64,000 nucleotides of DNA from a virus: positions 1-64,000 of the IMG/VR virus record IMGVR_UViG_3300037189_010507, one strand, 5' to 3'. Below the pieces are notes generated by a model that was given only the letters and a program-made list of their open reading frames with translations, was not told where the DNA came from and ran no database searches. Below, piece by piece: positions 1-64,000 of this stretch. Position numbers and translations under genes: made by a program. Within the stretch, counting starts at the first letter, position 1; every line of letters starts with the position of its first letter.

Positions 1-1
1 A

Positions 2-472
2 TTCGATGTATATCCTTCAGCCTATGCGAATGCATGGCTTGTTCGTGAATATAAAAAAAGAGGAGGAGGTTACAAAGTGACAAAAGAAAATGTGGAAAAA
101 GTTGCAGAAGATCTTGCAGAAGAAGAAGCAGCACTTGCTGATGCTTTAATAACAATTGCATCCAATTACGGTAAGTTTAACGAAGATGAAACCGGTATTT
201 GGGCTGGCTATGATGAGCCAGAAGAAAATGAAGTTAAAGATATCGGTGTTAAGTGCGCAAACTGTGTTCTATATGAAGGTGATGGTGTTTGTAAAATTAT
301 CGCCCAAAAAGTAGAAGATGAAGGAAAGTGCAGATTCGCTGTAATTCCAGACGGACTCGTAAAACCAGAAATGGAAGATGAATACGAAGAAGAAGAGGAT
401 GACGATGAAGAAGATTCAATGTCTACCCTTGTCTCTATACTTAGAGATTTATTACTTAATAAGGAGAAATAA
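2..472 (+). CDS. Partial (5' truncated) phage protein with PSAYANAWLVREYKKRGG motif and C-terminal HiPIP-like 4-Cys motif
   Basis: Frame is open from base 2 (FDVYPSAYANAWLVREYKKRGGGYKVTKEN...); CANC-x7-C-x12-C near the C-terminus. Confidence 0.6.
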   Translation, partial: FDVYPSAYANAWLVREYKKRGGGYKVTKENVEKVAEDLAEEEAALADALITIASNYGKFNEDETGIWAGYDEPEENEVKDIGVKCANCVLYEGDGVCKIIAQKVEDEGKCRFAVIPDGLVKPEMEDEYEEEEDDDEEDSMSTLVSILRDLLLNKEK

Positions 473-473
473 A

Positions 474-854
474 ATGAAATACAATGTTGATAAAATGATT
501 CAAGATCATGATTCAATGAAGTCTTGGCATGAAGAAATGGCAAAGTCTGCCGCTGAATCTATGCAAGACCATATCAAGGCTGCCGCATGGCACAGTTCAC
601 AGGGCGATATCATCAAGGCTATGATGAATGAAGTCCCATTGGACCCAGAAAAGAAGGTTACGAGCATTCCAGCAGCTGGCTCTGCTCAGACACCAACTTC
701 TGGTGCTGGCAAGACTGCCCCTACAAAGCAGGTTCCTCTTGACCCAGAAGTTAAGAAGTCTGATCTAGTTGCCATTCTTTCTGAGCATGCAGCAGAATAT
801 GGTGATTTCGACATGGATGTTGAAGCCATTGCTAAATTTTTATTGAATGACTAA
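474..854 (+). CDS. Hypothetical protein with internal VPLDPE repeat
   Basis: AAGGAG RBS before ATG 474; VPLDPE occurs twice. Confidence 0.7.
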   Translation: MKYNVDKMIQDHDSMKSWHEEMAKSAAESMQDHIKAAAWHSSQGDIIKAMMNEVPLDPEKKVTSIPAAGSAQTPTSGAGKTAPTKQVPLDPEVKKSDLVAILSEHAAEYGDFDMDVEAIAKFLLND

Positions 855-857
855 ACT

Positions 858-1058
858 ATGGATGCCAGCATTGCAAGTCTCATAGGTGTCGTGATTGCAG
901 GTGTTTTTTCTGTTCTTGTTTCTCTAATTCAGAAAACAAGAAAAGAGAATAAAGAAGATCACAACCTCGTCTACGAAAGTCTTCAGAATCTTCATGAAGA
1001 TGTTCGCAGTGTCGGAGACAAATTAGATAATCATATTGATTGGCATTTAAAAAAATAA
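858..1058 (+). CDS. Small membrane protein, holin-like (N-terminal TM + coiled coil, ends HIDWH)
   Basis: Single hydrophobic helix then charged tail, as in actinophage small membrane proteins. Confidence 0.55.
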   Translation: MDASIASLIGVVIAGVFSVLVSLIQKTRKENKEDHNLVYESLQNLHEDVRSVGDKLDNHIDWHLKK

Positions 1059-1197
1059 GTTTGTGGAGCGCCTTTTGGCTGTGATATTTCGCAAGATTAT
1101 CACGGTATTCAGAAGGCGCTTCACTTTTTTTAAAAAATAACAACTTTCTTTAAAAACTTGTGGTATGCTGTCACAAAGAGCGTAGAAAGGAAAAAGA

Positions 1198-1620
1198 ATG
1201 CTCACAAAACAACAAGAACAGCAATTAATCAACCTTATTCCAGAGGGCACAAATGGCGAAGACCGCAGGGTTGCCTATTCTGTTATTACTGGGATACGAG
1301 AGGACAAGACTCCATCTCAAATTGCTGGTTATTACACAGCAGATCAAGATTTGGTAAATAAGTGGTACGACTTCTTTGGCTTCTCCAAGCCCAGCTCACC
1401 ACAAAAGGCTGGTAGAGGTCGTAAGAGTAAGGACTTGGCTGGCTTTATTAAGAGCAATACAGGGCGTGTTGTAACTCCAAAAATCGTATCAGATGAACTT
1501 GGAATTTCTTTGCCTACTTTTTATAATTATTATAACGCTAATCGTCATCTTTTTAAGAAAGTAAGACGAGGAGAATTTGAAATTATCAATCCAGAAAAAG
1601 AAAGAAATTCTTCAAAATGA
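1198..1620 (+). CDS. Putative HTH DNA-binding protein with GRGRK motif
   Basis: TPKIVSDELGISLPTFYNY HTH-like segment; GAAAGG RBS. Confidence 0.55.
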   Translation: MLTKQQEQQLINLIPEGTNGEDRRVAYSVITGIREDKTPSQIAGYYTADQDLVNKWYDFFGFSKPSSPQKAGRGRKSKDLAGFIKSNTGRVVTPKIVSDELGISLPTFYNYYNANRHLFKKVRRGEFEIINPEKERNSSK

Positions 1621-2327
1621 AAAGTTCTTTTGAAAAAGAATTAGAAGTACAAGATAATTATTTTATTTGCTGGGATGATGCAGCAAAGCATTATGTCCAA
1701 AAAATCTTTTCTTTTTCTGAACAGTGCGGAAATAAAAGAATTATTGAAATAATAAATGACATATATACACATAATGGTACAGGTACAACTTTTATTCCAT
1801 TTACATTTATAAACTTTACTGGACACTCAGAATATATTGAATACTTAAAGAACTTAATTAATTCATATATTGAACAAGAGATGAATAAGATAGATCCTCA
1901 AAGATCCGAGGATTTTACAAGTTCTGAAGAATTTTTTGACTCAATCAGAGTTCATCAAGCATTCTTTCTATTAGCATCGCATTGTGCAATCTCCTTGTTT
2001 AAGTATCTATCAGAACATCCAGATTATTCTGGTTTCGTTAATACAATACTTAATCCAAGCATGATTGCATCAACTGTCATTAGAAAACAGAATGACTATG
2101 GCCCAGAAAATATTGCAAAATTTGGTATGTGGGGACTGATTGTAAGACTGCATGACAAGATTGCAAGATTTGAAAATCTTATGTCTAAGAAGAGACAAGG
2201 CGTTAATGCCGTTTCAGATGAAACTGTTTACGATACGTTATTAGATATTGTTGGGTATTCAACAGTTGCTCTTCTTTGGATAAATGGAGACTTTCTTTTG
2301 CCATTGCAAAAGGATCTTGTTGGCTAA
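1617..2327 (+). CDS. Nucleotide-modification-associated domain 1 (Nmad1/DUF1599) protein
   Basis: C-terminal RKQNDYG...GLIVRLHDKIARFENL...ETVYDTLLDIVGYS. Confidence 0.75.
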   Translation: MKSSFEKELEVQDNYFICWDDAAKHYVQKIFSFSEQCGNKRIIEIINDIYTHNGTGTTFIPFTFINFTGHSEYIEYLKNLINSYIEQEMNKIDPQRSEDFTSSEEFFDSIRVHQAFFLLASHCAISLFKYLSEHPDYSGFVNTILNPSMIASTVIRKQNDYGPENIAKFGMWGLIVRLHDKIARFENLMSKKRQGVNAVSDETVYDTLLDIVGYSTVALLWINGDFLLPLQKDLVG

Positions 2328-2935
2328 TGACTACAATTGTTGCAATTCAGGGTGATGATTATTGTGTAGTAGGCACAGATTCTAGAGTTTCATCTTTTGA
2401 TGAAAGTGGTCTTGCATATCAAATAACAACACTTGGTACTGGTTCGTGTAAAATTTCTCAAAAGGGAAGATATTTACTAGGAGCTGCTGGAGATGTTAGA
2501 GCAATTAACATTCTTCATCATGCCTTTACTCCACCAGTACCACCATTTAAAACTGGCGGAGAGCAACTTGATGAGTTTATAACCACAAAGTTTATACCAC
2601 AACTTCAAGTTTGCTTTGAGAATACTGGATACGCTATGCCAGATCAAGCAGATGATAAAACACATATGTCAGAACATTCATCTACAATTCTAGTAGCAGT
2701 TAATGGAGTTGTGTATATCATTGATGGTGACTATTCTTGGACCTCAGATAGAACTGGCATCTATGCAATTGGAACTGGTTCTTCATATGCTCTTGGAGCA
2801 ATTTATGCCATCACTGGCGGAAAACAGATATCAATCCAGAAAGCAAAGCTTGCCATTAATAAAGCGCTTTCAATAACATCAAAGTTTGATCCATATACAG
2901 GAGCGCCTTTTCAAACTTTTGCACAGGAGCAATAA
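2327..2935 (+). CDS. Ntn-hydrolase, HslV/proteasome beta-like peptidase
   Basis: Starts MTTIVAIQ (N-terminal Thr nucleophile), GTDSR, AIGTGSSYALGA, DPYTG. Confidence 0.85.
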   Translation: MTTIVAIQGDDYCVVGTDSRVSSFDESGLAYQITTLGTGSCKISQKGRYLLGAAGDVRAINILHHAFTPPVPPFKTGGEQLDEFITTKFIPQLQVCFENTGYAMPDQADDKTHMSEHSSTILVAVNGVVYIIDGDYSWTSDRTGIYAIGTGSSYALGAIYAITGGKQISIQKAKLAINKALSITSKFDPYTGAPFQTFAQEQ

Positions 2936-3108
2936 TGCCAACTTATCAATATAAATGCCTTAGTGGTCATGAGGTAGAAGAAACAAGAAAAATTAATGAA
3001 GATCAAAAAATGATCTGTTGTCCAATATGCGGAGATGCTTTAAAACCTGTATACTCATCACCGGGTGTCCAATTAAAAGGCGGAGGCTTCTATCGGAATA
3101 GCCGATAG
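2935..3108 (+). CDS. FmdB-family zinc-ribbon protein (not in ORF track)
   Basis: MPTYQYKCLSGH...CPICG...PGVQLKGGGFYRNSR translated by hand. Confidence 0.85.
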   Translation: MPTYQYKCLSGHEVEETRKINEDQKMICCPICGDALKPVYSSPGVQLKGGGFYRNSR

Positions 3109-3232
3109 TGTATAATTATTACAACACCTCTGGTGTTTGTTACGCAAGTGCAGGCTACCTTGGGGATCGTTATAGTTACGCCATCGCCCTATGTGAAAAC
3201 ATGGGGCTTTGGTTTTTACAAGAAAGAAAAAT

Positions 3233-3520
3233 ATGTGTAATGAAAATTATGCTGTAATACGAGACATGCAGCAAAGTGTACAGGATTGTGAGAGACAAAT
3301 CACTATATGGATGAAAACTGCTGAGCAAACGACAATCCAATCTTTCTATGCAAATGCAGAAAGAGATGCTTATAAAAAGATTATAAGAGAGATTATTGAG
3401 GCTATTGAAAACGAAGGGCCAGTACCTCACTATCACCATCATGTTATGAGAAAGCATCGCAGTGAATGGCCGACTTTATGGAAGGCTATTGATAAGGCAA
3501 TTGAGAAAATAAATGATTGA
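3233..3520 (+). CDS. Hypothetical protein
   Basis: ORF with purine-rich RBS, overlaps next start. Confidence 0.55.
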   Translation: MCNENYAVIRDMQQSVQDCERQITIWMKTAEQTTIQSFYANAERDAYKKIIREIIEAIENEGPVPHYHHHVMRKHRSEWPTLWKAIDKAIEKIND

Positions 3521-4076
3521 TTATATTGAAGACCTAATTCCAAAAGAAAAGCAGAATCTTATTGAAGACTATGTAAAGGATTCGAGTTTCCCATATAGAT
3601 TTCATAAAACTCATATCTATGAGCAAGGAGCAACTGGCAATTCTCCACTGCAGTTGACACATCATTTAATGATGTACGGAGAAGAGCGTGTTTCTCCACA
3701 CTTTCCGATAATAACATCCGTTTATGATAGCTTGATCAAACTTTATGGGAATATCACACTATTTCGTGCAAAGGTAAACTGCACCTTCCCTGACCCTACG
3801 AGGACTGGATACGAGCCTCAGGAGCCTCATACTGATTTAAAATACGATGATGGTCGTAAGATTCCACATCTCGTATGTTTATATTACATAAATGATTCTG
3901 ACGGACCAACATACTTCTATGATAAAGATAAAATTTCTTTGGCAATCCCCCCAAAAAAAGGTTCTGCCGTAGTTTTTGATGGTAGTATCATTCATGCGGG
4001 TAGTAACCCCATTCATAACCCTTTTAGATTTGCTTTAAATATCAATTTTAGAAAAGGTTTAAATCAAATTTTATAG
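3513..4076 (+). CDS. 2OG-Fe(II) oxygenase superfamily protein
   Basis: PHTD...LYYINDSDGPT...VFDGSIIHAG...RFALNINF (HxD...H...R). Confidence 0.85.
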   Translation: MIDYIEDLIPKEKQNLIEDYVKDSSFPYRFHKTHIYEQGATGNSPLQLTHHLMMYGEERVSPHFPIITSVYDSLIKLYGNITLFRAKVNCTFPDPTRTGYEPQEPHTDLKYDDGRKIPHLVCLYYINDSDGPTYFYDKDKISLAIPPKKGSAVVFDGSIIHAGSNPIHNPFRFALNINFRKGLNQIL

Positions 4077-4085
4077 GAAAGAACA

Positions 4086-4727
4086 ATGCCAGAGTTAAAC
4101 GCAAATATACCACCAATTGAATGTTATGTAAGAGGTAATTATCTTCGTGATCAAAAGGATTCACACGATAAATACTTCCCATGTATGATTTTTGGGGTCG
4201 CTTCAATTCAAGGAAGAAGCCCTCTATTTCATTTTCTAATGGAAGATGGCGGTGTTTGGTGGAGAATGCCAATTAGTGCGTTCTGTGCAGAGCCTGATAC
4301 CCCCGAAGTGGACATTCACGACCTTGTGTTGTGGAATTCTTTCAGTCCTCATGTGACGGTAACCGAGTTTCAGGCTATGAGAAACATGAGAATGACATAT
4401 GTAAGCCGCTCAGGAGAGTTTGTAAAGGGTAAATACCTCTTTACGCTTGACTGGCATGCCCCAGATGACAATACTACCAACCTTGGATTCAGTACAAATC
4501 CCGGTCAACATAAGTGTGGTCATGTAATATTGCGGGATGATGGTAATTTTGCCATTCAGCCAAATAATCGGGTCCGTCTTTTTGATCCTTCATACACGAC
4601 AAAAGATGGTAACCTTATTGATAGATTCATTAATACAAGAAAATGGGATGTGGAAGATGCTTCCAAGTGGAGAACTTCCGATGATGACCATTACTATTAT
4701 GAAATCAATAATAAATTACAAGGATAA
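4086..4727 (+). CDS. Conserved-looking phage hypothetical protein
   Basis: 213 aa ORF, AGGA RBS. Confidence 0.7.
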   Translation: MPELNANIPPIECYVRGNYLRDQKDSHDKYFPCMIFGVASIQGRSPLFHFLMEDGGVWWRMPISAFCAEPDTPEVDIHDLVLWNSFSPHVTVTEFQAMRNMRMTYVSRSGEFVKGKYLFTLDWHAPDDNTTNLGFSTNPGQHKCGHVILRDDGNFAIQPNNRVRLFDPSYTTKDGNLIDRFINTRKWDVEDASKWRTSDDDHYYYEINNKLQG

Positions 4728-4731
4728 ATAA

Positions 4732-4827
4732 ATGGATACAATATATTTAATTGCAGTTGTTGCGGTTTGGTGGACAGTCGGGTTTCTATGTGGAATTCTT
4801 AGTGAAAGAAGAAAAAGAGGGCGGTAA
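4732..4827 (+). CDS. Small single-TM protein (31 aa)
   Basis: MDTIYLIAVVAVWWTVGFLCGILSERRKRGR, AGGA RBS. Confidence 0.45.
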   Translation: MDTIYLIAVVAVWWTVGFLCGILSERRKRGR

Positions 4828-5190
4828 AAGGTGAGCAAATCTCATTCGGGTGGCCCCCGAAAAAGACTAATTGACACCATTGACCCCCTTGCCCTTTATC
4901 CGTCATGATTGTGGGGATTCCGTGATATGATATATTCCGATATGCTATACATCATCGGATACTTTGTAACAGTGAGCGTTTTTGCCACCGTAATATTTAA
5001 ATCATTTAAGGATTAGAGATATGGAAAATGAAATAAGAAGATATAGACCCCTATCATTGGGGAGTTCTAAGAAGCTGAAGCCTATTGAATTGAAATCCCG
5101 TTCCCCCATTGTAAGAGATAATAGATCTTTGATTAAGGGATTCTCAGAAAGAACCCAAACCCGATTTTATATTAAAAAGAAAGAGATATA

Positions 5191-5601
5191 ATGCTAACCA
5201 AGTTAATTAAAAAACTAAATCAGATTCTCTCACGAAGGAATCAGGCAACCGTAACAGAGACTGCCTTCTATGATAGAGACAAGATTGAAGAGATTCAAGC
5301 CTTTGTTTATAAAGACCTTGATCTTATCAAGAAGAAAACTGCTCGAACCGCCTATATCAAGAATCTCCCCCAACCGCTTTCTGAAGAAGCAATCAAGAAG
5401 ATTAAAGATAATAAGATGGAGTTATCCCGTGAAATTGATCGCATGCTGCGAGAGAAGCAACTGAGAGACAAAAAGATTGCCGAGATCCAATTTAACAAGC
5501 TCTCCGATCTGCAAAACAAGATTAAGAAGCAGTACTCCGATATTTCCCCGATTCCTCGTCACCCTTCTACCCCGAAAGACAATGAGACAGATACTCCGTA
5601 A
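5191..5601 (+). CDS. Basic coiled-coil hypothetical protein
   Basis: 136 aa ORF. Confidence 0.6.
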   Translation: MLTKLIKKLNQILSRRNQATVTETAFYDRDKIEEIQAFVYKDLDLIKKKTARTAYIKNLPQPLSEEAIKKIKDNKMELSREIDRMLREKQLRDKKIAEIQFNKLSDLQNKIKKQYSDISPIPRHPSTPKDNETDTP

Positions 5602-5894
5602 AAATTTAATACAAATTTTTGACGGTAAACTCCCGATCTCAATTGTGATGAAACTCAACCGAACCCGTTTTTTCTAAAATTTTAGTATGCAGTTGTGGAA
5701 GGCTATGCATGCATACGATCGTGGATAGTCTTTGTCTGTTTGCGGGGTCAATGCCATTGGCATACCCCTTGGGGTACCCCTGCCCAATGAGATCCTGCAT
5801 ATTATGAAAGTTCGCGCCCTGCCCGCCCTGTAAATAAAGGGGTCGGGTGCATAAATATACGGCGGGGTGCATAAAAAAAATGTGTGCGGGGTAG

Positions 5895-5923
5895 TTGTGT
5901 TGGGTCGCCTATTGGGATAATAT
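5895..5923 (+). promoter_or_regulatory. sigmaA/70-like promoter
   Basis: TTGTGT-N17-TAATAT. Confidence 0.65.
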
Positions 5924-5966
5924 TTACTTATCGGGCGGGGCGGTCTCGCCCGATGGAAAGGTAAAT

Positions 5967-6272
5967 ATGCAGGTTGTAGATATGACCCAGAAAACGGCAG
6001 TAGAGTACATTCTCTTCACTGTCGGGCACGAGTCGGGTAATGGCCGTGACGTTGTTCACTTTATGAACAGAAAAGATGTGGAAAATTATATCCATACCGT
6101 ACTTGTCCCATTGCACCTAGAGGATGACGGCTTCAGCCCCGATGACATTCAGCAGATTTACACAACTACCACAGTCTATGGCGACTGCGATGTGTCTCTG
6201 GAAATTGACGGTCAAGCGTGGAGTCAGTGTTTCAAGGTAACTCGCACCGAGCGTTTCATTCGCTACGAGTAG
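5967..6272 (+). CDS. Hypothetical protein (cassette 1)
   Basis: GAAAGG RBS before ATG 5967; followed by terminator. Confidence 0.7.
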   Translation: MQVVDMTQKTAVEYILFTVGHESGNGRDVVHFMNRKDVENYIHTVLVPLHLEDDGFSPDDIQQIYTTTTVYGDCDVSLEIDGQAWSQCFKVTRTERFIRYE

Positions 6273-6307
6273 CCCCCTGCCCCGCTCGCAATGCGGGGTA
6301 TCTCACG

Positions 6308-6336
6308 AGACCCCGCTCGCAATGCGAGCGGGGTCT
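6308..6336 (+). terminator. Intrinsic terminator hairpin
   Basis: AGACCCCGCTCGC-AAT-GCGAGCGGGGTCT. Confidence 0.65.
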
Positions 6337-6400
6337 TCCAATTCCCGCCCCATTCCCGCCTGCCCCCGCAAACGGCTGCATCGATCGAGCCGGGGCGGAG

Positions 6401-6448
6401 CTTCACGCCCTGCTATCTAACTGTATGCATTTATGGGAATTGAGTATA
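6401..6448 (+). repeat. Degenerate array element (right arm + downstream box)
   Basis: TTCACGCCCTG ends 6412; TTGAGTATA starts 6440 (+28). Confidence 0.45.
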
Positions 6449-6591
6449 CATCAAATTATGGGAAACGCTGGCCTTTCAAATTATGGTAGCCTATTTTTTC
6501 GAGGGTGTAGGGAACAAAGGTACGACTTTCTTACACCCTTTCGTCTGACGGTGTATGTCCGAGAAATTTCAACACAAATTCTGAACAATAC

Positions 6592-6620
6592 TTGTATTTC
6601 CCGATAGTTTCCTGTAATCT
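6592..6620 (+). promoter_or_regulatory. sigmaA-like promoter, leaderless
   Basis: TTGTAT-N17-TAATCT-N6-ATG. Confidence 0.75.
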
Positions 6621-6626
6621 AACCTT

Positions 6627-7136
6627 ATGACAAAGCGTCAAGCCAAAGCAGGTAATGGTCGCGTGGTGACCAATACCCCCAATAGTGCGAAGGGTCAAAG
6701 CACAGTTACCAAGTCCGCTGTATTGCGTCACATTGCGACAGCACGAGCAGTGAACATTAGCCGTGGAGTAAAGGCACACTATGACAACGAAGGCACACAG
6801 CGTCTGGCTGAAGCCATTGCTAAGTCATTCCGTATGCCAACACTCACGGAAGCGAAACTTACCGAGAAAGGCAAGGACATGCCCAAGAATGCACAAGATG
6901 GCGCAATGCGTAGAGAGTTTGCAATAGCACACAAGGCTATCGCCATAGACATCTCTACTATTCTCGGAGAGAGAAAGGGTGGAAAGATTATCCACAACCG
7001 CCCTGAGAACAACCTACACCTGAAACTCGCAGGTATTGCTGTAGCAATGGGGCTACCTGCTAAGACTTTCTACCCCGTTCGTTCTCAGGCCGTTCGTGAC
7101 GGTGAAGTACCTACGGTGTACATAGTACGCCGATAG
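6627..7136 (+). CDS. Basic hypothetical protein, paralog of 9157..9639
   Basis: Shares YDNEG, MPT, RREFA, ILGE, IIHxRPEN, AMGLPA with 9157..9639. Confidence 0.85.
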   Translation: MTKRQAKAGNGRVVTNTPNSAKGQSTVTKSAVLRHIATARAVNISRGVKAHYDNEGTQRLAEAIAKSFRMPTLTEAKLTEKGKDMPKNAQDGAMRREFAIAHKAIAIDISTILGERKGGKIIHNRPENNLHLKLAGIAVAMGLPAKTFYPVRSQAVRDGEVPTVYIVRR

Positions 7137-7159
7137 AGCGTTCGCAACCCCCGACATTG

Positions 7160-7187
7160 GAGAGCCTACCCGAAAGGGTAGGCTCTC
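7160..7187 (+). terminator. Intrinsic terminator hairpin
   Basis: GAGAGCCTACCC-GAAA-GGGTAGGCTCTC. Confidence 0.7.
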
Positions 7188-7207
7188 TCTATGTGTTATG
7201 GGCTTGG

Positions 7208-7246
7208 GTGGTGTGACAATGATCCCCAGATCATTGTCACACCACT
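7208..7246. repeat. Array palindrome P1
   Basis: GTGGTGTGACAATGATC-CCCA-GATCATTGTCACACCAC; TTTAGTGCAAA at 7274. Confidence 0.8.
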
Positions 7247-7307
7247 TCGTATGAGCGTGTCTCTATGAATAAATTTAGTGCAAATTCCAAAAATGATTAG
7301 AGAATGG

Positions 7308-7336
7308 TTGTGTTTGCTACCTTTCCGTGTTACATT
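7308..7336 (+). promoter_or_regulatory. sigmaA-like promoter, leaderless
   Basis: TTGTGT-N17-TACATT-N6-ATG. Confidence 0.7.
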
Positions 7337-7342
7337 CAGGGT

Positions 7343-7567
7343 ATGAGAAATCATTCATACATCACCCCAACACTTGATCACAACCTATTCCTAATTTCAT
7401 TCGCCCGCCCGCTTCGCATTCAGCGTAAGTATGTTGAATGCATTGTGCGTAAGCGTTTCAATGACACAATGTTGCGACACTACTCAGGTACTGTCATCAT
7501 TTTCAATGTGTCTCAAATTGACAAGCGCAATTTCCGTGTTCTCTGTCTCGTTACGCCAAAAGCGTAG
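7343..7567 (+). CDS. Hypothetical protein (cassette 3)
   Basis: Leaderless ATG 6 nt after -10; MRNHSYITP... Confidence 0.6.
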   Translation: MRNHSYITPTLDHNLFLISFARPLRIQRKYVECIVRKRFNDTMLRHYSGTVIIFNVSQIDKRNFRVLCLVTPKA

Positions 7568-7583
7568 CGAGATAGAGAGCTGG

Positions 7584-7622
7584 GCAGGTGTAACGCCTTG
7601 GCATAGCCAGCGTTACACCTGC
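7584..7622. repeat. Array palindrome P2
   Basis: GCAGGTGTAACGC...GCGTTACACCTGC; TTTAGTGCAAA at 7650. Confidence 0.85.
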
Positions 7623-7683
7623 GTCTATGTAGTCACTCACTCAGGCAAATTTAGTGCAAATTCTGGAAATGTTTCTAGAAAGA

Positions 7684-7711
7684 TTGCTTTCCCAATTTTT
7701 TCAGTTATACT
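7684..7711 (+). promoter_or_regulatory. sigmaA-like promoter, leaderless
   Basis: TTGCTT-N16-TATACT-N7-ATG. Confidence 0.7.
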
Positions 7712-7718
7712 CTTACCT

Positions 7719-8003
7719 ATGAAGAAATACAACTCATTCCAAATGACACTGCTACCAACTCGTGAAAGCGAAGCAGGTCGTGACATTTACACCGTCTATG
7801 TAAGCATTCCCAACTATGAATTGGGTGATGATGTGCATTTTCTTGGACTTACCGCTCGTCAGGCGTTCTCTAGCGCAATGGAATTTATAAACGAAATTGT
7901 CGGGCGTATGTGCGCACATTGTAGCAACGTTACTCCTGCAAGTGATGAGACCTACCGCAACGCTGGAATTTGCCACTCTTGCTACGAAAAAATCTCGCTC
8001 TAA
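7719..8003 (+). CDS. Hypothetical protein with C-terminal CxxC...CxxC zinc finger (cassette 4)
   Basis: MKKYNSF...CAHC...CHSC; start reassigned from 7431. Confidence 0.7.
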   Translation: MKKYNSFQMTLLPTRESEAGRDIYTVYVSIPNYELGDDVHFLGLTARQAFSSAMEFINEIVGRMCAHCSNVTPASDETYRNAGICHSCYEKISL

Positions 8004-8024
8004 GAAAAAGGACAGCACACAGGG

Positions 8025-8050
8025 GAGCGGGTCGCAAGACCCGCTCTTTT
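8025..8050 (+). terminator. Intrinsic terminator (identical to 8488-8513)
   Basis: GAGCGGGTC-GCAA-GACCCGCTC-TTTT. Confidence 0.8.
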
Positions 8051-8060
8051 CCTTTTCCTG

Positions 8061-8099
8061 GCAGGTGTAAGAGTTCGGCATAGCCGTTCTTACACCTGC
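8061..8099. repeat. Array palindrome P3
   Basis: GCAGGTGTAAGA...TCTTACACCTGC; TTTAGTGCAAA at 8127. Confidence 0.85.
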
Positions 8100-8188
8100 T
8101 TGTCTAAACACAACATAGATTGAGCTTTTAGTGCAAAAAATTAGTTGTAGTGTACAAATACTTTTTTCAAGTTTTTTTGGAATTGGGG

Positions 8189-8216
8189 TTGTGTTTGCCT
8201 TTGCATTTGTTATACT
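8189..8216 (+). promoter_or_regulatory. sigmaA-like promoter
   Basis: TTGTGT-N16-TATACT. Confidence 0.7.
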
Positions 8217-8254
8217 GTGTGTATGGCAATAGCGCCAGAGTGAAAGGAACTCCA

Positions 8255-8461
8255 ATGCGAGTCTTTGATAGCCCCGACAACAAACTGTCCGACATTCTTG
8301 ACCAAATGCAGGCAGAAGCCTGTTCTTGGGATGGCGTATTCTCAGCACAGTACATTGCAGGAGTGATTTACGCCTGCGAGTGGTTGCGTAACAGCGCAAG
8401 CAACCTGAGCGACAACGGCGTTCTCTTGAGCGAAGCAATCCTAGTTCCCCCAAAAAAATAG
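8255..8461 (+). CDS. Hypothetical protein (cassette 5)
   Basis: AAAGGA RBS before ATG 8255; MRVFDSPDNK... Confidence 0.7.
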   Translation: MRVFDSPDNKLSDILDQMQAEACSWDGVFSAQYIAGVIYACEWLRNSASNLSDNGVLLSEAILVPPKK

Positions 8462-8485
8462 AAAGGAGAGTTTTTCTTCTGCGGG

Positions 8486-8513
8486 AAGAGCGGGTCGCAA
8501 GACCCGCTCTTTT
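8486..8513 (+). terminator. Intrinsic terminator
   Basis: AAGAGCGGGTC-GCAA-GACCCGCTCTT-TT. Confidence 0.8.
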
Positions 8514-8522
8514 GCTTTTCTG

Positions 8523-8562
8523 GCGGGTGTAAATCTTATTGGCTCCGCCGATTTACACCCGC
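8523..8562. repeat. Array palindrome P4
   Basis: GCGGGTGTAAATC...GATTTACACCCGC; TTGAGTATG at 8590. Confidence 0.85.
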
Positions 8563-8601
8563 AGGTACGAAATAACAACACATAAAGATTTGAGTATGTG
8601 C

Positions 8602-8630
8602 TTGTAATTGTGTTTGGTAACTGATAAGGT
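8602..8630 (+). promoter_or_regulatory. sigmaA-like promoter, leaderless
   Basis: TTGTAA-N17-TAAGGT-N6-GTG. Confidence 0.65.
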
Positions 8631-8636
8631 GAAGCC

Positions 8637-8849
8637 GTGACAAACACAAACAAGCCGACTGAAATTACAGAGGCACAATCAGCACCCCGTTTCTACCAAG
8701 AGTTAGTCAAGGACTTGACTGAGACCCTTGCCCTCGGAGACTTTCAGGAACTGTTCCTGGACTTCTTGGCTTACTACGAGGACAACCTTGAGGTTCTCAA
8801 GATGGCTCGTCTGTGCTACGCAGACCTCATAACCGAAATCTACGGCTAA
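8637..8849 (+). CDS. Acidic helical hypothetical protein (cassette 6)
   Basis: 70 aa ORF between promoter and terminator. Confidence 0.7.
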   Translation: MTNTNKPTEITEAQSAPRFYQELVKDLTETLALGDFQELFLDFLAYYEDNLEVLKMARLCYADLITEIYG

Positions 8850-8870
8850 GACCCCCCAGCCCCCCCAGCG

Positions 8871-8897
8871 GACCCCCTCTCGGAGCGAGAGGGGGTC
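8871..8897 (+). terminator. Intrinsic terminator hairpin
   Basis: GACCCCCTCTC...GAGAGGGGGTC. Confidence 0.65.
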
Positions 8898-8906
8898 TTG
8901 CTATGT

Positions 8907-8946
8907 GCGGGTGTAGACGCTCGGCTCCGCTCGCTCCCACACCCGT
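8907..8946. repeat. Array palindrome P5 (weaker stem)
   Basis: GCGGGTGT...ACACCCGT; TAGAGTATA at 8973. Confidence 0.7.
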
Positions 8947-9012
8947 GTAATAAAAGTAAATATACCTTTATGTAGAGTATACAAATTCCAATTGATATTG
9001 ACTTTCCTGCAG

Positions 9013-9052
9013 GCGGGTGTGGTGCAAAGCAAACGCAGTGATCCACACCCGC
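9013..9052. repeat. Array palindrome P6
   Basis: GCGGGTGTGG...CCACACCCGC; TTTAGTAGA at 9080. Confidence 0.85.
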
Positions 9053-9121
9053 AAGCTTGATACGATCGTTCCGAGCGTTTTTAGTAGAAAAATGTAATCA
9101 AAAAAAAAATTGTGTTAGTGG

Positions 9122-9150
9122 TTGTATTTACCAATGGAGTGCCTTAGTAT
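9122..9150 (+). promoter_or_regulatory. sigmaA-like promoter, leaderless
   Basis: TTGTAT-N17-TAGTAT-N6-ATG. Confidence 0.75.
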
Positions 9151-9156
9151 GTCCTT

Positions 9157-9639
9157 ATGGCATCAACACCTAAGACTACTGCTAAGCAGGGTCGCAATAC
9201 CAAGTCCACCCCGACCGCAAAGGTCACCTACACGGCAGTAATGGCGCACATCTCTAGTGCTCGTAGTTTCCGTCTAGCACAAGGCGCAAAGGCTAACTAC
9301 GACAATGAAGGCGCACAACTACTTGCAAAGGCTGTCGTGAGAGCGTCTGCTATGCCAACAATGGCGAGCGAAGGTATCACTACCGACAAGGCTCGCCCAA
9401 TGGCTCAAGCTCGCCGTGAGTTTGCTCGCACTCGTAAGGCTCATCTGCTCAATGTTTCCGACATTCTCGGTGAAGGTAAGAATGGCGAGATTATCCACGA
9501 CCGCCCCGAAAACACCATTCGCATTCGCCTTGCGTCTATCGCTAAGGCTATGGGACTTCCAGCAGACACCTACTACGCCGTGAGAGCGAATGAATACGCC
9601 GTAGGCGACATTCCGCAAGTGTTCATCGTTCGCAAATAG
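9157..9639 (+). CDS. Basic hypothetical protein, paralog of 6627..7136
   Basis: End-to-end alignable by eye with 6627..7136. Confidence 0.85.
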   Translation: MASTPKTTAKQGRNTKSTPTAKVTYTAVMAHISSARSFRLAQGAKANYDNEGAQLLAKAVVRASAMPTMASEGITTDKARPMAQARREFARTRKAHLLNVSDILGEGKNGEIIHDRPENTIRIRLASIAKAMGLPADTYYAVRANEYAVGDIPQVFIVRK

Positions 9640-9661
9640 CGAACGCCTAACCGCCCCCCAA

Positions 9662-9689
9662 TGAAGCCCGCCCTAAGGGGCGGGCTTCA
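9662..9689 (+). terminator. Intrinsic terminator hairpin
   Basis: TGAAGCCCGCCC-TAAG-GGGCGGGCTTCA. Confidence 0.7.
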
Positions 9690-9699
9690 CCTTGTACGG

Positions 9700-9738
9700 G
9701 CGGGCGTAAGATCTGCGCAAGCTTGATCTTACGCCCGC
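9700..9738. repeat. Array palindrome P7
   Basis: GCGGGCGTAAGATC...GATCTTACGCCCGC; TTTAGTACA at 9766. Confidence 0.85.
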
Positions 9739-9827
9739 GTGTAATATTACATTGAGACCTTTATGTTTAGTACATAATTTCAAATTATGATTACCTAGAA
9801 AAAATAGAAACATTTTTGGAATTGGGG

Positions 9828-9856
9828 TTGTGTTTCTGTATTCGTTTAGTTAGTAT
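9828..9856 (+). promoter_or_regulatory. sigmaA-like promoter
   Basis: TTGTGT-N17-TAGTAT. Confidence 0.7.
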
Positions 9857-9894
9857 GTACATACAAGGCGCAAGCCCCTAACGAAAGAAAGAAA

Positions 9895-10185
9895 ATGAAA
9901 GTTCCAGAATTTGCAACTCATTCAGTTATCCGTTTAGAAATGCCATACGAAATGTATCGTTGGGTTCTGTATTGCTTGGCTACCTACGACAACCCCAGAG
10001 ACCACGACGCAGTTGAGTTGCATAAAAATGCTTTTGAGTTTGCAGAATCTTTGGGTGCAGAATCTCCTCACCATTTCATTTCAGAAAATCTTCCGTTTAT
10101 GCAATGCTACTACACCCAATTAGTAAAACTATCGCAGACTGCGACAGAGCAGGCAAGAATCGTTTTAGAAGCGCTTGAGGGTTAG
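9895..10185 (+). CDS. Hypothetical protein (cassette 8)
   Basis: 96 aa ORF between promoter and terminator. Confidence 0.75.
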   Translation: MKVPEFATHSVIRLEMPYEMYRWVLYCLATYDNPRDHDAVELHKNAFEFAESLGAESPHHFISENLPFMQCYYTQLVKLSQTATEQARIVLEALEG

Positions 10186-10190
10186 TCCGT

Positions 10191-10214
10191 TGGGGGCAGG
10201 TAACACTGCCCCCA
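10191..10214 (+). terminator. Terminator-like hairpin
   Basis: TGGGGGCAG...CTGCCCCCA. Confidence 0.6.
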
Positions 10215-10221
10215 TAAGCGG

Positions 10222-10260
10222 GCAGGTGTAAGACTCTTGCTTTGCGAGTCTTACACCTGC
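10222..10260. repeat. Array palindrome P8
   Basis: GCAGGTGTAAGACTC...GAGTCTTACACCTGC; TTGAGTGTG at 10288. Confidence 0.85.
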
Positions 10261-10453
10261 GTCTGTAATGTTACACGATAATAAAAATTGAGTGTGTATA
10301 TGTAATATTACTTAGACTATCTTTATGGATGTAATATTACAATCTTGAACTTTATGGAGCTGTGTAATATAAGAGATCCTGTGTAATATAAGCTGTAATT
10401 TTAGAAAAACCCGTGTAATACTAGAAAAAATCTGAAAAAATGTGGAAAAGTGC

Positions 10454-10482
10454 TTGTGTTCTCTGGGTATCTCCTGTATCTT
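10454..10482 (+). promoter_or_regulatory. sigmaA-like promoter
   Basis: TTGTGT-N17-TATCTT. Confidence 0.65.
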
Positions 10483-10549
10483 TATAAATACCAAAGGGAA
10501 ACGCCCCGATGGTGCGGAAAGTATCCGTTACACACAGTTAGGAAAAACA

Positions 10550-10840
10550 ATGGAGTTTGAGTTCATTGATGAAAATGAAATTCAGGCAGTGCGCCGTGGA
10601 CGTAAGTCCACCGCCCCCCCTGAATTGGTAGAAGCCCTTGCGAAAATGCCAAAGGGTCAGGCAGTCCGTATCAAGGGAATGAAGTTAGACCCAAGTTCCC
10701 CCGACTACAAGAATGACAAGGCTTCCGTATCGGCAAGCATTCGCAGTGCTGGCAAGTTGGCAGGGGTGAAGGTTGCTATCTCGTGGTCACCTGATGGTGT
10801 TCCACAGGTAAAGACCAAGGTGGTCAGGGCTAAAAAGTAG
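10550..10840 (+). CDS. FEFID/RGRK-family basic protein A (putative DNA-binding)
   Basis: MEFEFIDENEIQAVRRGRKS...ISWSPDGVPQV; AGGA RBS; start reassigned from 10442. Confidence 0.85.
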   Translation: MEFEFIDENEIQAVRRGRKSTAPPELVEALAKMPKGQAVRIKGMKLDPSSPDYKNDKASVSASIRSAGKLAGVKVAISWSPDGVPQVKTKVVRAKK

Positions 10841-10904
10841 TACCCCCCTACTGCTTTCGCAGTCCTACCTAGCCCCCGTTACCCCGCCCGCCCTAATCAG
10901 GCGG

Positions 10905-10944
10905 GCGGGCGTAATGAAGTCGTTCCTTTGTTCATTACGCCCGC
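10905..10944. repeat. Array palindrome P9
   Basis: GCGGGCGTAATGAA...TTCATTACGCCCGC; TTTAGTATG at 10972. Confidence 0.85.
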
Positions 10945-11066
10945 TTTTCTAATCGTAACATTACACACAAATTTAGTATGAAATTGTAATATTACACACC
11001 TTGTAATATTACATAGATGTCCGGAAAATGCAGTAAATAATTTTTTGCTGTAATATTAGGAAATGG

Positions 11067-11095
11067 TTGTTTTGGCCTTGGCTATCTGGTAGTCT
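11067..11095 (+). promoter_or_regulatory. sigmaA-like promoter
   Basis: TTGTTT-N17-TAGTCT. Confidence 0.65.
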
Positions 11096-11120
11096 TTCAT
11101 TTATGAAAGGAGGTAGCCAT

Positions 11121-11246
11121 ATGAAGCTTGCAGTACTTTACCCGAACGGGCACAAGTCTCCAATTTCGGAGGAGCAAGTCGCAAAGTACGGGCTGCGAGT
11201 AGGAATGCTCACACCGTTCACGCGCTTGCCAATCGTGGAACTCTAG
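11121..11246 (+). CDS. 41-aa small protein (cassette 10; not in ORF track)
   Basis: AAAGGAGGT RBS; MKLAVLYPNGHKSPISEEQVAKYGLRVGMLTPFTRLPIVEL; own promoter and terminator. Confidence 0.8.
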   Translation: MKLAVLYPNGHKSPISEEQVAKYGLRVGMLTPFTRLPIVEL

Positions 11247-11264
11247 AGTTACACGGTGAGAACG

Positions 11265-11288
11265 GGGGAGGGTCTAATGACCCTCCCC
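11265..11288 (+). terminator. Intrinsic terminator hairpin
   Basis: GGGGAGGGTC-TAAT-GACCCTCCCC. Confidence 0.65.
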
Positions 11289-11322
11289 TATTCTTACAGA
11301 GCACTGTGTAACATTACAGAGG

Positions 11323-11361
11323 GCGGGCGTAAGGTTCACACTCTTGTAACCTTACGCCCGC
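11323..11361. repeat. Array palindrome P10
   Basis: GCGGGCGTAAGGTT...AACCTTACGCCCGC; TTTAGTATG at 11389. Confidence 0.85.
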
Positions 11362-11427
11362 ATGTAAGATTACACCATGCGAGTAGATTTTAGTATGAAA
11401 TTGCAATATTACACGGTAATGGAGATC

Positions 11428-11530
11428 CGATCGTGTAATATAAGCGATCGTGTAATATAAGACCGTGTAATAATAAATCGTGTAACTTTATGTCAAGCTG
11501 TGTAACATAAGAGATCTCGTGTAACATAAG
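11428..11530 (+). repeat. Tandem GTGTAA(T/C)ATAAG-type direct repeats
   Basis: CGATCGTGTAATATAAG twice in tandem, then four related copies. Confidence 0.75.
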
Positions 11531-11577
11531 AAACTGAGATACTTGCACACTACAAGTATTATTTTTTCTGTTTGACG

Positions 11578-11606
11578 TTGTGTTTGCCGATTAGTTCGGT
11601 TAGAGT
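11578..11606 (+). promoter_or_regulatory. sigmaA-like promoter with long leader
   Basis: TTGTGT-N17-TAGAGT, about 185 nt before ATG 11793. Confidence 0.65.
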
Positions 11607-11792
11607 TCTACTTGTCAGATTGACACTCGGTTACGGGGTCGGTTAGGCAGGGATTTTTCCCTAGCATTTTCCGCCCGTTTCGGTTCTGACCTAGCAAGAG
11701 TGAAGGGTCGTAGTAGGCGCACCATAATTCCCTACAAGTCACCATTGGCAACGGTGATTATTCACAAAAAACTTTCAAGAAAGGCTTTCATA

Positions 11793-12095
11793 ATGGATTT
11801 TGAATTTATTGATGAAGGCGACATTGAAGGCGTCAAGCGTGGTCGCAAGTCGCAAGTTCCGCAAGAGCTCATTGACTTGTTCAAGGCTATCCCAGCAGGC
11901 AAGGCAGTCCGACTGTCTGAGTTTGCAGGAGACCCAACAGACCCCGATTACAAGACACACAAGCAGAACGCAGGTTCTACTATCCGTCAGGCTAGTAAGC
12001 AGGCAGGCATTGAAATTCGCATTTCATGGTCTCCTGCAGGCGTTCCGCAGGTGTCTCGTAAAGCGCCTAAGAAGTCTGCCAAGTCTGCCAAGTAA
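11793..12095 (+). CDS. FEFID/RGRK-family basic protein B
   Basis: MDFEFIDEGDIEGVKRGRKS...ISWSPAGVPQV; GAAAGG RBS. Confidence 0.85.
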   Translation: MDFEFIDEGDIEGVKRGRKSQVPQELIDLFKAIPAGKAVRLSEFAGDPTDPDYKTHKQNAGSTIRQASKQAGIEIRISWSPAGVPQVSRKAPKKSAKSAK

Positions 12096-12158
12096 TTAGG
12101 CAGGCGTAGCGCACATACCGCCAAGAGTGCCGAAGCACTGCAACGGTATGGGAAATGT

Positions 12159-12200
12159 AACCCCGACACACTCGCCAAGTGTGTCGGGGTTCTTTTTTTT
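12159..12200 (+). terminator. Intrinsic terminator
   Basis: AACCCCGACACAC...GTGTGTCGGGGTT + T tract. Confidence 0.85.
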
Positions 12201-12210
12201 CTGCTTACGG

Positions 12211-12250
12211 GCGGGTGTGGATCACTGCGTTTGCTACGCACCACACCCGT
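12211..12250. repeat. Array palindrome P11 (inverted near-copy of P6)
   Basis: 37/40 identical to the reverse complement of 9013-9052; TATAATACA at 12278. Confidence 0.85.
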
Positions 12251-12374
12251 GTAATGTTACACATCTTTATCATAAATTATAATACATATTTGTAATCACA
12301 TTATAGATAATATATTTTATTACCTTTATGTAATCTTTATGGGGGTATGTAATATTACATTAGATCGCGCAAAT

Positions 12375-12412
12375 AAAAAAAAGAGAAAGGGTAGCATTTC
12401 TGCTACCCTTTC
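12375..12412 (-). terminator. Intrinsic terminator for 12446..12760
   Basis: GAAAGGGTAGCA-TTTC-TGCTACCCTTTC with adjacent A tract. Confidence 0.8.
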
Positions 12413-12445
12413 CCGGACTCTTAGTGAACTATTTGGTTTCTTTAT

Positions 12446-12760
12446 TTAGGAAACTTTTTTCGCGTATGGAACATTCTTTATGTCCCAAGTAATGCGAACC
12501 TTTTTCCAACCCGCAATTTTTGCCTGATTGCGGATAATTGCTGAGTTTGCAGCCTTAGCAGTTTTCTTATCTTCTGCCGTAACAAAATCGTTACCCAATG
12601 CCAAGTTTCCTACCTTGACAATTTGACCAACTTTTGCCTTAGCAAAAAACTCAACCATCTCAGGAATAACGACAGCCTTACGCCCACGTTTTACTGAGTC
12701 AATTTCTGATTCGTCAATGAACTCAAATGAGAATCCATTATTTTCGTCTTTTGGAGCCAT
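12446..12760 (-). CDS. FEFID/RGRK-family basic protein C
   Basis: FEFIDESEIDSVKRGRKA...IRNQAKIAG...ITWDIKNVPY. Confidence 0.85.
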   Translation of the reverse strand: MAPKDENNGFSFEFIDESEIDSVKRGRKAVVIPEMVEFFAKAKVGQIVKVGNLALGNDFVTAEDKKTAKAANSAIIRNQAKIAGWKKVRITWDIKNVPYAKKVS

Positions 12761-12970
12761 TTTTATCTCTTTTCTTTTAGTTATTTGGCTATTTATTTGA
12801 CACGTTCACCGAGTCAATTATCACGATAGCGGGTGGAATGGCAAACAACTACCGATAAATAAAAAAATATAAAAAAGATCCATTTCTGAATAGAATACGC
12901 GATCTAAAGATCAGCTCAATACGCGATCTAATCCAAGATGTAATATTACAGGGGTTGTAATATTACACAG

Positions 12971-13008
12971 ATGGGTGTAAGAGCGTCTATTGCCGAACTT
13001 ACACCCAT
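12971..13008. repeat. Array palindrome P12
   Basis: ATGGGTGTAAG...CTTACACCCAT; TGTAGTGTG at 13037. Confidence 0.75.
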
Positions 13009-13376
13009 TTGTAATATTACATAGTGCTAAAGAAATTGTAGTGTGTAATATTACAGGGGCTATCCTTTTCTAAATCTAATCCTAAATTCTAATCCAAATC
13101 CAAATCCTAACATCCCGGCACCTTTATGGCGGGGCAATAGGGTTACTAATACTACGTCTGATACCTGATCTATTCTTAGAAGGTATTAACTACCTATAGA
13201 TAGGTATTACAGCATTGTAATTTGCACATTTATAGCCTCAAAACGCACACTAAAATTCTCACAAATAAAAACCGCCTAATTTATGAGCATTTTACTGTCT
13301 TTTTGATTGATTTTATAAACAATTAGTTTGTTTTTTTATATAATTAGTAACATTTTTTCACCTTTATGGGGGGTAC

Positions 13377-13410
13377 TTATCCACAATATTATCCACAATT
13401 CGGGGGATAA
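13377..13410 (+). promoter_or_regulatory. DnaA-box cluster
   Basis: TTATCCACA at 13377 and 13389; inverted 2-mismatch box at 13402-13410. Confidence 0.65.
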
Positions 13411-13523
13411 GTCTTATTCTGTATATAGATAGAGATAGATAGAGTATTCAATGTCTGATCACACACCAGTTTATCTAATATATTTCTACCTTTATGTAGC
13501 ACGCTAAACAAGACCATTATAGG

Positions 13524-13579
13524 TATTTAGAAATATTCCATCACTATTTAGAAATATTTCATAGGTATTTAGAAATATT
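13524..13579 (+). repeat. Three direct repeats with 21-bp period (iteron-like)
   Basis: TATTTAGAAATATT at 13524, 13545, 13566. Confidence 0.75.
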
Positions 13580-13685
13580 CCCCTAGTATTTCTTATATAG
13601 GTATTTGGGGGTAAATTGGAAGTAATTCCTTAGCAGATCTCAGTATGCCTTAAAGGAATCTATTCTTCAGAATACCCTTATCTAT

Positions 13686-13874
13686 CTATTCTTCTTCATA
13701 GCTCAATTCAGTAAAAAGGTATCCTATTATCCTTACTGTTCTTTGGAACTGTTCCCTATCCTTATCCTCTAGAGAAGTATCAGTCAAAACCGAATTTTCT
13801 ATGAATTCCAGATAAACCTCTAAAGCTTCATAGATAATGTCTTTCTCTATATCATTCAAATCTACAGCACTCAT
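13686..13874 (-). CDS. Hypothetical protein
   Basis: Acidic 62 aa ORF with AGGA RBS. Confidence 0.55.
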   Translation of the reverse strand: MSAVDLNDIEKDIIYEALEVYLEFIENSVLTDTSLEDKDREQFQRTVRIIGYLFTELSYEEE

Positions 13875-14200
13875 TTATATCCTATCCTTTACTCCGGATT
13901 CTTCAGAATCCATTCTCTACTCTATTCCCTATCTATCTCTATCTAGGAGAAATACCTAATAACTAGAACTACCCCAAAATCATAAAAATAAGGTCGAATA
14001 TTATCCAACATATAGAAGCTGCCATAAGGCAAGGAATAAGAAAGGCTGTTACATTATCCCTATCCCTACCATCTCTTACCAGCTCTTTCTCTATCTTCCA
14101 AATAATATAAAGGATTAGCACCCCCATAATATTAAGAAAAATCATTTGTCTATCCTTTCTCGATATTTTGTATAGTATCTTTTGGCCACTTTTGCTGCCC

Positions 14201-14449
14201 TTAACCTAAGTTAATAATCCGCTCAAATTCAAAGTCATCCCGAATGTCTTCAAGAATGTCATACATAAGGTTATAGTCCCCCATTGGTAAAGCGATTCCC
14301 TGACCTTCAAGCTCCTGAAAAACGCAATGAATATAGTTGAGCTTTTCCACATATGAATCCACAGTCTTTCCACAACTATGTGTGGATATCTCTTCTAATG
14401 AAATCCAAGATCCACATTCTTTACATTTAGTCATTCCCATTGCCATCAT
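14201..14449 (-). CDS. Hypothetical protein (CxxC...HxC zinc finger)
   Basis: CKECG...HSC. Confidence 0.55.
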   Translation of the reverse strand: MMAMGMTKCKECGSWISLEEISTHSCGKTVDSYVEKLNYIHCVFQELEGQGIALPMGDYNLMYDILEDIRDDFEFERIINLG

Positions 14450-14612
14450 TTTCCCCTTGTAAATAGGAAGCCAAAACCCCCTCCTAATCTCTTCTCATTC
14501 GCAAGCCATTTGCCGTGTCTGCTTTTTAAAGATTAGAAAGGGGCAATGACCGACCTTTTTAATTTCTTTACAATTATATCCCTGTGTATTATATACCTAA
14601 GGATATTTACAT

Positions 14613-14795
14613 TTAAGTGTTAGGGTTATTTTTTGCCTGATTATAATCTTCAAGCGCTTCCATTAGTCCACAATCTGAACAAATTTCTGTCTTATTATCA
14701 ACCCTAGACAAAGCCCCAGGATATTGCCCAGCAAATTCATTATTTGGAATATAACTTACTTTGCAACGTGGACACTTCTTCAATTCCTCACTCAT
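14613..14795 (-). CDS. Small zinc-finger protein
   Basis: CPRC...ALSRVDNKTEICSDCG. Confidence 0.65.
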   Translation of the reverse strand: MSEELKKCPRCKVSYIPNNEFAGQYPGALSRVDNKTEICSDCGLMEALEDYNQAKNNPNT

Positions 14796-15064
14796 GCTGT
14801 TCTACCTTCTTCAATCATTTCATCAGTTAATGGGGAAATAATAATTGCCTCATTATCCTTAGTCATACCGAAAAGACATCCAGCATCATTTCCTTCAGGA
14901 TCAGATGAAGCATAAATTTTACCTCCATCTTCAAGTTCTAGTACAACAGGAAATCCACCAAAACTCATATCCCAGCCTTCAGCTTCAAGTTCAAGTTTTG
15001 TCATCATTCTTATGTTTACTATTTTCAACCCTATTGGGTATGCTACTTTTTGTTCAATAGCCAT
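14792..15064 (-). CDS. Hypothetical protein
   Basis: Translationally coupled ORF; DPEGNDAG motif. Confidence 0.65.
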   Translation of the reverse strand: MAIEQKVAYPIGLKIVNIRMMTKLELEAEGWDMSFGGFPVVLELEDGGKIYASSDPEGNDAGCLFGMTKDNEAIIISPLTDEMIEEGRTA

Positions 15065-15566
15065 TTTGTCTCTCCTCTTCTATTTCTGAAAGAAAATCGT
15101 TGTACGCATCAAAATAACCATCTAAATTATTTAAATGAGTTTCCCAGTTTTTTACTTCTTTAGCGTCATGAATACTTTGTAAAACTTTCAACATTCTATA
15201 TGATTTTTCTGTTATTTTCCAAACTGGATTTGATTTCCGGACAGCATCCATAATGCCATTTTCAAGTTCAATAACTGTCCCCTCCAAATTCTGATCATAA
15301 AATTGATCTAAAATCAGACAACCAACCGCACAAGATGCATCAGGCTTAATTTCAGCCAAAAGGTCATAAAAAAGGTCATATGCTTTATCATTATAATCAG
15401 AATCGTAATCATAAAAACCAGAGTTTTCTCTGAGCATCTCCATAGTCTCTTCTTTATAACCTCGGTATTGACAATCTTCTCCTGGATTCATAGCCTTTTC
15501 CCCTTGATTTAGAAGATGGTTTTTAATAAAGAGATATGCCTCATAATCATTTGTTATAACTGACAT
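15054..15566 (-). CDS. Hypothetical protein (CxYR...CAVGCLI...LQxIHD family)
   Basis: Motifs CQYRG, CAVGCLI, LQSIHD. Confidence 0.7.
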   Translation of the reverse strand: MSVITNDYEAYLFIKNHLLNQGEKAMNPGEDCQYRGYKEETMEMLRENSGFYDYDSDYNDKAYDLFYDLLAEIKPDASCAVGCLILDQFYDQNLEGTVIELENGIMDAVRKSNPVWKITEKSYRMLKVLQSIHDAKEVKNWETHLNNLDGYFDAYNDFLSEIEEERQNGY

Positions 15567-15567
15567 T

Positions 15568-15765
15568 TTAATCCTCATCATCCATATCTACTTCAACTTC
15601 TTCACCCTCTATGACAGAAAAGAAGCTATCCAAAAATGTTTTTAATGAATTAGCACTTGTTCCTTTCAAATCAGCCTCCAATTGGGCAAGAATAAATTCA
15701 CTAATATTCTTGTCCTTAGGAATTTGGGCAATATAATTACCTACTACGAAGTATTGCTTGATCAT
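15568..15765 (-). CDS. Hypothetical protein
   Basis: ORF in co-directional run. Confidence 0.55.
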   Translation of the reverse strand: MIKQYFVVGNYIAQIPKDKNISEFILAQLEADLKGTSANSLKTFLDSFFSVIEGEEVEVDMDDED

Positions 15766-15779
15766 TTTTATCTTTCTTT

Positions 15780-15989
15780 TTATTGTGGTTTAGGGATACA
15801 GACACGCGAACAATATGCGGAACTATTTTCTTCATAAATAATTCCTTTAATTAGTTCTCTTTTACAAGTTGGGCAAACAAAAGGAGCAGCATTTTTTAAG
15901 CCAAAAAACTTAACAGTTTTTCCTGGCAATGCCTTGCTCATATCTTTACTTTGTCCAGCAATTGGTTTTGCTGGCTTTTTACCTGCCAT
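15780..15989 (-). CDS. Small zinc-finger protein
   Basis: CPTC...YCSRVC. Confidence 0.6.
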   Translation of the reverse strand: MAGKKPAKPIAGQSKDMSKALPGKTVKFFGLKNAAPFVCPTCKRELIKGIIYEENSSAYCSRVCIPKPQ

Positions 15990-15990
15990 A

Positions 15991-16482
15991 TTATTCTCCT
16001 ATTTTTTCTGTTAATGTGAATGAAGTCTCGAACTCAATTTTTGATTCTCTGAGAAACGCTCTGATTTCTTTTTCAGTAACTAAATTGTCTCTATAGCCCT
16101 TAGTATGTTCTTGAGAATAATTCTTAGCAATTCTTTTAGCCCAAACGCTCTCTGATTCAGTAGAGACATTTGTAGTCAATCCAAAATGCTTTAGAACAAT
16201 CTTAGGAGTGAGATATTCTTTAGTTGATTTCTCACCATCCCAAATGCTGTACAGATAGAAATTGTCATACTTTTCAAAAAACTTCCAGCGAGCATAAAAG
16301 TCAGGTGCATTCTTATAATTAATGCATCCAATACCTAAAGCCATAGTACCAAAGATCAATGCTTTTGTTTCAGCATTTACATCTTCATATTCTTCTACTG
16401 TACCTTCTCTATACTTAATCCAAAGTGCATCTGGATTATTAATAAAATACTTTACATTTTCTGTTGACCAATTAAGTGACAT
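15991..16482 (-). CDS. Hypothetical protein
   Basis: 163 aa ORF, AAGGA RBS. Confidence 0.7.
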   Translation of the reverse strand: MSLNWSTENVKYFINNPDALWIKYREGTVEEYEDVNAETKALIFGTMALGIGCINYKNAPDFYARWKFFEKYDNFYLYSIWDGEKSTKEYLTPKIVLKHFGLTTNVSTESESVWAKRIAKNYSQEHTKGYRDNLVTEKEIRAFLRESKIEFETSFTLTEKIGE

Positions 16483-16641
16483 TGTTATTCCTTTTCTATT
16501 GTTTTTCTGCTTGTGTGAAGAAATCTCTGTTTTTGATTTCTCCGTGTATTAACATATCTCTAGCAATTTCTTGTGCTACAAGTTCTTCTTCTGCTTCAAC
16601 ATCTACTGTTGTCCAAATCGTTACCCTGTAAGTGTTCATAA

Positions 16642-16986
16642 TTATAAAGCCATTCTTTTAATCTTGTTTATTTCTTCCATTAATGAATCAGGAACATCTG
16701 TATCATTTCCTTCATCATCAACACCACCAAAAAATACAACACTTCCAGCAATATAATCTCCAAGCAAAATTACTTGCCCTGAGTTATACCACAATTCAGT
16801 AGCAAACTTATTTTCATCTAACCCAACAAGTTTACTCTCTTCATTGCAATAACAAAAGTATGGCTTATCACCAAAGCTAACTGCTTCAATATATCCATCT
16901 ACAATTGCACACAATTTTTGATAATTGCCTTCATAATTGAATTCTTCAATTTCACCATCTGTATGTAGCACTAATCCCTTAGTCAT
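16642..16986 (-). CDS. DUF3846-like protein
   Basis: VDGYIEAV...YCNEESK...N..AT...DYIAGSVVFFG. Confidence 0.75.
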   Translation of the reverse strand: MTKGLVLHTDGEIEEFNYEGNYQKLCAIVDGYIEAVSFGDKPYFCYCNEESKLVGLDENKFATELWYNSGQVILLGDYIAGSVVFFGGVDDEGNDTDVPDSLMEEINKIKRMAL

Positions 16987-17416
16987 TTACTTCTCTTGTC
17001 TCTATGTATTTAACAACTTGATCAATGATATCTAATAAGTTTCCTTCAACAAAATCGAGATGGTCATATGTATCTTCACCTAATGTTGGATCATAATTAT
17101 GAGTTACATCATAAGCAGTAAACCAAGGATTATAATCCCATTCAAAACGAGCTAAATTATTATTGTAATCCTTATCCGTTTCAATTCCAAGGTCCATAAA
17201 ATCCCATAATTCAGTAATGATATGTTCTTTACCAGTTCTGTCGTTATATCTAAGTTTCATTTCTCCATCACAAGAAATTAAAACTTTCTTTCCATTACCA
17301 GTTATATGACAAACTGGGCTATGTCCATAGCCTTCACAATAGAAAAAATCTGACATTTGATTTGGCAACACATCTTGTAGCCATTCAACATCATATTTAA
17401 AATTTGGAATCTTCAT
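16979..17416 (-). CDS. Hypothetical protein
   Basis: Coupled ORF. Confidence 0.65.
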   Translation of the reverse strand: MKIPNFKYDVEWLQDVLPNQMSDFFYCEGYGHSPVCHITGNGKKVLISCDGEMKLRYNDRTGKEHIITELWDFMDLGIETDKDYNNNLARFEWDYNPWFTAYDVTHNYDPTLGEDTYDHLDFVEGNLLDIIDQVVKYIETREVND

Positions 17417-17417
17417 G

Positions 17418-17825
17418 TTAGTATAATCCTAACTCTTCTCGTTGTTCTTCTGTAACAATTGTTAATGTTGTATTGCTGCCCATTGGGGCATCGTGATGTG
17501 AAAGTGAATAATTAATGTAATCATTAAATACTTCTCCAGACATCATCCATTCACTATTCACTGTCATACCTTTAATTAATTCTTTTACATTATCTGCAAA
17601 GAAATAACCACTGCTTTCTCCATCCCATAAACGAATGTTAGAAACTTTCCACCAATTTGTTTCATTTTCATAAAACAAATCTTTAGTTATTTCTTTAAAG
17701 TCATCAAGAACATATTCCCAACAATCACCCCAGCAATCAGGTGATGGAATTGATTCTTCTGTTTCTTCATCATAATATTCACAAGTACAATTATTTGTGT
17801 ACTCAAACTTAATTCCTGTTTTCAT
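17418..17825 (-). CDS. Hypothetical protein
   Basis: GGAG RBS; SHHDAP motif. Confidence 0.65.
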   Translation of the reverse strand: MKTGIKFEYTNNCTCEYYDEETEESIPSPDCWGDCWEYVLDDFKEITKDLFYENETNWWKVSNIRLWDGESSGYFFADNVKELIKGMTVNSEWMMSGEVFNDYINYSLSHHDAPMGSNTTLTIVTEEQREELGLY

Positions 17826-17984
17826 ACTTCTCCATTTTAATTTTACAAGGCTGACAAGTCATTGGATGAACAATATGTCCATTCTGATATCCAATATAAC
17901 CAAGATCTTGATACATAGGCAATTCGCAAAAATAGCATATAAAAAAATCAGGTTGCATTTCTTCGTAAATAAGTTCGTCTGTTT

Positions 17985-18197
17985 TCATTTCATTTCCCCT
18001 ACTGGTTCATTAATATATATTTCTACCCATTCACCATCTAATGGCAAATTTGATTCTTTGTTTTCAAAAACAGTTGCAGTTGATTTATGACCCCAACCAT
18101 TATCATTATTCCAATATTCAGATTCCCAATAACTTGGATGATTTGGAAAAGCTAATTTTGGAGTTCCAATTCTATGAATTGTATATTTGACTAACAT
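17985..18197 (-). CDS. Hypothetical protein
   Basis: ORF in co-directional run. Confidence 0.55.
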   Translation of the reverse strand: MLVKYTIHRIGTPKLAFPNHPSYWESEYWNNDNGWGHKSTATVFENKESNLPLDGEWVEIYINEPVGEMK

Positions 18198-18338
18198 ATT
18201 ACTTACTTGCTTTCAACATTTCGCTTAACTTTTTATAAATAACTAACCATGAGTCATTATCATGATCATCATTTTCAATTGATCTCATTATCAATTTTAT
18301 TTGTTCAGCAGTAAGATAAACACTAAATACTTTTTGCA

Positions 18339-18590
18339 TTAGTAGTTCTCTCCATTTTCATCTTCTATAATTAAATCGTGAATATCTACTTGATGACCCC
18401 AACCACAACCAAAATCTTCTTTTGCCTGATTAGTAATCTTTTCAAGAATGTCATCAAATTCAATGTTTAATTCGCCATCGTTAGCGCGATTATCTTCTAA
18501 AAGCTGCTCATAGGCAATTTCAGTATCATATGTAATAACTTTAATCACATTGATACGCTTAGGCCATTCTTCATTAAATTCATTTGCCAT
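18339..18590 (-). CDS. Hypothetical protein
   Basis: Acidic ORF overlapping upstream stop. Confidence 0.6.
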   Translation of the reverse strand: MANEFNEEWPKRINVIKVITYDTEIAYEQLLEDNRANDGELNIEFDDILEKITNQAKEDFGCGWGHQVDIHDLIIEDENGENY

Positions 18591-19026
18591 TTTGTGCACT
18601 CTTATAAAGCCAATCTAATCTGCTATCCCAATCTGAATTAGCTAAATCAAGTTTTTCTTGCTCTTTGTGACTTACCTGATTGTAAATATGAGAAGCTTCC
18701 TTAAGATTAGCCAAGTCTTTCTCTGTTAGATTCAACTTTGACAAATCAGAAATCAATTTGTCAACTTGATTTTGACCTCTAGACCAAACTGAATGGTCAT
18801 CACTGTAATGATAATACCAATCAATTCTTCTCATTCTTCCAATTAATTCCATTGCATCATCCATTTCTTTATCGATGACATTATAATAGTCAAAGTCTTC
18901 AACAATGTCATCAGGTTCTAAATCCCAATTTCTTTCAACAAAGTCTTTTGGATCTTCACCTTCTTCACACTCGACAATATAAATTTCTACTTTGTTATAG
19001 TGTTTTTCTACTCTGTACTTTTTCAT
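18580..19026 (-). CDS. Hypothetical two-domain protein; N-terminus similar to 19035..19235
   Basis: YRVEKHY..EIY.V...EPD.I..FD.Y shared; DWYYHYSDD motif. Confidence 0.7.
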   Translation of the reverse strand: MKKYRVEKHYNKVEIYIVECEEGEDPKDFVERNWDLEPDDIVEDFDYYNVIDKEMDDAMELIGRMRRIDWYYHYSDDHSVWSRGQNQVDKLISDLSKLNLTEKDLANLKEASHIYNQVSHKEQEKLDLANSDWDSRLDWLYKSAQNGK

Positions 19027-19034
19027 TGCTTTCT

Positions 19035-19235
19035 CTAATCTTTTCTGTCAGTATCCATATTATTCAACATCCTTACTTTGGATGCATCATAATGATCAAA
19101 TTCTTTAATAATGTTATCTGGTTCTTGACCAAATTCAATATCATCTACCATCTCAATTGCGGCTCTTTCACTTACTGCATTCACGTAGTAAATTTCAGAG
19201 TAATGATAATGTTTAAATACAGCATATTCGCTCAT
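19035..19235 (-). CDS. Hypothetical protein
   Basis: YAVFKHY..EIYYV...EPDNIIKEFDHY. Confidence 0.6.
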   Translation of the reverse strand: MSEYAVFKHYHYSEIYYVNAVSERAAIEMVDDIEFGQEPDNIIKEFDHYDASKVRMLNNMDTDRKD

Positions 19236-19369
19236 CGATATCCCCAATCTATTTTATATCCTGTTTCTATTACTTGTACAATTTGATCAATACATTCACC
19301 ATCACTAAGGTCTTCACCCGGCGTTTGTAGAATCTCAATAATTCTTTCAATAATAACTCTATCTTCCAT
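19232..19369 (-). CDS. Hypothetical protein
   Basis: AAGGAG RBS before MEDRV. Confidence 0.5.
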   Translation of the reverse strand: MEDRVIIERIIEILQTPGEDLSDGECIDQIVQVIETGYKIDWGYR

Positions 19370-19370
19370 T

Positions 19371-19607
19371 TTATTTATTCTCCTTATGTAGAATTGCAAA
19401 TGTTGTAGATAACTGTGCGTGAATTTGTGCTTCAACCAATGTGAAAGGCGTTGTGTTATAAAATACACCTTTCTGTGGTTTCATTGAAAGCATTAACTGA
19501 CTTGCACAATCAGCGTGAAAGTTAGCCAATGCCTCATAATTTCCTGTTTCTAAATAGTGATCATGAACTTCAATATCTTCTTCTGACCAACTCATTAATG
19601 TTCTCAT
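19371..19607 (-). CDS. Hypothetical protein
   Basis: ORF with RBS. Confidence 0.6.
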   Translation of the reverse strand: MRTLMSWSEEDIEVHDHYLETGNYEALANFHADCASQLMLSMKPQKGVFYNTTPFTLVEAQIHAQLSTTFAILHKENK

Positions 19608-19622
19608 TTTTATTTCTTTCTA

Positions 19623-20039
19623 TTAAAATTGACGGGTATCAAAGTCATCTTTTGTATGGAATGCTAAAGTAAAACTTCCATTGTCTTCATCTGGTAGTTG
19701 AACTTCAATAATATTCAACCACCAATCATTAGCTTTATCACTTACAACAATTTGAATATCATCATTAACTAATGACAAGATTTCTTTTAATTCTTTTACT
19801 GTAATTGTTGGTTTAAAATCCTCTGTTTTAGTTAGAAACTTTTCTTCTAGTTTATTAAACCATTCAGCGTATTCATAAATCCATTCATCAAATGAACCAT
19901 TAAAAGGATAATTATCTGCTGTCTCTTCATTATCTTTGTGTTCTAATTTTTCCCAAGCATGAGTCAAATTCATAATTGGTTCCCAAAGAGAACCAGCAGC
20001 TTTTATAAATTCTTTTCTTGAATTATATCTGTCTGTCAT
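19623..20039 (-). CDS. Hypothetical protein
   Basis: AAAGGA RBS. Confidence 0.65.
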   Translation of the reverse strand: MTDRYNSRKEFIKAAGSLWEPIMNLTHAWEKLEHKDNEETADNYPFNGSFDEWIYEYAEWFNKLEEKFLTKTEDFKPTITVKELKEILSLVNDDIQIVVSDKANDWWLNIIEVQLPDEDNGSFTLAFHTKDDFDTRQF

Positions 20040-20125
20040 TTGTTTCCTTTATTTGTTTTGGGGATATAAAAAGAGACTGGCTACCGTTAGTAGTATCCAA
20101 TGCCTAACGATAACCAGTCTCTTAG

Positions 20126-20198
20126 CGCTTTCAGTAAGATTCGAACTTACAACCTACTGATTAGAAGTCAGTTGCTCTATCCATTGAGCTATGAAAGC
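20126..20198 (-). tRNA. trnR: tRNA-Arg (anticodon UCU)
   Basis: GCTTTCA/TGAAAGC acceptor; ACTGA-CTTCTAA-TCAGT anticodon arm; GTTCGAATC T-loop; no encoded CCA. Confidence 0.9.
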
Positions 20199-20344
20199 AT
20201 AAAGGTATATAAGTTATTTTTACCCGCATATATACCAGATACGGGGTTATTAGGTAATAACTTAACCTATTTTAATATAATGATTATTTTTCGGCGCATT
20301 TATATTAGACACGCTTTTCTGTGGTAATAACCTAACCACTATAT

Positions 20345-20866
20345 TCACACTTTGAAACCCCAGTTACCAAATCCACCACCATAATACAGAAGATATTTAG
20401 CAACTTTAATATTACATCTTGATTTTAGGAGAACTGTCATATCCCCCCAACGCTTTCCACAAACTATTTGTGTTACCGTTGTCCAAGATGAATTGATTTG
20501 CAATAAACCAGAGTCATAAGAACTAATTGCATTACACTTCTTGTAGGTATTAGCTGGGGCTAATATACAATTCTTATGTGACTTACCTTTCTTATAATTC
20601 CAACCAATTGCCTTAGGTTGACACCTAGATTCTCTCCACATAATATATGAAAAGATTTGTACAGGCAATCCTTCATCTTTAATCATTTGATGATATTTAG
20701 GACACCTATATTTTTGATCTTTTGGTATTTGTCTTTTTACCAAAGATATTTGTTGTTTTAATTCCTGTTCACTTATTTGTTCAGCCTGAACAGAATGGGC
20801 AGCAATACTGCTACCTAAGCTGATTATCAAAGTAATTGATAATAATCGTTTTATAAACCTAGACAT
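20345..20866 (-). CDS. Secreted lytic transglycosylase (SLT-like)
   Basis: Signal peptide; IMWRESRC catalytic Glu; DSGLLQIN; C-terminal W. Confidence 0.8.
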   Translation of the reverse strand: MSRFIKRLLSITLIISLGSSIAAHSVQAEQISEQELKQQISLVKRQIPKDQKYRCPKYHQMIKDEGLPVQIFSYIMWRESRCQPKAIGWNYKKGKSHKNCILAPANTYKKCNAISSYDSGLLQINSSWTTVTQIVCGKRWGDMTVLLKSRCNIKVAKYLLYYGGGFGNWGFKV

Positions 20867-21064
20867 ATTTCGCTCCTTTAGTTGTTGGGTTTACGATTCT
20901 GTTATACACAGATAACGCATTAGCATAAGCTAAGGTTGCGAAACGAGGTCATAGCATATTTATCTACAATTCAATGCTCACTCGCTTCACTTGCATTTAT
21001 TCATAGGCATCACCTTTCCTTAAAAAAACAGATAAATACAATTATATCACTTAATGCAATATAG

Positions 21065-21138
21065 TGCCGAATATAGGAATTGAACCTATTCAAAAAACTT
21101 ATAAGGTTTTCTCCGTCAAACCGTTCGGACCATTCGGC
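21065..21138 (-). tRNA. trnI: tRNA-Ile (anticodon UAU), slightly non-canonical
   Basis: GCCGAAT/ATTCGGC acceptor, discriminator A; AAAAC-CTTATAA-GTTTT; ATAGG-TTCAATT-CCTAT; G at position 8. Confidence 0.75.
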
Positions 21139-21153
21139 TAATTAATCTACATA

Positions 21154-21531
21154 TTAATCATCTTCATAATTTTCAAACATTTCGTCAATCTCTTTCATTG
21201 CTTCTAACATTTGATTTAACACTTCTCTTGCTTTATGAACATTTAGCAATGGATTATCGAGAAGATCTTCTCTAGCAATAGCATAATCCATAGCATAGTC
21301 TGAAAACAATTTGTCAACAGGAGTATCAGTTGCGTGTGAAACTAATCTCATAATAGTTGCCATATGATACATTAATCCATAGATCAAACCCGGCATAAAC
21401 ATATCATCAATATTCTTTTCATCATCTTTGAATGACTCCAATATTTTTTCCATTGAATTCATATCTTCCGATATGTAAGAAGAAAATATCTGCAATGCGT
21501 AATCAGTATATAGATCATTTTTATCAGCCAT
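21154..21531 (-). CDS. Acidic hypothetical protein
   Basis: 125 aa ORF. Confidence 0.65.
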   Translation of the reverse strand: MADKNDLYTDYALQIFSSYISEDMNSMEKILESFKDDEKNIDDMFMPGLIYGLMYHMATIMRLVSHATDTPVDKLFSDYAMDYAIAREDLLDNPLLNVHKAREVLNQMLEAMKEIDEMFENYEDD

Positions 21532-21599
21532 CTCTAACCCCTAATAAAATAATTATCATAAAAGTTATAACAATAGCGATACTAAAAATACGAAACATT

Positions 21600-22166
21600 T
21601 TATATTTGTTCCTTTTTGGCAGCTAAGTGCTTTCTAAATTCTTCCATAGCTATCTTTGATGCAATGTCTGATTCTGTTGGTTTACCAAAATCATACACTT
21701 CTGCTGGCTCCCAAGTAATTTTTAAATCTCCATGCCATCTTGACATTTTATCTTCAAAAAATACAAATCGGAAATAGTCATCACTCTCTTCACCTTTGAA
21801 GGAAATATAATCTCCATCTCTTGTATACCCAGCAAAACATTGCAAGAAGTATTCTTCATTGCCGACCTTACTGCAATAAGAAAGATTGATCAAATTACCA
21901 TCTTCATCTAGTTCCCATTCAAAACCCAACTGTTGCAAAATATCAAACATATTCTTACAAGTTTCTGGATAGTTATGTTCCATCCAAGAGAACCACTTAT
22001 CTCTTGGATATCTTTCACCTTCAACATTATCATTATTTCCGCCAAATGAACCACCACGCTTCAATTCGTGAAAATCATTTAGTTCACACATTTTTTTATA
22101 AATAGCATCAAAATGCTTTTTATCTACAAAAATGTCAACTTCTTCTGTGTTTACATAGTATCCCAT
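21600..22166 (-). CDS. Hypothetical protein
   Basis: 188 aa ORF with strong purine-rich RBS. Confidence 0.7.
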   Translation of the reverse strand: MGYYVNTEEVDIFVDKKHFDAIYKKMCELNDFHELKRGGSFGGNNDNVEGERYPRDKWFSWMEHNYPETCKNMFDILQQLGFEWELDEDGNLINLSYCSKVGNEEYFLQCFAGYTRDGDYISFKGEESDDYFRFVFFEDKMSRWHGDLKITWEPAEVYDFGKPTESDIASKIAMEEFRKHLAAKKEQI

Positions 22167-22207
22167 TTTTATTTCTTTTCCTTTTTTTTTATTTTGATAA
22201 CCCTTTA

Positions 22208-22279
22208 TGGGCTAGCAATTTAGTCACCTAATGCTACACCACCATTTTTTTTGCTAAATGCAAATGAAAATTGAGTATG
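22208..22279 (+). repeat. Remote degenerate copy of the array element
   Basis: TGGGCTAGCA...TGCTACACCACC ends 22243; TTGAGTATGTGCT at 22271 (+28), same 13-mer as at 8590. Confidence 0.5.
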
Positions 22280-22304
22280 TGCTAGAACAACCATTGCTTA
22301 GTTT

Positions 22305-22745
22305 TTAAATTTTTTGACTTACTATTTCAGTTGTGTATTTATTAAATTTGTCCACATATTTGTCCCATCCATTTTGATGAACAGAAACATGACAGTTATG
22401 ACATAGCAAAATAAGATTCGTATAATCATCTTCACCACCATTTGATACTGGAACAATATGATGAACTTGAGCACGAATTGTTTCTACTTCTTTGTTGCAT
22501 AGACGACATACTAAGTCATCCCTATTTCTAATATAATTTCTTAATTCTTCATTTACTCCGTGTCTAAAAGTTCCTTTTTCAATCTTCTTTTGTGTTTTTT
22601 TATAATTATGATGCTTTACTTTTTCATCAATAACTTCTTTACACAAGTTATCTCCACACCATCTTTTTCTTCTATGAAAAGTTGTTTGTGGAATATAAAA
22701 TGAATTCAGACAGCCAGCGCAAATAACCTTTCTATTGTTACTCAC
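22305..22745 (-). CDS. HNH endonuclease
   Basis: RDDLVCRLC...VHHIVPVSNGG...NLILLCHNCH. Confidence 0.9.
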   Translation of the reverse strand: MSNNRKVICAGCLNSFYIPQTTFHRRKRWCGDNLCKEVIDEKVKHHNYKKTQKKIEKGTFRHGVNEELRNYIRNRDDLVCRLCNKEVETIRAQVHHIVPVSNGGEDDYTNLILLCHNCHVSVHQNGWDKYVDKFNKYTTEIVSQKI

Positions 22746-23029
22746 AATTCTATTCCAATTTTCTCAAGTGGAGAACCACTCTTAATTTCTCCAATATTTT
22801 TGTATGGATACCTTAATTTAATTTCTTTTGAAAAAGCTGATCCAACAGAATCAGCTTTTAAAACACTTAAAATATCAAACATTGACACATCGTTATAAAT
22901 ACACGATTGATCATTATCAAAAATGACTCCAAGTAAACTCTTATCACCATCATTGTGATAATGCATATACTTAATCATAGATGAATCAATATCTGACCAA
23001 ATGATGTTTACAACACCACTCTTATTCAA
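22742..23029 (-). CDS. KTSC-domain protein
   Basis: DSSMI...Y...L.V.F...Y.DV...ADSVGSAF...IK. Confidence 0.7.
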   Translation of the reverse strand: MNKSGVVNIIWSDIDSSMIKYMHYHNDGDKSLLGVIFDNDQSCIYNDVSMFDILSVLKADSVGSAFSKEIKLRYPYKNIGEIKSGSPLEKIGIEL

Positions 23030-23339
23030 TGTCCTTTCCTTTCTCTATATCTTCTGGCGTTAGCCCTTTTGCAACCAAATCTGTATGATAAGCAATATTC
23101 TTTGTTATCTCTCTAGATGTTGCTGAATTTGGATTGTAAAAGAATTCTTTTACATACCCCGATGAATTTGAATCAGTTGAATATAAGAATATTCGCGCAT
23201 TCCAATTGTCAGGTTTAAAACCAAACTGATTTTGAAATACTTGTCCCGCCATTGAAACCGCTTCTTGAACAGAACCTACAGAATCAATTTTAATTGGGAA
23301 CCTATATTCAACAATGAAATATTCATTATGCTTAGGCAA
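23022..23339 (-). CDS. Hypothetical protein
   Basis: GGAG RBS; coupled ORF. Confidence 0.65.
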   Translation of the reverse strand: MPKHNEYFIVEYRFPIKIDSVGSVQEAVSMAGQVFQNQFGFKPDNWNARIFLYSTDSNSSGYVKEFFYNPNSATSREITKNIAYHTDLVAKGLTPEDIEKGKDIE

Positions 23340-23516
23340 TTAATACTCCTATCATTATTATTGCGTATGCAATAAGCATAAAAAACAAAATGGGTAATGC
23401 AATGATAAATAAAAAGATACATATCATTGCTAAAGCTGAACAGTACAAAAAATGCATAAAGCAACTTTCTTCTAGGCTAGAAGAAAGTCTATACCGAACT
23501 CAACCAAAATGTCTTG

Positions 23517-24950
23517 TTACTTATTCGTTAGTTTATAAATTTTGCAGATTAGTTTAGCGATTTTGTCATCTGCTACGTCCCTAAACATTCTACCGACCAT
23601 ATCTCCATCACTAATTCCAGTAGAATAGTGATCCCATTCGTGAACAATAGTACCAATCATTTTTTCAATACTTGTTTTGAATACTGTCTCTTCGTTAATA
23701 AGAATGATTTTCTTCTTATCTCCATCCTCATTAATATCTACAGTCATTGCTAAGACCATATCTTCTTCATCAAATGGCGTATAAAATCCAACCTTATCCT
23801 TGATTTCAACTACTTCTGGAAATACAGATATTACCATATCTAAAGCTTGAGCTACCATAGGATAATTTTCAATATTAAAATGGTAATTATATTTTAGAGA
23901 TTCCCCAAAAATATCATCAACACAAGAAATACCTAATCTTCTCATAAAAGAATAAACACCTTCGTGGTCTACTTTTAGAGATAGGAAACCTTTTGCTTCA
24001 ATTGTTGTTAGAGCATTAATGGTAGCAAAATGTTCCATAATCATTACACTATTTGAATATTCACTATTAAACACTTCTCCCCAAAGGCTATTTTTTGTGT
24101 TTATATTTTGATAAGTATAATCAGTAATAGATTCTTTTTCGTAAAGTCTATCGCCTTCATTTTCAAAGAAATATTGAAGAATTGTACTGATCACTTCTCT
24201 ATCTTTAACACTTGATAATGATGTAAGAATTTTATAATTCATAGAGAAATTCCCATCGACAGTTCTATCTTCATTCAAATCAAGATTGCTAATATCATAA
24301 TCAAACATACCTGGAAGATTTTCTCCACCATAATTATTAACTGATTTTTCTGAAGTAAAGACAAGAATACCCTTGCAATAAACTCTAAACGAATCATCAA
24401 TAGGTTCGTAAAGTTTAAACCAACTATCTGAATAGATTGGCTCCCTGTTTACACAAAAATACTTATTAAAGTTTTTATGAATTTCTAGCAGCTCATCAGT
24501 AGCAGTAATATAAACAGAAAACTCACCGGGAACTGGAACAAATTCATCAACATCTACTATTTCAATATCCCAACCATTGCCATTAAGAGTATCTTCATCA
24601 ATGGCATTAGATACTACTTCACGATAAATTTGAAACTCATCTTTCCAAGAAAGCACACCTGCATCTGCAGAAAAAGATGAAGGCTTTTCATAATCTTGAT
24701 ACTTATAAAATACGGAAGGAATTCCTTCATCATCTTTAATGATGTATTCTAAGACATAATTGCCCTTACTATCCTCTCCTGTAAATGCCCACCTCATTCC
24801 TTTGCGAATTGCAGCAATTGGAGCAAACTTAATTCCAGAACCAAACTGACCAATTGTCTGATCATTATCCCGTTTTGTTGACATACCTAATTTCTCAAGT
24901 GATAGTCTGTTTACATTGCTTACATAATTTGTTACTTTAATGTATTTCAT
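23517..24950 (-). CDS. GHKL-type ATPase-like protein with C-terminal HExxH motif
   Basis: LGMSTK...IGQFGSGIK, YREVVSNAIDE; C-terminal IVHEWDHY. Confidence 0.65.
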   Translation of the reverse strand: MKYIKVTNYVSNVNRLSLEKLGMSTKRDNDQTIGQFGSGIKFAPIAAIRKGMRWAFTGEDSKGNYVLEYIIKDDEGIPSVFYKYQDYEKPSSFSADAGVLSWKDEFQIYREVVSNAIDEDTLNGNGWDIEIVDVDEFVPVPGEFSVYITATDELLEIHKNFNKYFCVNREPIYSDSWFKLYEPIDDSFRVYCKGILVFTSEKSVNNYGGENLPGMFDYDISNLDLNEDRTVDGNFSMNYKILTSLSSVKDREVISTILQYFFENEGDRLYEKESITDYTYQNINTKNSLWGEVFNSEYSNSVMIMEHFATINALTTIEAKGFLSLKVDHEGVYSFMRRLGISCVDDIFGESLKYNYHFNIENYPMVAQALDMVISVFPEVVEIKDKVGFYTPFDEEDMVLAMTVDINEDGDKKKIILINEETVFKTSIEKMIGTIVHEWDHYSTGISDGDMVGRMFRDVADDKIAKLICKIYKLTNK

Positions 24951-24979
24951 AATATTTTTCTCTCTTTATGGGCAACATA

Positions 24980-25004
24980 TGGGGATAGAATTACTCTATC
25001 CCCA
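24980..25004 (-). terminator. Terminator-like hairpin
   Basis: TGGGGATAGA...TCTATCCCCA. Confidence 0.55.
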
Positions 25005-25028
25005 CACGTCATTTTTTCTATTGAATAA

Positions 25029-25613
25029 TTAAACAGTCCAAGAACTTGTTTGATTGTTTAGATTAATGATTTCTTCTGCTTTTTTGACAGCATTATTGTA
25101 TTCATTAAGTTCATTAATAAACTCTTGACGTAGACTTTCGCGCATAATATCTTTTGTTTGTTCAACAATTGCATCATGAATTTCTGCTTCCATCTTTCGC
25201 TTTTCACGGCGTTCTAAAGCTTTGGCAATGTCATCTACAATTTCAGTATCTTTAAGCAAGAAATATCTCAATGCATCACGCATAACTTCAGTTGCAGCTT
25301 CAGCAGTTGTGCAAGTTGAAAGTGGACTGTAATTGTGAAGCAATGTTTGAATTTCATCTTCAACATTTGGCATTTCAACATATGAACTCAAATCTACATG
25401 CTGTAGATAATCATCAATGTCAAACCAATCTGACATATAGGATCTAATATCATCTGTAATGTCGAGTTCTTGCACAATGTCATTTTTAAGATCATCTTTG
25501 AACTCATCAGTGATTGAATCTTTGATATTATCTTTGATTGCATCAGCAACCGTATCAATAATTTCTGATACTGAAGTTTGTGAAAGCTTAATGCTTACAT
25601 TTTCTAATTCCAT
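25029..25613 (-). CDS. Acidic coiled-coil hypothetical protein
   Basis: 194 aa ORF. Confidence 0.7.
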   Translation of the reverse strand: MELENVSIKLSQTSVSEIIDTVADAIKDNIKDSITDEFKDDLKNDIVQELDITDDIRSYMSDWFDIDDYLQHVDLSSYVEMPNVEDEIQTLLHNYSPLSTCTTAEAATEVMRDALRYFLLKDTEIVDDIAKALERREKRKMEAEIHDAIVEQTKDIMRESLRQEFINELNEYNNAVKKAEEIINLNNQTSSWTV

Positions 25614-25631
25614 TTTATTTACTCTTTCTTG

Positions 25632-25991
25632 TTAGTAACTGTCAATGATATTTGTTGCGTAGTCCCAAAGATATGAATTACTTGGAACATTTACTTCTGC
25701 GTGGTCAAACCAATCAGAATAATGATAAGTCAATTGCAAAAGATCACCATCATCATCAAGTTTTGCTTCAAGCCAATCGGCAGGACCACCTGTTGAGAAA
25801 AGAATTTTAATAACCTTAAAAGAACTAATCTCCAATGCGAGATTATTAAGTTCTTCTACTGCTTCTTCAACCTTTTCACCATAAGATTCAACGTCAGAAA
25901 TAATGTCATTGATTTCTTCAATCTGAACACTACGGTCTAACATTTTCTCATAGACTAACTCAGCGCAAGTCTTTTTATCTACTGTACTCAT
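25632..25991 (-). CDS. Hypothetical protein (STGGP...YxDWF motif)
   Basis: ORF with conserved-looking motif. Confidence 0.7.
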   Translation of the reverse strand: MSTVDKKTCAELVYEKMLDRSVQIEEINDIISDVESYGEKVEEAVEELNNLALEISSFKVIKILFSTGGPADWLEAKLDDDGDLLQLTYHYSDWFDHAEVNVPSNSYLWDYATNIIDSY

Positions 25992-26425
25992 AGGTTTTCA
26001 TACCCTTCTATTAGTTCATTGAATTGCTCAATGTTTTTGGATTTTTCCAAAATCTGTTTAATGTTGTTAAATTGTTCTTTTACTAACTCAAACATAGAGT
26101 TAATTTTTATTTGAGAAACATATTCCTCAAATGTAATGTATTCATCATCTGGATATTTAATTTTATTGTATTGTATATCAATTGGTTTTAACCATCCGGA
26201 ACTTCTTCCGTCAAGAGAATAACCTGCGAAACCATAACTTAAAATTATATGTTCAGCTTGTATAAAAAATAATTCTTCGGCTTTCTCGAAAGCAATTTCA
26301 AAATCTTCATTGCTCATATCGTAGTACCTAGAATAATATTTAATATTTAAAGCATAATGTCCACTATGACTTTGAACACTATATTGATTTCTATAGCCTA
26401 TTACTGCTAAATAGGTATCAGCCAT
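25988..26425 (-). CDS. Hypothetical protein (GRSSGWL motif)
   Basis: Coupled ORF. Confidence 0.65.
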   Translation of the reverse strand: MADTYLAVIGYRNQYSVQSHSGHYALNIKYYSRYYDMSNEDFEIAFEKAEELFFIQAEHIILSYGFAGYSLDGRSSGWLKPIDIQYNKIKYPDDEYITFEEYVSQIKINSMFELVKEQFNNIKQILEKSKNIEQFNELIEGYENL

Positions 26426-26686
26426 CTTTTTTCTTCTTTCTCTTCAGCTGCTTTTTCTTTTTAGAAAGAAAAGGCACAGCCAAATGTTTTTTAATTTCTG
26501 AAACTTTGACTCTTACATCAAAGTTAAGATTTTCATCCATTTTCAAACTTTTCAATTTCACTATAAGTGTAAGAGATATTTCCAATAAAATTAGAAATAC
26601 TGTTTCTTTCTTCTAGCAAGTCAGCAATTTGCCTTGCTTCACTTAATGATTCAAGTTCGAGAATAGTTTCATTAATAACTTTAATT

Positions 26687-26983
26687 TTAAATTTTGTTGT
26701 TATCATTAGTTTTTACTACCTTAATAGAAACATCTTTGGCAATAACGCTACGTTGTGCAAGAATTTTACTTCTTTCTTTTGGAGTTGTGCCTCCCCAAAT
26801 GCCAAAAGCTTCTTCATTTTTTAAAGCATATTCCAGACATTCCGCTCTTACAGAGCAAATCTTGCAAAAAGCTTTAATTTCAGCAGATTGCTTTGCTGAA
26901 CCTTTTACCCCAGGTTCAGGGTAAAATAACTCTGTATCTTGACCAAAACATGCAGCGTTATTACGCCAAGTTTCATTATTCAT
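26687..26983 (-). CDS. whiB: WhiB-family Fe-S transcription factor
   Basis: WRNNAAC...FYP...CKICSVRAECLEYAL...GIWGGTTPKER. Confidence 0.95.
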   Translation of the reverse strand: MNNETWRNNAACFGQDTELFYPEPGVKGSAKQSAEIKAFCKICSVRAECLEYALKNEEAFGIWGGTTPKERSKILAQRSVIAKDVSIKVVKTNDNNKI

Positions 26984-27368
26984 TTATCTCCCAATATGGT
27001 AATGATTTTGATTCTTCTCTCATAACAGGCAAAACCTCAGACATAAGAAAAGAGTAATAGTCTTCAATATTAAAACCATCAGCGATTAGATTGCTAATGA
27101 TATTAGAATAGTTAAAACACAAGGCCAGGATTACTCCAAATACATTGTCTTCAACTAAAATATCTTCACTATTTTCTCCATCTTCATAGCATAGATTAAT
27201 ACACTGCATCATAAATGTCATTCTATCTTCATCAGATGTAAAATCTGTTGTAGACATAATATTTACAATTTTTTCAAGAATAAAATGTGAATCTGAACCG
27301 TCAGTCATACCGTCTGCCATTTCAGTTCTCATTTTTTCAATATGATCAAAGTCTTCTTTCTTAAACAT
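26976..27368 (-). CDS. Acidic hypothetical protein
   Basis: 130 aa ORF. Confidence 0.65.
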   Translation of the reverse strand: MFKKEDFDHIEKMRTEMADGMTDGSDSHFILEKIVNIMSTTDFTSDEDRMTFMMQCINLCYEDGENSEDILVEDNVFGVILALCFNYSNIISNLIADGFNIEDYYSFLMSEVLPVMREESKSLPYWEINE

Positions 27369-27382
27369 TTAAAACTTTCTAC

Positions 27383-27814
27383 TCAGAACAATTCGTTAAT
27401 TGCTTCGGCAAGTGAACCTGTAGCATTGTTGAAATCGTATACCTTTTCATCAGCATCATCAAATTTAATAACGCTACCAAAGATATTTTTATTTGCAATG
27501 TTAACAGCAATAGCAAGAGCAACTCTACGCCTATCTGGATGCTTACTTGGAGCTCCATCTACTTCTCCATCATCATTCAAAGGTGCAGCCCAACCTGTTG
27601 TTACAAGGCTTACATATTCGAATAGCAAATGCTTGTTTTGATTTCTAATCTCTTCAATAAGATCATATACATCTGGATTGAAATCAATAAGTACGGACTT
27701 AAGTTCTCCTTTTTCATTAGTAGAAATTCCATATGCTTTGGCATCTGTAATCTCAGGGTGAATAGCAGAGATATCAAAAATCTCATCCAATAGTGTTTCG
27801 TTTTTGTCTTTCAT
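27383..27814 (-). CDS. Hypothetical protein (TTGWAAP...PSKHPDRRRV)
   Basis: AAAGGA RBS. Confidence 0.7.
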   Translation of the reverse strand: MKDKNETLLDEIFDISAIHPEITDAKAYGISTNEKGELKSVLIDFNPDVYDLIEEIRNQNKHLLFEYVSLVTTGWAAPLNDDGEVDGAPSKHPDRRRVALAIAVNIANKNIFGSVIKFDDADEKVYDFNNATGSLAEAINELF

Positions 27815-27835
27815 TTTGTTTTCCTTTTTTTGTTG

Positions 27836-28423
27836 TTATTTTTTGTTTGAATCGAAAAGATACTCTGTATCAAATTCGTTTTCGATTAGGTCAGCTTGAT
27901 ATGATTCTACACATTCGCCATTAATCCAAATGTTCTTTCCACAGAAACCCATTCCTTCTTCTTGATAATAAAGACAGAATAAAAGGTTTGGGTAATCAAT
28001 TGCAATTTTTTCAAATGCTTCAATAGGTGGAGACCAAGCAGTTGAAAAATCAAAATCAATTTCAATACGCCCTCTTGAAAGAATAGGAGTATTGAAAAAC
28101 AAATCACTTTCTGGCCATTTAGTTCCCCATTTCTCAACTCGCCATTGATACCAATCAGGATAACCAAATTTTTCAATATTAACTTTTTGAGTATCGTTAT
28201 GCACAATAGGAGCATCACCAATTAACAAATCTGTAGGTGTTGGATAAAGATTTTCCAAAAGAGTAATATCAATTTTCCCGTGTTGAAATTCTTCAAGAAC
28301 AACTTTTGTTGTTTCTACTACATTATTGTTTTGATCAAGTTTACGAGAAATGATACTAAGAAATTGCATCATATCTTTCTCTTCACCATAAACATATAAA
28401 TTATTTGAGCACCAATTAGGCAT
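27836..28423 (-). CDS. DUF1281/YubB ferredoxin-like protein
   Basis: MPNWCSN...WYQWRVEKWGTKW...FSTAWSPP...YQEEGMGFCG. Confidence 0.8.
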   Translation of the reverse strand: MPNWCSNNLYVYGEEKDMMQFLSIISRKLDQNNNVVETTKVVLEEFQHGKIDITLLENLYPTPTDLLIGDAPIVHNDTQKVNIEKFGYPDWYQWRVEKWGTKWPESDLFFNTPILSRGRIEIDFDFSTAWSPPIEAFEKIAIDYPNLLFCLYYQEEGMGFCGKNIWINGECVESYQADLIENEFDTEYLFDSNKK

Positions 28424-28872
28424 CTTGTTCTACTTTCTTATTGTTGTTTTTATTTGCACATTCATAACAGATGTTTGTGATATCATCAAGGCAACCCAAA
28501 ATCCAAGCATCAATGCCTGACCAAACGATATTTTCTTTGGTATCACATTCTTTACATTTACTCACTATCTTCTTCTTTCTTAAATAAATCATCCCAAGAT
28601 GATTTTACATACTTGACATTTCCTTTTTCATCAACATATGCTGTAAGCACCATTGTTGCACTAAAAAGTGCTGTATCGTTATTTTGTTCTTCCATTTTAT
28701 TTTTCCTTGTTTAGTTGTTTAAGAATCCAAACCGCTTTTAAAAAGTTTGGGTGATCTTGATTATTAATTGCTAGATTACGATTGAGCCATCCAATATCCT
28801 TTTTTCTTTGGTTTGGAACATCCATACCAATAAGGACATTTTGAAGTTCATCTATTAATTGTTCTTTATCCA

Positions 28873-29157
28873 TTAAAATTCATCATCCTCATCTATATCC
28901 ATAGGATCATCTCCCATTTCACATTTACCACATAAAATATCTGACCCCCACCAAGATCCAATAAAAGTTCCATGAATACAATATTGTGAACGGTCATTTC
29001 TATCCCAATCCCATTCATCACCGTATTCATAATCATCATCTATTGGCTTAGATAGATCATTAATATTTCTTGTTAAAGAATCAAAAGCAGCATCAATTTC
29101 TTCATACTTACTTTGATTATTTTCAACATACTTCATGTATTCTTCATAGTTATTCAT
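28873..29157 (-). CDS. Hypothetical zinc-binding protein
   Basis: CIHG...CGKCE. Confidence 0.6.
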   Translation of the reverse strand: MNNYEEYMKYVENNQSKYEEIDAAFDSLTRNINDLSKPIDDDYEYGDEWDWDRNDRSQYCIHGTFIGSWWGSDILCGKCEMGDDPMDIDEDDEF

Positions 29158-29159
29158 TT

Positions 29160-29423
29160 TTATCCTTTTATATTGCTTTCCCAATTTGTTGTAAAACGGA
29201 ACACTATTTTAGTTTCAAGACCAGTAATCTTTTTAACCGTAATGTATCCATTTTCTACGTCTAATAACAAATCACAGTTCTGACATTCATATTCTTCCCA
29301 TTCTGCCATTTCAGACTTAATTTCTGAAGAAGGATATATAATATTTTCACTGCTATCTATAAAAGTTAAATCTTCTAATTTACAAATTGGGCATTTATTA
29401 ATCATTAACATTTTAATCCTCAA
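29160..29423 (-). CDS. Hypothetical zinc-ribbon protein
   Basis: CPIC...CQNC. Confidence 0.55.
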   Translation of the reverse strand: MRIKMLMINKCPICKLEDLTFIDSSENIIYPSSEIKSEMAEWEEYECQNCDLLLDVENGYITVKKITGLETKIVFRFTTNWESNIKG

Positions 29424-30102
29424 ATAAATTTAATTGATTAGGGTTATATTGTCTTGTAGGAATTGGCTCAAGATCATTACGTTCAATAAACTCAGTCCAA
29501 CCATCAATGTTTTCTTTGTTCCAATATTGAATGTTATAGACAGCCATTAGAATATCTTCATCTTTTGGATAAATTCCAGCATCTGGACATAACTCCACAT
29601 TCATATTCATCGCTAATTCGTTATAGATAAAATCAGCCCAATTAGAATCAGAAGTATCAATTAAATCTAAAAGATAACTTGGGAGTTCCTTTATGGATTC
29701 AATTACATTTTCATATTCTTTGTCAAAGTAATCACTCTCATTAGCAACTGAATCTTCCATTAATTTTTCTTGCCATTCCATAGCAGCAATAAAAGCAGGA
29801 CTAATATTGCTTTCTGTAACGTCACTTTCTGATAAAAGAATACGGCAAACTAAACGATCAATTGAGCCTACAACCCAATGCCTATAAGTTTCAATTCTAA
29901 AATCACCAGGAAATCTTTTCATTAAATCTTTGCTGATAACTTCAAAGTTTGACTTTTCGAGAATACTTTGAGCAGTATCATCAATTCCAGAAAAACCCCA
30001 AGTTTTAAACATATCTTCAGGCCCCCAATAACCAAAATCTTCTGGTTTTTTCAAAGCCATAGTTGCAAGTTCTTCAATATTGTAATGCGAAATATCAATC
30101 AT
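29413..30102 (-). CDS. Hypothetical protein
   Basis: 229 aa; SNF...HWVVG motif. Confidence 0.7.
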   Translation of the reverse strand: MIDISHYNIEELATMALKKPEDFGYWGPEDMFKTWGFSGIDDTAQSILEKSNFEVISKDLMKRFPGDFRIETYRHWVVGSIDRLVCRILLSESDVTESNISPAFIAAMEWQEKLMEDSVANESDYFDKEYENVIESIKELPSYLLDLIDTSDSNWADFIYNELAMNMNVELCPDAGIYPKDEDILMAVYNIQYWNKENIDGWTEFIERNDLEPIPTRQYNPNQLNLFED

Positions 30103-30421
30103 TTTGTTTTCCCAATTCTTTCAATGCTTCCTCATCCCAATGACTAGGAAGACTTCTTTCAATTTCGTAAGCGTAATCGTCAGCGTCTGAATTATCGAGA
30201 TCCCAATAGATACAAACTTCTCCATACCTACCAAAATCATGATTGAACCATTTAATTTTAAATGATACACCTCTTGAATTGGCATCTGGAAACATTCTAT
30301 AAAGCTGATTCACATACTCATCCATTTCCTTTTTAGCAAGAGCAGGGTAATTCAAATCTCCAATTTGAATACAATCTTCTTCATAAGGAGTTGGACCAAT
30401 TTCCATATATTCAATATTCAT
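30095..30421 (-). CDS. Hypothetical protein (GPTPYEEDC...HDFG)
   Basis: GAAAGG RBS. Confidence 0.7.
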   Translation of the reverse strand: MNIEYMEIGPTPYEEDCIQIGDLNYPALAKKEMDEYVNQLYRMFPDANSRGVSFKIKWFNHDFGRYGEVCIYWDLDNSDADDYAYEIERSLPSHWDEEALKELGKQND

Positions 30422-30542
30422 TACATATACCTTTCATCTCTATTTTTTACTACTTCTTGTTCCATACATTGAGTGCAAACTGAATCATCAGGTAATTCTT
30501 CATAAACAGCCTCACAGTTTTTACAAATATACATTGCTACCC

Positions 30543-30848
30543 CTATTCGTATTTTGTTTCAATACAATGAACACAAGGTTGACCTTGTTCCATTTCTTCA
30601 CATTCGCACTCATCTTCATCAATAGCAGAAAACATTTCTTCCCAGCAATTTGGATGAGTTCCTGAAATCATAACTTCTCGAAGTTCTTTTGACAAAAAAG
30701 GAAATACATCTTGAATGTATTCATTATTTAGAATCAGTCTTTCATATTCATCAAAAGACAAATAAAATTCACTCTCTTCTCCGCAATGAAAACACTTTCT
30801 GGTAAAACCATAAACATTTTCATTAATCATATAAACATTTGCTCTCAT
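30543..30848 (-). CDS. Hypothetical zinc-binding protein
   Basis: CFHCG...IQDVFP...RE.MISGTHPNCW. Confidence 0.7.
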   Translation of the reverse strand: MRANVYMINENVYGFTRKCFHCGEESEFYLSFDEYERLILNNEYIQDVFPFLSKELREVMISGTHPNCWEEMFSAIDEDECECEEMEQGQPCVHCIETKYE

Positions 30849-30849
30849 T

Positions 30850-31158
30850 TTAATTGTTCCCTTCAGGATAAATAGTTAATAATGCTTGATACCTTTTTAC
30901 AAAGGTTGGATTTTCCCAAGCCAAAGAGCCAGGTTTTGCGTTAGGCAAATCTGGAAGTTCTTCGCGATGAATATGGATTGACATTCCATTAATAATAACG
31001 GAAAGTCTATAACCAAGATAAGAAGCAAAGTCTTCTAAAGCTTCTTCAATTGTTTGAAAATATTTAATTTCTCCATCTTGATTTCGAGTTGAATAATTAG
31101 TTTCTTCTTGAAACATCATTTCATCTTCATTCATTTCCATTCTCCATTGTGTAATCAT
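30850..31158 (-). CDS. Hypothetical protein
   Basis: ORF in run; start uncertain. Confidence 0.6.
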   Translation of the reverse strand: MITQWRMEMNEDEMMFQEETNYSTRNQDGEIKYFQTIEEALEDFASYLGYRLSVIINGMSIHIHREELPDLPNAKPGSLAWENPTFVKRYQALLTIYPEGNN

Positions 31159-31399
31159 TACTTACATCTTCATTAATCATAAAGACTCTTTCTTCCATTT
31201 TTTTATCAATGCAATCATCACAGATCCAAATTACCATTTCAGTTAAGTCATATCTTGAACCATAACTACCTTGTAGGGTAACTTCAATTGCAAAATCTAA
31301 TTCAAATAGAACTCTTATTGATCCATCTCTAAGACTAATTAAATCTATTTTATGTTCTATTTGTTTTCCACAAGAAAAACAAGGACAGGGTGTATACAT
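31127..31399 (-). CDS. Hypothetical zinc-binding protein
   Basis: CFSCG...YGSRYD...ICDDC. Confidence 0.65.
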   Translation of the reverse strand: MYTPCPCFSCGKQIEHKIDLISLRDGSIRVLFELDFAIEVTLQGSYGSRYDLTEMVIWICDDCIDKKMEERVFMINEDVSNDYTMENGNE

Positions 31400-31734
31400 T
31401 ATCTCATCTCCAAAAATTGAGGGTATTGCTTATAAAATAAAAATGTTTTGATTTGATAATTAACCATTTGATGAACATAGTTAGATGCAATATGAATTCT
31501 TAACTCATCTCCCATCTTGGCTTTACTACCAAGATTTTTCATAACTTGATTTTTAACTCTTGAATGGAAAAAACATTCGCGTCCTTTTTTAATTTCAAAA
31601 GTATTGATCACTTTAACTATCTCTCTACCAATTTTTTTATTAGTAGCAACATCACCAGTGCCGTAATCAGCATTGATAAATATTTTTTTCTCTACGTCAT
31701 TTATAGAAAAACTAACCATTTCTTCAGTCTTCAT
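31399..31734 (-). CDS. Hypothetical protein
   Basis: AGGAG RBS before MKTEE. Confidence 0.6.
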   Translation of the reverse strand: MKTEEMVSFSINDVEKKIFINADYGTGDVATNKKIGREIVKVINTFEIKKGRECFFHSRVKNQVMKNLGSKAKMGDELRIHIASNYVHQMVNYQIKTFLFYKQYPQFLEMR

Positions 31735-31834
31735 TTTCTTTACTCCTATATTCGTAAATACATTCAATAACGGCTACATAACCGAAACAAATAAAAGGTG
31801 TCATTGCGACACCAAATATCAACCAATCAATCAT
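31724..31834 (-). CDS. 36-aa single-TM protein (paralog of 32012..32107)
   Basis: MIDWLIFGVAMTPFICFGYVAVIECIYEYRSKENED. Confidence 0.65.
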   Translation of the reverse strand: MIDWLIFGVAMTPFICFGYVAVIECIYEYRSKENED

Positions 31835-32010
31835 TTGGTTTCCTTATCTTTAACTTCTTCATAATAAGCTGCCCAAGACAAATCATCTTGAACAGCTTTT
31901 AACTTCATTAACACTTTTATATATTCATTTGGAAAAGCAAACTTACTTTCGCTTTTTGCAAACTCATCTACAAGTTTTGTTACAGTGTCATACATTTCAT
32001 TAAAGTTCAT
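31831..32010 (-). CDS. Hypothetical protein
   Basis: AGGAG RBS before MNFNE. Confidence 0.6.
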   Translation of the reverse strand: MNFNEMYDTVTKLVDEFAKSESKFAFPNEYIKVLMKLKAVQDDLSWAAYYEEVKDKETK

Positions 32011-32011
32011 T

Positions 32012-32107
32012 TCAACTCCTATATTCATCAATGCATTCAATTATTAATGCAATACTAACTGCAATAAAAGGTATCATTACGACACCAAATACTAACCATT
32101 CAATCAT
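32012..32107 (-). CDS. 31-aa single-TM protein
   Basis: MIEWLVFGVVMIPFIAVSIALIIECIDEYRS; AAAGGA RBS. Confidence 0.65.
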   Translation of the reverse strand: MIEWLVFGVVMIPFIAVSIALIIECIDEYRS

Positions 32108-32300
32108 TTTTTATTTTCCTTTTTGTTTCTAACTCTTTTGCAAGCTTTACATTCTTTTCCAATACATACCATTTTATGTTGATGACATACAATACATATT
32201 TTTTCTTCAGGAAAAAACTTTTCAAAAGCTTCACCACATTCAATGCATCTAACCAACTTCATTTCTTACTTTCCTTTTTCTTTTTGGTCTATCTATTATT

Positions 32301-32543
32301 TCAACCATTTTGATCTCCATAACCATCTATAATGTCTGCTCTTGTATTTAGACTTTTCAATTCGTCTTTACGAACCCAAAAGTAATTACATTTGTGAAGT
32401 AAAGCCGGAGTATAAATCTTACGAAATTCTCTTTCTCTTTCGTCAAGCCCCATCCGATTACATACTTCATCTAAGCAATAATCGTAACCAGCTTCAAATC
32501 TTTCTTCAATAAATTCTTGTTCACAGAATTTACAAATTGCCAT
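32301..32543 (-). CDS. Small zinc-finger protein
   Basis: CKFC...ER.EAGY.YCL..C...HKCNY. Confidence 0.65.
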   Translation of the reverse strand: MAICKFCEQEFIEERFEAGYDYCLDEVCNRMGLDEREREFRKIYTPALLHKCNYFWVRKDELKSLNTRADIIDGYGDQNG

Positions 32544-32743
32544 TATTCATCTCCATTGTGATTTCTCCAACCATTGCTGAATTCTTCTTTTGCTTGTTTC
32601 TTTGTTTCAATGACTAAACTAACTAAAATTAGAAGTCGATGATTTTCAAATTGTTTTTGATTGATTAATCCTTTTGCCAAATCATTTTGGATTTTATCCA
32701 AACGATTAGTTGCTCTTTTGATTTTGTTTTCTTCTTGTTCCAT
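32543..32743 (-). CDS. Hypothetical protein
   Basis: Coupled ORF with RBS. Confidence 0.55.
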   Translation of the reverse strand: MEQEENKIKRATNRLDKIQNDLAKGLINQKQFENHRLLILVSLVIETKKQAKEEFSNGWRNHNGDE

Positions 32744-32891
32744 TTTCTTTTTCCTTTTGATTTTGTATTATTCCAAATAACACATCATTTATTTTTTTCA
32801 TCTCATCATTCTTCTTTTGAAGAAGTTTGATTTTATTTTCCAAGTTTTCTATCATCATTAATAGAATTGTTTCATTTGAATTTGGATGCAT
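32706..32891 (-). CDS. Coiled-coil hypothetical protein
   Basis: ORF with GAAGG RBS. Confidence 0.5.
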   Translation of the reverse strand: MHPNSNETILLMMIENLENKIKLLQKKNDEMKKINDVLFGIIQNQKEKENGTRRKQNQKSN

Positions 32892-33191
32892 TTATATACC
32901 TTCAATGATTAGAGTAATTTTTTTCTTATCTTTTGACCAACGATGATGTACTTCTATGTTGTTATACAAACAAGATTTTTTAACAGCTTTAAGAATTAAT
33001 TTTCTATCTTCTTCTTTTGTTCCGTCAATTTCAATGTCAATCTTTTCTCCAACTCGCATAGTTGAAATCTTTTTATGAAACATTTTTTCAAGTTCTGTTA
33101 CAAACTTTAGACCAACTTTTTTGTGGTTATAAGCTTCAACTTTGTTTACTTTTTCTATCACTTTTATTCTTTCTTTTTTGTGCCTACTCAA
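32892..33191 (-). CDS. Basic hypothetical protein
   Basis: 99 aa Lys-rich ORF. Confidence 0.55.
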   Translation of the reverse strand: MSRHKKERIKVIEKVNKVEAYNHKKVGLKFVTELEKMFHKKISTMRVGEKIDIEIDGTKEEDRKLILKAVKKSCLYNNIEVHHRWSKDKKKITLIIEGI

Positions 33192-33260
33192 TGAAAAATG
33201 GGATAGTAAACACTATCCCATTTCCCATCTTTTTCTTATCTTTATGACGTAAGTAATTAC

Positions 33261-33668
33261 TTACTCAGAATCAATTGTTGTATACAGTTCTTCAACATTT
33301 TGATAATGAGGAAGAATAACAATTTCACAATCACCATAATCAAGCTGACGAATTGTGTAACTATCTTGCGTAATCAAAACTTGAAGCATTTCTAATTGGT
33401 AAATGCGTAACTCATCTCGATGTTCTTTACTCAATCTTGCAGCATAATCATAATGCTCAATATTGATCAAACGCAAATTCTTAATACTTTTACGAATTTC
33501 CATTCGAGCAAAAATCATAAGTATTTCTGAACCAGCATCATTACCCCAATAAGTTCTATCTTCCAAAGGAGTATCAAAAATAGAAGGTGTTTTTTCTACT
33601 TTTTCTCCACCAAAACCTCTTGATGGAACAATTTCACTTTCGTCAATAAATTCAAATTCCATTGTCAT
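33261..33668 (-). CDS. Hypothetical protein with FEFIDESEI N-terminal motif
   Basis: MEFEFIDESEI; FEFIDESEI identical to 12446..12760. Confidence 0.75.
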   Translation of the reverse strand: MTMEFEFIDESEIVPSRGFGGEKVEKTPSIFDTPLEDRTYWGNDAGSEILMIFARMEIRKSIKNLRLINIEHYDYAARLSKEHRDELRIYQLEMLQVLITQDSYTIRQLDYGDCEIVILPHYQNVEELYTTIDSE

Positions 33669-34186
33669 TCTCCGTCACTTTCTTCATTCTTATTAGCAAA
33701 GTATTCATTGACGCTAAGATTAGCACGTTCTAAAATCTCATCAATTGTCAAACCGTTAGGATTTGTCTTACCTTTAGGAGAAATAAATTCTTCAGGAAAA
33801 GCACCAGCAGAAGTTACAGTTGATGTAATATCAATACTTTCATCATTACTCACTTTTGCAGCAGTATGTATTTGTCCACTTGTAAGTGAACGCATACCTG
33901 AACGCCTAACTCGCATTTGACGATTACGCAATACCTTATCTGTACCGTCAGGATAAACAATAGCAGGTCTATTTTCTAACGTGCGGCGATAGTTATTCAT
34001 AAAACGCATAGCAGAACCTGAATCAATTTTCCTACCTGTATCTGTTACAAATACATATCTAACAGCCATATTTTCTGTAATCTTGATGTAATCCACAATC
34101 TTACCGAAATCTTTTACGCCATTAGATAACTGAGTATTTACCATAGCAATTACCCTAGCTTCATAATCATCATTTAGAGAAGTCAT
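33665..34186 (-). CDS. Hypothetical protein, leaderless
   Basis: TAAGGT-N6-ATG; first gene of the long - strand small-gene block. Confidence 0.7.
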   Translation of the reverse strand: MTSLNDDYEARVIAMVNTQLSNGVKDFGKIVDYIKITENMAVRYVFVTDTGRKIDSGSAMRFMNNYRRTLENRPAIVYPDGTDKVLRNRQMRVRRSGMRSLTSGQIHTAAKVSNDESIDITSTVTSAGAFPEEFISPKGKTNPNGLTIDEILERANLSVNEYFANKNEESDGE

Positions 34187-34328
34187 ACCTGAACCTTATC
34201 TTTTATGCAATACAATGCCACGTGTAATTCGTAACTCAATTGTTGCGCTATTTGTGGCATAAAGTTAGTCTATCAGTTGGGAATTGAGTTGACACGCTGG
34301 AAATTAGATTTCTTTTATATTTCTTTTA

Positions 34329-34522
34329 GATCAAAGAAAGGCGCGATTAATTGATCAGAATAGGATCGTAAAAATATTTTTTATAATATATTGAATTACA
34401 TTGGCTAGGATCTAAAAGATCAGCTTATTGACGATCTATATTGCCCGTGTAATTTTAGGGAATTTTCTCACCTAATTCACACCCCGCAATATTTTAGCAA
34501 ATAATGCAAAAATTTTAATATA
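34329..34522. promoter_or_regulatory. GATC-rich intergenic element plus degenerate array element
   Basis: Six GATC in about 110 bp; similarity to 12901-12930; GCCCGTGTAA...ACACCCCG ends 34486, TTTAAT at 34514. Confidence 0.5.
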
Positions 34523-34578
34523 TTTTTTTGGGCCTACTACGTTATTCTTATAAAACCCAAAAAGGTAAACACTTTGAC

Positions 34579-35391
34579 TTATTCTGCTGGCTTAGCATTA
34601 TCTATAAGGAACTGCATAAGAGTTCCTGTGTATTTCATTCTACCTAGATGCGTAAGTTCAATAGTTGGGTCTGTCCAAATATCGCCATTCATCTTTTGCC
34701 AATAGCGACAGAAACCGTAATCCTCAGATAAGAATCTATTATCTTCGTCTACATAAGAATTAAATAAGGCATAAGAATAGTTTCTTTCATCTTCATTAAG
34801 CAGCCCGGTATCATCATCATATTTTAATTCCGGATACTGAGCAAACATTTTCTCAAATGCGCTACGCTTAATCATCATAAAACCAGTACCAGCATCGTGA
34901 ACAGAAATGGCACCATTTTCTACAACAATTTGATCACTACCAAAACGAACTGGATTTACAACAAATCTTGTACTCAATGATAAAAGTCTATCTGGATCCA
35001 CACCTTTTTCTACTGCTTTAGAAATTTTTTCCCAATTTATATCCTTTATGGGATAAGCACCAGTTACAATTTCTTTATCGTGCCATAACATCTTCAAAAT
35101 ATCATCAGGGTTAAAACCTAAATCAACATCAATAAATACCAAATGCGTAAACTCAGGATTAGCCATAAACTTAGCTACAAGCTGATTTCTAGCTCTTGAA
35201 ATAAGAGAATCAGATAGTGTACTAATAGAAAATTTTAATCCAATGTCTTTAAACCCAATTGCTGTCTTTATGAAAGACATAAAAAATGGTTCCGTAATTT
35301 GTTGATCATAACAAGGCAAAGCAAAAAATGGATGCCAACCTTTTATTTGATCAGAAGTAATTTCAATTTCTTGTTCTTGTGTTTGAATCAT
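34579..35391 (-). CDS. Glycosyltransferase (GT-A/GT2-like)
   Basis: SLISRARN...FIDVD...GTGFMMIKR...SEDYGFC...LTHLG; leaderless TATACT-N7-ATG. Confidence 0.8.
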   Translation of the reverse strand: MIQTQEQEIEITSDQIKGWHPFFALPCYDQQITEPFFMSFIKTAIGFKDIGLKFSISTLSDSLISRARNQLVAKFMANPEFTHLVFIDVDLGFNPDDILKMLWHDKEIVTGAYPIKDINWEKISKAVEKGVDPDRLLSLSTRFVVNPVRFGSDQIVVENGAISVHDAGTGFMMIKRSAFEKMFAQYPELKYDDDTGLLNEDERNYSYALFNSYVDEDNRFLSEDYGFCRYWQKMNGDIWTDPTIELTHLGRMKYTGTLMQFLIDNAKPAE

Positions 35392-35408
35392 AAACAAAAG
35401 TATACACG

Positions 35409-35441
35409 AAAAAAAACCCCCATGTGTTTCCACATGGGGGT
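35409..35441 (-). terminator. Intrinsic terminator
   Basis: ACCCCCATGTG...CACATGGGGGT with A tract. Confidence 0.75.
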
Positions 35442-35465
35442 CTTTTCCTAAATATTTTTTAATAT

Positions 35466-35807
35466 TTACTTAGATGCTTTTGTCTTCTCTTTTGCAGTAA
35501 CAGAAGGCACTGCATTTGCAGTAACAGAAGTCATTGCATTTGTGTCTTGTGTTGCCTTAAAGTAAAGCTTGCTATCATCTGCATCAAAGCGAATAACAAT
35601 ATTGAAACCTAACTTCTTAGCCTGAGCACGAATACGCTGTTGCATTGAATTGTATGCCTTACCTTTTTCAATACCAGTAATGCAAAACTTTTCTCCAGTC
35701 TTTACAGACTCATTGAGCGCATCAATAATCATCTGCAATTCTTCAGATACTCTACCTGAGCGAGAGATTTCTGGAAAGTTTTCTACTTTTTGAATGCTAA
35801 TGGACAT
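35466..35807 (-). CDS. Basic hypothetical protein, possible distant FEFID/RGRK-family member
   Basis: RSGR...ELQMIIDAL...GEKF...IRAQAKKLG; AAAGGA RBS. Confidence 0.7.
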   Translation of the reverse strand: MSISIQKVENFPEISRSGRVSEELQMIIDALNESVKTGEKFCITGIEKGKAYNSMQQRIRAQAKKLGFNIVIRFDADDSKLYFKATQDTNAMTSVTANAVPSVTAKEKTKASK

Positions 35808-35951
35808 TTTAATTTCCTTTGTTCTTGTTGTTTGTAAGTGTTGAAATGGTCTTTCCATTTCGTTGAATGTCATCATAACACCGCCTTTTTCACCGTGTCG
35901 GCAGTTTGCGTATCTTTTTTAAAAAAAGTTTTTGTAACAATTATTTTGTGA

Positions 35952-36149
35952 TCAAAAGTCTTGAGCAATATTTTTAGACTTTACATCGTCAGTTTCTTCA
36001 TAAGTCAAAATGATTTTTTGCAGCTTTTGCACAGCCAATTTGTTTACAGTAAGTTCAAAATTTAAACTACTAATTTGCCGATTCAATTCAGCAATAATTT
36101 CATCAACAGTAACTTGTCCGCTATCTTTATTTAGACTAGATCTATCCAT
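35952..36149 (-). CDS. Coiled-coil hypothetical protein
   Basis: 65 aa ORF after TerL. Confidence 0.55.
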   Translation of the reverse strand: MDRSSLNKDSGQVTVDEIIAELNRQISSLNFELTVNKLAVQKLQKIILTYEETDDVKSKNIAQDF

Positions 36150-37861
36150 CTCTCAGCCCCTCCAATCTCTTTCTTATCTGTATCTTCAAACATTTGAAGA
36201 TCTCTATTATACATTTTTACAGAAGAGAATTCTTCAAATTCATCATCCATTTCAAATATAGGACTAGGTGCTAATACTTCAATTTCAACTTCTGAATCAA
36301 TGGCAGCCATACTCATAGCATTAAAGACAGACCCGGCTAATGCATCAGCTAAGTCTTTAGAACCAGTAGCAGGGTGATCAATTTTGTTATTACCAAATAA
36401 CTTTAACTTTAATAATTCTTCTTCAACTAATAACTCATTCCAATATCCGCGTAATCTTGTATCGTACATACAAGACATTAATGTGTCATAATCTGTTTTC
36501 TTTACGCTATGAAAGTCAGAATTAATTCCCATATTTCTCAAGCTTTGAATCATCTCGATTGATTGCCAACGGTCAAAGGTAACTAATCCAACATCAAATT
36601 TTCTATGGAGATCAACGATCATTTGCCTAATTGATGCGAAGTTAATTTCATTACCAACAGTAGCTTCCCAAGAATGAACAAGATCAACATTAATAATTGG
36701 CAACTTTTCTATACCCATTGATGTTTTAATTTCTTTAAATCCAGCACAATGCGACATACAAAGTGCAGCCCTATCTCGTTTCAAAGCCAAGTCAACATGA
36801 ATAAATCTTGTATATCCATCTTTATTATTAAACCAAGGTTTAAACATTCCTTCTTCATCTACTGGATTTTCTCTATACATAAATGCTTTTCTAACTAGAT
36901 CAGCATCTCTAAAGTATGCGTCTTCCATATTAGGTGGTTCACATTCAAATCTAGCTCTAGCCTGAATAGGATTACGAATATATTCCGACTCTAATTGCTC
37001 TCTCTTAATCGTAGGATTAACTTCCCAAGTAGCAGCTTTCATTGACCAAGTTTTTGGTTCATTATTATTTCTAGAATCAAAATATCTTTGTTGAATAAAG
37101 TCACCTTTATAACGAGGGAAAGACAGAAGAATAACTTTACCGACTTCCGGGAAACGAGACATAACAGATAACTTACTCATATTATAAATTGCAGATGCAG
37201 AACCTTTTGATCTCGTTTCTCCCTTTAATTCAACATCTGTTTTAAAAGCAGCAATTTCGTCAAGAATAATAGTCATAACTTCATAACCTTCCCAACCTTC
37301 ACTTTCAGAGTGACCAGAGAAACATCTAACAGGTCTACTAAAGAAAAATATTTCTGAAACTCTAGGTTCAAATCCTACTTCATTAAAAAATGGAGAACCA
37401 AGCAGTAAGTTTTTAAAAGGCTCAAAGAAAACTCTTTGTGCTTGCTGAGCGTTTACAGCTAAGTTAAGCAAGTCAATATATACACCATTTGCTTTACCAT
37501 AATAACTTAAAGGATCTCGAAGACAATGCATAAGATAAGCTGTATACGCCATTGAAATTCTTGCACAATGGTCTTTACCAGAGCCTTTACCTAACATGCA
37601 TATGACTTCATTATCTGTATACTTATCGTAATAAGCCGCCCCTTCTTCTTCACCCATCAAATTCATTAACGTATGTTTTTTAAAAATTTGTGTAGAATGT
37701 CGTACAATCTCTAATTGAATAGGAGATAATGGTGGAAGCCCAAGATATTTCCTATCCTCAACAAATACTTCAATAGGAACAGGTTCTTGTACAAATTCTT
37801 CTTTCTTTAGCAATCTTTCAAAGTCTGCTAATTCTAAGTTCATACCGATAAAGTCAGACAT
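36131..37861 (-). CDS. terL: Terminase large subunit
   Basis: Walker A GKGSGKD, Walker B IILDE, LLSFP coupling motif, nuclease HVDLA...DHPATGSKDLADA. Confidence 0.9.
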   Translation of the reverse strand: MSDFIGMNLELADFERLLKKEEFVQEPVPIEVFVEDRKYLGLPPLSPIQLEIVRHSTQIFKKHTLMNLMGEEEGAAYYDKYTDNEVICMLGKGSGKDHCARISMAYTAYLMHCLRDPLSYYGKANGVYIDLLNLAVNAQQAQRVFFEPFKNLLLGSPFFNEVGFEPRVSEIFFFSRPVRCFSGHSESEGWEGYEVMTIILDEIAAFKTDVELKGETRSKGSASAIYNMSKLSVMSRFPEVGKVILLSFPRYKGDFIQQRYFDSRNNNEPKTWSMKAATWEVNPTIKREQLESEYIRNPIQARARFECEPPNMEDAYFRDADLVRKAFMYRENPVDEEGMFKPWFNNKDGYTRFIHVDLALKRDRAALCMSHCAGFKEIKTSMGIEKLPIINVDLVHSWEATVGNEINFASIRQMIVDLHRKFDVGLVTFDRWQSIEMIQSLRNMGINSDFHSVKKTDYDTLMSCMYDTRLRGYWNELLVEEELLKLKLFGNNKIDHPATGSKDLADALAGSVFNAMSMAAIDSEVEIEVLAPSPIFEMDDEFEEFSSVKMYNRDLQMFEDTDKKEIGGAERWIDLV

Positions 37862-38484
37862 TATTCTGCTCCTTTATGGGGCGAATTTTCCGTTTCAAAT
37901 TGTGGAGTTTCTACAATCTCTGCTTCTTCTATAAATTCTTCTTGCGTATTCATAATGTCAAAAGCAATAGACAGCTCTCTACGGACTTCATCAGCAATCT
38001 CTGGGTACTTTGAAATAACATCTCTGAGGACTCTAGAAAGAATTTGATTAACATTCTCAGCCTTTTGCATTCGGGCAATATAATCAGAATCACCATTTGT
38101 ACCGCCCATAAGCTTATGCAATTGTGCTTTCTTATTCGCAATGTCTGCTGCCAATTTAAGAGCCTGAATTCTTGCTGGAACCATTCCATGATCAGTTGCT
38201 ATGTTAACTGTCTCCCAAGCTTCCTTACTTAATTGATCAAACTCTTGAAGAGCTTTAATAGTATTAAATTGAATTCTCTCAAGGAAGTATGGGTCTTCTT
38301 CTGCTTGACGGTTGAGTATCTTTTTATACTCGTTTATATAATCTTTCGCATCCGCTATCTTTATAGATAATAGCGTTGCTATTTCGTGATAAGAATAACC
38401 TTTAACATATAACTGGCCTGCATCTTCTATAGACCTTAATTTGTCAAAGATATTCTTGTCACCTATTGGTTCAATATTTGACAT
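37861..38484 (-). CDS. Putative terminase small subunit
   Basis: N-terminal HTH (GYSYHEIATLL), helical, directly upstream of TerL. Confidence 0.6.
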   Translation of the reverse strand: MSNIEPIGDKNIFDKLRSIEDAGQLYVKGYSYHEIATLLSIKIADAKDYINEYKKILNRQAEEDPYFLERIQFNTIKALQEFDQLSKEAWETVNIATDHGMVPARIQALKLAADIANKKAQLHKLMGGTNGDSDYIARMQKAENVNQILSRVLRDVISKYPEIADEVRRELSIAFDIMNTQEEFIEEAEIVETPQFETENSPHKGAE

Positions 38485-38713
38485 AATATATAGTTTATCA
38501 TACTAATACAGAAATAAAAGCGAAAAGCCCCGCCGAAGCGAGGCAATTCACTATTTTTACTTATTAGTTAGAGACAACTCTGTAAATAGTAATCTTGTCG
38601 TTTTTTGCAAAAAGGACAAGTTGTTCTTGGACTTTTATTGGTGAATTCATATTCCTATAGTATCATATTCTGAATCGTTATTTTGTCGTTTGTTTTTGTT
38701 TGTATAAAAATTA

Positions 38714-39478
38714 TTATTCTTTCACAAAACCAAGTTGGTCGCCATCTTTTTCAGCAAAAGTGTGAAGAGTATCATAATCATAACCATGCATCTTAGTAAA
38801 AACTAATCTATAGTTATACCATCCTCTTACACCTTCCCAAAATTTTTGGTCTGTTTCTGCTGCTAGGTCTACCAATTCTTCACTCGTTAACAAGAATGTT
38901 AGAACTCCCAAAGGCATATAAACAACACTGTTATATGTTGCATCTTTGTCAGATGCATACTCTGCAAGTATGTCTTGATACTGCTTAATGACTCTTGCTA
39001 CACCATCACCGGCATAATAATCAACTTGACCATGTGCATTTCTAATCCTAGGACAGTAATCATCAACAGGAGTAATTGTTCCAAATGTTCTACAAACCAT
39101 CGGTCTATATCCATAGATAGTGCAACCACCCTTGTAGAATACACAATGGCGATCTGTCTCTCCATTCATTTCCCAATTTGGATCATGCATTGCTTCTTTC
39201 AAAGATTCAATCATTGATTCCATCCATTCATTTGCAAACTGCTCACCCTTATCTTCCATCTTCAAATAGAATTCTTGTGTAATTTTGAAAGCAATATTTG
39301 CACATTCTGCAAGAGGAATTCTTAATCCAATCTTGCAACATTTACCTGAACCAAGACACTTGTATTCAGTATTATTCTGCTTTGCTTCAATCACTCTAAC
39401 TTGATTGTAAATCATATCAAGTTTTCCAAATGTTGAAATATCTTTAGCAGTTACGCTTCTTCTCATTTCTTTCTTCAT
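38714..39478 (-). CDS. YkgJ-family Cys-cluster (Fe-S/Zn) protein
   Basis: CLGSGKCC...CVFYKGGCTIYGYRPMVCRTFG. Confidence 0.8.
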   Translation of the reverse strand: MKKEMRRSVTAKDISTFGKLDMIYNQVRVIEAKQNNTEYKCLGSGKCCKIGLRIPLAECANIAFKITQEFYLKMEDKGEQFANEWMESMIESLKEAMHDPNWEMNGETDRHCVFYKGGCTIYGYRPMVCRTFGTITPVDDYCPRIRNAHGQVDYYAGDGVARVIKQYQDILAEYASDKDATYNSVVYMPLGVLTFLLTSEELVDLAAETDQKFWEGVRGWYNYRLVFTKMHGYDYDTLHTFAEKDGDQLGFVKE

Positions 39479-39804
39479 TTTAACTTACCTTTCTTTTTAA
39501 GTTCATTTTGTTTTCTCATTTCTCTTCGTCTTTGCTCTACCATTTTTTGGGCTGGCGATTTAGGAGCTTTCTGTTTACCAGCAGATAAGTTTCTTCCCTT
39601 GCCCCTGTACTTAAGCAGATCATATTTTTTACACCAGTTGTAAACTGTCTGAGGACTTGTTTTAATATTGTAATTCTTATCTAAAAGTTTTACAATATCT
39701 GTCAAGTTCATTCTTTTAGCAACATAATGCTCATATAAAAATGTTTTATCTTTATAAGGCTCAAGGCCCATCTTTACCACCAGTTTTGTAATACCATAAA
39801 GCAA
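39475..39804 (-). CDS. HTH DNA-binding protein
   Basis: LYEHYV...LTDIVK...SPQTVYNW; start probably 39771. Confidence 0.65.
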   Translation of the reverse strand: MLYGITKLVVKMGLEPYKDKTFLYEHYVAKRMNLTDIVKLLDKNYNIKTSPQTVYNWCKKYDLLKYRGKGRNLSAGKQKAPKSPAQKMVEQRRREMRKQNELKKKGKLK

Positions 39805-40342
39805 TTCCTAATGCGTCAATAATATCATCATCTTCAAGACCTGGGGTTTCATTTCCATAAGCAATTGAAACAATTTCTCTTACTCTAGTTTTTCTTTCGT
39901 TCTTCATTTTAATCTGAATAGACCCTTTGGTGCCATTCTTTTCTAAAGAACTCTTATCTTGCTTAGTAACATTTTTGTAACCGATAGCTGGTTTCCATTG
40001 AAGAGGATTAATATCTCTAGTTTTGATACCTGCTTGATGGAGTATTCCCCATGTAAAACCTATTACATAAGAAATAATTCTACTTGATTGAAAGTTTTGG
40101 ACATACACTGATTGCTCAATAGCAGCAACATCTGGCTTATACATATCTATAACCGATGACATTTCTTTGTATATCTTTGCAAACTTTTCTGATTCTGTTT
40201 TCTCTTTTTTAAGATCTATTTTCCCAGTAGCAATCACATCTTTTTCTTTTGTGACGACTGCCCATGCCAAAGAATGAGATGCTGGGTCAATAGCTATGAC
40301 TTTTTGCCAGTCATTGCTACCGACAATATTCTTTAAACTCAT
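39761..40342 (-). CDS. ruvC: RuvC-like Holliday junction resolvase
   Basis: IAIDP...AAIEQ...P.QWK...DDIIDALGIA. Confidence 0.85.
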   Translation of the reverse strand: MSLKNIVGSNDWQKVIAIDPASHSLAWAVVTKEKDVIATGKIDLKKEKTESEKFAKIYKEMSSVIDMYKPDVAAIEQSVYVQNFQSSRIISYVIGFTWGILHQAGIKTRDINPLQWKPAIGYKNVTKQDKSSLEKNGTKGSIQIKMKNERKTRVREIVSIAYGNETPGLEDDDIIDALGIALWYYKTGGKDGP

Positions 40343-40363
40343 CTATATATTATAGCGTATAGA

Positions 40364-40714
40364 TTAACGCTGTTCATCCCTAAGCTTCTTTTCATCCCAT
40401 CCCCAACTAATTAATCTTTGTATGTATCGTTCAGTTTTACACTGTTCGCATATTTCTTCTTCATTATAGGATGAAAGAACAGTATCACAATCTTTTGTTT
40501 TACAAATTCTTTTTCGCTTTTTATTCTCTTTTTTTCTGTAGTAGTTTTCAAGCAGTTTTTTATTTGTTACAACTTTTCTACATTCTGGTGAGCAGTATAT
40601 AGTGTTGTAAACTTTTGCTATAAAATCTTTTTTACATTCTTCGTTTTGACATACTCTTTGTTCGCTATCAAACATTCCCCGACCAGCATTTATCAGCCAA
40701 AGCACACTCTGCAC
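40364..40714 (-). CDS. Zinc-finger protein
   Basis: CQNEEC...YCSPEC...CKTKDC...CEQC; start probably 40675. Confidence 0.65.
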   Translation of the reverse strand: MQSVLWLINAGRGMFDSEQRVCQNEECKKDFIAKVYNTIYCSPECRKVVTNKKLLENYYRKKENKKRKRICKTKDCDTVLSSYNEEEICEQCKTERYIQRLISWGWDEKKLRDEQR

Positions 40715-41387
40715 ATTTAGCAGAACTACGCTTATAAGGCTGAGCGGGGATTTCTCGCTTTAAGAAAGCATCGTAAATTCCCCTATATTTTTTAAACAAT
40801 TTATCTATGAATGTGTCATCTCTTTCAATATAAATTGGAAGAATTTCTTGGTTATTTTTATTCTCGTAAATAACTAAACCAGATGGCAAATCAAGACAGC
40901 GCATATAAATTTGTGCTTGTCTAAAATGATCGTCTTTTGGTTTGTTATATAGCTTTCTATAGTGAAAGCCTTCATTTGATATTGATTTCAACTCTATTAG
41001 TTTATGACCATCAAGATCAATTATACCATCTGCAGTGCCCTCAATTGGGGGATCATCGTGTGTTACTGGAATTTCTTCTGCTACAAGTATGCCAATTTCT
41101 CTCAAATAACTGTAAAGTCTGTCATGGACAGCATGACCATTATCAAAGATTCTATAAGTTTGAGGATGGAATGTAGTTGTCATTTCAGTACCTTCAAATA
41201 GATAATACCAATAACGCGCACATTGGTTTGTATAACTGGGATGGAACCCGCCAACCTTTTTCTCAGTTGGGGTATTACGCTTTTCTAGATGAGCATCAAT
41301 TGTTTTCAACAAATCCCCTACAATATCGTCACCCGATTTCTGTATTTTTTCCTGCTTTGGGAGTTTTAGTGCATTTAATGATTTCAA
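40668..41387 (-). CDS. Cas4-like PD-(D/E)xK exonuclease
   Basis: HPS...C.R, G.AVH, GTADG, IELKS, QAQIY, C-terminal CAEC...C. Confidence 0.85.
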   Translation of the reverse strand: MKSLNALKLPKQEKIQKSGDDIVGDLLKTIDAHLEKRNTPTEKKVGGFHPSYTNQCARYWYYLFEGTEMTTTFHPQTYRIFDNGHAVHDRLYSYLREIGILVAEEIPVTHDDPPIEGTADGIIDLDGHKLIELKSISNEGFHYRKLYNKPKDDHFRQAQIYMRCLDLPSGLVIYENKNNQEILPIYIERDDTFIDKLFKKYRGIYDAFLKREIPAQPYKRSSAKCAECALADKCWSGNV

Positions 41388-41702
41388 TTAATTTCCTTTT
41401 GATGCGATTTTGAGAACATTAATGTTCTCTGCTAGAGCTTCATACATGGTTTTCCATATATCATTTACCATTTTATCTTGTTCACTCATGAGACTAGATC
41501 TTCTCTTAAAAGCCTGAGACTTAATAATCATTTGAGTTCTATATGCTGCCAAAAGGTTTGCATATTTGATAGCCTGCGCTCCAACATAATGATTTGGGTT
41601 GTCAATAATATCTTGTACAATTGCCATACACTCAATAAATTCTTTTGATCTTTCTCCCATATGCTGGGCGATGAAATCAACATCTACAATAATATCAGCC
41701 AT
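41388..41702 (-). CDS. Hypothetical protein
   Basis: 104 aa coupled ORF. Confidence 0.65.
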   Translation of the reverse strand: MADIIVDVDFIAQHMGERSKEFIECMAIVQDIIDNPNHYVGAQAIKYANLLAAYRTQMIIKSQAFKRRSSLMSEQDKMVNDIWKTMYEALAENINVLKIASKGN

Positions 41703-43086
41703 GTATATCTTCTCTTTCTATTAGGTTCTTCAATTGTACACCTATCCAATGCGATACAGGGCTTGCAATAGCATTTCCGCACATTTTATATCTATTGGTA
41801 TCGGCAATCTTTTTACCGTTTCTATCAAATGCCGTGTGATTATCAGGGAACCCCATTAATCTTTCGCATTCAATAGGTGTAAGTCTTCTTAAAATAAATT
41901 TCTTTTCATCTACTGGAATAGCAATGTGGTCAGCGGAGTCAATACCAGTTCTGATTGTTCTATAAGTATCTTCTGTTATTTTATTATTATAGCCATCATA
42001 TGCAAGAACAGGTACTTGACCACCACCTGTCCCCATCCTGTGCTTTAAAGTTGGAACAATTCCATCTTCATAGATTCTAATATCATCAACTCTTGTCCCA
42101 TCAAGCACCATTATATGAGGCATATTATCCCCATTATGATGCTCTGCTCTAAGAGTTGGAACTAAATCTTCACTAACTCCATAACCTTGTCTAACCATTA
42201 CTCCCGGCTGAAAGACAAGGACTGTTGCTCTCGCTTCTCCAGTGTTATCAAATGCATTAAGAGTTGGTGATACGTTACCACTAATCCAAGACTCTGAATC
42301 TTCATTATTCTGCGCCCTCTTTGTCTTAACAAAAGGCTCTAAAATGAAGTTCATATCCGGTCTTTTATGGTCAGAAGAAGATAGACTTACTCCTCCTTCT
42401 TCATATTTGCTAAATCCTGTTTTCCCATACCAGATAGGTCCATCAATGCCTGTCTCAAAGGCTCTGGGATTTGATTTCCCTTTCTTTCTCCTCTTCTTAA
42501 TATCCCCATTGCTGTCTTCGGGGACAGATAATATTTTTCCATTACTTCTTCTAATGGCTGAAGAGTCCCAGCAAGCGATGACAAATATTCTTCTTCTTCG
42601 CTGGGCGACTCCGAACCATTGTGCATCCAAGATATGCCATTCAATTCCCAATGCCCCGATGTTAGCCATTTGGTTGAGGACTTCCCCGAAGTCTTCTCCT
42701 TTATTACTTGTGAGGGCACCTGGGACATTTTCCCAGATTGCCCATTTTGGATATTGTCCATTTGTTGCATCACGCATCTCCTTAATTATTCTAATACCTT
42801 CAAAAAATAATCCTGATCTATCTCCGTCAAGACCAGAACGCTTACCTGCTACTGATAAGTCTTGGCATGGTGAGCCAAAAGAAATCAAATCAACAGGTGT
42901 TAAATCTGCGCCATCAACATCTCGTACATCTGTGTACTTTAATGTATCAGGCCAGTTTCTTTGCAATACTTCTTGGCAATTTTTATCCCATTCAACTTGG
43001 AACTTACATTCCCAGCCAGCAGAATCAAAACCAAGATCAAATCCACCTACTCCTGCGAATAGGCTTCCATAAGTTAAATTACTCAT
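41695..43086 (-). CDS. dcm: C5-cytosine DNA methyltransferase with expanded variable region
   Basis: LFAGVGG, GSPCQDLS, WENVPG, QRRRRIF, RRLTPIECERLMGFPD, GNA. Confidence 0.95.
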   Translation of the reverse strand: MSNLTYGSLFAGVGGFDLGFDSAGWECKFQVEWDKNCQEVLQRNWPDTLKYTDVRDVDGADLTPVDLISFGSPCQDLSVAGKRSGLDGDRSGLFFEGIRIIKEMRDATNGQYPKWAIWENVPGALTSNKGEDFGEVLNQMANIGALGIEWHILDAQWFGVAQRRRRIFVIACWDSSAIRRSNGKILSVPEDSNGDIKKRRKKGKSNPRAFETGIDGPIWYGKTGFSKYEEGGVSLSSSDHKRPDMNFILEPFVKTKRAQNNEDSESWISGNVSPTLNAFDNTGEARATVLVFQPGVMVRQGYGVSEDLVPTLRAEHHNGDNMPHIMVLDGTRVDDIRIYEDGIVPTLKHRMGTGGGQVPVLAYDGYNNKITEDTYRTIRTGIDSADHIAIPVDEKKFILRRLTPIECERLMGFPDNHTAFDRNGKKIADTNRYKMCGNAIASPVSHWIGVQLKNLIEREDIHG

Positions 43087-43484
43087 TATTTTCCTTTAAA
43101 CACAACTACGACTGATGGGAAAGGAGCGTTATAAATTGCTCCTTGAAATCTCAGTCTACCTTTAATAAAACGAATTTCATCCGCTTGCATGACATATGTA
43201 TGCCACCATTTTGTGTCAGTACGACTTGGGATTAGAAAAACTGATGTATTGCCCTTCTCCTGCTCTCTCATAGCTTTTTCAAGCCATTTCGCAATCACAT
43301 TGCCATATGGTGGATTAACAAAGTTGCAAGAACCCCATTCAATTTCCAAACCGTCAAAATCGGGATTAGATGGACATGGATCAAAATTAAAATTAAATTC
43401 TTCATTTAATTTTTGATAGAAAACTTCAGGAGTTTTCCACTTTTCATTAACTGACATAAAGTGAACTTGACTACTCATAATCAC
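43086..43484 (-). CDS. dam: Phage DNA N6-adenine methyltransferase (Dam-like)
   Basis: WKTP...FDPC...VNPPYG...LIPSRTDT.WW...RFIKGRLRF...APFPS. Confidence 0.9.
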   Translation of the reverse strand: MIMSSQVHFMSVNEKWKTPEVFYQKLNEEFNFNFDPCPSNPDFDGLEIEWGSCNFVNPPYGNVIAKWLEKAMREQEKGNTSVFLIPSRTDTKWWHTYVMQADEIRFIKGRLRFQGAIYNAPFPSVVVVFKGK

Positions 43485-43782
43485 TATCCTTGATCAACTC
43501 TTTAAATACATGCCATTCAATAATAGCAACCTTAACATCAGAATCTTCTCCAAGGACAACAGAAATACATGGGTATTTATGATTGGATTTCCATGCATCC
43601 TTACGCATTTTAATCCAAGCAGTTCTTGTCAATGTAAAAGATGCTCCATTGTGTTTGTAATCTAATAAAAACTCATGGAACTCTGCATCGCCCTTCTTAA
43701 ATCCTCTACCTGAATTCTTCACAGCCTTTGCTTTGTCCTTCTTGATTTCTTCTTTTTCAGTTCTTTTCATAGTAGCGCCCAT
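43471..43782 (-). CDS. Small PD-(D/E)xK nuclease / resolvase-like protein
   Basis: NSGRG..KGD...LDYK...SFTL...W.K; start probably 43770. Confidence 0.6.
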   Translation of the reverse strand: MGATMKRTEKEEIKKDKAKAVKNSGRGFKKGDAEFHEFLLDYKHNGASFTLTRTAWIKMRKDAWKSNHKYPCISVVLGEDSDVKVAIIEWHVFKELIKDSDYE

Positions 43783-44216
43783 ACATAACTTGGCTCATCA
43801 ACTGGTTTTTCTGTAACATCGTCAAACTTATCACAGTACCAATCCCAGTGTTTCCATGCTAACTTCAAGCGGTGTGATCGGTGAATGTCTTCACGACCAA
43901 ACCAATATGGCATTACTAGCTTATCATAATTTATGACTTCAAGCTTCATTGTATTGTTATAACCACGATTAATCCATTGCTCAACTGATTCATTAAAATA
44001 AAGTTTCAATGCTTCTTCGTAACCTCTCCACATTCTTGTAACAACATGGTTCTCCCAGCCATAATAAAATGTCCCATCCTTTTTCATCTTCGGCTGAACT
44101 CTTTTCAAAAGAACATTCAAGACCTGATGTGTTTCAACACGCTGTTTCCCAAGTCTTTTATAATCAAGAACTTGTAGCGATTCTTTGAAATCTGGATACG
44201 GTAAAAATGTTTGCAT
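43767..44216 (-). CDS. Pyrimidine-dimer DNA glycosylase (MSMEG_6728-like)
   Basis: MQTFLPYPDF...LDYKRLGKQRVE...H.V..MWRGY...HRSHR. Confidence 0.85.
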   Translation of the reverse strand: MQTFLPYPDFKESLQVLDYKRLGKQRVETHQVLNVLLKRVQPKMKKDGTFYYGWENHVVTRMWRGYEEALKLYFNESVEQWINRGYNNTMKLEVINYDKLVMPYWFGREDIHRSHRLKLAWKHWDWYCDKFDDVTEKPVDEPSYVWALL

Positions 44217-44429
44217 AGATGCCTCCTATTTAGACGGTGTGCAGAATATACCACAATGGCAAATGATAATAGGGGGTAAGGAGGATTTTTTATTTTTTAT
44301 TTCTGGGTTATTCCCAAAAAATATCTTCATCAAAGTCCTCTTCAACCTTCTTTATTAAAGCAATTGTGCCAACAACGAGAAGTCCAGAGGCTACTAAAAA
44401 TGGTAGTGATACTAATACTAGGAGTCTTT

Positions 44430-45344
44430 TCATCCTAATATTTTAGCACTAATTTCCTCAATTTGCTTATCAGTAAGCTCAATCTTACCCATACCATTCC
44501 ACTTCTGATCTCCGTAGAAAAACCAAGCACCCCTGCGCTCAATAATATTCATCTCAATTGCAATATCAAGCATTTCACGATATTTATCAATCATACCCTC
44601 TTGAGGGAGAACATAATACTGTCCATGTGTCCCAATGCTTGGGATCTGTTTTGTCTTTTCAATTGTCCATGTTACTTTTTGAGATGTAATCATATTAACT
44701 TCATCTCTTTCCATTTCCTTTGACGACATGGATAGAAATAACTTAACAATATTATGCATATTATGATGAACCGTATTACCCATCTTTGCTTTTGTTATTG
44801 CATACATTCCTGACAAGTCAATCGTCTGGTGAGCAACAAAGATCATCATATTCCTCTCTTTATGGAGATAGTTTACGAGCTTCTGAAGAAGAAAGCCTTG
44901 TGAGCGAGATTGAAGACCCATTGCCTTACCGCCTTCAGGCTTGTCATAAAACTCTTCTTTAATAATATTTGAAAGAGAGTCAAACAAGAAAATATGCTTC
45001 TCTTCTTCGTGAGTAAGATATGGATGGATATTCTTCAGAATGTCTTCAACAACTGTTGATTGAATAACTACAATGTCATCAATATCAATACCACACTTAG
45101 CAGCATACTCTTCGTTAAATGAATACTCTGAGTCAACAATTACTGGTCTAAAACCTCTACTCTGTGCTTCAGCTAAAATTCTAAAACACATTGTTGACTT
45201 ACCTACTGATGGAGTACCCCAGAACAAATGTGTTGCGCCTGTATTTAGACCTCCACCTAATGCGCGATTAAGTCCAACACTAGGGGTTGGAATAACCTCA
45301 TGCACTGGCATTTGGTCGCCTTTTCTTTTATCTACAATTAACAT
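44430..45344 (-). CDS. recA: RecA/UvsX-like recombinase
   Basis: LNRALGGG, GTPSVGKST, VDSE, LFDSL, IERRGAWF. Confidence 0.9.
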   Translation of the reverse strand: MLIVDKRKGDQMPVHEVIPTPSVGLNRALGGGLNTGATHLFWGTPSVGKSTMCFRILAEAQSRGFRPVIVDSEYSFNEEYAAKCGIDIDDIVVIQSTVVEDILKNIHPYLTHEEEKHIFLFDSLSNIIKEEFYDKPEGGKAMGLQSRSQGFLLQKLVNYLHKERNMMIFVAHQTIDLSGMYAITKAKMGNTVHHNMHNIVKLFLSMSSKEMERDEVNMITSQKVTWTIEKTKQIPSIGTHGQYYVLPQEGMIDKYREMLDIAIEMNIIERRGAWFFYGDQKWNGMGKIELTDKQIEEISAKILG

Positions 45345-45391
45345 TTACTCTTCTTTCTACTATAGATTTATGCAATAATAACACATGGGAG

Positions 45392-46426
45392 TTACAGAGT
45401 TCCCATCCAGTTATAAACTTTTTCCGCATCGTATGCGAAATCAACATTATTCTTAAATGTTTCATAAGCTTTAACAGACATTGATTCTAAAATCTCAGAA
45501 TCTGTCAATACTTTTCTTATCTTGTTAACAGCATCTTCAACAGAAAGACCGTCAAGGTTTATACTACTTTCTGCGTTAAACAACTCCTGAGCAAGTTGAT
45601 TGTCGTATCCAGATCTTCTTATAATAGTTGGTCTACCACATGCATATGCATTATAAATAATATGACCATAACCATCTCCATGATCTTTAACATGAAAAAT
45701 TAAATCATCATTATTCATAGAATCAGCTAGAACTTCTGCACCGGCAATACTTCCATCACGACATTGACCGCCATAACTTTTGAATGAAAACTCTTGCAAT
45801 GAATTTTCAAGATCTGTAAAATCTCTCCAGCCAATAGTTAGTTCTTGTAATATATTTATATAACTACTTATAGTATTAGATTGAGTATGAGTCTTTGGCT
45901 TGAACAAATTAGTATCAAACTCTTGATGATAGTAAACAACATTAGCATCTTGAATATTACCTGGCTTAACAGAGCCTAAAACATTAAGACCTCTAAAAAT
46001 ATTTGGATTCCAGTTATTTCCAATTTGAATAATCAACTTAGCTTGAGGTTGAAACTCCTGTATTAATTTTTGAAATAGAGGAATATGCTCAGGTATTGAT
46101 GCAATTATGTAATCAAATTTACGACTTTTAAATGATTCCAATGTTATAGCATTATGTATTGTTATATTTCCTGGATCATAGACGCTGTAAATGCCATCTG
46201 ATTGCTCTTTCACAACATTAAGTGGAGGTGTATTGTCAGGCATAATCTGACATTCGAAATCCAAAAATTGTTTAGCAGTACTCAACTGATCATTAATAGC
46301 CCAATAACCTTCATAAAACCACTCTAGCCCGATTGGTCTATAAACTTGCATTCCCAATCGCCCTTCGAAAAGAAGAACCAGAGAGCGAAGAAGTGAGTTA
46401 TGATGAAAATCAGTTAGAACATTCAT
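45392..46426 (-). CDS. Glycosyltransferase-like (GT-B) protein
   Basis: DGYGHIIYNAYACGRP resembles the GT4 E-x7-E region. Confidence 0.6.
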   Translation of the reverse strand: MNVLTDFHHNSLLRSLVLLFEGRLGMQVYRPIGLEWFYEGYWAINDQLSTAKQFLDFECQIMPDNTPPLNVVKEQSDGIYSVYDPGNITIHNAITLESFKSRKFDYIIASIPEHIPLFQKLIQEFQPQAKLIIQIGNNWNPNIFRGLNVLGSVKPGNIQDANVVYYHQEFDTNLFKPKTHTQSNTISSYINILQELTIGWRDFTDLENSLQEFSFKSYGGQCRDGSIAGAEVLADSMNNDDLIFHVKDHGDGYGHIIYNAYACGRPTIIRRSGYDNQLAQELFNAESSINLDGLSVEDAVNKIRKVLTDSEILESMSVKAYETFKNNVDFAYDAEKVYNWMGTL

Positions 46427-47175
46427 TACTTTTCAAAATAAGCTAGACCGATAGTTGCATAATTTTGAACATCTTTAAACTGTTCATCAGTTGTGTCGTT
46501 AAAGTCTTTGCCAATTAACTCATGAAATTCTTCATACATTGATTTCGTTGTTGGCAAAGCATGCAGTTCAGCAACAATCTTATCAATCTTTGCAAGAGAC
46601 TCTTCTGAAGCACCTGCAAAAGCGCTCCATTCAGCACCTTCACAGTCAATTTTTAGAATAGTTACGGCTTTTACATTCTTCAATATGTCATCAATACTGA
46701 TTGTATCAACCTTAATTTCACGACCATTTGTCCAAAGATTTTCTTGCCAGTCTGAAGAATCAATTGTATTGCCAATGAAACGATGATGAGAACCACTCTC
46801 TGTTTTTTCATCCCCGTAACGAAGCACAACTTGTTTTCCGGATATCTCATTAATAGCTTTGCTATGAAGAGTAAAGTTTTTTTCCCATCCATTAGCCTTA
46901 ACATTTTTCATAATAAGTTCTGCGTTTTCAGGCAATGGCTCAACAGCAATCACTTTAAAACCACGACTAAGGAGAGCGAGTGAACAACCACCAGCATGAC
47001 CTCCAATATCAACAGCGATAATATCCTTATCCGCAGGAACTTCTAAACTTCCTACTTTATACTCGTCTTCCGTAATACAGGAATATAAAGTATTCCAATC
47101 ATTAGTACCCTCTCTTGTGAATACCGTTAATTCTACACCCCAAGGTGTAGTAAATTTATTTTCTTCATATTGCAT
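46426..47175 (-). CDS. FkbM-family SAM-dependent methyltransferase
   Basis: VDIGGHAG, AVEPLPEN, LKIDCEGAE. Confidence 0.9.
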   Translation of the reverse strand: MQYEENKFTTPWGVELTVFTREGTNDWNTLYSCITEDEYKVGSLEVPADKDIIAVDIGGHAGGCSLALLSRGFKVIAVEPLPENAELIMKNVKANGWEKNFTLHSKAINEISGKQVVLRYGDEKTESGSHHRFIGNTIDSSDWQENLWTNGREIKVDTISIDDILKNVKAVTILKIDCEGAEWSAFAGASEESLAKIDKIVAELHALPTTKSMYEEFHELIGKDFNDTTDEQFKDVQNYATIGLAYFEK

Positions 47176-48163
47176 TTAAGAATTCCTCCCATTGTTTAAT
47201 TATTTTCTTTTTACCAAATACATCAATAGCGTAAGCTCTTTGCCTATCGCTAATTTCTTTGGCATATGCATCGTTGTCAAGCAACTCTTGTGTTTGTGAG
47301 ATCATTTCTTCAACGCTTCCACAAACAATTCCACCAAGACTCCTAAGAATCTCCTCAACCTCATAGAAGTCAAAGTTATAAATTATATTAGCCATTTGAT
47401 TATTAATAGCAACAATTGGCAATCCCATCATTAAAGCTTCAATAAATGAAAGAGTGTATGAAGCAGGAGCAGTTCCACCATATGGCATAACCCTTGCCTC
47501 TTGCATTCTCTTTATTTGTGCTTCATACGGAATTGCACCACCATTGTAATGACCTAAATCTTCATTACCAGGGCCATACACAGTTCCATCAAATTTTTCT
47601 ATTACAGCCATTACTTCATCGTAATGACAATGACTTCTTCGCCCCTTTAAAGACTGAGCGAAATTAACAACATTGCGACCATCTCCAGTCCAGCCAGATA
47701 ATTCATCTTCGTCTTTATAGAAACGAATAAGAACATCTTCTCCGATATAGTTAGATAATCTTCTTTCATTTGGAGAATATCTAATAATCTTTAATCCCTC
47801 ATCACGCATTGGCTTTAAAGTTGCCTCAACGCCTTCGGTTGACTGACCGATTGTTCTCCAGATAACTTTCTTATGCTTAATCCTATCCCAGTTATGAACA
47901 ATAACATCAGGAGAATGCATAACTATAAGAACATCAAATGGTTCAATCAATTCATTAGGCAAGTTAGTTTTAGGAAAATTAGTCGCAAAAGGAACATATT
48001 CTTCATAATACTTAGCACCCTTAATTCCGGGTCTTGGGTGTGTTATATGCCCCGCAGGATCAATATACGCACCATTAGAGAATACTTCATGCCCTAAGTC
48101 TGTCAGTAGCTGTACTTCATCATATTCCAGAATAGAATGGCAGCTTAAATAATGTATTTTCAT
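47165..48163 (-). CDS. Glycosyltransferase (GT-B)
   Basis: LSFIEALMMGLPIV. Confidence 0.7.
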   Translation of the reverse strand: MKIHYLSCHSILEYDEVQLLTDLGHEVFSNGAYIDPAGHITHPRPGIKGAKYYEEYVPFATNFPKTNLPNELIEPFDVLIVMHSPDVIVHNWDRIKHKKVIWRTIGQSTEGVEATLKPMRDEGLKIIRYSPNERRLSNYIGEDVLIRFYKDEDELSGWTGDGRNVVNFAQSLKGRRSHCHYDEVMAVIEKFDGTVYGPGNEDLGHYNGGAIPYEAQIKRMQEARVMPYGGTAPASYTLSFIEALMMGLPIVAINNQMANIIYNFDFYEVEEILRSLGGIVCGSVEEMISQTQELLDNDAYAKEISDRQRAYAIDVFGKKKIIKQWEEFLNAI

Positions 48164-49248
48164 CAGCCCTTAACCTCTTGTAAAATCTCTTCTGCTCTTT
48201 TAATGTATGGCTGGGATACTTTCTCCCAAGTCATATTCTCATTAATATAAATAGCGCTCTCATATGTTCTCCGAGCAACTTCTTCGTAGTGCTCAGCAAC
48301 ATATAGCATCTTATCACACAAGTCGTCAAAGATTGGCTCTGCCCATTCACCGCAGTTCTCATACCTTCCAAACATTCTCCATGTCCCCCATCTAAAATCA
48401 AGAGGAACAGACATATGAGCAAACTCTGTACAGGCTAATACATTTGTGCAAATTGTTGGAATACCTTTTGCAATTGCTTGGAATGGAAGGTTACCCCATC
48501 CTTCTCCGCTAGTCGGATACAAGACGCAATCAGCCATGTCGAATATTCTGCCGAGTTCTTCATGAGATACCTCTTCGTCAATAACTTCAATCTGAGGATG
48601 CCTAAGACCATTGACTTCTCCATTGCGATAGATTCTGCCATCAGGATCTCCATTAGATTTATAAATTAAACGGTAGTCATCATTTCCCTCAAACATTCTT
48701 AAAAATGCATCAACCGCCATCTGAGAATTCTTACGACTAGATGGCGAGCCAATAGACAAAAATGTAAATGTAGAATGAGGTGTCCTTAACTTAGGGAAAT
48801 AGATATTAGGGTCAACACCTAACTTAAATTCGTACACAGGCCGCTGAATTCCTGAAGCAATGAAAACCTTTTGCATGTACGAACTGCATGTCCAAATCTC
48901 ATCCATTTGATTACATAGTTTTACCCAATGATCGGGGAGTCTATTTGTTTCCCAGAATGTAAACCCAACCGAATAAATCCGTGACTTTACAAACCCCTCC
49001 GGTACGGAATGATTAATGATGACCTCTCCAGAGCAATCATCCTTTTCCATATATCCAAATCCGATTCCGAGTCCTTGCATTTCAGCAAGTTCGGGTGGCA
49101 CTTGAATCTTCCCAATCTCATCCCAATTTGTGGGCTTACTCCTGCGGATTGGCAATCCGCTTGTGCCGATGAAATCCCATAGACGGTCAGGGGTATAGCC
49201 ATAGCCTTCACTAAATTTCGGTATTTGGTTATCCGACCATACTAGCAT
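48163..49248 (-). CDS. Glycosyltransferase family 4-like
   Basis: FWET, GVDP..Y.P, RKN, YPTSGEGWGNLPFQAIAKGIP. Confidence 0.85.
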   Translation of the reverse strand: MLVWSDNQIPKFSEGYGYTPDRLWDFIGTSGLPIRRSKPTNWDEIGKIQVPPELAEMQGLGIGFGYMEKDDCSGEVIINHSVPEGFVKSRIYSVGFTFWETNRLPDHWVKLCNQMDEIWTCSSYMQKVFIASGIQRPVYEFKLGVDPNIYFPKLRTPHSTFTFLSIGSPSSRKNSQMAVDAFLRMFEGNDDYRLIYKSNGDPDGRIYRNGEVNGLRHPQIEVIDEEVSHEELGRIFDMADCVLYPTSGEGWGNLPFQAIAKGIPTICTNVLACTEFAHMSVPLDFRWGTWRMFGRYENCGEWAEPIFDDLCDKMLYVAEHYEEVARRTYESAIYINENMTWEKVSQPYIKRAEEILQEVKG

Positions 49249-52200
49249 TCTTTAATCCTTTCATATCTATGTACTGTTCAATTGGAATCATTGATCTCTC
49301 ATTCTCAATCTTGTATGAGTCCAATCTTGTTAGAGTTTTCTTATCTTCAATTTTAGCAAGTTTTGCAGCATACCATGTGTTCTTTTTGATAATACTTTTC
49401 AACTTTCCGAACACCGAAGGGAATAGAACGATCTTAAAGATTTGTTCTCCATCCCAGCAATACAAGTTAGCCATATCCTTACCAGTCTGTGTGGTAAAGA
49501 ATCGTGTGTGGAAGATGTACAACAATGTTTTTTCGTTATTAACGCTCCCCAACCCCGATGGATACAGCCACCCAAAGTCATGCTCCAAGCCTTTGGCTCT
49601 CAATTTGATGAAGTCATGCAATGGTGTATCAATATAGTTAAAAGCGTCACTAAAGGCATGAAGCGTTCGGTCACCGATAAGGGCATAGAGATAGTCTCTG
49701 ACGGCCACCTCGGTATCACGCTCTGCAAACACCGTAGCGGAGCCTGAGGCATCTTCAAATTCAATTCGGAGGTATTGGGGGGTTTTCTTAGTAGAACGCA
49801 CCACAGCCTTAACCAGCGTCAATGGAGAGTTGATTTCGTGGAAGTTTGCTATGTCCTCTACGAATTCATCCATTTCGTTTCTATCCGAAGCCAATGTGAT
49901 GGGGAATCCTAGGATTGGTAGGTAGTATCTTTCGTGCTCATATTGGGATTCAAACCCGATTGATTTGAAAGCACCTACCTTTTCCAAGTTTTCTTTGACA
50001 TTGGATCTTACGGCTCTCTTAGAGCATTTGTTTACGAATTCATCGTAAGAGTTAAATGGTCTCTTTGAAGTAATCTCTTCAATTGCTGTCTTTCCACAAG
50101 CCTGAACATTGCTCAACCCGAAACGGATGCCCTCTACTCCATCTTCACTACCGATAGTGAAGAACTCGTCTGATTCATTAATATCAGGAGGGAGAACCTT
50201 AACCCCAAGTCTTTGTGCTTCCATAAGGTATGCAGTAATCTTATCTGTTGAGTCCTCGTTGCAAAGCAATGCCCAAGTGAACTCAAGAGGATAATAAACT
50301 TTTAACCACATTGTCTGGTATGATAGCATTGAATATGCAACAGCATGAGACTTGTTAAACATGTATAAGGCTGCTAACTCAAAGTCAGCCCAAATCTTTT
50401 CTGCTTTCTCTCTCGTAATGTATTTGTTATTGACGAACTTTTCTCTATACTCATCAAATCCAGCAGCATCACGCTTCTTACCAATGATCTTACGAAGTTT
50501 GTCTGCTTCTGACCAAGTAAAGTCAGCAAGCAATACAGCCATTTGCATTAACTGTTCTTGGAAGATAACTGTTCCATATGTTTCACGGAGAATATCCTCT
50601 ACTAATGGATGAGGATATCTAGGCTTCTTTTCACCCTTCTTGCATTCAATATAAGTTTTACCCTGAGAAAGTAGCGCACCCGGTCTTACAAGAGCGTTGC
50701 TAACAACCAAGTCATTAAAGTCATCAATGCCCATTCGTTCAATGAGATTCCTATAAGCAGCGGCATCAGCTTGGAACACACCAACTGTGTTACCGTTTGC
50801 AATGTTTTGATATACAGACTTGTCATCAAGCCTGAGTGATTCTTCTGTAACATCTACACCTGTTCTTTCTTTAATCTTGGAAATGCAATCTTTAATAACC
50901 GATACTGTTTTTAGACCCAATACGTCAATCTTAATTAGACCAACTGCTTCAGCGTCTTCCATATCAAAAGCAGTTACAACAGATCTAACTCCTGAGTTAA
51001 CATCTTTTCTTGTCTCTACAGGACAGATATCAGTCAATGGAATTGAAGAAACAACCATACCAGCAGCATGAATGCCTGCGTTACGAATTCGGCCTTCTAA
51101 TTGTTTGGATAGTTTTGCAACATCAGGATACTTCTTACAGAAAATTTTACCTTTATCTGATGTTTCAAGTTCTTCTAATGTCTCAAAGTATGGAGTGATT
51201 GCATTAATCTCTTGGAATGGAACTTGATAAACTCTAGATACATCCTTGACAGCAGACTTTGGCTTGTATGTTCCATAAGTTGTGATAGCAGCAACATTGT
51301 CATGCCCCCATCTTTCACGAAGATAGTTTCTAACTTCATGTCTGCGCTTATCTTCAAAGTCTAAGTCAATGTCAGGATAGTCGTTACGGTCTGGGTTAAT
51401 AAAACGCGCAAATAACAAACTATACTTGATTGGATCAACTTTAGAAATGTCCAACAAGAAAGCCAAGATACTTCCACCGACAGAGCCTCGACCTGTACCA
51501 CGACCAATGTTGTTCTGATCTGCCCATTTAACCAAGTCCCATACAATCAGGAAGTAGTCAGCAAAACCTAATTGCTTAATAATTGCCAATTCTTCATCAA
51601 GACGAGTCTTGTATTCTTCACCGTATCCTCTTGATTGCAATTCAAATTCAGTAATCTCACGAAGATAGTCATCGGAATTAAATAACTTTGAATATTTAGG
51701 TAAAAGATTTGCTCTCTTTTGCAGTCTAGCAGTACACTTGTCTGCTACCTCAATAGTATTTTCTAAGAATGATGCATTTGAATAACCCGCATCTTGAAAC
51801 CAGCTAAATACAGTTTCAGCGTCTGCAACATATGGGTTAATCTCATCAAAGCGTAAGAAACGATTTGGGTACATCTTATTAATCTTGTCAACAACTGACG
51901 CACTTGGATCATTAATAATTGAACTATTTTCTTTAGCCAATCTTTCCTCTGCTGCTCCCATACTTGGATACTGTGATACCATGAGAAGAACTTCCTCACA
52001 ACCTCTATCGTCATGAGTTGGGAAATGACAGTCAGCAGTGCCAACTACTTTCTTATTAAAATGCTCTGCTAAGTTAATTAGACCGTCATTAATATTCTTT
52101 GGGTTCCAAGCCTGTACTTCAAAGTAAAAGTCATCCTTAAAGATTTTAATAAATCTTTCAGACAACTGCTCTGCCCTTGCATAGTTCTTATTTTCAATAG

Positions 52201-52633
52201 CCTTAGAGATTGCACTACCCATACATCCCGATAGTGCAATAATGTCATCATCAACTAATGATTCAAGAAGTTCAAAATCCATTCTTGGTTTGTAATAAAA
52301 GTTATTAGTCCAACCGACTCTTGATGCTTTAAATAACTTCTGTAAACCTTCGTTGTTCTTAGCCAAAAGAATTAAGTGATATCTTTCGTGCTTTCCATCA
52401 CCATCACTTCCGACTGATGGGACAAAGTATGCTTCAATGCCAAATATTGGCTTTACATTTTGCTTATCACAAGCTTCTTGAAATTTTAAAACACCACCCA
52501 TTGTTCCATGATCGGTAATAGCAGCAGCATACTGCCCATTCCTACTTGATGTTCTTGCAATTTCTTCTGGTGTTGACATACCATCCAATAGTGAATACTC
52601 TGAATGGCAGTGTAGGTGAACAAAATCAGTCAT
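49229..52633 (-). CDS. dnaE: DNA polymerase III alpha subunit
   Basis: PHP HLHCHSEYSLLDG; GRGS; PDIDLDF; HAAG; KIDVLGL; FNKSHAVAY. Confidence 0.97.
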   Translation of the reverse strand: MTDFVHLHCHSEYSLLDGMSTPEEIARTSSRNGQYAAAITDHGTMGGVLKFQEACDKQNVKPIFGIEAYFVPSVGSDGDGKHERYHLILLAKNNEGLQKLFKASRVGWTNNFYYKPRMDFELLESLVDDDIIALSGCMGSAISKAIENKNYARAEQLSERFIKIFKDDFYFEVQAWNPKNINDGLINLAEHFNKKVVGTADCHFPTHDDRGCEEVLLMVSQYPSMGAAEERLAKENSSIINDPSASVVDKINKMYPNRFLRFDEINPYVADAETVFSWFQDAGYSNASFLENTIEVADKCTARLQKRANLLPKYSKLFNSDDYLREITEFELQSRGYGEEYKTRLDEELAIIKQLGFADYFLIVWDLVKWADQNNIGRGTGRGSVGGSILAFLLDISKVDPIKYSLLFARFINPDRNDYPDIDLDFEDKRRHEVRNYLRERWGHDNVAAITTYGTYKPKSAVKDVSRVYQVPFQEINAITPYFETLEELETSDKGKIFCKKYPDVAKLSKQLEGRIRNAGIHAAGMVVSSIPLTDICPVETRKDVNSGVRSVVTAFDMEDAEAVGLIKIDVLGLKTVSVIKDCISKIKERTGVDVTEESLRLDDKSVYQNIANGNTVGVFQADAAAYRNLIERMGIDDFNDLVVSNALVRPGALLSQGKTYIECKKGEKKPRYPHPLVEDILRETYGTVIFQEQLMQMAVLLADFTWSEADKLRKIIGKKRDAAGFDEYREKFVNNKYITREKAEKIWADFELAALYMFNKSHAVAYSMLSYQTMWLKVYYPLEFTWALLCNEDSTDKITAYLMEAQRLGVKVLPPDINESDEFFTIGSEDGVEGIRFGLSNVQACGKTAIEEITSKRPFNSYDEFVNKCSKRAVRSNVKENLEKVGAFKSIGFESQYEHERYYLPILGFPITLASDRNEMDEFVEDIANFHEINSPLTLVKAVVRSTKKTPQYLRIEFEDASGSATVFAERDTEVAVRDYLYALIGDRTLHAFSDAFNYIDTPLHDFIKLRAKGLEHDFGWLYPSGLGSVNNEKTLLYIFHTRFFTTQTGKDMANLYCWDGEQIFKIVLFPSVFGKLKSIIKKNTWYAAKLAKIEDKKTLTRLDSYKIENERSMIPIEQYIDMKGLKNASMVG

Positions 52634-53150
52634 TGATTTCCAATTCTAATAGACCGCCGATTGTCGGCAGTTCGTTCCAATATTTGCGATTGTACCATGC
52701 TTTTCTAAGGAAAGCATTATGACCTTCCTCAAGAAGTGTGATTACTTCATTTGGGTTATCTTCTACAATGAATTCAGGATTTAATTCTTTAATTACATTG
52801 TGCTTTTCACCCATCTTACAGAAGATAGGCTTCATAGTGTTTATCTTCCACTCATCAAGCCATTGCTCTGTTACTTCAATAGATGCAGGAGTCCGTCTAG
52901 CAGTAACAATATATACATCATTTCCGTTAGAAAACCACTTATTAACTTGATGCCATGCATCTTCAAAAGGTTTTAAATTTTTCCAAAATAAAGATGAACT
53001 CATTATTTCATCTGATAATTCGCATTCATGATGCGTAGTTAGCCATTCTGTATAATCATAATCAAAATGGCCTCTTTCTTCAAGTTCTATATTTAACGCT
53101 TCGCCAATGTCTGCGATTACGCCATCTAGGTCTAAGGCTATCTTTTTCAT
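52626..53150 (-). CDS. HAD-family 5'(3')-deoxyribonucleotidase-like
   Basis: DLDGV, IVTAR, VEDN, WYN. Confidence 0.85.
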   Translation of the reverse strand: MKKIALDLDGVIADIGEALNIELEERGHFDYDYTEWLTTHHECELSDEIMSSSLFWKNLKPFEDAWHQVNKWFSNGNDVYIVTARRTPASIEVTEQWLDEWKINTMKPIFCKMGEKHNVIKELNPEFIVEDNPNEVITLLEEGHNAFLRKAWYNRKYWNELPTIGGLLELEIND

Positions 53151-53162
53151 AAAATGAGGATT

Positions 53163-53188
53163 GGGGAGTGGTTTTTACACCACTCCCC
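53163..53188 (-). terminator. Terminator-like hairpin
   Basis: GGGGAGTGGT...ACCACTCCCC. Confidence 0.55.
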
Positions 53189-53209
53189 TTTCGCATCATA
53201 CCTTTCTAA

Positions 53210-53857
53210 TTACCACTCTTCTTTGGTGATTTCGCCAGTCGTATAGAAACGCTCTTGCTTATCGTATGGCAATGTCAAATAAGTGTTTTCAAGTTCATGC
53301 ATAGGCAGTTGCTTAATTTCACTTGTCATTTCTGAGACACTCAATGGAATAAGGCTGTAGTTAGTGTCAGATGCTCCTGAGCCTTGACGAGAATACTTGT
53401 AGTCACGATCAGTGATTGTTCCAAATTCCTTTGCGTACTCAATCAAGATTGCACCAATATGACGCTGATTGAAAGTAGTGTCAATGATTCGTGGTTCCCA
53501 AACTCCCGGCTCAACCTCAACTGCAACATTAATAATCAAGTGAGTCTTTGGTCTCCAAGCCTTATCCTTATGAACTTGCTCTGAGGCCCAGCATCTAAAA
53601 CCAAACTTTTCAATCTGGGCAGTAGAAGCTGCTCTCCATTTCCAGTTAATTGGAGAAGTAATAACAGGAACCATGATCCCTGTTCCAAACTTCTCATCGT
53701 AGCCTTTTCCATCCTCAGTTAGTTCCTGACGGAAACGAACTTTAACGGACTCTCCAGCGCCAATTGTTAGATACTTCTTAGTGCCAGTCTTTTGTGCACC
53801 TGCTACTGGTGCTACTGTCTTTTCTAATTCTGATAGTGTTTTTACTGATTTAAACAT
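53210..53857 (-). CDS. Putative single-stranded DNA-binding protein (gp32-like)
   Basis: GESVKVRF...ITDRDYKYSRQGSG..TNYSL; sits between primase and DnaE. Confidence 0.65.
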   Translation of the reverse strand: MFKSVKTLSELEKTVAPVAGAQKTGTKKYLTIGAGESVKVRFRQELTEDGKGYDEKFGTGIMVPVITSPINWKWRAASTAQIEKFGFRCWASEQVHKDKAWRPKTHLIINVAVEVEPGVWEPRIIDTTFNQRHIGAILIEYAKEFGTITDRDYKYSRQGSGASDTNYSLIPLSVSEMTSEIKQLPMHELENTYLTLPYDKQERFYTTGEITKEEW

Positions 53858-53872
53858 TTGTTTATACCTTCC

Positions 53873-54817
53873 TTATATGTGTATTTGTTTGTTTGTTAAT
53901 GTAAGTTTAATTTCTGTTTCTGTCATATCACCTGCATCCTTGCGGTCTTCAGGTAATGTGACTGTGTAGAGTTCCTTGCCACTACACGCATCTAGTATAT
54001 CATGCTTCATCTGCTCTCCAGCCTCATCATTATCCGAGAAGATAATTATTTTATCAAAATATCTTCTAAGTAATTTGTATTGATACTCTGAAACTTTTGA
54101 GCCGAGTGTGGCAACAACATTGGGGAAACCAGATTGATGAATGAACATTGCATCAACACTACCTTCCACAACTATGCAAGAATCATACTGTTTTGCATTT
54201 TGGATATTAAACAATACATCGGCTCTTTTAAAGCCTTTGTTGTATAAGTATCTTGGCTCTTGCTCTGTACTGATAGCACGACCAATAAAACCAACTAACT
54301 TATATTGTGCATCCCTTACAGGAATTACAATTCTTTCTTTCTTGGTTGAATAACCAATTTCAAAATATTCAAGTGTTTCAACTAACAGTCCTCTTTCAAT
54401 GAAAGTAAATAGATTATTAATTTCATCTTCATTAGAGTAATCAATCTCAACATCAGAAATATTTAATTGCTCTTTTTCTCCCTCTTCATAATTTAAATCT
54501 CTATCAATAGCATTTTTAAGGGCTAAATGATCTAGCTTTATATCTTTTGTAAAAGGCTTACCAGTAATCTGTTTGTACAGTTGTCTGAAATTACCCTTTT
54601 TACCGCAAGACGGATTAAAGCATTGCCAAAGACCAGTTTTTACATTTATATAAAAAGCAGGACTATGTAGATTTTTATGAAATGGGCAAAAGATTGTTAC
54701 TTCATTCATACCCTCATTATGGATATGAATATTATAATTATCAAATAACTCTCTTATGTTTCTTTCAATATTACTTGAAGAAATGTAACTGGAATTTGAA
54801 GATATTTGATTTCGCAT
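53873..54817 (-). CDS. dnaG: DNA primase (CHC2 zinc finger + TOPRIM)
   Basis: CPFH...CFNPSC; VVEGSVD; DNDEAG; KDAGD. Confidence 0.92.
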   Translation of the reverse strand: MRNQISSNSSYISSSNIERNIRELFDNYNIHIHNEGMNEVTIFCPFHKNLHSPAFYINVKTGLWQCFNPSCGKKGNFRQLYKQITGKPFTKDIKLDHLALKNAIDRDLNYEEGEKEQLNISDVEIDYSNEDEINNLFTFIERGLLVETLEYFEIGYSTKKERIVIPVRDAQYKLVGFIGRAISTEQEPRYLYNKGFKRADVLFNIQNAKQYDSCIVVEGSVDAMFIHQSGFPNVVATLGSKVSEYQYKLLRRYFDKIIIFSDNDEAGEQMKHDILDACSGKELYTVTLPEDRKDAGDMTETEIKLTLTNKQIHI

Positions 54818-54992
54818 CGTAGTCTGTTGTTAGCTTAGTCTTCTTAAAATCACCGTATTCGGCCTTCCATTCATCTTCAATCCAAGGTCTCAACCTTACG
54901 ATTGTCTCAATGTCTTGAGCCTCACCAGCAATATACTTCTTTGGAATTATAGTTCCCATTCTTCTGTCCACTTTCCTGTCTCTAGGTTCCAT
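54771..54992 (-). CDS. Hypothetical protein
   Basis: ORF between helicase and primase; start probably 54959. Confidence 0.5.
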   Translation of the reverse strand: MEPRDRKVDRRMGTIIPKKYIAGEAQDIETIVRLRPWIEDEWKAEYGDFKKTKLTTDYDAKSNIFKFQLHFFK

Positions 54993-56164
54993 CTTAGATA
55001 AAAACCAAAATGTGTTGATCTTCTTACTTTTCTTGATACTACTTGAAATACATCTGAATTGTATTCACGATGAATTGCAAGCACTAAGTCTGCATCGTAA
55101 GCAAGTTGCTTACTCCATGCTACCTCTTCCAATTCTGGCGGTCTTTCTGAGTGACCTTCATTCATTGTTACTGCTGCTACGTCAATGATAGGGATTCCAT
55201 TTTTAACAGCAATTCTCTTGAATGCCTTTGAAAGATTTTTTGCCTTCTCTGTCTCATTTTTTGCACCACTGGCATCATCAAATAATCCGTGGTAATCCAA
55301 AATAACCATGTCAGGATGATATTGGTCAATCTTTGCTTGAACCATATTTTGATCTGCTGTTTCAAGACCCTCTGATGTTACAAGATAGATAGGATGCTTA
55401 CCTTCAAAGGTTGCTTCAGCCCATCTCTCATAACTATCCACAATGCCCCTATTCGCTTTTACAAGATCGGTATTAGTAAAGTGACCTTCTCCATTGTTTA
55501 ACAATGTGTCAAGTCTCTGCCCCTCCTGTTGCTTATTCATTTCTAATGAAATAATCAATGGGCGATAACCTGCTCTCCAAGCATTAGCAGCAAATAGTCT
55601 AGCAATAAAACTTTTACCAACTCCTGTCCAACCTAAAAGAACAACAAAGTCTCCCGGTTGCCAACCACCAAAAGATTTATCAAGAACTTTAATACCACTT
55701 GGAATCCCAGGAATATCTCTAGCTTCTTGCAAGGATCTTTCTCTTAAGTTGTCTGCTCTATCTTTCCACTCACTTACTAAGTCAGTATCTTTCAAGCTGC
55801 TAGAGAACTTATACAATTGAGATGTTGATTGCATAAGGTAAGCCATTGATTCTTTTGGCCCCATATCTTTGAGTATATTATGAGCCTTAGAAATAATCTG
55901 TCTTGTCTGATAGGACAGAGATTCCCTCTTTGCTTCATCAATATAATAAGTTAATGGTTCAGGTGTGTTAATAAATTCAAAGTCTGGGTAATGATGTTTT
56001 ACCGTATCTTTTGATGGTGTCTTTTTATATTCATCGTAGTGTTGCACTACGAAATTCCAAATGTCACGGTATTCAACAAATACATTCTCAATACCATCGT
56101 TTACTGCCGTTACATATTCTCCAGAATTAAGTAAGGAGTTTATAACCCTTAACTCATAATTCAT
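54947..56164 (-). CDS. dnaB: DnaB-like replicative helicase
   Basis: GWTGVGKS, ISLEM, ILDY, YDADLVL, K.R. Confidence 0.92.
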   Translation of the reverse strand: MNYELRVINSLLNSGEYVTAVNDGIENVFVEYRDIWNFVVQHYDEYKKTPSKDTVKHHYPDFEFINTPEPLTYYIDEAKRESLSYQTRQIISKAHNILKDMGPKESMAYLMQSTSQLYKFSSSLKDTDLVSEWKDRADNLRERSLQEARDIPGIPSGIKVLDKSFGGWQPGDFVVLLGWTGVGKSFIARLFAANAWRAGYRPLIISLEMNKQQEGQRLDTLLNNGEGHFTNTDLVKANRGIVDSYERWAEATFEGKHPIYLVTSEGLETADQNMVQAKIDQYHPDMVILDYHGLFDDASGAKNETEKAKNLSKAFKRIAVKNGIPIIDVAAVTMNEGHSERPPELEEVAWSKQLAYDADLVLAIHREYNSDVFQVVSRKVRRSTHFGFYLRWNLETGKWTEEWEL

Positions 56165-56462
56165 CTGTCATTCGCTTTCTTGTTTCTTCTAATATTGCCT
56201 GAAATTTGCTTTCTGATTTATTATCAAATTGCACCTTGTCTATATATGTCTTAGATTCAATTGCAAAATCAAAAACTAAAACTGGCCCTGACTTTGCTTT
56301 GACAAAAGATTCAATTGCCTTAAACAACAGTTCTGATTCATAGAATTCAGAAATCGCTTTGGCTACTGGTTCTTGCCTTGGTGAATCTGGGATAAACAAC
56401 TTACTGTGCTTTTTGCAACAATCTTGAAAGTGTTGAATTGTCTGTTCTCCAGTTACTTTCAT
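56154..56462 (-). CDS. Hypothetical protein
   Basis: AAGGA RBS before MKVTGEQ. Confidence 0.6.
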   Translation of the reverse strand: MKVTGEQTIQHFQDCCKKHSKLFIPDSPRQEPVAKAISEFYESELLFKAIESFVKAKSGPVLVFDFAIESKTYIDKVQFDNKSESKFQAILEETRKRMTDEL

Positions 56463-56703
56463 CTTCCTTATATGCTCTTTTCCAAATCGTGTTGAGGTAA
56501 TCATACTCTGACATACCCGCAACAACTCCTACAAAATAATCATTTTCTAATGCCATTATTAGGCATTCTTTTTTAACATTACATCTCGCACAGCCAGATT
56601 TTGCATATTTAACATCGTTAAGATCATAAGACAACCATTTGTTGGCAAACTTATCGTTAGCACAAACTGCCTCATCTCTCCAACTACTTTGTTGTTGCAT
56701 CAT
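56401..56703 (-). CDS. whiB: Divergent WhiB-family protein
   Basis: WRDEAVC...AKSGCARCNVKKECLIMAL...GVVAGMS. Confidence 0.75.
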   Translation of the reverse strand: MMQQQSSWRDEAVCANDKFANKWLSYDLNDVKYAKSGCARCNVKKECLIMALENDYFVGVVAGMSEYDYLNTIWKRAYKEDESNWRTDNSTLSRLLQKAQ

Positions 56704-56887
56704 CCAACTCTTTGAGTTTCGCTTCAATTTGCAAATCAATAGAATCCCAAAGCTTTTTCCAAGCTACTTCGTCTTCTAAAGATGATGCCATTGTCTTTGC
56801 ACCTGCATCCAATCTTAGCGACTCATAGTTGCCAAGATTTTTTGTGATGCCAAGTGATGCCCAAATTTCTACTTTTTCTTCTGCCAT
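56684..56887 (-). CDS. Conserved-looking actinophage hypothetical protein
   Basis: LGITKNLGNYESLRLD. Confidence 0.7.
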   Translation of the reverse strand: MAEEKVEIWASLGITKNLGNYESLRLDAGAKTMASSLEDEVAWKKLWDSIDLQIEAKLKELDDATTK

Positions 56888-56894
56888 AATTACC

Positions 56895-57329
56895 TCAGAA
56901 TTTTAATTTTACTTTCTGTTCAATTGATTTAATTTTTGAATTAACATCAATACTTTTACTTTGCGCTGGTCTTCCCGGAATCCTAGTGTTAAAGAATTCA
57001 ATCATCTCATAAATGTCTGATTCTTCATAATATCTCCAGTTTTCATAGCTTTTATACTTATCCCCAAATTTATTTGGTGAGGGAATAAGATTTTTTTTCT
57101 CATACTTTCTTAGGGTATCAGATCTTTTTTCTACAATCTTTGCAACTTCTCCAACAGTATAAAGTCGTGTTAGAAGAATTTCGCATTGCTCGTATGGTAT
57201 CAGAATAGATTCTCCATTGTCCAGCCTTTCGGCAAGAATCTTATTAGAATTTTTGCTGATTTTTTTTAATTTCACAATAGTATTTGCGTATCTATAAAAC
57301 TTATTTAGAACTGGTTTTCTTGTTATCAT
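56895..57329 (-). CDS. MerR-type HTH DNA-binding protein
   Basis: YTVGEVAKIV...TLRKYEKKNLIP...WRYYEESDI. Confidence 0.85.
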   Translation of the reverse strand: MITRKPVLNKFYRYANTIVKLKKISKNSNKILAERLDNGESILIPYEQCEILLTRLYTVGEVAKIVEKRSDTLRKYEKKNLIPSPNKFGDKYKSYENWRYYEESDIYEMIEFFNTRIPGRPAQSKSIDVNSKIKSIEQKVKLKF

Positions 57330-57513
57330 TTACAACCACTTTCTCATGCTTAAGTTTTTCTAAAAATATATTTAATTTTTCAACCTCAATATCTTTGGTA
57401 TCACTACATATTACACATGTAACATCAACATAGTAAGTTCCATATACATAATATGGTTCACCAATAAACTTAGGTCCACTACATACAGCACACTTAAGTC
57501 TAATTTTATCCAT
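57301..57513 (-). CDS. Small zinc-ribbon protein
   Basis: CAVC...CVIC. Confidence 0.6.
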   Translation of the reverse strand: MDKIRLKCAVCSGPKFIGEPYYVYGTYYVDVTCVICSDTKDIEVEKLNIFLEKLKHEKVVVNDNKKTSSK

Positions 57514-57514
57514 A

Positions 57515-58681
57515 TTAGTCCAACCAGCAAGTATACTCGGCAGTTACTATTCCCTTTTCTGGGTGGATAAACATCAACGGCTGTGATGCTTTACCAATAG
57601 CAGCAAGACTCTCCATTGCGTATGTATTAGTTGATTCAGGGCTTCCTGAGATGCGACATTGAACACTATTAAATGTCATCTTAGTTGGAGTATGGAAGTG
57701 CCCAAAATAAACATCATCAAAATCCTCCTCAATTGCTCCTACTTTCCATCCATAAATTTTCTTTTGGAATGAGTAGAGAGTTGAAAGACTGCCAAATTGA
57801 TCACCATGAATTAACAATGACTTATAGTTGCCAATTGTGTCAATTGCATACCAGTTTCTTTCACCACGACCATCTGGGATAATAAACTTAATCCTCTTTT
57901 CATTTTCAAACATAAGTTGAACAATGCGATAAAGCATTCTATCTCCGTTTGTTTCGGGATCGTGGTCTCTTCTTGCTCTACCGCCAATTGAACCATGATT
58001 ACCAATTACACCGACAAATGTAACTGTTTCAAAATTCTCAAGCATCTTTGTCAAGAAATTCTTAATAATCCTTGGTCCATCAACAGTGATTTGACGATAC
58101 AAGCCTCCATCAACCAAGAAGCTCTGACCGGGAAAGATTAATTCTCCTTCAACAATATCTCCTAAAGCCCAAACATGTAGGTGCTTAACTGGATGTTCAG
58201 TTCTCTGAATTTCTGTCAGTCTGATTACAGTATCAGCATACTGTTCAATTCTCTTTTCACAAATTTCAGAATTATAAGTAGGAGTTACTTTTGCTAACTG
58301 CCAGTCTGCAATCACAGCAACAGCAACTTCTTCTGAGTGCTTTCTTTTATCTTTTGCAGGTGCTGGTACACGGATAATCTTGTTATCCTTGATATCTTCC
58401 TTGACTGCACGATATACAGCATCTGCAATAGCGTCTTGCTTTGTCTTAATTTTTTCATACTCTTGCAGTAGTTTTGCATATGAAACTTTAAGTTCAGATT
58501 CAGTAGTTGGGGCTTTCCCAATAACTGGATTTACAGGGATTTCTACAAGCCCATTTTCTTTTCTAAACTTGCACAGTCCAAGAGAATCAATTGATTTTCT
58601 ACAACTCGGATCTGCGTATTTTTGGTTTTGTGTATTTGGTTCAAAGGTCTGATTACAACCTTCTGCTCCACATTCTTTCAT
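57515..58681 (-). CDS. Calcineurin-like metallophosphoesterase
   Basis: ADWQ, GDIVEG, GNHG, IHGD, GHFH. Confidence 0.85.
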   Translation of the reverse strand: MKECGAEGCNQTFEPNTQNQKYADPSCRKSIDSLGLCKFRKENGLVEIPVNPVIGKAPTTESELKVSYAKLLQEYEKIKTKQDAIADAVYRAVKEDIKDNKIIRVPAPAKDKRKHSEEVAVAVIADWQLAKVTPTYNSEICEKRIEQYADTVIRLTEIQRTEHPVKHLHVWALGDIVEGELIFPGQSFLVDGGLYRQITVDGPRIIKNFLTKMLENFETVTFVGVIGNHGSIGGRARRDHDPETNGDRMLYRIVQLMFENEKRIKFIIPDGRGERNWYAIDTIGNYKSLLIHGDQFGSLSTLYSFQKKIYGWKVGAIEEDFDDVYFGHFHTPTKMTFNSVQCRISGSPESTNTYAMESLAAIGKASQPLMFIHPEKGIVTAEYTCWLD

Positions 58682-58722
58682 AGGGACTCCTTCTCAGTCC
58701 CGAATATCATACCATAGGATAT

Positions 58723-59166
58723 TTAGATGTTTGGTCTTTTTAATCTATTTTCTATTGGTTTATTTTGAGCATGATTTCTTTTCTTTGTATGAGGCTTTGT
58801 TTTCTTTACAGTCTCCCTCATTTTGTCTTTTCGACTTGCAGAAGGTTTATGGCCTTCTTTATGTACAGCACTATGCTCAGAATGTGTACAAAGAAAAAGA
58901 TTATCTAATCTATTATCAACTTTTATTTCATTAATGTGATGAACAGTTTCCCAAGGTTCTAGATATCTACCAAGATATTCTTCCATAACAAGACGGTGTT
59001 CATATGCGTAACCACGAATATTACGCGGGTGATCAGTCTTAAGGACTCTTACATACCCTTTATCGTCAATATATTTTCCGCCGTTATAGTTGGCGCTATC
59101 TTCACCAGATGGAAGACTATCTGACCACTTAACATCTTTTCTTTTAGACGCAAGTTCTCTTGGCAT
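58723..59166 (-). CDS. HNH endonuclease (HNH_3-type)
   Basis: YEHRLVME...VHHINEIKVDNRLDNL...H...H. Confidence 0.9.
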   Translation of the reverse strand: MPRELASKRKDVKWSDSLPSGEDSANYNGGKYIDDKGYVRVLKTDHPRNIRGYAYEHRLVMEEYLGRYLEPWETVHHINEIKVDNRLDNLFLCTHSEHSAVHKEGHKPSASRKDKMRETVKKTKPHTKKRNHAQNKPIENRLKRPNI

Positions 59167-59169
59167 ATT

Positions 59170-59841
59170 TTATGCTTGGCCAATCCACTCGCCAATATCT
59201 TCAATATAAAATTGCATTTTACCAGCAGCCCCAAGAACTGTCCAGCCAGATGCATTATTTGAGTTTGATTTGTATCTTTCAAGTTCAACAATATGACTTT
59301 GATTATTAGCATTAGTTCCTTGAAATACATACGAGTATGTCCCAGCTCCAAAAACAATATCACTTCTTAAGGTTATATTATTAGTAGTAGGAGCCTCTGC
59401 ATCTGTGTTAATATATAATCCAGCACCAGATGATAAAACAAATGTGCTAAGAATTGTACCAGTATTGGCAGTATTTCCAGTTCTAAATCTTATATAGTAA
59501 ATACTGTCTTCACCACCAGCATCAGCTTGCACAATACCTGGGCAGATAAAAGTTAATCTATAGTATCTTTGTGAAGATAATGTAACTCTATTGTCATAAG
59601 CAACGTTGCCTTCTGTTTCTTGAGTTAGCGAAATAATTTTAGTATGTTTAAAAATATCACCTGCAACTGAACCATTTGAAACATTCCCAGTTGCCTCTCT
59701 TATTTTTAAGATCCCCTTTGGTTTGCTGTCATTGACAAGTTTTACTTGATCAATATTTGTAGACATTTGGTTAAGTCTTACACTTGTAATGGGGGTAAGG
59801 TCTGACCAAGAGACTGTTGAATAATTTGTATAATCAGGCAT
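59170..59841 (-). CDS. Putative tail-associated structural protein
   Basis: W...TPITSVRLNQM N-terminus; beta-rich; ends EDIG. Confidence 0.6.
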   Translation of the reverse strand: MPDYTNYSTVSWSDLTPITSVRLNQMSTNIDQVKLVNDSKPKGILKIREATGNVSNGSVAGDIFKHTKIISLTQETEGNVAYDNRVTLSSQRYYRLTFICPGIVQADAGGEDSIYYIRFRTGNTANTGTILSTFVLSSGAGLYINTDAEAPTTNNITLRSDIVFGAGTYSYVFQGTNANNQSHIVELERYKSNSNNASGWTVLGAAGKMQFYIEDIGEWIGQA

Positions 59842-59849
59842 ACTATCTA

Positions 59850-61145
59850 TTATACACCTTCAAGAGCCTGTAATCTAGCCTCTAAAACCTCTATTTTCTC
59901 CATCAGCATTTTGATTCCAGCAGTCAAAATAGGTGTTAGTTTTGAATAATCAACTTGTTGGTACTGTGGATAGCCATCTTCATTTATTGCATCTTTATCA
60001 CCAGATACTGCATATGGGATAATTTCTTGAAGTTCATGAGCAATAAAACCATGCGACCATTGATCAGGGTCAGATACCCAATTGAATTCAACTGGTTTTA
60101 ACTTATTTAAAATTTCTTCTATATTTGAAATAATTTTAATATTTGTTTTTAATCTATAATCAGAGCCTGAATTATAGCTTGTTCCACCTCCTGTAACTTT
60201 AATATCTCCAACTACTGAACCTCTTCTTCTAAATTCAGCAATTAATACAGGGTCGCTACCGCTTGTTGTTTGATTTAAAACCAAACACCCTCCTGGTCTA
60301 GTAAATGTTGCAAATCCAGAACTTGACAACCAACCACCAGATGCGCCTGTACCACCACTTGATTGGTTGGTATCATTGCCAATTCCAGCACTTGTTGTAA
60401 CCAGTAATTGATCAATACTTCCTTCACCACTAATTGACAGACCAGGAGAGTCAACAGATGTTGATGTAATTTGTGTATTAGTAACAGTTCCACCAATATT
60501 ACTTGAAACAGTCATACCATCAGAGTCAATTAAGATATCATAATAATATGATGGGGTAGCAAAGCCTGCGGGGATATACGAATGTAGATTCATTATTCCA
60601 TTACTATATAATGCCGTATAATTTGCATTTAGCGTTGGGGCTTGTCCTGCATAAATCTTATCTGCACCTAAAGTCCAGCCGCCAATTGTTCCGCTATTTG
60701 ATATGACAGTACCCCTCATTGTCACATTGCTAAACTCAGCGTTACCATTGCTATATATTGCCCAACCAACACTACCGCTTTGGAATCCATTGCTTTTAAT
60801 AATATTATTAACTAAGATTATATTTGATGAAAGTTCATTAGCAGTAATTGTGCCTGCTGCTATCTCATTTGCTGTAATGGCATTTGCCTGAACTCTAATA
60901 CCTCTTGGGTTTAAAACCCTTTCCTCAACTGCACTTACAATAAATGTTTTAAGGCTTATAACATTATTCTCCTCAAATGCTCTTCTTGAAGTGCCAGGAC
61001 TTGCAACTGGATAGGTAATAAAATCAAAAATGGAGTATTTAGTATAATCAATTAAATTAGATGTTAGGCCATCATGTCGGTGACCAATATCTCTTTTAAA
61101 AATAACTTGATTTTCATTTATATTAATTTTTGGGTCAATTGCCAT
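59850..61145 (-). CDS. Tail fibre/spike with C-terminal intramolecular chaperone (peptidase S74)
   Basis: GWAIYSNGNAEF, GTIGGW; SDYRLKTNI...LKPVEF...GFIAHELQ...VDYSKL + coiled coil. Confidence 0.85.
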   Translation of the reverse strand: MAIDPKININENQVIFKRDIGHRHDGLTSNLIDYTKYSIFDFITYPVASPGTSRRAFEENNVISLKTFIVSAVEERVLNPRGIRVQANAITANEIAAGTITANELSSNIILVNNIIKSNGFQSGSVGWAIYSNGNAEFSNVTMRGTVISNSGTIGGWTLGADKIYAGQAPTLNANYTALYSNGIMNLHSYIPAGFATPSYYYDILIDSDGMTVSSNIGGTVTNTQITSTSVDSPGLSISGEGSIDQLLVTTSAGIGNDTNQSSGGTGASGGWLSSSGFATFTRPGGCLVLNQTTSGSDPVLIAEFRRRGSVVGDIKVTGGGTSYNSGSDYRLKTNIKIISNIEEILNKLKPVEFNWVSDPDQWSHGFIAHELQEIIPYAVSGDKDAINEDGYPQYQQVDYSKLTPILTAGIKMLMEKIEVLEARLQALEGV

Positions 61146-64000
61146 TATGTAACCTTCCTTAATGTAAGAGATTGACTTAAAGATTCGCCATACCCAAATT
61201 CTTGTGATATTACCCAATAATCTTGATTTGTAAGATCAAATGAATTAAATGATGTAATTCTAATTCTATCACCTAATTGAATTTTTGGGACACACATTGT
61301 ATTAATTGTTATAATTGGAACAGGATCGCTTACTTTTTCAATTATAAAATCAGCCAATTTTTGAGCATGCTCTTCTGATGTGATATAAGGACTTTCAATA
61401 GTTAATTCTTTCAAACCATACTTACGAATATTTTCAGAAAGTGAATCTTTTTTTTCAGTAATTTGAGCATTGTTTAAAGTCGCAATAATTGGATTTCCAC
61501 GAATTTCAAAAGAAGATATAATATTTGTTCTTGGGTCTTCTCCCTGTACATATATGTGATTGTCATAATCAACATTTGCCGATGCTGCGAAAATTAATCT
61601 AGATGTATAAGGACCACTTTCAAATTTAATTATATCAACAGTATTCGGCTCATCATAAACAATCCCGGTTGATATAGGATACTTAACCGCAATTGCTGGT
61701 TTCTTATCATATGTAACTTCATATGATCTAGCTTCTCTTATTTTTGTATTAGCAGCAACATTGCCAAGAATTGGAGTCCCGAATTTGCCTCTTTCCACAT
61801 TTAAAAAATAATTATCAGATTTAGAACGATATCGAACAATTTCAGTTTGTCCAGCGCTAGTGAAAGCTAAATACCCAACATTGGGAAATACTGGACTTGT
61901 CGTTGAGGAAACATGGATTCCATCATGCGATGATAATATTGGTGTTATTAATTTAACAACCCCAAGTGTTGTTTTGTCTTCTACTGCCCATAAAACTTCT
62001 GGGAAAAGTGCAACTTTTGTAACTGCTGATATCTTTACAACAACTTTATTTGTTTGCAATTGAACATTCAAACTGCCATCGATAATATTTGTTGTATCGC
62101 TAAAGCTATATTGAATATTTGAATGTTGATCTATTGAAGATTCAAAAAATCTATTATAATGTTCGTACCTAGCAAACCCTTCTTCATCTATATAGAATCT
62201 TCCTAAATCAGCCAGTGTGATTTCATCAATAGCCCCTCGTAGATTTTCCTGTTCTGAATAGATATATGGAAAAATTTCAGTGTAAGCAATTTGTGAAGAT
62301 ATATATCTATTTTTAACTTCTTGTGATGTTAGACACTTTTTATATATTGCAAATTCATCAATAATCAATTCTCTTGTTGTTGATGGAGCTTGCTCTGCAC
62401 CAGATGCAACATTGTAATAAGAACCCCTTCCGCCAACTGTAATATCAGATTGACTTAAGACAACATTCCCATTTACTGTATCTGTATCTTTTAAATCACC
62501 ATTTATATAATACGATAATAAATTACTTGCAGAATCGTAACTTACGAGGATATGGTAAAATTCAGATTGTAAAAGATCAGTTGTATCAGAAACAGATGCT
62601 GTTGTAATTGTTGGTCCTGTTGTTTTAATTTTAAAACCATGACTTGATGTATCATTATAATAAAATTCAAAACCATTATTTGGATTATTATTAGCCCAGC
62701 AAGAAAGATATTCTCCATCACCAGTAGAAAAATGTCCATCATTAAATTTACATATTAATTCAATAGTAAAATCTTCTTCTGTAACCGCAATTGATTCATG
62801 ATTTGGAATTCTTATGTATGCACTATTTGTTAATAATATGCCAGTATTGTCGTTATCAGATACCAATCCAGTTGCATAACTCAATTGAGCATTACTATGA
62901 ATAAAGGCATCATTTTGATGATGATTTAAAGCAATATTATTTATAGCGTATGTAGTTGGCACAATGCCAGTTAAATTTCTTGATCCAAGACCATCTCTTG
63001 CAACAACTGAACGGAATTGCGCTGCGTTCAGCAATGTTTTTGTTGAAGATATATAGGAATGCAAACTCATTGAAAAATTTGCATTTCCTGGACCATGGAA
63101 GAAATCGATTCTTATTTTATAAGGAACGCCAGCAGTTAAGTTTTGACTAATTGTTGTCAAAGATACAGATGAATTTTCCCCATAGGATTCAGCCAATAGA
63201 ATATCGTCTATGTAAATACGACCTCCACCATTTGAAATATCAAGAATAAGACTTTGTGAGCCTGATGTTTTGGGGAAATAATACCCGTCTACGACTCCGT
63301 TAAAATACTTTGTATATGTAACAGAGTTTACATTTCCCAAGAATGAAAAATTAGACAAATTTAGAGCATTTGTATTTGAAACAGATATTTCTGTTGATAT
63401 TCTAGTTGAATCTGGAACTGCATAGACAGCTTCTCCTTTTATTCTTTCTTCAACTGATATATTCTTTTCTAGAATATCTGCTTTTATTGTTTTATAGTCG
63501 GCTTCAAAACCTGGTCTCATGCCCCAGAATCTGCATCTTAATCCTGGATTAAGAGTTGTCAAGACTCCATTTTTATCAATAGCATCTTCACTAAAAGAAT
63601 ATCTGACAACACCGCCAAGTTGGGAAATCCCCTTACTGTACGGAAGATTATGTGAATAGTCTGCTTTTGGGAAGTTTCTTCTCAAAACAAGATTTTGGAC
63701 AGCCTCACTCATTGTTTTGTTTTCAACTAGGAAACCATTTGTTAATTTTGTTTCAGATAAAAATTTTGACCAATCAGATCCTGTTACAGATACGGTCATA
63801 TCACTAGTTGAGGTTGTCCATTCATCTACATAAAATGTACCCATAGATACATATTCATAGGGATCAAATTGAACAATAGAGCCAGCTGTATGAGCATTTG
63901 TGTCAGTTTGCTGAATTCCTCTTTCTGAGAGACTGATTGTATTAGTTGATGTTACAGCATTGCATAATATAATTTCTCTATTTTCTTTATTTGGATTTAG
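61145..64000 (-). CDS. Large minor tail protein with PA14-like and LamG-like domains (5' end beyond window)
   Basis: Frame open to the window edge; GGRIYIDD...LTAGVPYKIRIDF (PA14-like); FTIE...HI.V.YD...YING...IDEFAIY (LamG-like). Confidence 0.75.
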   Translation of the reverse strand, partial: LNPNKENREIILCNAVTSTNTISLSERGIQQTDTNAHTAGSIVQFDPYEYVSMGTFYVDEWTTSTSDMTVSVTGSDWSKFLSETKLTNGFLVENKTMSEAVQNLVLRRNFPKADYSHNLPYSKGISQLGGVVRYSFSEDAIDKNGVLTTLNPGLRCRFWGMRPGFEADYKTIKADILEKNISVEERIKGEAVYAVPDSTRISTEISVSNTNALNLSNFSFLGNVNSVTYTKYFNGVVDGYYFPKTSGSQSLILDISNGGGRIYIDDILLAESYGENSSVSLTTISQNLTAGVPYKIRIDFFHGPGNANFSMSLHSYISSTKTLLNAAQFRSVVARDGLGSRNLTGIVPTTYAINNIALNHHQNDAFIHSNAQLSYATGLVSDNDNTGILLTNSAYIRIPNHESIAVTEEDFTIELICKFNDGHFSTGDGEYLSCWANNNPNNGFEFYYNDTSSHGFKIKTTGPTITTASVSDTTDLLQSEFYHILVSYDSASNLLSYYINGDLKDTDTVNGNVVLSQSDITVGGRGSYYNVASGAEQAPSTTRELIIDEFAIYKKCLTSQEVKNRYISSQIAYTEIFPYIYSEQENLRGAIDEITLADLGRFYIDEEGFARYEHYNRFFESSIDQHSNIQYSFSDTTNIIDGSLNVQLQTNKVVVKISAVTKVALFPEVLWAVEDKTTLGVVKLITPILSSHDGIHVSSTTSPVFPNVGYLAFTSAGQTEIVRYRSKSDNYFLNVERGKFGTPILGNVAANTKIREARSYEVTYDKKPAIAVKYPISTGIVYDEPNTVDIIKFESGPYTSRLIFAASANVDYDNHIYVQGEDPRTNIISSFEIRGNPIIATLNNAQITEKKDSLSENIRKYGLKELTIESPYITSEEHAQKLADFIIEKVSDPVPIITINTMCVPKIQLGDRIRITSFNSFDLTNQDYWVISQEFGYGESLSQSLTLRKVT

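Follow-up and report, generated by a model that had tools for sequence, protein, structure and literature searches.

Promoter-early stem-loops (PeSLs) of T4-type myoviruses combine a short stem-loop with a sigma70-type promoter and are repeated between the small ORFan genes of a hyperplastic early region, where whole-ORF insertions, deletions and replacements between close relatives have been ascribed to recombination between the repeats (PMC2839356, PMC4122927). These traits recur in the window, the stretch of 64,000 nucleotides analysed here (positions 1 to 64,000 of the 90.6-kb IMG/VR record IMGVR_UViG_3300037189_010507). However, the PeSL stem-loop is itself the terminator, is short and varies between phage pairs (PMC2839356, PMC4122927), whereas in the window a canonical terminator is followed by a separate, perfect palindrome of 38-40 bp without a T tract, of which the outer sequence, the length and the 30-nt phasing to a downstream box stay constant throughout a clade of deep divergence. 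With its tape measure protein and DnaE polymerase, the window phage is also not T4-like. The SAS/ESAS repeats of cluster K mycobacteriophages (PMC3203893) share with the window a bipartite design with an asymmetric box, one orientation, an association with non-structural genes of actinophage-like siphoviruses, and a 38-47 bp stretch in which inverted repeats of ~17 bp flank a spacer of variable length. The SAS box corresponds to the ribosome-binding region and precedes start codons by 3-8 bp, and ESAS has imperfect arms (PMC3203893). In contrast, the box in the window is -10-like and lies 47-450 nt upstream of start codons, the palindrome has perfect arms, and the two kinds of repeat are unrelated in sequence.

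Activator-dependent phage promoters with an upstream dyad, such as those of phi29 p4 (at PA3) and P2 Ogr (TGT-N12-ACA at ~-55), and the CRP class I site at -61.5 resemble the window in having inverted half-sites that are set far apart and lie at a constant distance ahead of a promoter whose -35 is weak or missing; the phi29 p4/P2 Ogr type also has a small phage protein as its switch, as may be the case here. Unlike the window copies, these sites are not known to be perfectly palindromic across the centre or to have evolved by compensatory change. The host-takeover module of Bacillus phage SPO1 likewise groups numerous small early genes, all or nearly all of which have a strong promoter and a terminator to themselves, but SPO1 is unrelated to the window phage and we know of no phased palindrome in its module. 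Integron attC sites and N4 virion-RNAP hairpin promoters are, like the window palindromes, DNA hairpins with a biological reading, and attC sites also lie between single-gene cassettes; the defining features of either were absent from the window palindromes, which, unlike attC sites, are perfect.

The window belongs to an uncultured, tailed, ~100-kb phage, best explained as a virulent, siphovirus-like one, and the array is a GC-rich block of small early genes punctuated by palindromes. Eleven small + strand genes lie between 5967 and 12095 (5967-6272, 6627-7136, 7343-7567, 7719-8003, 8255-8461, 8637-8849, 9157-9639, 9895-10185, 10550-10840, 11121-11246 and 11793-12095), for none of which was a Pfam or PHROG family found; those at 6627 and 9157 form family A, and those at 10550 and 11793 are B1 and B2 of family B. 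Judged by sequence, each + strand gene has its own TTGTGT-N17-TAnnnT promoter. Ten such gene-proximal promoters (TTGTGT/TTGTAT/TTGCTT/TTGTTT-N16/17-TAnnnT) were predicted on the + strand between 5895 and 11606 (5895-5923, 6592-6620, 7308-7336, 7684-7711, 8189-8216, 9122-9150, 9828-9856, 10454-10482, 11067-11095 and 11578-11606), and an eleventh, weaker one read by eye, TTGTAA-N17-TAAGGT at about 8606-8634 (+), would drive the gene that starts with GTG at 8637. Four promoters end 6-7 nt before an ATG (6627, 7343, 7719 and 9157), implying leaderless transcripts. Most of these genes also have a terminator, and the unit-ending intrinsic terminators (+ strand; 7159-7188, 8021-8050, 8484-8513, 8871-8897, 9662-9689, 11256-11297 and 12159-12191) lie 8-19 nt ahead of the next palindrome. 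The unit outlined in the initial annotation, with a promoter, one small gene, usually a terminator and then the palindrome, was thus borne out. Similarly, the palindrome proved to be distinct from the terminator, since canonical terminators lie just upstream and a T tract follows the hairpin on neither strand.

All twelve palindromes of the initial annotation were found at their coordinates, with lengths of 38-40 bp and all on the same strand, in the orientation of the + strand genes (12/12). Composites 1 to 3 (7208..7281, 7584..7657 and 8061..8134) have palindromes at 7208-7245 (17-bp arms; z -7.5), 7584-7622 and 8061-8099, with the box TTTAGTGC at 7274, 7650 and 8127, respectively. Composite 4 (8523..8597) has a palindrome at 8523-8562 and the box TTGAGTAT at 8590. 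Composite 5 (8907..8980), with a degenerate palindrome (8907-8946) and the box TAGAGTAT at 8973, is followed by composite 6 (9013..9087; palindrome 9013-9052, box TTTAGTAG at 9080) with no gene between them. In composite 7 (9700..9773) the palindrome (9700-9738) is followed by the operator TGTAATATTACA and the box TTTAGTAC at 9766, and in composite 8 (10222..10295) the palindrome (10222-10260) by an operator and the box TTGAGTGT at 10288. Composites 9 (10905..10979) and 10 (11323..11396) have palindromes at 10905-10944 and 11323-11361 and the box TTTAGTAT at 10972 and 11389. Composite 11 (12211..12285) has a palindrome at 12211-12250, of which that of composite 6 is an inverted near-copy including the loop, followed by GTTACA-N16-TATAAT, so that its box is a consensus -10. 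Composite 12 (12971..13044; palindrome 12971-13008, box TGTAGTGT at 13037) keeps the + orientation despite its position upstream of a - strand gene. A thirteenth core at 6504..6537 (+) is degenerate and box-less.

The palindrome core, GGYGTAA-N18-20-TTACRCC (32-34 nt), is extended outwards by 2-3 pairs (GCR/YGC). Thirteen hairpin matches were found, compared to 0.1 in shuffles of the region, and all 13 are confined to the 6.5-13.0 kb part of the 90.6-kb record. DNA folding gave z values of -4 to -8.8 for 11 of the 12 palindromes and -1.0 for the degenerate 8907 copy. Stem pairs are Watson-Crick in 975/982 cases (99%), with only two G·T and two A·C pairs and no G·U excess, and all six stem substitutions relative to L017, a 91%-identical relative, are compensated, bearing out the compensated arm variation claimed earlier and indicating that the constraint acts on DNA rather than on one-strand RNA. 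Total length is constant at 32-34 nt, while the stem (5-15 bp) and loop (3-25 nt) vary; about 12 of 88 copies retain just 5-7 bp of conserved stem with loops of up to 25 nt. The outer GGYG/CRCC is invariant across phages, and compensatory changes preserve pairing even where the GTAA positions vary (GTAA/GTAG/GTGG).

The T[TG]nA[GA]T box starts 30 nt past the core (28 nt past the arm in the earlier count) in 10 of the 12 copies, and 29 (8907) or 31 nt (12971) in the others, a spacing of 27-29 nt from the right arm; the box coordinates of the initial annotation are exact. With the pattern present at 1.2% of the region's positions, 10/12 at one offset has P ~4e-18, an enrichment that confirms the phasing. 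The box consensus TTTAGTAT has TAGTAT in common with the -10 of gene-proximal promoters, e.g. at 9122 and 9828; copy 12211 (GTTACA-N16-TATAAT) matches the consensus at 10/12 positions, and relatives place an operator ATTACA 17 nt ahead of TAGTAT. By its sequence, the box, best read as TAGTAT, is probably the -10 element of a predicted secondary promoter. Most of the first six window copies (7208-9013) lack a recognisable -35, and copies 7208, 7584 and 8061 read TAGTGC, missing the final T of a -10. With a good proximal promoter already in front of every gene, a second one per unit is not obviously needed.

Small GTAAnnTTAC operators TGTAAnnTTACA occupy an unstranded zone at 9741..13055, flanking boxes and stacked upstream of the three family B genes; all 16 sites of the 90.6-kb record fall in the 5-15 kb bins, with 15 at 10-15 kb. 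They lie at +4 and +44 to +50 from the core end, with a mirror site at -15 in some copies, and overlap the box promoter's -35 position and predicted start site in distal units and most relatives. The operator sequence is phage-specific (TAATATTA, TAAGTTTA, TAACGTTA) and the hairpin arms track it. Family B is present in nearly every array examined, as two copies at the distal end. A third, AT-rich paralogue, B3 (FEFID…RGRK; 12446..12760, - strand; with a terminator hairpin predicted on that strand at 12383-12414), is encoded on the opposite strand both in the window and in L028, L029 and L030, the three relatives of which the flank was read. The family is large, with at least 484 metagenomic clusters, and is modelled confidently as a small alpha/beta fold with an N-terminal RGRK arm. 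No Pfam match, no significant sequence match to a DNA-binding family and no significant DNA-binding match among structures were found, the best being pseudouridylate synthase 7 (Z 5.4) and RepE (Z 5.0). These small RGRK proteins are candidate binders of the composite.

The palindrome and box element is clade-wide, occurring in about 20 IMG/VR phage contigs, with one array per genome, each within an island of 42-50% GC against a background of 31-36%. Across 118 hairpins from 23 phage loci, about nine in ten have the 30-nt core-to-box offset and orientation is uniform within each array, whereas none of 31 bacterial sites matching the same palindrome pattern shows the phasing. Assembly overlap accounts for the 123-bp terminal repeat of G003. 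Entire units have been gained, lost or moved among relatives, as the initial annotation had proposed for cassettes. The unit at 10996-11389, in which composite 10 moves together with gene 10, is missing in a 91%-identical relative and is 95.6% identical in another phage, in a different slot and with flanks of just ~70% identity. The junctions of these indels and of the translocation, however, lie within TTTAGTATGAAATTGYAATATTACA or the operator, not at the palindrome.

It is about an even call, in our judgement, that the composite is a dyad which binds a regulator, can form a cruciform and lies ~61 bp ahead of a secondary promoter, and that, as with PeSLs, homologous recombination shuffles the modules. 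Each small gene would be an autonomous unit of an early, host-takeover type module, and between units would lie a DNA-level cis-regulatory composite of three parts: dyad, -10 box and operators. The dyad, GC-clamped, perfectly symmetrical and 38-40 bp long, could be extruded as a hairpin or cruciform, and the composite geometry places its centre at ~-61 from the predicted start, a classical upstream activator or anchor position. A dimeric or multimeric protein may read the outer GGYGT(A/G)(A/G) arms at fixed spacing and control the second, -35-poor promoter before each unit or insulate neighbouring units, and a phage protein on the small operators, for which RGRK family B is the prime candidate, may turn the array off. 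Half-sites ~26 bp apart (2.5 helical turns) would face opposite sides of B-DNA, an arrangement that does not sit easily with a simple dimer. Reading of the outer arms only would also leave the inner-arm complementarity unexplained, so that hairpin formation or templated arm-to-arm correction is required.

Insulation might instead be the main role, with a protein-bound or cruciform palindrome stopping read-through and buffering transcription-driven supercoiling between tandem, strongly transcribed units, and the box merely being the next promoter. This is unlikely, though consistent with dense packing of tandem promoter-terminator units, the 8-19 nt between terminator and palindrome and a strictly DNA-level, symmetric element; it leaves the exact 30-nt phasing across the clade unexplained, and for composites 11 and 12 there is no + strand gene that would need insulation. 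Compensatory pairing inside GTAA shows that structure matters beyond sequence and, with the array forming a single early block, would also suit a hairpin on entering or replicating DNA that is read by a virion-delivered or host protein, for example as an N4-like hairpin promoter, a priming signal or an injection pause. We regard such a signal as distinctly unlikely, given that a pure hairpin signal would not require a fixed total length, that copies with 5-7 bp stems occur, that the 3764-aa tape measure contains only tail and lysin-like domains and that no T7/N4-type RNA polymerase domain was matched, in a search whose control was silent.

Stable hairpins in intergenic, possibly transcribed DNA might also act in RNA, as an extra terminator, an RNase III site or the source of a short antisense RNA from the box. 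This is improbable, because G·U pairs make up just 2/982 stem pairs and A·C pairs are equally rare, the hairpin has no T tract on either strand and follows canonical terminators, and no Rfam family matched; the antisense RNAs suggested by the initial annotation are further opposed by a box that is -10-like on the + strand only (ACTAAA on the - strand is not). An integron-like system, with palindromes as site-specific recombination sites, would account for the movement of whole units and for one palindrome being an inverted copy of another. It is largely refuted and keeps a very slim chance: junctions lie in the box, operator or small GTAAnnTTAC repeats, no base is extrahelical in the perfect palindromes, a promoter accompanies every unit and a terminator most of them, the F1-B-B gene order is conserved across relatives, and the recombinase that the initial annotation placed outside the window was not found, with neither a tyrosine nor a serine type in five genomes, of which four are complete.

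As every unit repeats the box and operator sequences, whole units could be deleted, inserted or transposed by homologous recombination, and the exchange may take place within and between co-infecting relatives. With a putative regulator-binding dyad upstream of a predicted secondary promoter, the composite looks like a regulatory and gene-shuffling module of these phages and not an integron-like capture system.

Re-inspection of the sequence placed all twelve palindromes (38-40 bp) exactly where the initial annotation had located them, with starts at 7208, 7584, 8061, 8523, 8907, 9013, 9700, 10222, 10905, 11323, 12211 and 12971. They share a core of GGYGTAA-N18-20-TTACRCC (32-34 nt) with an outward extension of GCR/YGC. 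The fixed 28-nt spacing claimed for them also held, a T[TG]nA[GA]T box lying 30 nt past the core (28 nt past the arm) in 10 of the 12 copies; the remaining two have offsets of 29 and 31. Because the box pattern occurs at only 1.2% of positions in the array region, the probability of this phasing arising by chance is ~4e-18. Palindrome matches numbered 13, compared to 0.1 in shuffles of the region, and all 13 are confined to the 6.5-13.0 kb stretch of the 90,571-bp record. Folding as single-stranded DNA gave z values of -4 to -8.8 for 11 of the 12 palindromes, copy 8907 being degenerate. Alignment on the box yielded the consensus aaaTTTAGTAT-g-tatTTGTAAt, of which TAGTAT is also the -10 element of the proximal promoters at 9122 and 9828 in the same array; the box of copy 12211 reads TATAAT, with GTTACA 16 nt before it. 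If TAGTAT is taken as a -10 element, the dyad centre would lie at about -61, judged from geometry only, and the distance from box to start codon ranges from 47 to 450 nt.

Of the 982 stem pairs in 88 non-redundant copies, 975 proved to be Watson-Crick, with two G·T and two A·C, and all four pair types are present at inner stem positions. G·U pairs should be tolerated in a hairpin that acts as RNA from a single strand; their virtual absence from the stems means that the symmetry is maintained in the DNA itself or on both strands. Comparison with a 91%-identical relative (L017) showed that seven of the 12 orthologous palindromes are identical and that all six stem substitutions are compensated, including those inside the GTAA positions (GTAA to GTAG, GTGG to GTAG), indicating that pairing itself is maintained. 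The cause could be either selection for a folded form, as proposed in the initial annotation, or templated correction from arm to arm. The total length is constant at 32-34 nt, the stem reaching 5-15 bp inward around a loop of 3-25 nt, and in about 12 of the 88 copies pairing is confined to the conserved part. Such a fixed length with a free centre is as would be imposed by a protein reading two outer half-sites on duplex DNA, and the outer GGYG/CRCC is invariant among the phages.

Eleven + strand genes, located at 5967-12095, each possess a gene-proximal promoter, which in 10 of the 11 reads TTGTGT (or TTGTAT, TTGCTT, TTGTTT)-N16/17-TAnnnT, while the gene at 8637 has a weaker one, TTGTAA-N17-TAAGGT, read by eye. 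An intrinsic terminator ends most genes of the array, followed by 8-19 nt, the palindrome and then the box. These positions agree with the unit layout proposed in the initial annotation, namely a promoter, one small gene, usually a terminator, and a palindrome after the terminator. As the terminator precedes the palindrome and each gene has its proximal promoter, the palindrome is neither the terminator nor the main promoter of the gene. Four genes are probably translated from leaderless mRNAs, because their -10 TAnnnT sits 6-7 nt before the ATG without a Shine-Dalgarno sequence (window 6592-6629, 7308-7345, 7684-7721 and 9122-9159). The array proteins gave no match in Pfam or PHROGs, and a similarity search of the array DNA against cultured phages gave none either. 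Family A consists of two paralogous proteins of 160-169 aa (6627-7136 and 9157-9639), both predicted to be leaderless and belonging to no known family. The array is closed at 13060-13135 by TCTAATCC/AAATCC-type short repeats and then CCTTTATG, and the same closing repeats are found past the last palindrome in four other loci (L028, L030, L031 and L032). CTTTATG is enriched at 10-15 kb, where nine of its 25 forward copies lie.

A 12-bp palindrome, TGTAAnnTTACA, was identified 3-5 nt past the core in most relatives and, within the window, in the distal copies, its ATTACA then lying 17 nt before TAGTAT. A second small palindrome covers the predicted start, and some copies carry a mirror copy 3-5 nt before the core. 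The window holds 16 small palindromes, 15 at 10-15 kb of the record and the other one also within its 5-15 kb stretch, and relatives have dozens per array. Their sequence is phage-specific (TAATATTA, TAAGTTTA and TAACGTTA), and the inner arms of many large palindromes copy the variant. We read the small palindromes as putative operators of a phage-encoded protein, and the outer palindrome plus box as a more conserved, putative machine-binding element.

The operators are densest in front of genes for family B (FEFID…RGRK…W.P.G.PQV), small proteins of 90-100 aa, making family B a candidate operator binder by association only. Two tandem family B genes end nearly every array examined. A third copy, which is AT-rich and encoded on the other strand, is present in the window and in all three relatives for which the downstream flank was inspected (L028, L029 and L030). 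At least 484 sequence clusters of this family occur in metagenomes, none of them named. Its AlphaFold model, a confident one (pLDDT 81), displays an extended basic arm followed by an alpha-beta-alpha-beta-beta arrangement; no significant structural neighbour was found by PDB profile search, Foldseek, VIA-align or ESM Atlas (best Z 5.4; RepE Z 5.0). A DNA-binding fold was not called, given that these matches are weak and unspecific. The family alignment contains no conserved stretch of 7-10 columns. Between the promoter and start codon of the second family B gene lies a conserved leader of ~230 nt (…TACTTGTCAGATTGACACTCGGTTA…; window 11560-11792), which is ~67% identical to the stretch upstream of the second family B gene in L029, matches no Rfam family and may be structured or autoregulatory. 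A conserved, strongly acidic protein of 80-87 aa (…DDDIDDADERDITDELPEDIL…), encoded just before the family B pair in L028, L030 and L032 (e.g. the F1 unit of L032) and missing from the window, looks like a DNA mimic.

The clade-wide scan suggested in the initial annotation was carried out over IMG/VR with the palindrome-only pattern GCGGGYGTAA-N17-22-TTACRCCCGC and returned 23 loci. In ~20 of these the composite recurs, with 2-12 palindromes each by relaxed matching, 350-2000 bp apart and uniformly oriented within each array, and the box at offset 29-31 for about nine in ten palindromes. The five nearly or fully complete relatives have one palindrome cluster per genome, always inside an island of 42-50% GC. 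As a negative control, the same pattern was run over the genomes of 185,579 species of bacteria and archaea, giving 31 scattered palindrome matches, none accompanied by a box or small palindromes (0/31), which shows the composite to be specific to this phage clade. A literature search for the motif sequences returned nothing relevant.

The 90,571-bp record (G000) is linear and ~87% complete, the window being its first 64 kb. It encodes a DnaE-type polymerase, a DnaB-like helicase, a large terminase, a C5 methyltransferase, glycosyltransferases and tail fibre proteins, and its large ORFs are those of DnaE, the tape measure and tail proteins; G000 is a large siphovirus-like phage. The tape measure protein (3764 aa) is encoded past the window end on the - strand (G000 66467-77761; L033:2467-13761) and has a minor-tail domain; it also matches an Rpf-like transglycosylase weakly, at E 4e-4, which falls short of the Pfam cut-off. 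The + strand genes at 1-12.1 kb converge on - strand genes running from the far end. An upstream + strand block codes for a proteasome-subunit-like protein (2276-2935, N-terminal match only), a 2OG-Fe(II) oxygenase (3513-4076) and a zinc-ribbon protein (2935-3108). TerL and DnaE share ~40% identity with their counterparts in Streptomyces BK-cluster phages. Leaderless mRNAs are common in Actinobacteria, and the leaderless genes would fit this affinity; taken with the weak Rpf-like match, the four leaderless-looking genes and the TerL/DnaE affinity are hints, not proof, of an actinobacterial host. The GC island (window 5800-12300) has 44-49% GC compared to 31-36% for the genome and is conserved in all five long relatives. 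A chimeric assembly was considered as its origin and dropped, as the island and the family B paralogues recur in all relatives. The phage also encodes tRNA-Arg(TCT) at 20125-20198 and tRNA-Ile(TAT) at 21064-21138; its early genes may suit a higher-GC host, with later genes relying on the phage tRNAs. No sigma70 region 2 domain was found in G000 or four complete relatives (105-109 kb), and the T7-type RNA polymerase domain PF00940 gave no match in the five genomes, in a search that matched no control genome either. The 'direct terminal repeat' of G003, a complete relative, is an exact 123-bp overlap (L028 1-123 and L066 11878-12000), so its ends reflect a circular assembly, not a mapped physical end.

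Relatives differ by whole units. The unit at window 10996-11389, comprising a 41-aa gene, a terminator, palindrome 11323 and a box, is absent from L017, with the junction inside a shared TTTAGTATGAAATTGYAATATTACA. It is present in another relative, G001, where it is 95.6% identical within flanks of ~70% identity and sits before the first family B gene, compared to between the two family B genes in the window; both of its boundaries there are at a small operator. Other relatives show unit-sized indels ending in GTAAnnTTAC repeats. The distal gene order of acidic protein, family B and family B is conserved, and the proximal part is variable. Palindrome copies also exchange sequence through their arms, as 12211 is an inverted near-copy of 9013, including the loop. 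The cassette-like array described in the initial annotation is supported as to the gain, loss and movement of whole units, but the integron-like mechanism is not, since the junctions lie in box or operator repeats, no tyrosine or serine recombinase was found in five genomes and the features of attC were lacking. Tyrosine (PF00589) and serine (PF00239) recombinases were absent from G000 and four complete relatives, the control searches matching 14/14 and 12/14 reference genomes. Unit exchange is best read as a shuffling of modules in which regulatory repeats recombine through homology, long or short, and not as site-specific capture.

An integron encodes an IntI-type tyrosine recombinase, and its attC sites are imperfect palindromes that contain extrahelical bases and core sites of the form RYYYAAC/GTTRRRY, whereas the stems here are 975/982 Watson-Crick with GGYGTAA/TTACRCC arms. 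Integron cassettes are promoterless with gain and loss junctions inside the site, whereas these units carry a TTGTGT-N17-TAnnnT promoter and mostly a terminator. The N4 hairpin promoter, which is used by a virion-packaged single-subunit RNA polymerase, has a stem of 5-7 bp and a 3-nt loop, and transcription starts within a few nt of the hairpin base, unlike the stems of 8-19 bp, loops of 3-25 nt and box 28-30 nt away found here. Promoters with an upstream activator dyad (phi29 p4, P2 Ogr, class I CRP), at which the dyad-bound protein contacts RNA polymerase, have the geometry of the composite. Rfam yielded no family matching the palindrome, permissive E-values giving only sub-threshold chance matches, and no T tract lies 3' of it; without a U tract, G·U-tolerant covariation or an Rfam match, it differs from terminators, RNase III sites and known RNA families. 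The promoter-early stem-loops (PeSLs) of T4-type phages are regulatory repeats mediating modular shuffling by recombination (PMC2839356, PMC4122927). As with PeSLs, a stem-loop and an early-promoter motif recur together among the small ORFs of an early region that is plastic, and ORF-level indels or replacements among relatives end at the motif; unlike in PeSLs, the stem-loop is not the upstream gene's terminator but additional to it, the terminators lying 8-19 nt upstream. The SAS/ESAS repeats of cluster K mycobacteriophages carry their 13-bp box 3-8 bp before the start codon (PMC3203893), compared to 47-450 nt here, but resemble the composite in size and bipartite form. The integron-like or unrecognised architecture assumed in the initial annotation is not supported by these tests, the closest kinds being PeSLs, SAS/ESAS and upstream-dyad activator promoters. 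Its sequence, perfect compensating palindrome and clade-wide invariant phasing are common to none of these.

The best-supported reading of these sequences is a DNA-level regulatory composite, in which a protein would bind the cruciform-capable dyad, the dyad would be phased to a secondary, -35-poor putative promoter (the box), the operators would gate this promoter and the repeats would double as recombination substrates. This reading is weakened by the poor -10 element of three window copies and by the proximal promoter already present for every gene, and protein binding alone leaves the inner-arm complementarity unexplained. That complementarity would be accounted for if folded DNA, a cruciform or hairpin on supercoiled or entering DNA, were an obligatory structure-specific promoter or loading element recognised by the host's RNA polymerase or else by a factor that the host supplies or the virion delivers, as selection would then act on structure and give perfect, compensatorily evolving arms. 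A siphovirus clade unrelated to N4 would then be using an N4-like principle with a different machine, and we consider this improbable. Among the other explanations, an insulator or roadblock between units ranks first in support, followed by a structure-specific signal carried by DNA as it enters the cell or replicates. An RNA element, such as the antisense RNAs suggested in the initial annotation, comes third and is disfavoured by the pair statistics, with two G·T among 982 stem pairs. An integron-like site comes last, its defining features having been tested and found lacking. Several promoter and repeat types were also dropped, namely Bacteroidetes -7/-33 promoters, NtcA or CRP sites (wrong spacing), sigma54 promoters (without TTGC at -12) and CRISPR-repeat mimics (wrong spacing).

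Three features not known together are combined here: an invariant phase to a promoter element, compensated perfect DNA symmetry and modular exchange at adjoining repeats. The composite marks a large uncultured phage clade with complete genomes of 105-109 kb and provides a sequence signature for finding its early, anti-host gene sets, all of them ORFans. These data also show how phages exchange such early genes with no dedicated recombinase. Should the dyad prove to be an activator or structure-dependent promoter element, it would be a compact, portable switch and would offer a clear case for testing the use of cruciforms in phage gene control.
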